Positions 1-64,000 of a stretch of 64,000 nucleotides of DNA are shown piece by piece. The notes under the pieces were generated by a model. That model was not told the DNA's origin, made no database searches, and saw nothing but the letters and a program-made list of their open reading frames with translations. Position 1 is the stretch's first letter; every line of letters begins with the position of its first letter. The stretch is from Escherichia coli (lineage in GTDB: Bacteria; Pseudomonadota; Gammaproteobacteria; Enterobacterales; Enterobacteriaceae): the NCBI RefSeq assembly GCF_050920415.1, contig NZ_CP169309.1; one strand, written 5' to 3'. Both the position numbers and the translations under genes were made by a program.

Positions 1-235
1 CAAAATATTCAATATTTATATATTTCAATGTCTATTCATTTTATATGTGAATATATCAACCAGCAGAATACCTGTGTTCTAATTATTTTTAAATATTTTG
101 AATGAATGCTTATTGTCTGATACACAAGAAATAACTCTCTTTTTATCGTTAAAAGATGATATTTCACTTTGCCCGCGCCGTGAAAGTCACTGATAATGCG
201 TTCGTTCGTAAATTCAAAATGGCGTAATCTAATAT

Positions 236-1735
236 ATGCTAAATTTATTTGTTGGCCTTGATATATACACAGGGCTTTTGTTATTACTTGCTCTGGCATT
301 TGTGTTGTTCTACGAAGCAATCAATGGTTTTCATGACACGGCGAATGCGGTGGCAACCGTTATTTATACTCGTGCCATGCAGCCACAGCTTGCCGTGGTG
401 ATGGCGGCATTTTTTAACTTTTTTGGCGTATTGCTAGGCGGACTTAGCGTTGCCTATGCCATTGTCCATATGTTGCCAACCGATTTGTTGCTGAATATGG
501 GGTCAACTCACGGCCTGGCGATGGTCTTTTCCATGCTGCTGGCGGCGATTATCTGGAACCTGGGAACGTGGTTCTTTGGTTTACCGGCCTCCAGTTCGCA
601 TACCTTGATTGGTGCGATTATCGGCATCGGTTTAACCAACGCGCTTTTAACCGGCTCATCGGTGATGGATGCGTTAAACCTGCGTGAAGTGACCAAAATT
701 TTCTCCTCGCTGATTGTTTCCCCTATCGTCGGCCTGGTCATTGCGGGAGGCCTGATATTCCTGCTGCGCCGCTACTGGAGCGGGACGAAAAAGCGTGACC
801 GTATTCACCGCATTCCGGAAGATCGCAAAAAGAAAAAAGGCAAACGTAAGCCACCATTCTGGACGCGTATTGCGCTGATTGTTTCCGCTGCGGGCGTGGC
901 GTTTTCGCACGGCGCGAACGACGGGCAGAAAGGGATCGGACTGGTGATGCTGGTACTGGTGGGGATTGCTCCTGCTGGTTTCGTCGTCAATATGAATGCG
1001 TCCGGCTATGAAATTACCCGTACCCGCGATGCCGTCACCAACTTTGAACACTATCTGCAACAGCATCCTGAACTGCCGCAGAAGTTGATTGCGATGGAAC
1101 CTCCATTGCCTGCGGCATCGACTGATGGCACGCAAGTAACGGAGTTTCATTGTCATCCGGCAAATACCTTTGATGCGATTGCGCGCGTTAAAACGATGTT
1201 GCCAGGTAATATGGAAAGCTACGAGCCGTTAAGCGTGAGTCAGCGCAGCCAGCTGCGCCGCATTATGCTGTGCATCTCTGATACCTCTGCGAAGCTGGCG
1301 AAACTGCCAGGCGTCAGTAAAGAAGATCAGAACCTGCTGAAAAAACTGCGCAGCGATATGTTAAGCACCATTGAGTACGCTCCGGTGTGGATCATCATGG
1401 CGGTAGCACTGGCGCTCGGCATTGGCACCATGATTGGCTGGCGTCGTGTAGCGATGACCATCGGTGAGAAGATTGGTAAGCGCGGCATGACGTATGCGCA
1501 AGGCATGGCGGCACAAATGACGGCGGCAGTGTCTATCGGCCTTGCCAGTTATATTGGGATGCCCGTCTCCACAACGCACGTCCTCTCGTCTGCGGTAGCA
1601 GGGACGATGGTGGTGGACGGCGGTGGGTTACAGCGTAAAACGGTAACCAGCATCCTGATGGCGTGGGTGTTTACTTTACCGGCGGCGATTTTTCTGTCTG
1701 GTGGGTTGTACTGGATAGCATTGCAGTTGATTTAA
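236..1735 (+). CDS. pitB: Low-affinity inorganic phosphate transporter, PiT family
   Basis: 499 aa ORF that aligns by eye along its length with E. coli PitA/PitB (N-terminus [26 protein letters not shown]-terminal [22 protein letters not shown]). It differs from PitA at many positions and sits next to yghT, so it is the pitB paralog. Confidence 0.9.
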
Positions 1736-1743
1736 CCTTCCTG

Positions 1744-1780
1744 AAAATGCCCGGTCCTGACGATCGGGCATTTCCATTTT
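1744..1780. terminator. Stem-loop between convergent pitB and yghT, likely bidirectional terminator
   Basis: Inverted repeat AAATGCCCG / CGGGCATTT with an 11 nt loop, followed by a T-rich run on the + strand, in the 48 bp gap between the two convergent stop codons. Confidence 0.5.
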
Positions 1781-1783
1781 TGA

Positions 1784-2476
1784 CTAGTGATAACCACACG
1801 CGGTCATAAAATCCGTAATCGCTTTTTCTGCATCAACCAGCACCTTTTCCAGTGGCTGATTGGCGTCGATATCAACCAGTTGTGCACCACCAAAGGTTAA
1901 CTGTGGCGTTATGGCAATCTTTCTCGCCAGCGATTCCCGTTTATGGTCGGGTTTACGCGCGCAGGCAACTTCAAGGTCAACATTGAGTTTGATAACCAGA
2001 TCAGGCTTATGGCTCGCCATCCAGTGAAATGCTTTACGTTCCTGGCTTGCCAGCCATGAGACAAACCGGCCGCCTTCAACGTTAGGTGGGAACACCGTAC
2101 CATCGTAAGCGCCAGGAATTTGGTCCTGAGGATAACGATCGGTTAAGACAATCAGCCCGCGACGACGACAGGCGAGCATATGACGAAAGCGTAACAGTCG
2201 GCGGGCGACGAAAGCGGTGATCACCAGGGCCGGAACCGGACCCGGCAATTTTTTTGCCGTTTTCACTTCATTTTTTTCAATAGTCTTGTGCAGAGACTTT
2301 CCCATCAACGGTAATTTTGTCACTGCACGACCGACATTTCCGGCCTGTTTTCCTAAATGAACTCTTTCGGCAGCACCATATTTTTCGACAACGGTAATAA
2401 GATGTTCACACACCGTTGACTTGCCTGAACCATCGCTACCAATAACGGCAATTAATGGAGGTGTTATTGACTGCAT
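1784..2476 (-). CDS. yghT: P-loop NTPase, kinase-like (Walker A plus DRY motif); paralog of YghS and YghR
   Basis: 230 aa. Walker [14 protein letters not shown], then LTDRYPQD and ARKPDH motifs shared with the next two genes. No ABC signature (LSGGQ). The fold call (thymidylate/nucleoside kinase-like) is by motif only. Confidence 0.8.
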
Positions 2477-2556
2477 GAATATATCCTTAAATTTAAATAT
2501 CCATCCAAAATATTTATTTGGTTAATATGTTTTTATGAAAGCGTAATTCAGGTCAA

Positions 2557-2581
2557 TGTCACAATTAACCATTGTCACAAT
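2557..2581. promoter_or_regulatory. Direct repeat TGTCACAAT x2 in the divergent yghT/yghS promoter region, candidate operator
   Basis: TGTCACAAT at 2557-2565 and again at 2573-2581, 16 bp apart centre to centre, inside the 173 bp AT-rich divergent intergenic region. Confidence 0.3.
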
Positions 2582-2649
2582 AAGGTTGAACGGATATTCT
2601 GAGCACGGACCACGTAATATTCAATACATTATTTGCTGCCGGGTTTTTC

Positions 2650-3363
2650 GTGAATCAACGTAATATGTCAATAATTAATTCCACGCCAGTGCGTGTTATT
2701 GCCATTGTAGGATGTGATGGTTCAGGTAAATCGACCCTCACGGCAAGCCTGGTAAATGAACTGGCAGCAACAATGCCAACAGAACACATTTATCTCGGGC
2801 AATCGTCCGGGCGAATTGGCGAATGGATTTCACAGCTCCCTGTTATTGGCGCACCTTTTGGGCGTTATCTGCGAAGTAAAGCGGCACATGTGCACGAAAA
2901 GCCCTCCACACCGCCTGGCAATATTACTGCGCTGGTTATCTATCTGCTTTCCTGCTGGCGGGCGTATAAGTTTCGCAAAATGTTGTGTAAAAGCCAGCAA
3001 GGCTATCTGCTCATCACCGACCGCTACCCGCAGGTTGAAGTGCCGGGTTTTCGCTTTGATGGCCCGCAACTGGCAAAAAACACGGGCGGTAACGGCTGGA
3101 TAAAAATGTTAAGACAGCGCGAGCTCAAACTTTACCAATGGATGGCGTCTTATTTGCCCGTATTGTTGATTCGTCTTGGCATTGATGAACAAACCGCGTT
3201 TGCGCGTAAACCTGACCACCAACTGGCGGCGTTACAGGAAAAAATCGCTGTTACGCCGCAACTGACATTCAATGGTGCAAAGATCCTTGAACTGGATGGT
3301 CGGCAACCCGCCGATGAAATTCTGCAAGCGTCACTACGCGCAATTCACGCCGCGCTTTCCTGA
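2650..3363 (+). CDS. yghS: P-loop NTPase, kinase-like; paralog of YghT and YghR
   Basis: 237 aa. Walker A IAIVGCDGSGKST, ITDRYPQ, ARKPDHQLAALQEKIAVTPQLTF; collinear with YghT. Confidence 0.8.
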   Translation: MNQRNMSIINSTPVRVIAIVGCDGSGKSTLTASLVNELAATMPTEHIYLGQSSGRIGEWISQLPVIGAPFGRYLRSKAAHVHEKPSTPPGNITALVIYLLSCWRAYKFRKMLCKSQQGYLLITDRYPQVEVPGFRFDGPQLAKNTGGNGWIKMLRQRELKLYQWMASYLPVLLIRLGIDEQTAFARKPDHQLAALQEKIAVTPQLTFNGAKILELDGRQPADEILQASLRAIHAALS

Positions 3364-3393
3364 TCACCAAATGGATAGGGGATGATTTAACGA

Positions 3394-4152
3394 ATGGATG
3401 CACTACAAACACAAACTGTTAATAGTACAACCGCGCCGCAGCCCAACTACATTCCGGGGCTGATTGCGGTGGTCGGGTGTGATGGCACCGGTAAATCCAC
3501 ACTGACCACTGACCTGGTGAAATCGCTGCAACAACACTGGCAAACCGAGCGCCGCTATCTGGGGCTGCTCTCCGGCGAAGACGGCGACAAAATCAAACGG
3601 TTGCCGCTCGTTGGCGTCTGGCTGGAACGGCGACTGGCGGCCAAATCCTCGAAAACCCAAAGCATGAAAACCAAATCTCCGGCGCTATGGGCGGCGGTGA
3701 TTATGTACTGCTTCTCGCTGCGAAGAATGGCGAATCTACGCAAGGTTCAGCGACTGGCGCAAAGTGGCGTTCTGGTGGTCAGCGATCGCTTCCCGCAGGC
3801 TGAAATTTCGGGCTTTTATTATGACGGACCGGGGATTGGCATCGAGCGTGCGACCGGGAAAATCAGCATGTTTCTGGCCCAGCGCGAACGGCGTTTATAC
3901 CAAAAAATGGCGCAATACCGTCCTGAATTAATTATTCGTTTGGGGATTGATATTGATACTGCCATCTCCCGCAAGCCTGACCATGACTATGCCGAGCTGC
4001 AGGACAAAATCGGTGTCATGTCGACGATTGGCTATAACGGCACAAAAATTCTTGAGATTGATTCCAGAGCGCCCTACAGCGAAGTGCTGGAACAGGCACA
4101 GAAGGCGGTTTCTCTGGTTGCAATCGTTTCTGACCGCCGAAGTTTAACTTAA
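3394..4152 (+). CDS. yghR: P-loop NTPase, kinase-like; paralog of YghT and YghS
   Basis: 252 aa. Walker A IAVVGCDGTGKST, VSDRFPQ, SRKPDHDYAELQDKIG; third copy of the same fold. Confidence 0.8.
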   Translation: MDALQTQTVNSTTAPQPNYIPGLIAVVGCDGTGKSTLTTDLVKSLQQHWQTERRYLGLLSGEDGDKIKRLPLVGVWLERRLAAKSSKTQSMKTKSPALWAAVIMYCFSLRRMANLRKVQRLAQSGVLVVSDRFPQAEISGFYYDGPGIGIERATGKISMFLAQRERRLYQKMAQYRPELIIRLGIDIDTAISRKPDHDYAELQDKIGVMSTIGYNGTKILEIDSRAPYSEVLEQAQKAVSLVAIVSDRRSLT

Positions 4153-4197
4153 GGTTGGCGGGATACTTTTTATTATCAACGATAAGGTCAGGCTGAA

Positions 4198-5547
4198 TTG
4201 GCGGGGTTTAACATCAAACATTGGTTTGCAGATGGCGCGTTTCGCACCATTATTCGCAATAGCGCCTGGTTAGGCTCCAGTAATGTCGTGAGCGCTTTGC
4301 TGGGTCTGTTGGCGCTCTCGTGTGCCGGTAAAGGGATGACGCCCGCCATGTTTGGCGTACTGGTGATTGTGCAATCGTACGCCAAGTCGATCAGCGATTT
4401 TATTAAGTTTCAGACATGGCAGCTGGTGGTTCAGTACGGAACGCCAGCCTTGACCAATAATAATCCGCAGCAATTTCGCAATGTCGTCTCATTTTCCTTC
4501 TCGTTGGATATCGTCAGCGGCGCGGTGGCGATTGTCGGCGGCATTGCCTTACTCCCTTTTCTTTCCCATTCATTAGGTCTGGATGACCAAAGCTTTTGGC
4601 TGGCAGCGCTGTATTGCACGCTCATTCCTTCAATGGCTTCCTCCACACCGACCGGCATTCTGCGTGCAGTAGATCGCTTCGATTTGATTGCTGTACAGCA
4701 GGCGACGAAACCTTTTCTGCGCGCAGCGGGGAGCGTCGTAGCCTGGTATTTTGATTTTGGTTTTGCGGGTTTTGTTATTGCCTGGTACGCATCGAATCTG
4801 GTTGGCGGCACCATGTACTGGTGGTTTGCCGCGCGCGAATTACGCCGCAGAAATATCCATAACGCCTTCAAATTGAATCTGTTTGAGTCTGCCCGACACA
4901 TTAAAGGCGCGTGGAGTTTTGTCTGGTCAACCAACATTGCCCACTCCATCTGGTCGGCACGTAACTCGTGCAGCACAGTGTTGGTGGGGATCGTGTTAGG
5001 ACCCGCTGCCGCCGGGTTATTTAAAATCGCCATGACATTCTTCGATGCCGCCGGAACGCCAGCGGGTTTACTGGGCAAAAGTTTTTACCCAGAGGTGATG
5101 CGTTTAGATCCGCGTACCACCAGACCGTGGTTGTTAGGCGTGAAGTCCGGTTTACTGGCGGGCGGAATCGGTATTCTGGTGGCGCTCGCGGTGTTGATCG
5201 TCGGCAAGCCGCTCATTTCGCTGGTGTTTGGCGTTAAGTATCTCGAAGCGTATGACCTGATTCAGGTGATGCTTGGCGCAATTGTGATTTCGATGCTGGG
5301 CTTCCCACAGGAGTCATTGCTATTGATGGCGGGAAAACAGCGCGCTTTTCTCGTGGCGCAAACCATCGCCTCAATCGGCTACATCGTATTGCTGTTCATG
5401 TTCTGTCATCTGTTTGGCGTGCTGGGGGCTGCATTTGCTTACTTCGGTGGGCAATGTCTGGATGTGGTGCTCTCGTTAATTCCAACCTTAAAGGCATTTT
5501 TTCAGCGCCATTCCTTGCTTTATAACGCAGCCGGAGAGAAATCCTGA
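4198..5547 (+). CDS. yghQ: Multi-pass inner-membrane protein, MOP/polysaccharide-biosynthesis (Wzx/MurJ-like) flippase family
   Basis: 449 aa, highly hydrophobic throughout with many predicted TM segments. The track start is a TTG; the true start may be the internal ATG at about 4333. The stop overlaps the next ORF's start (TGATG). Confidence 0.7.
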   Translation: MAGFNIKHWFADGAFRTIIRNSAWLGSSNVVSALLGLLALSCAGKGMTPAMFGVLVIVQSYAKSISDFIKFQTWQLVVQYGTPALTNNNPQQFRNVVSFSFSLDIVSGAVAIVGGIALLPFLSHSLGLDDQSFWLAALYCTLIPSMASSTPTGILRAVDRFDLIAVQQATKPFLRAAGSVVAWYFDFGFAGFVIAWYASNLVGGTMYWWFAARELRRRNIHNAFKLNLFESARHIKGAWSFVWSTNIAHSIWSARNSCSTVLVGIVLGPAAAGLFKIAMTFFDAAGTPAGLLGKSFYPEVMRLDPRTTRPWLLGVKSGLLAGGIGILVALAVLIVGKPLISLVFGVKYLEAYDLIQVMLGAIVISMLGFPQESLLLMAGKQRAFLVAQTIASIGYIVLLFMFCHLFGVLGAAFAYFGGQCLDVVLSLIPTLKAFFQRHSLLYNAAGEKS

Positions 5548-5993
5548 TGATGAGAAAATATTTCCCGCTTGAGGCGAGCGAGCGTCTATTTATTGCAGTT
5601 GAAGAAGATGATGTCGTTGATGCGCAGGTCAGTTTACCGCCGACTATCGCAACAGGTTGTACCACCGAAATCATTCATGATAATTACGCGTTATGCCTGC
5701 AATTCTGGCTGAATGGCGTTGATCGTCAGGAATTACTGCGTTTAATCCACAAACAAGCCAAAGGCGAGGGGCTTACGGCTGACGAGCGTAAACAGTTTAA
5801 ATATATGCGGGCGCGTTATAAGCATCTACGTTTTGCCCAACGGTTGTATTTAAAAAAGCATCAGGCCGGATTTTTATTTGGCAAAACGACCGTTTTTCTT
5901 GGACGTTTTCAGGACGGCTTTCGTAACGGTAAGAAAAATATTGTGTCGTTTTACGGCAACCTTTTACGGATTTATTTAAGCTCTCCGGTCTAG
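5547..5993 (+). CDS. Hypothetical protein, no recognisable motif
   Basis: 148 aa ORF whose ATG overlaps the yghQ stop (translational coupling), same strand as neighbours. Basic, soluble-looking. Confidence 0.5.
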   Translation: MMRKYFPLEASERLFIAVEEDDVVDAQVSLPPTIATGCTTEIIHDNYALCLQFWLNGVDRQELLRLIHKQAKGEGLTADERKQFKYMRARYKHLRFAQRLYLKKHQAGFLFGKTTVFLGRFQDGFRNGKKNIVSFYGNLLRIYLSSPV

Positions 5994-6371
5994 TTGTTGG
6001 TGAACTATTCATTACGCCATAGCCAGTTAGAAAGCGTAAGCGGTTTTATTGCCTATCGGCAAAAGCAAATGCACCTCCTGAAAGAGATTATTGCCAAACC
6101 ACGGCTAACTGGCAGGGAATTTCATGATGTACGAAAAATAATCAGCCAGCAGGTTTCTTATTACGACACCCTAAGATCGCTTGATCCTGAAAATAAAGAA
6201 GCGTTACAGATTTCCCGCTTCCTCGCCGCCATTAATGGCCTGATGGGGGATAAACACGACGACATGGTGGCGGATGATATGGAAAACCGCCAGTCGTATG
6301 ATGCACCGATGGCGCTGGATAGCGATATTCGTCAGCGCTTAGAACTGCTGATTTCGCGTTTTCCGCTATAA
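5994..6371 (+). CDS. Hypothetical protein, start uncertain
   Basis: 125 aa ORF immediately after the previous stop. The track start is TTG; the first in-frame ATG is at about 6069. No motif recognised. Confidence 0.35.
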   Translation: MLVNYSLRHSQLESVSGFIAYRQKQMHLLKEIIAKPRLTGREFHDVRKIISQQVSYYDTLRSLDPENKEALQISRFLAAINGLMGDKHDDMVADDMENRQSYDAPMALDSDIRQRLELLISRFPL

Positions 6372-6379
6372 CCGGAGCA

Positions 6380-6943
6380 ATGATGTCATCTCGTTTGATT
6401 ATTGCGCTGATTATCATGCTCTTAGCCCCGGGTGTGCAGGCGCACAATTTCGTCACTGGTAAAACGGTTACCCCTGTTTATATCCAGGAAGGCGGCGAGC
6501 TGCTTCTGAATAGCGACGACGAAATTCACTACCAAAAGTGGAACAGCACACAGCTGGCGGGAAAAGTCCGCATTATTCAGTATATCGCCGGGCGTAAGTC
6601 GGCGAAGAAAAAGAACTCACTGTTAATTAAAGCGGTTGAAGCGGCAAACTTTCCGCAGGATCGTTTTCAGCCCACCACCATTGTGAACACCGATGATGCC
6701 ATCTTTGGTACTGGCTATTTTGTCGTTGGCAAAATCGAAAAAAATAAACGCCGCTATCCGTGGGCGCAATTCGTTATTGACGGCAATGGACAGGGACGCG
6801 TTGTCTGGCGGTTGCCGGAGCAGAGTTCAACCATTCTGGTGCTGAATAAAGCCGGGCAAATTCAGTGGGCAAAGGACGGCAGCCTGACGCCGGAAGAGGT
6901 AGATCATGTCATTGCGCTGGCGCAGAAGCTGATCAATGAATAA
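6380..6943 (+). CDS. Secreted/periplasmic protein with cleavable signal peptide, function unknown
   Basis: 187 aa. N-terminus MMSSRLIIALIIMLLAPGVQA|HN is a typical Sec signal peptide. It lies directly upstream of the LptF/LptG-like pair. Any YtfJ-like or LptA/LptC-like assignment is unverified. Confidence 0.6.
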   Translation: MMSSRLIIALIIMLLAPGVQAHNFVTGKTVTPVYIQEGGELLLNSDDEIHYQKWNSTQLAGKVRIIQYIAGRKSAKKKNSLLIKAVEAANFPQDRFQPTTIVNTDDAIFGTGYFVVGKIEKNKRRYPWAQFVIDGNGQGRVVWRLPEQSSTILVLNKAGQIQWAKDGSLTPEEVDHVIALAQKLINE

Positions 6944-6973
6944 AAAACTCAAAGGATTGAGGGCGTTAGTGAG

Positions 6974-8044
6974 ATGAAGCTGGTTGAACACTACATCATG
7001 CGTGGTACGCGCCGTCTGGTGCTGATTATCGTCGGTTTTCTGATCTTTATTTTCGCCAGCTACTCCGCACAGCGTTATCTGACCGAAGCGGCAAATGGGA
7101 CATTAGCTCTTGATGTTGTGCTGGATATTGTTTTCTACAAGGTGCTGATTGCACTGGAGATGTTGTTACCTGTTGGACTGTATGTGTCAGTTGGCGTGAC
7201 GCTAGGGCAGATGTATACCGACTCGGAAATTACCGCTATTTCTGCGGCGGGGGGGAGTCCGGGACGCTTGTACAAAGCCGTTCTTTATCTGGCGATACCG
7301 CTAAGTATTTTTGTCACCCTTCTGTCGATGTATGGTCGTCCGTGGGCTTATGCGCAGATTTATCAACTGGAGCAACAGTCGCAGTCGGAGCTGGATGTTC
7401 GCCAGTTGCGGGCAAAGAAATTTAACACTAACGATAACGGACGAATGATCCTTTCGCAGACGGTTGATCAGGATAATAATCGCCTGACTGACGTGCTGAT
7501 TTATACTTCTACTGCCAATCGAACCCGTATTTTCCGCGCCCGTTCGGTTGATGTAGTTGACCCATCACCCGAGAAACCGACCGTTATGTTGCATAACGGG
7601 ACCGCCTATCTTCTCGATCATCAGGGGCGTGACGACAACGAACAGATCTACCGTAATCTGCAATTGCATCTGAATCCGCTGGATCAAAGCCCTAACGTCA
7701 AACGCAAAGCAAAATCGGTCACGGAGCTGGCGCGCTCCGCCTTTCCTGCCGATCATGCCGAACTGCAATGGCGACAAAGCCGTGGCCTGACAGCATTGTT
7801 GATGGCGCTGCTGGCCATTTCATTAAGTCGGGTAAAACCGCGGCAAGGGCGATTTTCAACGTTATTGCCACTGACGTTGCTGTTTGTTGCCATTTTTTAT
7901 GGCGGCGACGTCTGCCGTACGCTGGTGGCTAACGGCGCGATTCCCCTCATTCCTGGTTTGTGGTTAGTACCCGGACTCATGCTAATGGGCCTGCTGATGC
8001 TGGTCGCACGCGACTTCTCTTTGCTGCAGAAATTTTCCCGATGA
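6974..8044 (+). CDS. LptF/LptG-family (YjgP/YjgQ) permease, paralog 1
   Basis: 356 aa. N-terminal TM helix, then a large periplasmic domain and C-terminal TM bundle, matching the LptF/LptG topology. Stop overlaps the next start (ATGA). Confidence 0.8.
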   Translation: MKLVEHYIMRGTRRLVLIIVGFLIFIFASYSAQRYLTEAANGTLALDVVLDIVFYKVLIALEMLLPVGLYVSVGVTLGQMYTDSEITAISAAGGSPGRLYKAVLYLAIPLSIFVTLLSMYGRPWAYAQIYQLEQQSQSELDVRQLRAKKFNTNDNGRMILSQTVDQDNNRLTDVLIYTSTANRTRIFRARSVDVVDPSPEKPTVMLHNGTAYLLDHQGRDDNEQIYRNLQLHLNPLDQSPNVKRKAKSVTELARSAFPADHAELQWRQSRGLTALLMALLAISLSRVKPRQGRFSTLLPLTLLFVAIFYGGDVCRTLVANGAIPLIPGLWLVPGLMLMGLLMLVARDFSLLQKFSR

Positions 8045-9120
8045 ATGTTTTCAGTCGCTATTTAATTCGTCATCTCTTTCTCGGTTTTGCCGCCGCCGCA
8101 GGGCTATTGCTGCCGCTCTTTACCACCTTCAACCTGATTAACGAACTGGATGATGTCAGCCCGGGTGGTTATCGCTGGACTCAGGCGGTGCTGGTGGTGC
8201 TGATGACCTTACCGCGCACACTGGTCGAACTTTCGCCGTTTATCGCCTTATTGGGAGGGATTGTCGGCCTGGGGCAGTTATCGAAAAACAGTGAGCTTAC
8301 CGCCATTCGCAGCACGGGGTTTTCTATCTTCCGTATTGCACTGGTGGCGCTGGTTGCCGGGATATTGTGGACTGTTTCATTAGGCACGATAGATGAGTGG
8401 GTGGCGTCGCCATTGCAGCAACAGGCGCTGCAAATCAAATCGACTGCCACTGCGTTGGGGGAGGACGATGACATTACCGGCAATATGCTGTGGGCCAGGC
8501 GTGGTAATGAATTTGTGACGGTGAAATCGCTGAACGAGCAGGGCCAGCCGGTGGGCGTGGAGATATTTCATTACCGCGACGATCTCTCGCTCGAATCCTA
8601 CATTTATGCACGCAGTGCCACCATTGAAGACGACAAAACGTGGATCCTGCATGGTGTGAATCATAAAAAATGGCTGAATGGCAAAGAAACGCTGGAAACA
8701 TCTGATAATCTTGCCTGGCAATCGGCCTTCACCAGTATGAATCTTGAAGAGTTATCGATGCCGGGAAATACTTTTTCTGTCCGTCAACTTAATCATTACA
8801 TCCATTATTTGCAGGAAACCGGGCAACCCAGCAGCGAATACCGCTTTGCACTGTGGGAAAAACTGGGACAACCCATCTTGACCCTTGCGATGATTTTGCT
8901 GGCTGTGCCGTTTACCTTTAGTGCCCCGCGTTCGCCTGGGATGGGTAGCCGTCTCGCTGTAGGCGTCATCGTGGGGTTACTCACCTGGAGCAGCTATCAA
9001 ATCATGGTCAATCTGGGATTGCTATTTGCGTTGAGCGCACCTGTTACCGCGCTCGGTTTACCGATAGCGTTTATGCTGGTGGCGTTGAGCCTGGTGTATT
9101 GGTATGACAGTCAACATTAA
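8041..9120 (+). CDS. LptF/LptG-family (YjgP/YjgQ) permease, paralog 2
   Basis: Start taken at the ATG at 8041 (MNVFSRYLIRHLFLGF...), not the longer track ORF from 7960. LGQLSKNSELTAIRSTGFS parallels LptG LGMLAQRSELVVMQASGFT. Periplasmic middle domain and C-terminal TMs. Confidence 0.8.
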   Translation: MNVFSRYLIRHLFLGFAAAAGLLLPLFTTFNLINELDDVSPGGYRWTQAVLVVLMTLPRTLVELSPFIALLGGIVGLGQLSKNSELTAIRSTGFSIFRIALVALVAGILWTVSLGTIDEWVASPLQQQALQIKSTATALGEDDDITGNMLWARRGNEFVTVKSLNEQGQPVGVEIFHYRDDLSLESYIYARSATIEDDKTWILHGVNHKKWLNGKETLETSDNLAWQSAFTSMNLEELSMPGNTFSVRQLNHYIHYLQETGQPSSEYRFALWEKLGQPILTLAMILLAVPFTFSAPRSPGMGSRLAVGVIVGLLTWSSYQIMVNLGLLFALSAPVTALGLPIAFMLVALSLVYWYDSQH

Positions 9121-9121
9121 A

Positions 9122-9148
9122 CCCGCCGTGGCGCAGCACCACAGCGGG
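9122..9148. terminator. Imperfect hairpin at the convergent junction of the two opposing operons
   Basis: CCCGCCGTGG ... CCACAGCGGG with one mismatch, in the 34 bp between the permease stop (9120) and the synthase stop (9155-9157). Confidence 0.3.
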
Positions 9149-9154
9149 CTCACA

Positions 9155-10327
9155 TTACTGCTTCAGAGTAGCAAATGCCTGAATGATGGCATCGATTTGC
9201 TCACGAGTGTGGGCAGCGTTTACGCTACAGCGCAGCAGCGTGATGCCTGCAGGCGCGGCAGGTGGCAGGATAAGATTCACATAAACGCCCAGCGAAATAA
9301 GCTCGCGCCAGATGCGTAAACCTTCCTCTTTCGAACCGATTATTACTGGCACTACCGGGCTAATATGTGAACTTAACTCGTAACCCAGTTTTTGCAGACC
9401 GTCATACAGATGGCTGGCGTTATCCATCAGCTTTTGCCGCAACTCTGGTTGTGAGGCAATGGTTCTTAACGACGAGCGCACGGTCGCAATGCAGGACGGA
9501 GAAGGAGAGGCGGTAAAAATATACGGGCGGCTGCCGTAGCGCAGCACTTCCATCGCTTCCGAACCGACAGCAAAACCGCCAATCGAGGCCAGACTTTTAC
9601 TGAAAGTACCAACGATAATATCCACATCATCTTCAACGCCAACGGCTTCAGCCAGTCCGCGCCCCGTTGCGCCTAACACGCCAAACGAATGCGCTTCATC
9701 GACAATCAAATAACCACCGAGACGACGTTTGATATCAACAATTTCCGCCAGCGGCGCAACGTCACCGAGCATACTGTAGATGCCTTCAACGATGATAATC
9801 GCCTCTTTTGCCCGTTCACCGAGGCGAACCATGCGCCGTTCCAGATCTTTAGCATCGTTATGGCGGAAACGAATAATTTCCGCTCCACCGAGAGAACAGG
9901 CGTCATAAATACTGGCGTGGCTATCGGCATCCAGTAACACCACGGCGTTATGGTCGGCAAGTGCGCTGATGACACCTAAATTAGCGGTATAACCGGTTGA
10001 AAAAACGATAGCGGTAGGGCGATTGAAAAACTCGGCAATCTCTTTCTCTAACGCCAGATGTGGCGCATAGCTGCCATTAGCCATACGAGAACCGGTAGTG
10101 CCGGTGCCTTGTGCCGCTAATGCTGCCTGACCTTCGGTGATGGCATCATGATTGAAAGTTAAACCGAGATAATTATTAGTCCCGGCCAGAATCACTTTTT
10201 TATTGCCGATACGGCCTTCAGTGGCGGAGTACACTTCATCAATACAGGTACCAAACGGCGTTAATCCGTTGTCACTAAATTGCAGTCGCTCGCCAGCAAG
10301 GCGCGCATATTTATCGTATAGCCCCAT
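9155..10327 (-). CDS. PLP-dependent alpha-oxoamine synthase (serine palmitoyltransferase / KBL / BioF family)
   Basis: 390 aa. Motifs DEAHSFGVLGATGRG and GTFSKSLASIGGF (PLP lysine) are hallmarks of alpha-oxoamine synthases. Start overlaps the ACP stop by 1 nt. Confidence 0.85.
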   Translation of the reverse strand: MGLYDKYARLAGERLQFSDNGLTPFGTCIDEVYSATEGRIGNKKVILAGTNNYLGLTFNHDAITEGQAALAAQGTGTTGSRMANGSYAPHLALEKEIAEFFNRPTAIVFSTGYTANLGVISALADHNAVVLLDADSHASIYDACSLGGAEIIRFRHNDAKDLERRMVRLGERAKEAIIIVEGIYSMLGDVAPLAEIVDIKRRLGGYLIVDEAHSFGVLGATGRGLAEAVGVEDDVDIIVGTFSKSLASIGGFAVGSEAMEVLRYGSRPYIFTASPSPSCIATVRSSLRTIASQPELRQKLMDNASHLYDGLQKLGYELSSHISPVVPVIIGSKEEGLRIWRELISLGVYVNLILPPAAPAGITLLRCSVNAAHTREQIDAIIQAFATLKQ

Positions 10328-10575
10328 TATTTATTCTCCAGCCATGGAAGTAGAGTTTCCATTAATTGCGCAGGGGTTTTGACATCCAGCAGAATATTAA
10401 TAGGAATGGAAATATCGAATCTGTCTTCCAGCATCATTAAGAGATCCATCACTTTGATCGACTCCAGGCCAAGATCGTTGACGAGATCGCTGTCGGGCTT
10501 AATTTCCACACCGTTTTCGACCAAATCCTGTAAACAGGAAAGGATGTAATCCATTACTATTTCACGATTTACCAT
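10327..10575 (-). CDS. Acyl carrier protein (phosphopantetheine-binding)
   Basis: 82 aa acidic protein. DLGLESIKVMDL is a candidate 4'-phosphopantetheine attachment site. Lies between the synthase and the reductase. Confidence 0.75.
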   Translation of the reverse strand: MVNREIVMDYILSCLQDLVENGVEIKPDSDLVNDLGLESIKVMDLLMMLEDRFDISIPINILLDVKTPAQLMETLLPWLENK

Positions 10576-10606
10576 AGAAACGTTAACACACCTTTAAACA
10601 AGACAA

Positions 10607-11521
10607 TCAAAATAGCCCGCTGCGTAATGCGTGTTCCAGGCTAATCCCGGGAAACCAATTAATATCTTCAGAAATACGGTTATTACTTGCTGACCAGTCG
10701 GCGTGGGTTAATTCACGGATTTTCGAGCGGGTCAGCATAGGTTCTTTACCTGCCAGGCGACTCAACGCGGTACTGATATCCGCAAGGCAGGTGAGTACCG
10801 ACAGAGGAATACCAACCATTCGAACGGAACCGCAACGGGCGTCGGCGGCAAGTTGCTGTACGCGTTGCCAGTCATAGCCGCCGGCGACGCCATCGCATAA
10901 TTCATAGGTTTGCGTTTGTACAGTTTCGGCGCTTAACCACTGCCCCACGGCTTGCGCGAAATCGGTGACGTGCAGGAAAGAGAGCTGTGTATCTGGCGCA
11001 CCAAGTCGTGGCAGCAGGCCGCGCAGCATCCAGCCAAACAGCGGTTTTAACTCTTTATCGCCGGGACCATACACGGCTGTCGGGCGAAAAATGCCCAGCG
11101 TAATTTCGTCAGCCATTGCGGTCAGTCGTTGTTCGGCGACGTGTTTGGAATTTGCGTACCAGGAGAGTTCGGGATGGCGCGCCGCCAGCGAAGAGATAAA
11201 CAGAAAACGTTGGCAAAAGCCGCTCTCTTTTGCCGCTTGCATCAGGCGCAGGCTGCCGTCAACGTTACAGCGGGTAAAAATCTCTTCTTTGTGTCCGCGC
11301 ACTTGCCCGGCGCAATGGACCACCGCGCTGGCTCCGGCAACCAGTTCGCTAAGCGAATGTGTATCTTCCAGCGAACCGCGCACCCAGATGAGATTATCAT
11401 TGACGTGAGCGCGGGCAGTACGCGTCAATGCGCGAACGTGAAAGCCGCGGGCGAGCAGGTTATCGATAATATATTTACCGATAAACCCGGTAGCGCCCGT
11501 CACCGCGACAGTTTGATTCAT
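10607..11521 (-). CDS. NAD(P)-dependent epimerase/dehydratase-family reductase (extended SDR)
   Basis: 304 aa. N-terminal Rossmann motif VAVTGATGFIG and catalytic YANSK (YxxxK). Start overlaps the ligase stop (ATGA). Confidence 0.8.
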   Translation of the reverse strand: MNQTVAVTGATGFIGKYIIDNLLARGFHVRALTRTARAHVNDNLIWVRGSLEDTHSLSELVAGASAVVHCAGQVRGHKEEIFTRCNVDGSLRLMQAAKESGFCQRFLFISSLAARHPELSWYANSKHVAEQRLTAMADEITLGIFRPTAVYGPGDKELKPLFGWMLRGLLPRLGAPDTQLSFLHVTDFAQAVGQWLSAETVQTQTYELCDGVAGGYDWQRVQQLAADARCGSVRMVGIPLSVLTCLADISTALSRLAGKEPMLTRSKIRELTHADWSASNNRISEDINWFPGISLEHALRSGLF

Positions 11522-13236
11522 GCCATGGATTCCTGCACATGAAGGCTTGCAGCATAACGTTTTTTCGCTTCCGCACGGGCAGGCTTGCCGGAGGACGTTC
11601 GGGGAATACTGTGGGGCGGCAACAGATCGATAGCCGCTGTTACGCCAAATTCGCTTTGGATCCGTGCTGCCAGTGCGTGGATAAGCTGCCCACGACGTTC
11701 TTCGTCGCTGATCCTACACTGGATCTGCAAAATGATTTTTTCCTGGGCGGTAACAAAAGCAATCGCATCGCCAGAATGAATTTCCGGTTCCTGTTCCGCA
11801 ATATATTCAATATCCTGCGGCCAGATATTACGGCCACGAATAATAATCAGATCTTTAATGCGCCCGGTGACATACAGATAACCATCCAGCAGATAACCGA
11901 GGTCGCCGGTATCTAACCAGCCCGTCGCGGCAATCTCGTCTTGCGAAACCTGGTCGCCAAAGTAACCGCTCATCAGGCTGGGGCCGGAGATGCAAATATG
12001 GCCTACCACACGTTCCGCGACCGGCATACCTGCTTCATTGCGGATTTCAATGCCATGTTCCGGCAACGCTTTACCGCAGTTGACGAAAGTCGATACGGCG
12101 CGTGTTTCAGCACCCGGCGCGACGGCTTTGCCCTGATATTCAAGGATGTCGCGATCCACTTCGTTAACCACAACCCCGGAGGCTTCATCAGAGAAGCTGA
12201 CAGCCAGCGCATTTTCTGCCAGTCCGTAGCACGGCATGAAAGTTTTATCGTCAAAGTTAACCTGACGGAAACATTCAGCAAATTGGTGGAGTTGTTCTGC
12301 GGAGATGGGTTCTGCGCCAATACCAGCGACGCGCCAGCACGAGAGATCCAGTTCAGCGAGATCTTTTTCATTCACGCGGCGCTGACACAATTCATAGCCA
12401 AACGGCGGCGCGACGGAAACTGTGCCACGATTTTTACTGATCAATTTAAGCCATTGCAGCGGACGCATGGCAAAATCCTGAGTGCGCAAATAATCTACTG
12501 AGAGCTGCGTGGCGACGGGGGTCAGGAGAAAGCCGACCAGTCCCATATCATGGTAGAAAGGCAGCCAGGAGACGCAGCGGTCGCCAGGGCGTAATTTAAT
12601 GCCATCGTGGCTTATAGCACGTAGATTAGCCATCACTTCGCGATGGGTGATAATGACGCCACGGGGAAAACGGGTGCTGCCGGAGGTGTACTGGAGGTAG
12701 GCGATATCGTTCGGAACTGGACGCTGGAGTACAACATCGGCTTCCGGTAATGCCTTAAACCAGGCGTGGCTTAAAACATGTAATTCGGGGTTGTTATGCG
12801 TAGCAGCATTGACCAGTGGCAACCACTCATCACCAGTGATAATGGCTGCGGGCTGGCAACTAGCCAGTAAACCTTGCAGTTTAGCGCTCCAGGAATCCCG
12901 CTGACCGACGCCCATTGGAATCGCTAACGGGACGGCGACTAAGCCGGCATACTGGCAGGCAAAAAAAGCCTCTACAAACCCGCTACTCGTTTCGGCAATC
13001 AGCGCCACGCGATCGCCTTTTTTCAGATTTAGTGATAACAACCGCTTCGCACCAGCTTCGGCACACGCTTTTAACGTCTGATATTCCAGTTGATCTTCAA
13101 GTTGGCAACGTCTGTCATAAAAATTCATTCCGGCGCTACTCAGAGCGGCGTAGTCCAAAGCATCAACCAGCGTTGGAAAATCGGCATAGCGCATAGGTAG
13201 GGAATGCGTAAAGATGTTATTAGACATATACACCAC
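11518..13236 (-). CDS. Fatty-acyl-AMP ligase / acyl-ACP synthetase (adenylate-forming enzyme)
   Basis: 572 aa. AMP-binding motifs YTSGSTRFPRGV, DTGDLGY and GRIKDLIIIRGRNIWPQDIE. The exact start (Met1, Met4 or Met15) is uncertain. Confidence 0.85.
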   Translation of the reverse strand: MVYMSNNIFTHSLPMRYADFPTLVDALDYAALSSAGMNFYDRRCQLEDQLEYQTLKACAEAGAKRLLSLNLKKGDRVALIAETSSGFVEAFFACQYAGLVAVPLAIPMGVGQRDSWSAKLQGLLASCQPAAIITGDEWLPLVNAATHNNPELHVLSHAWFKALPEADVVLQRPVPNDIAYLQYTSGSTRFPRGVIITHREVMANLRAISHDGIKLRPGDRCVSWLPFYHDMGLVGFLLTPVATQLSVDYLRTQDFAMRPLQWLKLISKNRGTVSVAPPFGYELCQRRVNEKDLAELDLSCWRVAGIGAEPISAEQLHQFAECFRQVNFDDKTFMPCYGLAENALAVSFSDEASGVVVNEVDRDILEYQGKAVAPGAETRAVSTFVNCGKALPEHGIEIRNEAGMPVAERVVGHICISGPSLMSGYFGDQVSQDEIAATGWLDTGDLGYLLDGYLYVTGRIKDLIIIRGRNIWPQDIEYIAEQEPEIHSGDAIAFVTAQEKIILQIQCRISDEERRGQLIHALAARIQSEFGVTAAIDLLPPHSIPRTSSGKPARAEAKKRYAASLHVQESMA

Positions 13237-13598
13237 GAAAAAAATTGGATATCAGAAATAAAATGACAATAATGCGGTGGATTATATAGGCATAAAAGAT
13301 AAATGAGATAGTATTTTCATCGGTGCGATATTGAACATTGATTTAAATAATAGGTTTGGCTTTGTTGTTTTTATTGTGAATTATATTTAATTTATGAATA
13401 TATTAAGAAGAAGCCTTGTTTGGTTGCCTTAAATCGACAAAAGGCATTGAGGCGCTTCTGTGTAGTCTCTGACCTTATCTTAATTATTAATAAATACTAT
13501 TTATTCTTTGTTTGTATTCTTTGGGTTGATTATTAAGATGCCGTTCGTTGCTGTTGCAATCTGTTTGTCACCGTTAATTATTTGTTATCCACAGAGAT
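13237..13598. promoter_or_regulatory. AT-rich divergent promoter region between the ligase operon and yghO
   Basis: 362 bp non-coding stretch with long A/T tracts (for example TTTAAATAATAGG, TTATATTTAATTTATGAATATATTAAG). No ORF. Candidate nucleoid-protein (H-NS-like) silenced promoter. Confidence 0.4.
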
Positions 13599-14741
13599 AT
13601 GGAATGCGATCTGCTGATGATTAAAATTGAAAAAGTAATTAATAAAAATGACCTTAAGGCATTTATCGCTTTTCCGTCATCACTTTATCCCGATGATCCA
13701 AACTGGATACCCCCTTTGTTCATTGAACGCAGCGAGCATTTGTCGGCGAAGAATCCGGGGACGGACCATATTATCTGGCAGGCGTGGGTAGCAAAAAAAG
13801 CGGGGCAGATAGTCGGGCGGATTACCGCGCAAATCGATACCTTGCACCGCGAGCGTTACGGTGACGATACCGGTCATTTCGGCATGATTGACGCCATTGA
13901 TGATCCGCAGGTTTTTGCCGCGTTGTTTGGCGCAGCGGAAGCGTGGTTGAAGTCACAAGGTGCAAGTAAGATCAGCGGGCCTTTCAGCCTGAATATCAAT
14001 CAGGAAAGCGGATTACTGATTGAAGGTTTCGACACTCCGCCCTGTGCGATGATGCCGCACGGTAAACCGTGGTATGCCGCGCATATTGAACAATTGGGTT
14101 ATCACAAAGGTATTGATTTACTGGCGTGGTGGATGCAACGAACCGATCTCACTTTCTCTCCGGCGCTAAAAAAACTGATGGATCAGGTGCGCAAAAAGGT
14201 GACCATTCGCTGCATCAAGCGCCAGCGGTTTGCCGAAGAGATGCTGATCCTGCGTGAGATTTTCAACTCTGGCTGGCAGCACAACTGGGGATTTGTGCCG
14301 TTTACCGAACATGAATTCGCTACCATGGGCGATCAACTAAAGTATCTGGTACCGGACGATATGATCTACGTCGCCGAGATTGATTCTGCTCCCTGCGCGT
14401 TTATAGTCGGCTTGCCGAACATCAACGAGGCGATTGCCGATCTGAACGGAGCGCTCTTTCCCTTCGGCTGGGCAAAATTGCTGTGGCGCTTAAAAGTCAG
14501 CGGTGTGCGAACTGCGCGAGTGCCGCTGATGGGCGTGCGTGACGAGTATCAGTTCAGCCGCATCGGCCCGGTGATTGCGCTGTTATTGATTGAAGCCTTA
14601 CGCGATCCGTTTGCTCGCCGGAAGATCGATGCGCTGGAAATGTCATGGATCCTCGAAACCAATACAGGCATGAATAACATGCTGGAACGCATTGGAGCGG
14701 AGCCGTACAAGCGTTACCGATTGTATGAAAAGCAGATTTGA
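13599..14741 (+). CDS. yghO: YghO-family protein, probably acyl-CoA N-acyltransferase fold (GNAT-like)
   Basis: 380 aa intact ORF. I recognise the name from its position next to glcC. The GNAT-like assignment is from memory of annotations, not from a motif I can point to. Confidence 0.65.
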   Translation: MECDLLMIKIEKVINKNDLKAFIAFPSSLYPDDPNWIPPLFIERSEHLSAKNPGTDHIIWQAWVAKKAGQIVGRITAQIDTLHRERYGDDTGHFGMIDAIDDPQVFAALFGAAEAWLKSQGASKISGPFSLNINQESGLLIEGFDTPPCAMMPHGKPWYAAHIEQLGYHKGIDLLAWWMQRTDLTFSPALKKLMDQVRKKVTIRCIKRQRFAEEMLILREIFNSGWQHNWGFVPFTEHEFATMGDQLKYLVPDDMIYVAEIDSAPCAFIVGLPNINEAIADLNGALFPFGWAKLLWRLKVSGVRTARVPLMGVRDEYQFSRIGPVIALLLIEALRDPFARRKIDALEMSWILETNTGMNNMLERIGAEPYKRYRLYEKQI

Positions 14742-14747
14742 TGGCAG

Positions 14748-15512
14748 TCACCCCTGCTTCATCTCCAGCGGCACCGCCGAGCGAATCAAATGGTGGCCTT
14801 CCAGCTCGATATCGTGGAGATTCTTTTTCACGGTCCGCACATGATCGCGTGCTGCGCGCTGGGCGACGTGTGGCAGCCGCTGCAACACCGCGTTGTAGAT
14901 CCGCGCATGCTGGCGATCGATCTGCTTTTTTTGCTGTGGTCGATGGTAGAGATTATTTACGCTGGCAAACACTGAATTAAACATCAGGTCGGTCAATGAT
15001 TGCAGTGTAAACACCAGCACCTGATTGTGGGAAGCCTGACAAATGGCGAGATGGAAAGCGTGATCCAGTTGTGCATGTTCGATCAGCGAAATCTCTTTGT
15101 TGTTCTCACTGGCGGCGAGCATTTTTTCATAACAGCGGGTTATCACAACAAAATCAGCCTGGGTTCCCAGCGTTGCCGCCAGCCTTGCCGATTCGCCCTC
15201 CAGCAATGCGCGAACGTCGAGCAGATCGTACAGCGTTCGCGGCTGCGTACTGAACAGATGGATCAGCGGGCTGGTGTCCTGCACCCGATTGAGCCGTGCG
15301 ACACGAGAATCGCGCCCCTGCGCCGTTTCAATAATCCCACGCCCGCGCAGCACGGTCAGCCCTTCACGCAGTGCGGAGCGTGAGAAGCCGAGCTTTTCAC
15401 ACAGTCGACGTTCCGAGGGAAGCGGCTGACCGACCTTCAGCACGCCGTCGATAATTAACCGTTCGATACTCTCTGCAACCACTTCGCAAATAGGGCGACG
15501 TTCATCTTTCAT
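14748..15512 (-). CDS. glcC: GntR/FadR-family transcriptional activator of the glc operon
   Basis: Start placed at the internal Met (MKDERRPICEVVAESIERLIIDGVLKVGQPLPSERRL...), giving 254 aa. N-terminal winged-HTH, C-terminal FCD domain. Divergent from glcD. Confidence 0.9.
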   Translation of the reverse strand: MKDERRPICEVVAESIERLIIDGVLKVGQPLPSERRLCEKLGFSRSALREGLTVLRGRGIIETAQGRDSRVARLNRVQDTSPLIHLFSTQPRTLYDLLDVRALLEGESARLAATLGTQADFVVITRCYEKMLAASENNKEISLIEHAQLDHAFHLAICQASHNQVLVFTLQSLTDLMFNSVFASVNNLYHRPQQKKQIDRQHARIYNAVLQRLPHVAQRAARDHVRTVKKNLHDIELEGHHLIRSAVPLEMKQG

Positions 15513-15762
15513 TCCCGGACCTCGTGCACAGGTAGGACCAATTTTTCTGTTCTTGATTCGCAAAACACGCACATCACGTAAGTGATTATGTTACATCAAT
15601 TTAACATTAGTTTAACCAAAGAAAGGTCACAGAGCTGGAAAAAAAATGGTCTGACCGGTAGCTAAAGAGATAGACGAAAACGAAAAGCCCGCTTAATAAC
15701 TGTTCACAGAAGCAGCGCGCAAAAATCAGCTGCCACACAACACAACAAAGCGAAGCCTACTC
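15513..15762. promoter_or_regulatory. Divergent glcC / glcD promoter-operator region
   Basis: 250 bp intergenic region between divergently oriented glcC and glcD. Individual sites were not resolved. Confidence 0.5.
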
Positions 15763-17262
15763 ATGAGCATCTTGTACGAAGAGCGTCTTGATGGCGCTTT
15801 ACCCGATGTCGACCGCACATCGGTACTGATGGCACTGCGTGAGCATGTCCCTGGACTGGAGATCCTGCATACCGATGAGGAGATCATTCCTTACGAGTGT
15901 GACGGGTTGAGCGCGTATCGTACGCGTCCATTACTGGTTGTTCTGCCTAAGCAGATGGAACAGGTGACGGCGATTCTCGCTGTCTGCCACCGTTTGCATG
16001 TACCGGTAGTGACCCGTGGCGCAGGCACCGGACTTTCTGGCGGTGCGCTGCCGCTGGAAAAAGGTGTGTTGTTGGTGATGGCGCGCTTTAAAGAAATCCT
16101 CGACATTAACCCCGTTGGTCGCCGTGCGCGTGTGCAGCCGGGCGTGCGTAACCTGGCGATCTCCCAGGCTGTTGCGTCGCATAATCTCTATTACGCGCCG
16201 GATCCTTCCTCACAAATCGCCTGTTCCATTGGCGGCAACGTGGCGGAAAACGCCGGGGGCGTCCACTGTCTGAAATATGGTCTGACCGTACATAACCTGC
16301 TGAAAATTGAAGTGCAAACGCTGGATGGCGAGGCACTAACGCTGGGATCGGACGCGCTGGATTCACCCGGTTTTGACCTACTGGCGCTGTTCACCGGATC
16401 GGAAGGCATGCTCGGCGTGACCACCGAAGTGACGGTAAAACTGCTGCCGAAGCCCCCTGTGGCACGAGTTCTGTTAGCCAGCTTTGACTCGGTAGAAAAA
16501 GCCGGACTTGCAGTTGGTGACATCATCGCTAATGGCATTATCCCCGGCGGGCTGGAGATGATGGATAACCTGTCGATCCGCGCGGCGGAAGATTTTATTC
16601 ATGCCGGTTATCCCGTCGATGCCGAAGCAATTTTATTGTGTGAGTTGGACGGCGTGGAATCTGATGTACAGGAAGACTGCGAGCGAGTTAACGGCATCTT
16701 ACTGAAAGCGGGCGCGACTGACGTCCGTCTGGCGCAGGATGAAGCGGAGCGCGTGCGTTTCTGGGCCGGCCGCAAAAATGCTTTTCCGGCGGTAGGACGT
16801 ATCTCCCCGGATTACTACTGCATGGACGGCACCATCCCGCGCCGCGCGTTGCCTGGCGTACTGGAAGGCATTGCCCGTTTATCGCAGCAATATGATTTAC
16901 GCGTTGCCAACGTCTTTCATGCCGGAGACGGCAATATGCACCCGTTAATCCTTTTCGATGCCAACGAACCCGGTGAATTCGCCCGTGCGGAAGAATTGGG
17001 TGGGAAGATCCTTGAACTCTGTGTTGAAGTAGGCGGCAGTATCAGTGGGGAACATGGCATCGGGCGCGAAAAAATCAATCAGATGTGCGCCCAGTTCAAC
17101 AGTGATGAAATTACTACCTTTCATGCAGTCAAGGCGGCGTTTGATCCTGATGGTTTGCTGAACCCTGGGAAAAACATCCCCACACTGCACCGCTGCGCTG
17201 AATTTGGTGCCATGCACGTGCATCACGGTCATTTACCTTTCCCTGAACTGGAGCGTTTCTGA
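15763..17262 (+). CDS. glcD: Glycolate oxidase subunit, FAD-linked
   Basis: 499 aa. FAD-binding oxidase family (GAGTGLSGGA). Stop overlaps the glcE start (TGATG). Confidence 0.9.
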   Translation: MSILYEERLDGALPDVDRTSVLMALREHVPGLEILHTDEEIIPYECDGLSAYRTRPLLVVLPKQMEQVTAILAVCHRLHVPVVTRGAGTGLSGGALPLEKGVLLVMARFKEILDINPVGRRARVQPGVRNLAISQAVASHNLYYAPDPSSQIACSIGGNVAENAGGVHCLKYGLTVHNLLKIEVQTLDGEALTLGSDALDSPGFDLLALFTGSEGMLGVTTEVTVKLLPKPPVARVLLASFDSVEKAGLAVGDIIANGIIPGGLEMMDNLSIRAAEDFIHAGYPVDAEAILLCELDGVESDVQEDCERVNGILLKAGATDVRLAQDEAERVRFWAGRKNAFPAVGRISPDYYCMDGTIPRRALPGVLEGIARLSQQYDLRVANVFHAGDGNMHPLILFDANEPGEFARAEELGGKILELCVEVGGSISGEHGIGREKINQMCAQFNSDEITTFHAVKAAFDPDGLLNPGKNIPTLHRCAEFGAMHVHHGHLPFPELERF

Positions 17263-18314
17263 TGCTACGCGAGTGTGATTACAGCCAGGTACTGCTGGAG
17301 CAGGTGAATCAGGCAATTAGCGATAAAACGCCGCTGGCGATTCAGGGAAGCAATAGCAAAGCCTTTTTAGGTCGTCCTGTCATCGGGCAAACGCTGGATG
17401 TGCGTTGCCATCGTGGCATTGTTAATTACGACCCGACCGAGCTGGTGATTACCGCGCGTGCCGGAACGCCGCTGGTGGCGATTGAAGCGGCGCTGGAGAG
17501 CGCGGGGCAAATGCTCCCCTGCGAGCCACCGCATTATGGTGACGAAGCCACCTGGGGCGGTATGGTCGCCTGCGGGCTGGCGGGGCCGCGTCGCCCGTGG
17601 AGCGGTTCGGTTCGCGATTTTGTCCTCGGCACGCGCATCATTACCGGCACTGGAAAACATCTGCGCTTTGGTGGCGAAGTGATGAAAAACGTTGCCGGAT
17701 ACGATCTCTCGCGGTTAATGGCCGGAAGCTACGGCTGTCTTGGCGTGCTCACTGAAATCTCGATGAAAGTGTTGCCGCGACCGCGCGCCACACTGAGCTT
17801 GCGTCGGGAAATAAGCCTGCAAGAAGCCATGAGTGAAATCGCCCAGTGGCAACTCCAGCCATTACCCATTAGTGGCTTATGTTACTTCGACAATGCGTTG
17901 TGGATCCGCCTTGAAGGCGGTGAAGGATCGGTAAAAGCAGCACGTGAACTGCTGGGTGGCGAAGAGGTTGCGGGTCAGTTCTGGCAGCAATTGCGTGAAC
18001 AACAACTGCCGTTCTTCTCATTACCGGGCACTTTATGGCGTATTTCCTTACCCACCGATGCGCCGATGATGGATTTACCCGGCGAGCAACTGATCGACTG
18101 GGGCGGCGCGTTACGTTGGCTGAAATCGACAGCCGATGACAATCAAATCCATCGCATTGCCCGCAACGCAGGCGGTCATGCGACCCGCTTTAGTGCCGGA
18201 GATGGTGGCTTTGCCCCGCTACCGGCTCCTTTATTCCGCTATCACCAGCAGCTTAAACAGCAGCTCGACCCTTGCGGCGTGTTTAACCCCGGTCGTATGT
18301 ACGCGGAACTTTAA
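17262..18314 (+). CDS. glcE: Glycolate oxidase subunit, FAD-binding
   Basis: 350 aa, position and sequence match GlcE. Confidence 0.9.
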   Translation: MLRECDYSQVLLEQVNQAISDKTPLAIQGSNSKAFLGRPVIGQTLDVRCHRGIVNYDPTELVITARAGTPLVAIEAALESAGQMLPCEPPHYGDEATWGGMVACGLAGPRRPWSGSVRDFVLGTRIITGTGKHLRFGGEVMKNVAGYDLSRLMAGSYGCLGVLTEISMKVLPRPRATLSLRREISLQEAMSEIAQWQLQPLPISGLCYFDNALWIRLEGGEGSVKAARELLGGEEVAGQFWQQLREQQLPFFSLPGTLWRISLPTDAPMMDLPGEQLIDWGGALRWLKSTADDNQIHRIARNAGGHATRFSAGDGGFAPLPAPLFRYHQQLKQQLDPCGVFNPGRMYAEL

Positions 18315-18324
18315 GGAGCAGACT

Positions 18325-29371: not shown

Positions 29372-30181
29372 ATGTTTTTTGATGTTTTTCAGCAATACCC
29401 CGCGGCGATGCCCGTCCTGGCTACCGTCGGAGGATTGATTATCGGCAGTTTTTTGAATGTGGTGATTTGGCGTTACCCCATCATGCTGCGCCAACAAATG
29501 GCGGAGTTTCACGGTGAAATGCCGAGTACGCAGTCAAAAATAAGCCTTGCGCTACCGCGTTCGCACTGCCCACATTGTCAGCAGACCATCCGGATACGTG
29601 ACAATATTCCGCTGCTCTCCTGGCTGATGCTCAAAGGGCGCTGCCGTGATTGTCAGGCGAAAATCAGCAAGCGTTATCCGCTGGTGGAGTTATTGACAGC
29701 ACTCGCTTTTTTGCTGGCGAGTCTGGTCTGGCCGGAAAGTGGATGGGCGCTGGCGGTGATGATATTATCCGCCTGGCTGATTGCCGCGAGCATCATTGAC
29801 CTCGATAACCAATGGCTGCCCGATGTTTTTACTCAGGGCGTATTGTGGACCGGGCTGATTGCGGCATGGGTGCAACAGAGTCCGTTAACGCTACAAGACG
29901 CAGTTACCGGCGTCCTGGTGGGATTTATCACTTTTTACTCCCTGCGCTGGATAGCCGGAATAGTTCTGCGTAAAGAAGCATTAGGCATGGGCGATGTATT
30001 ACTCTTCGCCGCGTTAGGTGGCTGGGTGGGCGCGTTGTCGCTGCCCAATGTGGCTTTAATCGCCTCATGCTGCGGCCTGATATATGCCGTTATTACAAAA
30101 AGAGGATCAACCACACTGCCTTTTGGACCGTGTTTAAGTCTGGGCGGTATAGCAACACTTTATCTACAGGCATTGTTTTAA
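29372..30181 (+). CDS. pppA: Prepilin peptidase (GspO/PulO family) for T2SS pseudopilins
   Basis: 269 aa polytopic membrane protein with a cysteine-rich cytoplasmic loop (CPHCQQ...CRDCQ) typical of prepilin peptidases. Confidence 0.9.
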
Positions 30182-30246
30182 TGATAACCCCGTCATTATC
30201 AAAGTGACATTTTAACTCTTATTAATAACCTTGGAGATTATTTACC

Positions 30247-30657
30247 ATGTCGATAAAACAGATGCCAGGGAGGGTATTAATATCGCTATTGTTGAGCGTT
30301 ACAGGATTATTAAGTGGCTGTGCCAGCCATAATGAAAATGCCAGTTTACTGGCGAAAAAACAGGCGCAAAATATCAGCCAAAACCTGCCGATTAAATCTG
30401 CGGGATATACCTTAGTGCTGGCGCAAAGTAGCGGCACGACGGTAAAAATGACCATTATCAGCGAAGCGGGTGCTCAGACCACGCAGACGCCAGACGCCTT
30501 TTTAACCAGCTACCAACGACAAATGTGCGCTGACCCGACGGTGAAATTAATGCTCACTGAGGGAATTAATTACAGCATAACGATTAATGATACACGTACA
30601 GGTAACCAGTATCAGCGGAAACTGGATCGCACCACCTGTGGAATAGTCAAAGCATAA
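30247..30657 (+). CDS. yghG: Small outer-membrane lipoprotein YghG, T2SS-beta secretin pilotin-like
   Basis: 136 aa, signal peptide with lipobox LLSGC. Conserved position between pppA and gspC. Confidence 0.8.
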   Translation: MSIKQMPGRVLISLLLSVTGLLSGCASHNENASLLAKKQAQNISQNLPIKSAGYTLVLAQSSGTTVKMTIISEAGAQTTQTPDAFLTSYQRQMCADPTVKLMLTEGINYSITINDTRTGNQYQRKLDRTTCGIVKA

Positions 30658-30672
30658 CGTCGGGTATATAAA

Positions 30673-31626
30673 TTGGCGCGGGTTGTTTTTCGTGACGCAC
30701 GAATTTATCTCATTCAATGGCTGACTAAAATTCGTCACACTCTTAACCAGAGACAATCTCTTAATACAAACAAAGAGCATCTTCGCAAAATTGTACGCGC
30801 GATGTTCTGGCTGATGCTGCTTATTATTTCTGCAAAAATGGCGTATTCACTCTGGCGCTATTTCTCCTTTTCTGCGGAATATACGGCGGTTTCTCCATCG
30901 GTGAATAAACAGCCCCATGCGGATGTAAAAACGTTCGATAAAAAAGATGTGCAATTAATCAGCCAGCAAAACTGGTTTGGTAAATATCAGCGCGTCGCCA
31001 CACCGGTAAAGCAACCTGAACCTGTAGCAGAAACGCGTCTTAATGTGGTGCTGCGCGGGATCGCCTTTGGTGCCAGACCCGGCGCGGTTATTGAAGAAGG
31101 TGGCAAACAGCAGGTCTATTTGCAGGGTGAACGGCTTGGCTCTCACAACGCATTGATTGAGGAAATCAATCGCGACCATGTGATGCTGCGCTATCAGGGA
31201 AAAATAGAGCGGCTCAGTCTGGCAGAAGAGGAGCGTTCCACCGTAGCCGTGACCAACAAAAAAGCCGTCAGTGACGAAGCAAAGCAAGCTGTTGCTGAGC
31301 CTGCTACCCGTGCGCCCGTTGAGATCCCGGCTGCTGTGCGTCAGGCACTGGCGAAAGATCCGCAGAAAATTTTTAACTATATCCAGCTTACGCCTGTGCG
31401 TAAGGAGGGAATTGTCGGTTATGCAGTGAAGCCGGGGGCAGATCGTTCTCTGTTCGATGCCAGCGGTTTCAGGGAAGGCGATATCGCCATTGCGCTCAAT
31501 CAGCAGGATTTCACTGATCCACGAGCAATGATTGCTCTGATGCGGCAGTTACCTTCAATGGATTCCATTCAACTTACGGTTTTACGCAAGGGTGCGCGCT
31601 ACGACATTTCCATCGCGCTGCGCTAA
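30673..31626 (+). CDS. gspC: T2SS protein GspC
   Basis: TM segment near the N-terminus, then a Pro/Ala-rich linker and C-terminal PDZ-like region. Precedes gspD. The start codon is uncertain (track start is TTG). Confidence 0.8.
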   Translation: MARVVFRDARIYLIQWLTKIRHTLNQRQSLNTNKEHLRKIVRAMFWLMLLIISAKMAYSLWRYFSFSAEYTAVSPSVNKQPHADVKTFDKKDVQLISQQNWFGKYQRVATPVKQPEPVAETRLNVVLRGIAFGARPGAVIEEGGKQQVYLQGERLGSHNALIEEINRDHVMLRYQGKIERLSLAEEERSTVAVTNKKAVSDEAKQAVAEPATRAPVEIPAAVRQALAKDPQKIFNYIQLTPVRKEGIVGYAVKPGADRSLFDASGFREGDIAIALNQQDFTDPRAMIALMRQLPSMDSIQLTVLRKGARYDISIALR

Positions 31627-31655
31627 CCGCATTTAATCCAGGAGAATCATTCATC

Positions 31656-33716
31656 GTGTTTTGGCGTGATATTACGTTGTCGGTCTGGCGTAAGAAGACA
31701 ACTGGCCTCAAAACAAAAAAGCGTTTACTGCCGCTGGTGCTGGCAGCGGTATTATGCAGTTCACCGGTCTGGGCGGAAGAAGCCACTTTCACCGCTAATT
31801 TTAAAGATACCGACCTGAAATCGTTCATCGAAACCGTCGGCGCTAACCTTAATAAAACCATCATTATGGGGCCGGGCGTACAGGGGAAAGTGAGTATTCG
31901 TACCATGACTCCGCTCAATGAACGCCAGTATTACCAGCTATTCCTTAACCTGCTGGAAGCACAGGGGTATGCCGTCGTACCGATGGAAAACGACGTGCTG
32001 AAGGTGGTGAAATCCAGCGCCGCGAAAGTCGAGCCACTGCCGCTGGTCGGTGAAGGCAGCGACAACTACGCGGGCGATGAAATGGTCACTAAAGTAGTGC
32101 CGGTACGCAATGTTTCGGTACGAGAGCTGGCGCCGATCCTGCGCCAGATGATCGATAGCGCTGGCTCAGGCAACGTTGTTAATTACGATCCCTCCAACGT
32201 GATTATGCTCACCGGGCGCGCCTCCGTCGTGGAACGGCTGACAGAAGTGATCCAGCGCGTGGATCATGCGGGAAACCGCACCGAAGAGGTGATCCCGCTG
32301 GATAACGCCTCGGCCTCGGAAATTGCCCGCGTGCTGGAAAGCCTGACCAAAAACAGCGGCGAGAACCAGCCTGCGACGCTGAAATCTCAAATTGTCGCCG
32401 ACGAACGCACCAACAGCGTGATTGTCAGTGGTGACCCTGCCACGCGAGACAAAATGCGCCGCCTGATCCGTCGGCTGGACTCAGAAATGGAGCGCAGCGG
32501 CAACAGCCAGGTGTTCTATCTCAAATACAGCAAAGCCGAAGATCTGGTCGATGTGTTGAAACAGGTCAGCGGCACGCTCACAGCGGCTAAAGAAGAGGCG
32601 GAAGGCACGGTTGGTAGCGGGCGTGAGGTTGTCTCCATCGCCGCCAGCAAACACAGTAATGCCCTGATTGTCACCGCGCCGCAGGACATCATGCAGTCGC
32701 TGCAAAGCGTGATTGAACAACTGGATATTCGCCGTGCTCAGGTGCATGTCGAGGCGTTGATCGTGGAAGTTGCCGAAGGCAGCAATATCAACTTCGGCGT
32801 GCAGTGGGCGTCGAAAGATGCCGGATTAATGCAGTTTGCTAACGGTACGCAGATCCCTATCGGTACGCTGGGCGCAGCCATTTCTCAGGCGAAACCGCAG
32901 AAAGGTTCAACGGTGATCAGCGAAAACGGTGCCACCACCATTAACCCGGATACTAACGGCGATCTCTCCACGCTCGCCCAGCTTCTTTCTGGCTTTAGCG
33001 GTACGGCGGTTGGCGTGGTGAAAGGCGACTGGATGGCGCTGGTACAGGCGGTTAAAAACGACTCCAGCTCGAACGTTCTCTCCACGCCGAGCATCACTAC
33101 GCTGGACAACCAGGAAGCCTTCTTCATGGTGGGTCAGGATGTTCCGGTATTAACCGGCTCTACCGTTGGCTCCAATAACAGCAATCCTTTCAATACAGTA
33201 GAAAGGAAAAAAGTCGGCATCATGCTGAAAGTCACGCCGCAGATTAACGAAGGAAACGCGGTACAGATGGTGATTGAGCAGGAAGTGTCGAAGGTGGAAG
33301 GACAGACCAGCCTCGACGTCGTGTTTGGCGAGCGCAAACTGAAAACCACCGTGCTGGCAAACGATGGTGAGCTGATCGTGCTTGGCGGTCTGATGGACGA
33401 TCAGGCGGGAGAAAGCGTGGCGAAAGTGCCGCTGCTTGGCGATATCCCATTGATTGGTAACCTGTTTAAATCGACGGCGGATAAAAAAGAAAAACGTAAT
33501 CTGATGGTGTTTATCCGCCCGACCATTCTGCGTGATGGTATGGCGGCAGACGGCGTGTCGCAGCGCAAATATAACTATATGCGCGCCGAACAGATCTATC
33601 GCGATGAGCAGGGCTTAAGCCTGATGCCGCACACCGCGCAGCCGGTACTGCCAGCGCAAAATCAGGCTCTACCGCCGGAAGTTCGTGCGTTCCTTAATGC
33701 CGGGAGAACGCGTTAA
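31656..33716 (+). CDS. gspD: T2SS secretin GspD
   Basis: 686 aa, GTG start with AGGAGA RBS, signal peptide [17 protein letters not shown]. Secretin C-domain ([14 protein letters not shown]). Confidence 0.9.
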
Positions 33717-35209
33717 TGGTGCCTGTAGCACAGGAAACCACCGCTAACACCGTGCGTCTGCCCTACAGTTTCAGCCGTCGGTTTAGTCTGGTGGCATGGT
33801 GCGAAGCGTCGCTGGAGATCCTCCATGTGCATCCGTTGTCGCTCTCTGTTTTGCAGGAGCTGCAACGGGGGCTGAACGCGCCCTTTACGCTGCGGCAAAT
33901 CGACGAAGCCGAATTTGAACAGCGGCTGAATGCGGTCTGGCAGCGGGACTCTTCCGAAGCTCGCCAGCTGATGGAAGATCTCGGTTCCGCCGAGGACTTT
34001 TTTACCCTCGCTGAAGAACTGCCGGAAACGGAAGATCTGCTGGAAAGTGACGACGATGCGCCAATCATCAAACTGATCAACGCCATGTTGGCAGAGGCGA
34101 TTAAAGAAGGCGCTTCGGATATCCACATCGAGACATTTGAAAAGAGTCTGGTGATCCGTTTTCGTGTTGACGGCACATTACATGAAATGCTGCGCCCGGG
34201 GCGCAAACTGGCCTCGCTGCTGGTATCACGTATTAAGGTGATGGCGCGGCTGGATATCGCCGAAAAGCGCGTACCGCAGGATGGCCGTATTGCGCTGCTG
34301 CTGGGTGGTCGGGCGATTGACGTGCGTGTCTCCACTATGCCTTCCGCCTGGGGCGAGCGCGTGGTGCTGCGACTGCTGGACAAAAACCAGGCCCGCCTGA
34401 CGCTGGAGCGTCTGGGTTTAAGTCAGCAACTGACCGCGCAGCTGCGCCAGTTACTGCACAAACCGCACGGCATCTTTCTGGTGACGGGGCCGACAGGTTC
34501 CGGCAAAAGCACCACGCTGTACGCCGGATTGCAGGAGCTGAACAACCACTCGCGCAACATTCTCACGGTTGAAGACCCCATCGAATACATGATTGAAGGG
34601 ATCGGTCAGACACAGGTTAACACCCGCGTCGGCATGACCTTCGCCCGTGGCCTGCGCGCGATTTTGCGTCAGGACCCGGATGTGGTGATGGTCGGTGAAA
34701 TCCGCGATACCGAAACCGCAGAAATCGCCGTCCAGGCGTCATTGACCGGACACCTGGTTCTTTCCACGCTGCATACCAACACGGCGGTGGGGGCGATCAC
34801 GCGTTTGCAGGATATGGGCGTTGAGCCTTTCCTGCTCTCTTCCAGCCTGACGGGCGTGATGGCGCAGCGACTTGTTCGCACACTGTGCACCGACTGCCGC
34901 CAGCCCGCGCCTGCCACTGATGAAGAAAAACGCCTGCTGGGAATTACCGACGTGCGTACCGTCACGCTGTACCATCCGCAGGGCTGCCCCGCCTGTAATC
35001 ACAAAGGTTTTCGCGGGCGTACTGCCATCCATGAGCTGATCGTGGTAGACGCCACATTGCGTGATTTGATCCACCGTCAGGCCGGGGAACTGGAGCTGGA
35101 ACGTTATGTCCGGCAACACTCTGCGGGTATCCGCAGCAACGGCATTGAGAAAGTGCTTGCCGGAGAAACCTCTCTCGATGAAGTGCTGCGGGTAACGATG
35201 GAGGCGTAA
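33716..35209 (+). CDS. gspE: T2SS ATPase GspE
   Basis: 497 aa. Walker [10 protein letters not shown] and C-terminal tetracysteine (CTDC...CPAC). Start overlaps the gspD stop (TAATG). Confidence 0.95.
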
Positions 35210-36432
35210 TGGCACTGTTTTACTATCAGGCGTTACAGCGTAATGGTCGCAAAACCAAAGGTATGATTGAGGCGGATTCCGCGCGTCATGCCCGCCAGTT
35301 GTTGCGCGGTAAAGAGCTTATCCCCGTACACATTGAAGCCCGGATGAATGCTTCGTCAGGGGGAATGTTGCAGCGTCGGCGACACGCACATCGTCGTGTG
35401 GCGGCGGCAGATCTGGCGCTGTTCACTCGCCAACTGGCAACGCTGGTGCAGGCAGCAATGCCGCTGGAAACCTGCTTACAGGCGGTCAGTGAGCAAAGTG
35501 AAAAACTGCATGTAAAAAGCCTCGGAATGGCGCTACGCAGCCGGATTCAGGAAGGTTACACCCTGTCGGACAGCCTGCGCGAACATCCCCGCGTCTTTGA
35601 CTCCCTGTTTTGTTCGATGGTGGCTGCCGGAGAAAAATCCGGGCATCTCGACGTGGTGCTCAATCGCCTGGCGGATTACACCGAACAGCGACAGCGCCTG
35701 AAATCACGCCTGCTGCAGGCCATGCTCTATCCGCTGGTACTGCTGGTGGTGGCAACGGGCGTGGTCACTATTTTGCTGACGGCGGTGGTGCCGAAAATTA
35801 TCGAACAGTTTGATCATCTCGGACTCGCGCTGCCTGCCTCCACCCGCGCTCTTATCGCTATGAGCGACGCGTTGCAGACCAGCGGCGTTTACTGGCTGGC
35901 GGGTCTGCTAGGGCTTCTGGTGCTGGGGCAACGACTACTCAAAAATCCTGCTATGCGCCTGCGCTGGGATAAAACCTTGCTGCGTCTTCCCGTGACGGGG
36001 CGTGTTGCGCGCGGACTGAATACGGCGCGCTTTTCCCGCACCTTAAGCATCCTCACCGCCAGCAGTGTTCCGTTGCTGGAAGGCATTCAGACCGCCGCTG
36101 CCGTGTCGGCAAATCGCTATGTCGAGCAACAACTGCTGCTGGCGGCAGATCGCGTCCGCGAAGGAAGCAGCTTGCGCGCTGCGCTGGCGGAGTTGAGCCT
36201 GTTCCCGCCGATGATGCTGTACATGATCGCCTCCGGCGAACAGAGCGGTGAACTGGAAACCATGCTTGAACAGGCCGCAGTCAACCAGGAACGGGAATTT
36301 GATACCCAGGTGGGGCTGGCGTTAGGGCTGTTTGAGCCTGCTCTGGTGGTGGTGATGGCGGGTGTGGTGCTGTTTATCGTCATCGCCATCCTCGAGCCGA
36401 TGCTGCAACTGAACAATATGGTTGGAATGTAA
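35209..36432 (+). CDS. gspF: T2SS inner-membrane platform protein GspF
   Basis: 407 aa, three TM segments with two cytoplasmic domains. TAATG overlap with gspE. Confidence 0.9.
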   Translation: MALFYYQALQRNGRKTKGMIEADSARHARQLLRGKELIPVHIEARMNASSGGMLQRRRHAHRRVAAADLALFTRQLATLVQAAMPLETCLQAVSEQSEKLHVKSLGMALRSRIQEGYTLSDSLREHPRVFDSLFCSMVAAGEKSGHLDVVLNRLADYTEQRQRLKSRLLQAMLYPLVLLVVATGVVTILLTAVVPKIIEQFDHLGLALPASTRALIAMSDALQTSGVYWLAGLLGLLVLGQRLLKNPAMRLRWDKTLLRLPVTGRVARGLNTARFSRTLSILTASSVPLLEGIQTAAAVSANRYVEQQLLLAADRVREGSSLRAALAELSLFPPMMLYMIASGEQSGELETMLEQAAVNQEREFDTQVGLALGLFEPALVVVMAGVVLFIVIAILEPMLQLNNMVGM

Positions 36433-36448
36433 TTTACGGAGTTATCAC

Positions 36449-36904
36449 ATGAATTCGTTATCCCGCACACAAGAACCACGGGCAGGTTTTACCCTGCTGG
36501 AAGTGATGGTGGTGATTGTTATTCTTGGCGTCCTGGCAAGTCTGGTGGTGCCTAACCTTTTGGGCAACAAAGAGAAAGCAGATCGGCAAAAAGCCATCAG
36601 CGATATCGTGGCGCTGGAGAACGCGCTGGATATGTATCGACTGGATAACGGGCGTTATCCGACCACCGAACAGGGGCTTGAGGCGCTGATCCAGCAACCG
36701 GCCAATATGGCGGACTCCCGCAACTACCGTCCTGGTGGATACATCAAACGGCTGCCAAAGGATCCGTGGGGCAATGATTATCAGTATCTCAGCCCGGGTG
36801 AAAAAGGACTGTTTGATGTTTACACCTTAGGGGCGGATGGTCAGGAAAACGGGGAAGGTGCTGGCGCAGATATCGGTAACTGGAATTTGCAGGAGTTTCA
36901 GTAA
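36449..36904 (+). CDS. gspG: T2SS major pseudopilin GspG
   Basis: Start at the ATG at 36449 (RBS GGAG). Prepilin leader and cleavage site ...RAGFTLLEVMVVIVILGVLASLVVPN. Confidence 0.9.
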   Translation: MNSLSRTQEPRAGFTLLEVMVVIVILGVLASLVVPNLLGNKEKADRQKAISDIVALENALDMYRLDNGRYPTTEQGLEALIQQPANMADSRNYRPGGYIKRLPKDPWGNDYQYLSPGEKGLFDVYTLGADGQENGEGAGADIGNWNLQEFQ

Positions 36905-36907
36905 TCA

Positions 36908-37471
36908 GTGCCCAAACGTGGATTCACTCTTCTGGAAATCATGCTGGTGATTTTCCTTATCGGCCTTGCCAGTGCGGGCGTGGTACAGACTTTTGCGAGC
37001 CGTTCTGAACCGCCCGCGAAAAAAGCGGCGCAGGATTTCCTGGCCCGCTTTGCGCAGTTTAAGGACAGGGCAGTGATCGAAGGGCAAACACTCGGTGTGC
37101 TAATCGACCCGCCTGGCTATCAGTTTATGCAGCGTCGTCACGGGCAGTGGTTGCCCGTTTCTGCGACCCGGTTATCGGCACAGGTTACGGTGGCGAAACA
37201 GGTGCAGATGCTGTTACAACCCGGCAGTGATATCTGGCAGAAGGAATATGCGCTGGAGCTGCAGCGTCGCCGCCTGACGCTGCACGATATTGAACTGGAG
37301 CTGCAAAAAGAGGCGAAAAAGAAGACGCCGCAGATCCGTTTTTCTCCTTTTGAACCCGCCGCGCCGTTTACGCTGCGCTTCTACTCGGCGGCGCAAAACG
37401 CGTGTTGGGCGGTAAAGCTGGCGCACGATGGCGCGTTATCCCTCAATCAATGTGATGAGAGGATGCCATGA
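36908..37471 (+). CDS. gspH: T2SS minor pseudopilin GspH
   Basis: GTG start, MPKRGFTLLEIMLVIFLIGL prepilin motif. Confidence 0.85.
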   Translation: MPKRGFTLLEIMLVIFLIGLASAGVVQTFASRSEPPAKKAAQDFLARFAQFKDRAVIEGQTLGVLIDPPGYQFMQRRHGQWLPVSATRLSAQVTVAKQVQMLLQPGSDIWQKEYALELQRRRLTLHDIELELQKEAKKKTPQIRFSPFEPAAPFTLRFYSAAQNACWAVKLAHDGALSLNQCDERMP

Positions 37472-37839
37472 AGCGCGGATTTACCTTGCTGGAAGTGATG
37501 ATCGCACTGGCGATTTTTGCGCTGGCTGCCACGGCGGTGTTACAGATTGCCAGCGGTGCGCTGAGTAATCAGCAAATCCTTGAGGAAAAAACGGTAGCGG
37601 GCTGGGTAGCTGAAAACCAGACCGCACTGCTCTACCTGATGACCCGTGAACAACGAGCGGTCAGGCACCAGGGCGAGAGTGATATGGCTGGAAGCCGCTG
37701 GTACTGGCGAACCACACCGCTGAATACCGGTAACGCGCTGCTCCAGGCGGTGGATATTGAAGTCAGTCTTCATGAAGACTTTTCGTCGGTGATTCAGTCA
37801 CGACGCGCCTGGTTTAGCGCCGTGGGAGGCCAACAGTGA
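37468..37839 (+). CDS. gspI: T2SS minor pseudopilin GspI
   Basis: MKRGFTLLEVMIALAIF prepilin motif. ATGA overlap with gspH. Confidence 0.85.
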   Translation: MKRGFTLLEVMIALAIFALAATAVLQIASGALSNQQILEEKTVAGWVAENQTALLYLMTREQRAVRHQGESDMAGSRWYWRTTPLNTGNALLQAVDIEVSLHEDFSSVIQSRRAWFSAVGGQQ

Positions 37840-38441
37840 GAAGGACTCGCGCTGGTTTCACGTTACTGGAAATGCTGGTGGCAATCGCCATTTTTGCCTC
37901 GCTGGCACTGATGGCACAGCAGGTGACAAACGGCGTCACACGCGTGAATAGCGCCGTCGCCGGACACGATCAAAAACTGAACCTCATGCAGCAAACGATG
38001 AGTTTTCTGACCCACGATCTGACACAAATGATGCCGCGTCCGGTAAGAGGCGATCAGGGTCAGCGAGAACCTGCGTTACTGGCGGGCGCTGGCGTGCTGG
38101 CCTCTGAGAGTGAAGGAATACGCTTTGTGCGCGGCGGTGTGGTTAATCCATTGATGCGTCTGCCGCGCAGTAATCTGCTCACCGTCGGTTACCGCATTCA
38201 TGACGGTTATCTCGAACGGTTAGCCTGGCCGCTGACCGATGCCGCAGGCAGCGTGAAGCCAACAACGCAAAAGTTGATTCCGGCGGATTCACTTCGTTTG
38301 CAGTTTTACGACGGCACTCGCTGGCAGGAAACCTGGTCATCAGTGCAGGCGATCCCTGTGGCAGTGCGCATGACTCTGCATTCGCCGCAATGGGGCGAGA
38401 TTGAACGCATCTGGTTGTTACGCGGGCCGCAATTATCATGA
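37836..38441 (+). CDS. gspJ: T2SS minor pseudopilin GspJ
   Basis: GTG start, AGFTLLEMLVAIAIF prepilin motif. Confidence 0.85.
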   Translation: MRRTRAGFTLLEMLVAIAIFASLALMAQQVTNGVTRVNSAVAGHDQKLNLMQQTMSFLTHDLTQMMPRPVRGDQGQREPALLAGAGVLASESEGIRFVRGGVVNPLMRLPRSNLLTVGYRIHDGYLERLAWPLTDAAGSVKPTTQKLIPADSLRLQFYDGTRWQETWSSVQAIPVAVRMTLHSPQWGEIERIWLLRGPQLS

Positions 38442-39415
38442 TCACCTCACCACCAAAACGCGGAATGGCACTGGTCGTGGTGCTGGTATTGCTGGCGGTC
38501 ATGATGCTGGTAACCATCACGCTTTCCGGGCGGATGCAGCAACAACTTGGGCGAACGCGCAGCCAGCAGGAGTACCAGCAGGCGCTGTGGTATAGCGCCA
38601 GTGCAGAAAGCCTCGCGCTGAGCGCACTCAGTCTGAGCCTGAAAAATGAAAAGCGCGTGCATCTGGCGCAGCCGTGGGCTTCCGGCCCTCGTTTGTTGCC
38701 ACTGCCGCAGGGGCAAATTGCCGTCACTCTGCGTGACGCTCAGGCCTGCTTTAACCTGAATGCCCTTGCTCAACCAACAACGGCGTCGCGTCCGCTCGCG
38801 GTACAACAACTGATTGCCCTGATCTCGCGCCTGGATGTGCCTGCTTATCGGGCCGAACTGATAGCCGAAAGCCTGTGGGAATTTATTGACGAGGACCGCA
38901 GCGTGCAGACGCGTCTGGGCCGTGAAGACAGCGAGTATCTCGCCCGTTCGGTACCGTTCTACGCCGCGAATCAACCGCTGACCGATATCAGCGAAATGCG
39001 CGTGGTACAGGGAATGGACGCCGGCCTTTATCAAAAACTCAAACCGCTGGTCTGTGCGCTGCCGATGACCCACCAGCAAATCAACATCAATACCTTAGAC
39101 GTCACGCAAAGTGTGATTCTTGAGGCGCTGTTTGACCCGTGGTTAAGCCCTGTTCAGGCGCGGGCGTTATTACAACAACGTCCTGCGAAGGGCTGGGAAG
39201 ATGTCGATCAGTTTCTCGCACAGCCGCTACTCGTTGACGTCGATGAGCGTACTAAAAAAAAGCTAAAAACCGTCCTGAGCGTGGACAGCAATTACTTCTG
39301 GCTGCGTTCAGATATCACCGTGAATGAGATTGAACTGACGATGAATTCGTTAATTGTCCGCATGGGCCCACAACATTTTTCGGTTCTCTGGCATCAGACA
39401 GGAGAAAGTGAGTGA
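38438..39415 (+). CDS. gspK: T2SS minor pseudopilin GspK
   Basis: 325 aa, N-terminal hydrophobic segment GMALVVVLVLLAVMMLV. Conserved position. Confidence 0.85.
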   Translation: MITSPPKRGMALVVVLVLLAVMMLVTITLSGRMQQQLGRTRSQQEYQQALWYSASAESLALSALSLSLKNEKRVHLAQPWASGPRLLPLPQGQIAVTLRDAQACFNLNALAQPTTASRPLAVQQLIALISRLDVPAYRAELIAESLWEFIDEDRSVQTRLGREDSEYLARSVPFYAANQPLTDISEMRVVQGMDAGLYQKLKPLVCALPMTHQQININTLDVTQSVILEALFDPWLSPVQARALLQQRPAKGWEDVDQFLAQPLLVDVDERTKKKLKTVLSVDSNYFWLRSDITVNEIELTMNSLIVRMGPQHFSVLWHQTGESE

Positions 39416-40590
39416 GTTCCATCCTTGAGATTTATTTCCCGCTTTGCGCCGCTGATCCCCTCCGTTGGCAACGCCGTACACACGACGTGGTGCACGGTAT
39501 CTGGCCTGACGTTGCTGACGAACGTCTCCAGCAATGGCTGCAAACTGATGCGATTCGACTCTACATTCCCGGCGAATGGATCAGCATCTGGCAGGTTGAA
39601 CTGCCTGATGTCGCACGTAAGCAGATACCGACTATTCTGCCCGCCTTACTGGAAGAAGAACTGAACCAGGATATCGACGAACTGCATTTTGCGCCGTTGA
39701 AAATCGACCAGCAACTGGCAACCGTGGCAGTGATTCACCAGCAGCATATGCGCAACATTGCGCAGTGGTTGCAGACAAACGGCATTACCCGCGCCACCGT
39801 TGCACCGGACTGGATGTCCATTCCTTGTGGATTTATGGCTGGCGATGCACAGCGAATTATTTGCCGCATCGATGAATGCCGGGGATGGAGCGCCGGGCGG
39901 GCGCTGGCTCCGCTCATGTTCCGCGCACAGCTCAATGAGCAGGCGTCTCCGCTTTCGCTGACCGTAGTCGGAATCGCGCCGGAAGAGCTATCTGCATGGG
40001 CTGGCCCAGACGCTGAACGTCTGACAGTGACGGCCCTGCCAGCCGTTACCACTTATGGCGAACCGGAAGGGAACCTGCTAACAGGGCCGTGGCAGCCTCG
40101 CGTCAGCTACCGAAAACAGTGGGCGCGCTGGCGGGTGATGATTCTGCCGATATTGCTGATTCTGGTTGCGCTGGCAGTGGAACGGGGCGTGACGTTATGG
40201 AGCGTCAGCGAACAGGTGGCGCAAAGCCGCACCCAGGCGGAGAAACAGTTCTTAACGCTATTCCCGGAGCAGAAGCGGATTGTGAATTTACGCTCTCAGG
40301 TGACGATGGCGCTGAAAAAATATCGCCCACAGACCGACGAAACCGATCTGCTCGCTGAGTTGTCAGCGATTGCCAGCACGCTGAAATCAGCGTCACTTTC
40401 CGACATTGAGATGCGTGGTTTCACCTTTGATCAAAAACGCCAGACGCTTCATCTCCAGTTGCGGGCCGCAAACTTTGCCAGCTTCGACAAACTGCGTAGC
40501 GCACTGGCGGCAGATTATGTTGTGCAACAGGACGCGTTACAGAAAGAGGGTGATGCGGTTTCCGGCGGCGTAACGTTGCGGAGGAAATAA
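39412..40590 (+). CDS. gspL: T2SS inner-membrane protein GspL
   Basis: 392 aa, GTG start overlapping the gspK stop. Cytoplasmic N-domain, single TM (WRVMILPILLILVALAV), periplasmic C-domain. Confidence 0.85.
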   Translation: MSSILEIYFPLCAADPLRWQRRTHDVVHGIWPDVADERLQQWLQTDAIRLYIPGEWISIWQVELPDVARKQIPTILPALLEEELNQDIDELHFAPLKIDQQLATVAVIHQQHMRNIAQWLQTNGITRATVAPDWMSIPCGFMAGDAQRIICRIDECRGWSAGRALAPLMFRAQLNEQASPLSLTVVGIAPEELSAWAGPDAERLTVTALPAVTTYGEPEGNLLTGPWQPRVSYRKQWARWRVMILPILLILVALAVERGVTLWSVSEQVAQSRTQAEKQFLTLFPEQKRIVNLRSQVTMALKKYRPQTDETDLLAELSAIASTLKSASLSDIEMRGFTFDQKRQTLHLQLRAANFASFDKLRSALAADYVVQQDALQKEGDAVSGGVTLRRK

Positions 40591-40591
40591 C

Positions 40592-52143: not shown

Positions 52144-53151
52144 GTGAAAAAGCAATGGATTGTTGGCACGGCGCTGCTTATGTTGATGACTGGTAATGCC
52201 TGGGCAGATGGCGAACCGCCAACTGAAAATATCTTAAAAGATCAATTCAAAAAGCAGTATCACGGCATTCTCAAGCTTGATGCCATCAGCTTAAAAAATC
52301 TTGATGCTAAGGGTAATCAGGCCACCTGGTCAGCGGAAGGCGATGTCTCTTCCAGTGACGATCTCTATACCTGGGTCGGTCAGTTGGCAGATTACGAACT
52401 GCTCGAACAGACCTGGACGAAAGATAAACCGGTAAAATTCTCGGCGATGTTAACCAGTAAAGGAACGCCCGCGTCTGGCTGGTCGGTGAACTTTTACTCT
52501 TTTCAGGCGGCAGCCAGCGATCGTGGGCGGGTGGTCGACGATATCAAAACGAATAATAAATATCTGATCGTGAATAGCGAAGATTTCAATTATCGCTTTA
52601 GTCAGCTTGAATCAGCGTTGAATACCCAGAAGAACTCGATTCCTGCGCTGGAAAAGGAAGTGAAAGCGCTTGATAAGCAAATGGTGGCGGCGCAGAAAGC
52701 AGCGGATGCATATTGGGGAAAAGATGCAAACGGTAAGCAAATGACCCGCGAAGACGCATTTAAAAAAATTCACCAACAGCGTGATGAGTTTAATAAACAG
52801 AACGATAGCGAGGCGTTCGCGGTTAAATATGACAAAGAGGTTTATCAACCGGCGATTGCGGCATGTCATAAACAGAGTGCAGAGTGTTATGAAGTGCCGA
52901 TTCAGCAGAAGCGAGATTTCGATATCAACGAACAACGGCGACAGACTTTTCTGCAATCACAAAAACTTAGCCGTAAATTGCAGGATGACTGGATAACGCT
53001 CGAAAAAGGGCAATATCCGTTAACGATGAAAGTTTCAGAAATAAACAGTAAAAAAGTCGCGATTTTGATGAAAATTGATGATATCAACCAGGCTAATGAA
53101 CGCTGGAAAAAAGATACCGAACAATTGCGGCGCAATGGGGTGATTAAGTAA
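52144..53151 (+). CDS. yggM: DUF1202-family exported protein YggM
   Basis: 335 aa, GTG start, signal peptide WIVGTALLMLMTGNAWA. Confidence 0.8.
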   Translation: MKKQWIVGTALLMLMTGNAWADGEPPTENILKDQFKKQYHGILKLDAISLKNLDAKGNQATWSAEGDVSSSDDLYTWVGQLADYELLEQTWTKDKPVKFSAMLTSKGTPASGWSVNFYSFQAAASDRGRVVDDIKTNNKYLIVNSEDFNYRFSQLESALNTQKNSIPALEKEVKALDKQMVAAQKAADAYWGKDANGKQMTREDAFKKIHQQRDEFNKQNDSEAFAVKYDKEVYQPAIAACHKQSAECYEVPIQQKRDFDINEQRRQTFLQSQKLSRKLQDDWITLEKGQYPLTMKVSEINSKKVAILMKIDDINQANERWKKDTEQLRRNGVIK

Positions 53152-53173
53152 TTTTTGCGATGACGCAAGAGTT

Positions 53174-53209
53174 GTAGCCGGATGTTGCGTACACGCCGCA
53201 TCCGGCAAT
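53174..53209. repeat. REP palindromic unit between yggM and hemW
   Basis: GTAGCCGGATGTTGCGTACACGCCGCATCCGGCAAT. Confidence 0.8.
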
Positions 53210-53215
53210 ACAAAT

Positions 53216-54352
53216 TTACTCAGCCAGAAAAAGCTCCAGCAGCGAATTTAAAAACAACTTCCCATGTTCCGTTATCTGCCAGTAATCCGCACATTCTGTG
53301 AGATAACCCTGAGCAATAGCCTCGTCTAACTGTGGGCGAATCACATCTTCGCAAAGCCCGGTATACGCACTAAACTCTGCGCGTGGTGCGGCCTCCAGCA
53401 AGCGAAAGCGGTTCATAAAGAACTCAAACGGCTTATCTGCGGCTTCGACATCACGCAGGCTTTCCAGATAACGCCCCTGCATAAAACCACGCGGGTGCCG
53501 CGTTTTGGTGGTGCGCAGAATGCGCCCATCCGGGAAGGTGACTTTGCCGTGCGCCCCGCAGCCGATGCCGATGTAGTCGCCAAATCGCCAGTAGTTGAGA
53601 TTGTGCTGGCACTGATAACCCGGTTTGGCGTAAGCGGAGGTTTCATATTGCTGATAACCCGCAGCCGTTAATAACTGATGCCCTTGCTCGAAGATATCCC
53701 ACAATGCATCGTCGTCCGGCAGTACAGGAGGGCGCGAGCCAAACAACGTATTAGGTTCGATGGTCAGTTGATACCAGGAAAGGTGCGGCGGATTCAGTTC
53801 AATGGCCTGGCGTAGATCGCCAAGCGCCTCTTCCAGTGATTGATCAGGCAACCCATGCATCAAATCGAGGTTAAAACTACGCAGCCCCAGCCCGCTTGCC
53901 AGATTTGCCGCCCGTTTCGCTTCTTGCGGGCCATGAATACGTCCAAGTCGTTTTAGCTTTTCTTCACTAAAACTCTGCACACCAATAGATATGCGGTTTA
54001 CACCAGCACGCTGATAATCAACAAAGCGATCGGCTTCTACCGTGCCTGGGTTCGCTTCCATGGTGATTTCTGCATCCGCTGCCAGCGGCAAACGCGCACG
54101 CACGCCGTCCAGCAGCGTTTGCATCGCCGGGCCAGAAAGCAGGCTCGGCGTACCGCCGCCAATAAAGATTGTCTGCACTTCACGGCCCTGAGCGTAAGCC
54201 ACATCGTTGTCCAGATCGTTAAGCAGATGCTGAACATAATCGTCGTGCGGCACTTCTCCTTTCAACGCGTGAGAGTTGAAATCGCAGTACGGGCATTTCT
54301 GCACGCACCACGGGATGTGAATGTAGAGACTCAGCGGCGGTAATTTAACCAT
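53216..54352 (-). CDS. hemW: Radical-SAM heme chaperone HemW (YggW)
   Basis: 378 aa, N-terminal CxxxCxxC radical-SAM motif ([12 protein letters not shown]). Confidence 0.9.
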
Positions 54353-54938
54353 TTCGTAAAGCGTCCAACAGCAGTTTCAATGCCTGACCACGGTGGGAAA
54401 TGGCGCTCTTTTCTTCGCGGGTCAGTTCGGCAGCGGTTTTACCTTCGGAAGGCACGAAGAATATTGGATCATAACCAAAGCCGCCAGTACCCGCCGGTTC
54501 ACGAGTAATCACGCCCGGCCAGCTACCGTGGCACACCAGCGGAGTCGGATCTTCCGCGTGGCGCAGATATACCAGCACGCAGTGGAAACGCGCTTGACGT
54601 TGGTCGTCCGGTACGTCTTTCAGAGTTTCCAACAGTTTTTGCAGATTCTTTTGATCGGTCGCGTCTTCACCGGAATAACGTGCGGAGTAAATCCCAGGCG
54701 CACCGCCAAGCACATCTACCGCCAGACCAGAGTCGTCGGCAATTGCTGGTAAACCGGTCACTTTTGCCGCGTGTCGTGCTTTCAGAATCGCGTTTTCGAT
54801 AAAGGTCAGGCCGGTTTCTTCGGCAGAATCTACGCCGAGGTCTGTTTGGGCCACGATATCAAGACCGAAGTCGCTAAGCAGCGACGCCAGCTCACGCACT
54901 TTACCGGCATTGCCGGTTGCGAGGACAACTTTTTGCAT
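54345..54938 (-). CDS. rdgB: dITP/XTP pyrophosphatase
   Basis: 197 aa, Ham1/Maf-type motifs ([12 protein letters not shown]). Overlaps hemW by 8 nt. Confidence 0.9.
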
Positions 54939-54945
54939 AGGATAC

Positions 54946-55236
54946 CTAATTAATTAACGCCGCGATTTCTGGCGGGATTTGTTGCGGATTAATGATTTTA
55001 ATTTGTTTGTGGCGGCCAAGTTCGCCTTTCTCAATTACCACCTGGCTTTTGGCTACCCGGAATTGCTTGCCGAGAAACTTCACCAGATGGCTGTTGGCCT
55101 GGCCGTCAACCGGCGGCGCGGTAATGGCGACTTTTACTTCGTCGCCATGTAAACCGACAATAGAATCACGGCTGGCTTTCGGCTGAATATAAAGCCGTAA
55201 AACCAGACCGTCATCGTTAACTGTTACGGCACTCAT
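54946..55236 (-). CDS. yggU: DUF167-family protein YggU
   Basis: Start taken at the internal Met ([25 protein letters not shown]), about 96 aa. The track ORF begins 4 codons earlier. Confidence 0.8.
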
Positions 55237-55799
55237 AACGCCATCCACAGCCCCGGTAGCAGCATGTTTCCGGTCGCCTGCAGTACTTCTGCGACACCCA
55301 TATTAATGACATACAGCAGCAGAACGAGGATCATCGGCGAGAAATCAATCCCACCCATTGCTGGCAGCAGGCGGCGAATCGGGCGCAGCAGTGGATCAGC
55401 AAGCTGGATCAGGACGTATTCAATCGGGCTACGACCCTGGCTTACCCAGCTCATAATCGCCATCACCAGCAGGACCCAGAAAATCAACAGGCCGATGGTT
55501 TTCAGCAAAATCAGTAAACCAGCAATCCAGATGATCGGCAGGAAAGTCACGACTTTAAACAGCACGATGGCTTTGATAAAACTCAAAATGTACGCAACCA
55601 GCAGCGAGGCGCTATCAATGGGGCCCATTGCCGGAATAACGCGGCGCAGTGGTCCGATAATCGGCTGCGTCACCTTCACCACAAACTGTGAGAAGGGGTT
55701 GTAAAAATCACAATGAGCCCACTGCATCCAGATGCGTAATAACAGCACCATGGTATACAGCTCAATGACCGTTGAAAGCAGGAAAGTCAACGTATTCAT
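55233..55799 (-). CDS. yggT: YGGT-family inner-membrane protein
   Basis: 188 aa, four hydrophobic segments. Stop overlaps the yggU start. Confidence 0.85.
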
Positions 55800-55816
55800 G
55801 GCGTTCCTTTGATTCC

Positions 55817-56521
55817 TTATTTTTTAGAGTAATCACGCGCACCAAAAATTGCAGTGCCGATACGAACCATCGTGCTACCTGCCGCAATGGCGGCTTCCAT
55901 ATCGTCCGACATTCCCAGAGAGAGCGTGTCGATATGCGGGTAGCGCGTTTTCAGTCCGGCAAATGCTACAGCCATTTGGCGTGCAACTTCAAACTGCCTT
56001 ACATATTCTGACTCAGGCGCAGGGATCGCCATCAGCCCGCGTAGACGTAAACGCGGTAGTTCAGAGACCGCTGCTGCCAGCTCGTCCAGTTCAGCCAGTT
56101 GAATCCCGGACTTACTGTTTTCATCACTAATATTAATTTGAATCAGTACGTTAAGAGGGGGAAGTTCTGCCGGGCGCTGGTCGTTCAGGCGGGTGGCGAT
56201 GCGCAAACGGTCGATGGTATGACACCAGTCGAAATGTTCTGCCACCAGGCGGCTTTTATTAGACTGCAACGGGCCAATAAAATGCCATTCTAATCCTGTT
56301 ACGCCCAGTTCCTGAAAGTGGCGAATTTTATCTACCCCTTCCTGAACATAGTTTTCACCAAATTGACGCTGCCCGGCATCAATGGCTTCTGCGATGGCGC
56401 TCGCAGGTTTTGTTTTACTGACTGCAAGCAGCGTAATTTCTTCTGGAGAACGACCGCAACGCGTTGCAGCCGCTGAGATTTTGTCCCGGACCTGTGCCAG
56501 GTTATGCGCAATATCGTTCAT
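55817..56521 (-). CDS. yggS: PLP-homeostasis protein (YggS/PLPBP family)
   Basis: 234 aa, alanine-racemase-N-like fold with the PLP lysine in LAVSKTK. Confidence 0.9.
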   Translation of the reverse strand: MNDIAHNLAQVRDKISAAATRCGRSPEEITLLAVSKTKPASAIAEAIDAGQRQFGENYVQEGVDKIRHFQELGVTGLEWHFIGPLQSNKSRLVAEHFDWCHTIDRLRIATRLNDQRPAELPPLNVLIQINISDENSKSGIQLAELDELAAAVSELPRLRLRGLMAIPAPESEYVRQFEVARQMAVAFAGLKTRYPHIDTLSLGMSDDMEAAIAAGSTMVRIGTAIFGARDYSKK

Positions 56522-56538
56522 TTTCCGAGGATCTTAGT

Positions 56539-57519
56539 ATGAATATGGAAGAAATTGTGGCCCTTAGTGTAAAGCATAATGTCTCGGATCTACACCTGTG
56601 CAGCGCCTGGCCCGCACGATGGCGTATTCGCGGGAGGATGGAAGCTGCGCCGTTTGATGCGCCGGACGTGGAAGAGCTACTACGGGAGTGGCTGGATGAC
56701 GATCAGCGGGCAATATTGCTGGAGAATGGTCAGTTAGATTTTGCTGTGTCGCTGGCGGAAAACCAGCGATTGCGCGGCAGTGCGTTCGCGCAACGGCAAG
56801 GTATTTCTCTGGCATTACGGCTGTTGCCTTCGCACTGCCCGCAGCTCGAACAGCTTGGCGCACCACCGGTATTGCCGGAATTACTCAAGAGCGAGAATGG
56901 CCTGATTCTGGTGACGGGGGCGACGGGGAGCGGCAAATCTACCACGCTGGCGGCGATGGTTGGCTATCTCAATCAACATGCCGATGCGCATATTCTGACG
57001 CTGGAAGATCCTGTGGAATATCTCTATGCCAGCCAGCGATGTTTGATCCAGCAGCGGGAGATTGGTTTGCACTGTATGACGTTCGCATCGGGGTTGCGGG
57101 CTGCATTGCGGGAAGATCCCGATGTGATATTGCTCGGAGAGCTGCGTGACAGCGAGACAATCCGTCTGGCGCTGACGGCGGCAGAAACCGGGCATCTGGT
57201 GCTGGCAACATTACATACGCGTGGTGCGGCGCAGGCAGTTGAGCGACTGGTGGATTCATTTCCGGCGCAGGAAAAAGATCCCGTGCGTAATCAACTGGCA
57301 GGTAGTTTACGGGCGGTGTTGTCACAAAAGCTGGAAGTGGATAAACAGGAAGGACGCGTGGCGCTGTTTGAATTGCTGATTAACACACCTGCGGTGGGGA
57401 ATTTGATTCGAGAAGGGAAAACCCACCAGTTACCGCATGTTATTCAAACCGGGCAGCAGGTGGGGATGATAACGTTTCAGCAGAGTTATCAGCTGCGGGT
57501 GGGGGAAGGGCGTTTGTAA
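56539..57519 (+). CDS. yggR: PilT-like type IV pilus retraction ATPase homolog
   Basis: Start at the ATG at 56539 (MNMEEIVALSVKHNVSDLHL), 326 aa. Walker A GATGSGKST. Confidence 0.9.
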   Translation: MNMEEIVALSVKHNVSDLHLCSAWPARWRIRGRMEAAPFDAPDVEELLREWLDDDQRAILLENGQLDFAVSLAENQRLRGSAFAQRQGISLALRLLPSHCPQLEQLGAPPVLPELLKSENGLILVTGATGSGKSTTLAAMVGYLNQHADAHILTLEDPVEYLYASQRCLIQQREIGLHCMTFASGLRAALREDPDVILLGELRDSETIRLALTAAETGHLVLATLHTRGAAQAVERLVDSFPAQEKDPVRNQLAGSLRAVLSQKLEVDKQEGRVALFELLINTPAVGNLIREGKTHQLPHVIQTGQQVGMITFQQSYQLRVGEGRL

Positions 57520-57525
57520 ATCGCC

Positions 57526-57942
57526 TTAATATCCCTGCTCGAAATAACTTTCGAGAATAATAACCGCAGAGGCAGAGTCGACTTTACCTTTGTTGAGCGC
57601 CCGATAGCCGCCCTGTTCGAACAGACCGGAGCGCGCTTCCACGGTGCTAAGCCGTTCATCATGGAGCTTAACTTCAACACCGAAACGACCATGAATACGG
57701 TTGGCAAATTTACGCGCTCTGGCAGTCAACGGCTGTTCTGTGCCGTCCATATTCAGCGGCAAACCGACGATGATTTCGTCCGGCTGCCACTCTTTCAGTA
57801 AACGTTCGATGAGATTCCAGTCCGGCGTACCGTCCTGCGCTTTAATTGCAGGCAAAGGGCGAGCGGTGCCGGTAATGCGTTGGCCGACCGCTACGCCAAT
57901 GCTTTTAGTGCCGAAGTCGAAGGCGAGTAAGGTTCCACTCAT
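57526..57942 (-). CDS. ruvX: Putative pre-16S rRNA nuclease / Holliday-junction resolvase-like (YqgF/RuvX)
   Basis: Start at the internal Met ([20 protein letters not shown]), 138 aa. Start overlaps the yqgE stop by 1 nt. Confidence 0.9.
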
Positions 57943-58505
57943 CAGGCGTGCCCCGCAACGCCAGGCATGGTGAGAATATCCACACCAATCAGTTTTGCCG
58001 CATCGCGCCAGCGGTCGGCAATCGGTGTTTTGAACAGAATATTCAGATCTGCCGGGGCGGTTAGCCACGCGTTATCGAGAATTTCTTGTTCCAGTTGACC
58101 TTTCTCCCAGGAGGCATACCCCAGCGCCACCAATACGTCAGACGGTTGTTTATCGGTGCCGAGCGTTTCCAGCACATCGCGGGAAGTGGTCATCACCGTG
58201 TTGTCTGAAATGCGAATGCTGGAAGCAAAATTGGAGGGCGGAGTATGCAAAATAAACCCGCGATCTTCAGCCAGTGGGCCGCCGAGCATAACCGGTTTAT
58301 CCAGACGGATTGATTCATCACGCGGCTCCGGCGTGATCTTCAGCTTTTCCAGAATCCCTTCAATTTTGAGATTTTCCAGCGGCTTGTTGACGATGATCCC
58401 CATTGCACCATTGGTATTATGTTCGCAAATGTAGACCACGGAACGACGGAAAATCGGATCCTGGAGAGCAGGCATGGCAATAAGAAAGTGATGCTGTAAA
58501 TTCAT
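57942..58505 (-). CDS. yqgE: UPF0301 / DUF179 protein YqgE
   Basis: Start at [30 protein letters not shown], 187 aa. Confidence 0.85.
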
Positions 58506-58613
58506 TGTCAGAGGTTCTGTTTCCTGGTTCAAAAAAGCAACAGCGCCCAGTATGCGTGGAAAGAAGGGCGCTGTCACTCAGAGTCTCAACGAGATCCTTC
58601 TCGCTAAGGTGGG

Positions 58614-59564
58614 TTACTGCTGCTGTAAACGTGCTTCGATGGCATCCATTAACATACCGGTGATCGACACCGGAAACTCTGCTTCAATCTCACGAATACA
58701 GGTTGGGCTGGTGACGTTAATTTCAGTCAGACGGTCGCCGATGATATCCAGACCAACAAAAATCAGCCCTTTTTCTTTCAGCGTCGGTCCGATCTGACGG
58801 GCGATTTTCCAGTCACTTTCCGTCAGCGGACGAGGTTCCCCGCGACCACCGGCAGCCAGGTTACCACGGGTTTCGCCGCCTTGTGGAATACGCGCCAGGC
58901 AGTACGGCACCGGTTCGCCATCCACCACCAACACGCGTTTGTCGCCATCTTTAATGGCTGGCAGGTAATTTTGCGCCATGCAGTAGCGAGTGCCATGCTC
59001 AGTCAGGGTTTCGGCAATCACGCCGAGGTTTGGATCGCCTTCTTTCACGCGGAAAATCGACGCGCCGCCCATACCGTCAAGCGGCTTAAGAATGATGTCG
59101 CTGTGTTTCTCCCAGAACGCTTTCAGCTGTGCTTTATTGCGCGTAACCAGCGTTTCTGGCGTTAAGTCAGAGAACCAGGCGGTAAACAGTTTCTCGTTAC
59201 AGTCGCGCAGGCTTTGCGGCTTGTTAACGATCAGCGTCCCTTTCTCTTCGGCACGTTCCAGAATATAGGTCGCGTAGATAAACTCGGTATCAAACGGCGG
59301 GTCTTTACGCATCAGGATCACATCGAGATCGGCCAGCGGCAGATCCTGTTCACCGACGAACGAAAACCACTCTTCGTAGTTCTGCTTCACGTTCAGCGTG
59401 CGGGTATGGGCGCGGGCTTCGCCATTGATCAAATACAGATCGCCCATCTCCATATAGTGAAGTTCGTAACCACGACGTTGTGCTTCCAGCAACATAGCGA
59501 AACTGGAATCTTTCTTGATGTTGATGCTTGCGATGGGGTCCATCACGATGCCGAGCTTGATCAT
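58614..59564 (-). CDS. gshB: Glutathione synthetase (ATP-grasp)
   Basis: 316 aa, MIKLGIVMDPIASINIKKDSSFAMLLEAQRRGYELHYMEMGDLY. Confidence 0.95.
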   Translation of the reverse strand: MIKLGIVMDPIASINIKKDSSFAMLLEAQRRGYELHYMEMGDLYLINGEARAHTRTLNVKQNYEEWFSFVGEQDLPLADLDVILMRKDPPFDTEFIYATYILERAEEKGTLIVNKPQSLRDCNEKLFTAWFSDLTPETLVTRNKAQLKAFWEKHSDIILKPLDGMGGASIFRVKEGDPNLGVIAETLTEHGTRYCMAQNYLPAIKDGDKRVLVVDGEPVPYCLARIPQGGETRGNLAAGGRGEPRPLTESDWKIARQIGPTLKEKGLIFVGLDIIGDRLTEINVTSPTCIREIEAEFPVSITGMLMDAIEARLQQQ

Positions 59565-59576
59565 TATTCTTCTCCG

Positions 59577-60308
59577 TTAGCCCAAATCGCCAAATCGTAC
59601 TTGTAGCGCGGTAATGGCGGTGAGCGCAGTTGTCTCTGTACGCAAAACGCGAGGTCCCAACAGGATATCAGTAAATTGATAGCGGGCAGTCATGGCAATT
59701 TCATCTGCCGATAAACCGCCTTCTGGGCCAATTAGCAGGCGGACGCGTTCAACCGGTAACGGCAACGTATTGATGCTGTTACTGGCGCGCGGGTGAAGAT
59801 TCAGTTTCAGTCCTTCATCCTGCTCTGCACACCAGGCTTCCAGATCCATCGCTGGACGGATTTCCGGCACCCGGTTACGACCACACTGCTCACAGGCAGC
59901 AATTGCAATCTTCTGCCACTGCTGGAGCTTCTTGTTCAGACGTTCACTATCCAGTTTAACGCCGCAACGCTCAGAAAAAAGTGGCGTAATGAGGCTTACA
60001 CCGAGTTCGATCGATTTCTGGATCGTAAATTCCATTTTTTCGCCACGCGACATCACCTGACCGAGGTGAATATGCAGCGGAGATTCACGATCGTCGAGTT
60101 GGCCTTCCAGCACTTTCACTTCCACGCTTTTTTTGCTGGCGCTGGTAATTTCGGCGTCAAAGACCTGGTTGCTGCCGTCAAATAATTGCAACGCCTGTCC
60201 CGGCCCCATGCGCAGTACGCGCCCGATATGGTTGGCGGCATCTTCGCAAAGCGCGATGTGAGAATGGCTGGTCAGTGGTTCAGGATGATAAATGCGGGGG
60301 ATACGCAT
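59577..60308 (-). CDS. rsmE: 16S rRNA (uracil1498-N3)-methyltransferase
   Basis: Start at [12 protein letters not shown], 243 aa. Confidence 0.9.
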
Positions 60309-60387
60309 AGTTAAAAATCCGCGTCGTCTCCCCACGCGGTTGTACGCGTGGGGTAGGAGTTAACAAAAAGAATTCCGCTAGTGTAGG

Positions 60388-61095
60388 TTAGCTCTTTCGC
60401 GCCTGGCAAGCGCGTTGCACATACGGGTTATGATTGCCCTGCACCTTCGCGATGCGTTCATCGCGCTCGCACTCCCAGTCGGTAACCGGATACATCTTGT
60501 TCCATGCGTTAAACAGCTGCGTTTGCTGGCGAGAAAGCGTCAGGTTGTATTGGTCACGCATATAGAAGTATGTGCGCGCAATGGCACCGCGTGCACGAGC
60601 TGGTGGCTCGGCGACTTTTTCTTTGAAATCGACCTTCATAGCGCATTGACCGTACTGGCCTTCGCCGCCATTCCACTGGCTGTACATAAAGTTGCCGCGA
60701 TCGCCATTCACCTCACCGACTGACGGTTGCAGGTTATGCATATCGCTTTCCATCTTGCGATAAACCGGATCTTTGGCACAGTTTTTACGTCCACCGTCCT
60801 GCCAGCACTGGCGCTGGTGACCGAACTGCCAGGCGGGAACAACGTGTTCCCACTCTACGCGGCTGGCGCGGTTTTCATTTTTGCGCACCTGATAGCCGCA
60901 CGATTGCAGATCAACAACGCCTTTTTTGCCCTGCCAGTCAATTTTACATCCGCAGTAAAACGTACCCGGCGCGTCAGCGTGGATTTTTACCGCCACGGCT
61001 TTCGCCTGAGAAAAACTATTGATACCTTCGGCCAACGTCGGGCCGGAAAATGCTGCGCTCAGTACCACCGCAGCAATAGACAAATAACGGTACAT
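60388..61095 (-). CDS. endA: Periplasmic DNA-specific endonuclease I
   Basis: 235 aa with signal peptide. Matches EndA. Confidence 0.9.
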
Positions 61096-61189
61096 CACTT
61101 ACTCCGTGTTAAAACGAGCCAGCAACGTAGCGAAAGTTGTTTTGGTATGCAATCAGCCAGATCAGGAAAGTTCCTGATAGTTCAGGTGG

Positions 61190-61687
61190 TTATTTTGCAA
61201 TCAGCTGTTCACCGCAATGAACACAGCGATAGACGGCCTCGCCACGAACTACGCGATTATGGCGGCGTACGGTAAGCTGATGTTCCTGGCACTTGCAGCG
61301 GTAGGGGAAGGTGTTGCGACGCACGGATTGCAGTTCAAACTGGTGCGTACGACGAGCGGGAACGCCCAGCACGCTTTCCATCATCCATTTCCACTCTTTG
61401 CCATGTGGCGCTACGCGGCCGAAATGTTTCCATACCAGCAAATGTGCCAGTTCGTGTGGCACCACTTCTTCAATAAAGGCTTCGCTGTTTTCCAACAGTA
61501 AAACCGGATTGAGGCGAATTTCATAGCTTTCAAGCCAGGCTGTTCCGGCGGAGGTTCCGCGCTGGGTGTAAGAGAGTTTTGGCTCCGGGTAGTTACGCCC
61601 TAGCTTCAGGTTGGCCTGGGCGAGTTTTTCCCGCAGGCGACGCATAACGGCCTGTTGGATGGCGATAGGGAGACGGGATGTTTTCAT
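61190..61687 (-). CDS. sprT: SprT-family zinc-metallopeptidase-like protein
   Basis: 165 aa, HELAH motif and C-terminal CxxC...CxxC zinc ribbon. Confidence 0.9.
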
Positions 61688-61763
61688 AGCGGCAGAGGAT
61701 AGAGCGAAGAAAAGATGACTGCAAGAGGTGGCTTCCTCCGCGACGGGAGGAAGCCAGAGGAGA

Positions 61764-63158
61764 TTAATCGTGAGCGCCGATTTCGCGCAGTTTACGACCT
61801 TTCATCAGATTACGTTCAATATGTTCCAGCGAAACGTGTTTGGTTTCCGGTACCAGCCACAATGTCAGCAGGATAAACAGTACGTTCAGAGCCGCATACA
61901 CCCAGAAGGTGTTGGCGTTACCCAGCGTGTTGAGCATGGTCAGGAACGTTGCGCCAACGATCATGTTGGCAATCCAGTTGGTGGCGGTGGAGCAGGTGAT
62001 GCCAAAATCGCGGCCTTTCAGCGGCTGAATTTCGGAGCACAGTACCCAAATCAGCGGACCGGCACTCATGGCAAAGCCGACAATAAACATCAGCAGCATG
62101 GCGATAGCGAAATACTGCGCCGACGGAGAGTGGATACCGATATGCATCATTGTACCGAGTATGCCCATGCCAGCAGCCATCACCAGGAAGCCCAGCGTTA
62201 GCGTTGGTTTACGTCCCCAGCGGTCAACAAGGCCGATTGCGATAAAGGTGGCGAGTACGTTGGTGAGACCGACGATCACTGTCCCCCACATTTGCTCGGT
62301 GGTGTTGGTATAACCCGCCAGTTCGAAGATTTTCGGCGCGTAATACATGATGACGTTCATCCCGGTGAATTGCTGCATTACCTGCAACAGTACGCCAAGG
62401 AACACCGCGCGGCGGAAGTTGCTGTTCTCTTTAAACAGCGCCCAGCCACTCTGTTTAACCTGCAAACTTTCACGGATTTCATCCAGTTCGCGTTTCGCTT
62501 CCGCACTGGTGTCGCGCAGGCGCAGCAGCACGCGCTCGGCATCAACAAAACGGCGTTTGGCGGCAAACCAACGTGGGCTGTCTGGCAGGAAGAAAACACC
62601 AATCAGCAGCAGAATTGCCGGGATGATAATCACACCCAGCATCCAGCGCCATGCACCAGTGTAGCTAAAGGCGGTATCAGAAAGATAAGCACCGAGGATC
62701 CCGATAGTGATCATCAACTGATACATCGAGATCATACTGCCGCGAATTTTTTCCGGCGCAATTTCAGAGAGGTAAAGCGGTGCGGTATAAGAGGCCACAC
62801 CCACCGCCAGCCCCAGCAGAACGCGGGAAAGAATCAGTACTTCAACGTTTGGCGCAGCCGCAGAGAACAGTGAACCAGCAACAAACAGAATTGCGCCGAT
62901 CATCAGGCTCTTTTTGCGCCCGAGTTTAAAGGAGAGCCAGCCGCTACCCACCGCACCGACTGCCGCACCGAACATCATGGAGCTTACGACCCATTCTTGC
63001 GTGTGCGAAGTAATCTGGAATTCATCAGCAATAAACGGCAGTGCGCCAGCAATTACACCGATATCCAGGCCAAAGAGTAATCCCGCCAGAGCGGCAAGGA
63101 AGCAGACGAAAAACGTCATTGCCTTGTTTGACCGCCCCTGTTTTTTAGCGTCAGGCAT
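61764..63158 (-). CDS. galP: Galactose:H+ symporter (MFS sugar porter)
   Basis: Start at [30 protein letters not shown], 464 aa. Sugar-porter motifs ([12 protein letters not shown]). Confidence 0.95.
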
Positions 63159-63221
63159 GATGCCCTCCAATATGGTTATTTTTTATTGTGAATTAAGATA
63201 GGTGAGTACGACGTAAAAAGA

Positions 63222-63237
63222 TGTGAAGCAAATCACA
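63222..63237. promoter_or_regulatory. CRP binding site in the galP promoter
   Basis: TGTGA-AGCAAA-TCACA, a perfect match to the CRP core consensus TGTGA-N6-TCACA, upstream of galP. Confidence 0.6.
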
Positions 63238-63240
63238 TCA

Positions 63241-63256
63241 GTGTAATCGCTTACAC
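63241..63256. promoter_or_regulatory. GalR/GalS operator in the galP promoter
   Basis: GTGTAATCGCTTACAC, a 16 bp dyad matching the gal operator consensus GTGnAAnCGnTTnCAC, immediately next to the CRP site. Confidence 0.6.
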
Positions 63257-63504
63257 TAACATTTATCTTAGTTATGATTTAAGTGCATGAAAATAATTGA
63301 GTTATATCATCATAGATTAAACGCAGTTATCTGCAATTAAGACTTTACTGAAAAGAAATGTAACAGCTGTGAAAACTGAATAATAATATGAAAATATTAC
63401 AAATATTTGGCTGGTGTGGTGGGTGTAATCGGTTTCAGTCGTGGTGATGATTTGAGGGTAAAACGTGTTCAGGAAGAATGATGTTATTGTGCAGGCGGTT
63501 TTTT

Positions 63505-63583
63505 TTGCCGGATGCGGCGTGAACGCCTTATCCACTTACATGTGACAGCGGTTGTGGGCCTGATAAGCGTAGCGCATCAGGCA
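63505..63583. repeat. REP/BIME palindromic units between galP and metK
   Basis: GCCGGATGCGGCGTGAACGCCTTATCC and GGGCCTGATAAGCGTAGCGCATCAGGC. Confidence 0.8.
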
Positions 63584-63598
63584 TTTCTCTGGAAAAGA

Positions 63599-63622
63599 AA
63601 AAGGCCAGCGCGAGGCTGGCCT
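63599..63622 (-). terminator. metK terminator hairpin
   Basis: AAAGGCCAGC-GCGAG-GCTGGCCTTT just downstream of the metK stop on the minus strand. Confidence 0.6.
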
Positions 63623-63643
63623 TTGAAAGCAGGTGAAGAAAGA

Positions 63644-64000: not shown

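Follow-up and report, generated by a model that had tools for sequence, protein, structure and literature searches.

The stretch of DNA directly upstream of galP, the gene for the galactose:H+ symporter, raises the question of how an activator site and a repressor site that lie 3 bp apart can govern one promoter together, and whether this arrangement, as read from the bare letters, is what really controls the gene. GalP is a low-affinity galactose/glucose permease that is relevant to the engineering of PTS-minus E. coli strains, and the galP promoter of K-12 has reportedly been treated by Weickert and Adhya in 1993, by Semsey et al. in 2007 and by El Qaidi et al. in 2009. The window (i.e. the whole stretch of 64,000 nucleotides that was analysed) belongs to an E. 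coli strain other than K-12. An earlier note, made from its sequence, had described a perfect CRP core followed 3 bp later by a gal operator dyad, had taken this arrangement to fit the dual control of galP, and had proposed it as an internal check on motif reading.

The CRP site and the proximal gal operator

The galP coding sequence occupies 61764..63158 on the minus strand, with its ATG at 63158, and encodes 464 aa (RefSeq annotation under the match); the protein is 100% identical to that of the E. coli representative genome. The mechanical ORF list opens galP at a TTG at 63170, while annotation and conservation both point to the ATG at 63158 as the start. On the minus strand the order is metK (from 63644), a terminator (63624-63600), a 485-bp spacer and galP; the terminator directly follows the metK stop codon and forms the upstream limit of the galP regulatory region. 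Because galP is on the minus strand, the order of the elements in gene orientation is operator, 3 bp, CRP site and core promoter, and the operator-CRP tandem lies 64-98 bp upstream of the galP ATG. The features concerned are the following.

63600..63624, minus strand: intrinsic terminator of metK, with a 10-bp stem, 6 G-C pairs and a T-run (terminator scan)
63241..63256, minus strand: promoter-proximal GalR/GalS operator, sense GTGTAAGCGATTACAC, centre 63248.5, named OI(galP) in Qian 2016
63238..63240, minus strand: linker of 3 bp between operator and CRP core (tca on the plus strand), invariant in length and free in sequence
63222..63237, minus strand: cAMP-CRP core, sense TGTGATTTGCTTCACA, within a full 22-bp site at 63219-63240 with its centre at 63229.5
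63164-63168: Shine-Dalgarno sequence of galP, GGAGG

On the plus strand, 63222-63237 reads TGTGAagcaaaTCACA, i.e. TGTGA-agcaaa-TCACA, and the perfect core TGTGA-N6-TCACA claimed for these positions was borne out at 10 of the 10 core positions; over its full 22 bp the site agrees with the consensus AAATGTGATCTAGATCACATTT at 15 positions. The claim of a 16 bp gal operator dyad at 3 bp from the CRP core likewise holds to the base. The plus strand at 63241-63256 is GTGTAATCGCTTACAC, which has no mismatch to the 16-bp hyphenated dyad GTGNAANC.GNTTNCAC and, as a perfect gal operator, is unique in the 64 kb, while its halves GTGTAATC and GTGTAAGC match at 7 of 8 positions (a near-perfect dyad). Operator positions 3, 5, 9 and 15 are genetically critical (PMC5110547), and the corresponding G3, A5, G9 and A15 are all present in the sense operator.

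Both sites coincide with published ones. Qian et al. 2016 (PMC5110547) place the galP operator of MG1655 at 3088186-3088201, which is 83-98 bp upstream of the ATG (3088284), and the operator in the window equals it in sequence as well as in distance to the ATG. In that same study no other place in the genome gave a GalR ChIP-chip peak as high as that at galP (score 115.4), for which GTGTAATCGCTTACA was the inferred site, and according to PMC3119520 GalS shares its operators with GalR. For CRP, the 16-mer in the window is identical to the site given for the galP ChIP-seq peak in ETEC H10407 (Haycocks et al. 2015, PMC4287617), and galP is also found among the CRP genomic-SELEX targets (PMC3105977). 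The comparison with the K-12 promoter that the earlier note had called for thus came out in its favour: the 190 bp before the ATG align with MG1655 b2943 at 100% identity, and the operator is at its published place. It is the same locus, with the differences from K-12 confined to the distal spacer, where the alignment counts ~20 substitutions, none of which affects a known site. The K-12 RefSeq record carries no binding-site features at galP.

The distal part of the spacer also contains a ~60-bp REP-like insert (…GCCTGATGCGCTACGCTTATCAGGCC…) at about 63532-63592, after the metK terminator, which MG1655 does not have and which leaves the known sites intact. An Rfam scan of the metK-galP spacer gave sub-threshold matches only, all of them inside or partly inside the region of the REP and the metK terminator and none in the promoter; one of these is a weak match to naRNA4 at 63510-63533, beside the insert, in a REP copy that is common to K-12.

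Position-weight-matrix scans, the other check put forward in the earlier note, agree with this reading. With a CRP matrix built from 106 ChIP-seq sites of PMC4287617 (galP omitted), the galP site scored 16.5 bits, against a median of 13.0 for the training sites, and ranked second in the window; with a GalR matrix built from 18 ChIP-chip sites of PMC5110547 (galP again omitted), the two galP operators, i.e. the proximal one and a distal one treated below, were the top two matches in the window (16.8 and 15.9 bits). The highest-scoring CRP match of the window lies elsewhere, at 46144-46159 (TGTGATGTGGATAACA), and is identical to the nupG ChIP-seq site of PMC4287617, which indicates that the window also holds the nupG promoter.

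Taken singly, neither score is exceptional. The best CRP match per shuffled window averaged 13.9 +/- 1.8 (highest 19.6) and the best GalR match 14.4 +/- 2.0 (highest 20.5), which leaves the score of either single site inside the shuffled range. The motif TGTGA-N6-TCACA occurs once in the 64-kb window, with 0.09 copies expected and at least one copy in 9 of 100 shuffles. The operator pattern GTGNAANCGNTTNCAC with at most 1 mismatch is found twice, both times upstream of galP in the metK-galP intergenic region (0.22 expected; two copies were reached in 2 of 100 shuffles), whereas at most 2 mismatches give 4 matches against 3.1 expected in the window; since there is no enrichment at this level, such loose matches are uninformative. 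It is the combination that stands out: the joint 35-bp pattern is unique in the window and was matched in none of the 100 shuffles, even with 3 mismatches allowed. Therefore, the significance of the sites rests on the tandem and its position and not on either site by itself.

Conservation of the tandem in Enterobacteriaceae

A scan with the GalP protein against one genome per species yielded 80 loci with an orthologue (90-100% identity), which represent more than 30 genera of Enterobacteriaceae. The tandem was counted in the 80 sequences that extend upstream for 310 bp or more, i.e. 79 loci and the window itself, and was scored as present when an operator with at most 2 mismatches was accompanied by a CRP core with at most 2 mismatches that started exactly 19 bp after the operator start. 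By this measure it is kept in 75 of the 80 sequences, or 74 of the 79 galP loci. The operator-to-CRP offset is 19 bp in all 74 tandem loci, while the linker is made up of 18 different triplets. As the set contains 65 distinct 35-mers in addition to these 18 triplets, the conservation goes beyond mere sequence identity. Expressed as the frequency of the commonest base per position, it is distributed over the region as follows.

Proximal operator, specified positions: 0.98
Half-sites of the CRP core: 0.94
Distal operator, specified positions: 0.92
CRP spacer: 0.55
Linker: 0.55
Remaining spacer (background): 0.46

Within the CRP core, the half-sites are thus 94% conserved across the 74 loci compared to 55% for the N6 that separates them.

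These figures bear on the possibility that the two motifs ended up side by side by chance and are without function. It is true that operator matches with up to 2 mismatches occur at chance frequency and that the single matrix scores are unremarkable next to those of the shuffles. The joint pattern, however, is absent from all shuffles, the spacing is fixed in 74 of the 79 loci, a set that spans more than 30 genera, amid surroundings that are 46% conserved, and occupancy has been published on the basis of ChIP data for both GalR (PMC5110547) and CRP (PMC4287617). Conservation and published occupancy together refute a chance adjacency, to which practically no weight is left.

The tandem is absent in five of the 79 loci, which means that galP can function without this arrangement. 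In two of them (L049 and L059, Enterobacter sp. ENT03 and kpr-6) the CRP site is missing (~110 bp upstream of galP), a consensus TTGACA stands just upstream of the gal operator, and this operator lies 77-78 bp before the ATG compared to about 100 bp elsewhere; such a layout suggests a promoter variant that works independently of CRP and has the operator inside its core. In the other three (L051, L055 and L060, from Leclercia and Silvania) the metK-galP spacer is short and rearranged and has no proximal operator/CRP tandem; these loci have one operator ~138 bp before the ATG and keep a remnant of the TTTCGG...CTCT block.

Further elements of the galP promoter region

Dual control by CRP and GalR/GalS, as the earlier note had it, is well supported but incomplete, the region also containing a distal operator and a NagC operator.

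63423..63438, minus strand: distal GalR/GalS operator, sense CTGAAACCGATTACAC, 1 mismatch, named OE(galP) in Qian 2016
63195..63200, minus strand: putative -10 hexamer TATCTT, 21 nt after the CRP core
63175..63197, minus strand: NagC operator, sense CTTAATTCACAATAAAAAATAAC, overlapping the -10 hexamer and the inferred start site

The distal operator lies 182 bp upstream of the proximal one. It matches an operator that Qian et al. 2016 (PMC5110547) give for MG1655 at 3088004-3088019, 265-280 bp upstream of the ATG, with the same distance to the ATG, and is unchanged relative to K-12 although its flanks differ at many positions. It is present in all 74 aligned loci, in 71 of which it is 181-185 bp away from the proximal operator. 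Judging by its sequence, 63423-63438 would be an available partner for cooperative binding or looping. The NagC operator is identical to the published galP site, the 23-mer cttaattcacaataaaaaataac (PMC3098098), with a mean conservation of 0.78; a single NagC operator is described at galP (PMC5401889), and NagC control of this gene has a further source in PMC4288165.

The T, A and final T of the putative -10 (TAnnnT) are invariant across the 74 loci. In the K-12 galE promoter the order is the operator OE (GTGTAAACGATTCCAC), taa, the CRP 16-mer TTTATtccatgTCACA, 21 nt and the P1 -10 TATGGT, with OE at -60.5 and CRP at -41.5 (PMC4693257). The conserved -10 and the analogy to galE P1, which has the same 21-nt spacing, are the reason for the numbering used here, according to which the galP start site would be at 63188 +/- 1, with a leader of about 30 nt. 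The CRP site would then be centred at about -41.5 (+/- 1), as at a class II promoter, with the proximal operator at -60.5, the distal operator at -242.5 and the NagC operator from about -9 to +14. A sigma-70 scan gave no consensus promoter on the galP strand and two weak calls on the opposite strand. Absence of a consensus sigma-70 promoter is to be expected, because the CRP site stands in for the -35 element at a class II promoter, and it is not positive evidence.

With the start site placed in this way, another reading of the CRP-like dyad can be judged, namely that it is an RNA hairpin (GATGTGA-tttgct-TCACATC, then TTTTT) working as a weak minus-strand terminator or attenuator. The terminator scan did flag 63239..63220 on the minus strand, but the stem has 7 pairs, only 3 of which are G-C, and the real metK terminator is located 360 bp upstream. 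Moreover, the arms are fixed at TGTGA/TCACA across genera without covariation, CRP occupies the site in vivo (PMC4287617), and the dyad is upstream of the inferred start site, which would put it outside the galP mRNA. The call at 63220-63239 was therefore rejected as an artefact of a CRP palindrome that precedes TTTTT, and a hairpin function is extremely improbable.

One more element of the spacer, positioned between the two operators, shows strong conservation upstream of galP in more than 30 genera.

63336..63365, minus strand: conserved block, sense TGTTACAT-N5/6-TTTCAG-N6-CTKAAW

In the inferred numbering the block is centred close to -156, which is ~5 bp off the midpoint between the operators. 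The block contains the dyad TTTCAG-N6-CTGAAA, of which E. coli has CTTAAT as the second half, and TGTTACAT resembles, as its reverse complement ATGTAACA, a gal operator half-site on the opposite strand. No description of the block was found in the literature examined. A full gal operator was rejected (5 mismatches, no central CG and no conservation of the other half), and so was a second NagC site, galP being stated to have one NagC operator (PMC5401889). Manual reading also argued against a sigma-70 promoter on either strand, in view of the lack of a conserved TAnnnT at the right distance, and by eye there was no convincing match to an IHF, Cra or CRP site. That a further regulator or an architectural protein binds here, at a site not described before, and helps to assemble a GalR/GalS/NagC repression complex on galP, is a doubtful proposal. 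If true, the arrangement would be comparable to that of galE, with its HU site at the loop apex.

Activation and repression at galP and related promoters

The galETK P1 promoter and galP are built alike, from a 16-bp gal operator, a 3-bp linker, a 16-bp CRP core, 21 nt and a -10, and with these element lengths in common they have an equal centre-to-centre distance of 19 bp. In both, GalR acts as the repressor and cAMP-CRP as the activator (PMC4693257; PMC4073488). The differences concern the CRP site, of which the left half is poor in galE (TTTAT) whereas the galP core is perfect, and the partner operator, which is internal in galE (+53.5, 113 bp away) and upstream in galP (182 bp away). Within the first 150 bp of galP, neither a pattern search nor a weight-matrix search gave an operator-like match. 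Furthermore, galE has an HU site at the loop apex (PMC5110547) and a second promoter, P2, which is repressed by CRP, and galE is transcribed without regulators while PgalP is inactive without CRP (PMC4073488); galP, set against the galE module, has a NagC operator. mglB, a promoter of the gal regulon, resembles galP in being controlled by cAMP-CRP and GalR/GalS and in having a gal operator next to a CRP site, but there the sites of repressor and activator overlap in part and the response to cAMP is monotonic (PMC2516365). At galP the 16-bp cores are 3 bp apart and the cAMP response peaks at intermediate levels.

CytR and CRP at deoP2, cdd and similar promoters provide another parallel, in which a LacI-family repressor adjoining CRP cancels CRP-dependent activation, and the core promoter is not blocked. 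CytR, however, sits between two CRP dimers, and its binding needs protein-protein contact with CRP, whereas the operator of galP binds GalR strongly and on its own, next to only one CRP site.

Taking these results together, the 35-bp stretch very probably forms the core of the galP regulatory region, where class II activation by CRP is countered by GalR/GalS. PgalP depends on cAMP-CRP, and GalR binding inhibits the activation mediated by CRP, which has been described as AND logic (PMC4073488); because of this dependence and this inhibition, both cAMP and galactose are needed. In line with a role for the second repressor, deletion of galS alters the cAMP response of galP (PMC2516365). How the repressor could interfere is suggested by galE P1, at which OE-bound GalR is in contact with the alpha C-terminal domain (PMC4693257).

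In the sequence of events that we propose, cAMP-CRP would bind TGTGA-N6-TCACA ~41.5 bp upstream of the start, over the -35 position, and would enable the polymerase to use the promoter. A GalR or GalS dimer would occupy the 16-bp operator at about -60.5, directly next to the 22-bp CRP site. The region around -60.5 is the usual docking place of the alpha C-terminal domain at class II promoters, and a repressor placed there would block CRP-dependent activation. Such local anti-activation at galP would be a mechanism borrowed from galE P1. D-galactose would then release GalR/GalS, and the promoter would fire only with cAMP and galactose both present, i.e. as an AND gate. The distal operator probably strengthens repression, via cooperative binding or via looping as its position suggests, and NagC over the start site would add a further layer of repression.

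Alternatively, repression could proceed mainly through a DNA loop between the distal and proximal operators, which excludes CRP or traps the polymerase, the adjacency to CRP being of minor importance. PMC2516365 describes a loop by which CRP is kept away from the gal promoters, the distal operator keeps its spacing of 181-185 bp in 71 of 74 loci, and there is a conserved block near the midpoint of the would-be loop, like the HU site in galE (PMC5110547). On the other hand, the 19-bp offset is fixed in 74 of 74 loci, whereas the distance between the operators varies by several bp, and galE P1, with the same geometry, is repressed without a loop (PMC4693257). The invariance of the operator-CRP offset, next to an operator-operator distance that varies slightly, together with the geometry of galE P1 favours a stereospecific local effect, and we consider a predominant role for the loop to be rather unlikely. 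The two mechanisms are not mutually exclusive and may act jointly.

The CRP/GalR tandem of galP is already known, and the 35-bp stretch itself contains nothing new. Its main value is therefore one of calibration: both sites, their spacing and the gene that they control were correctly read from the raw sequence, just as was hoped of this tandem as an internal check, which means that motif reading in this window can be trusted. As for galP regulation within the family, the invariant 19-bp spacing, equal to that of galE P1, fits a stereospecific mechanism better than mere proximity of the two sites.
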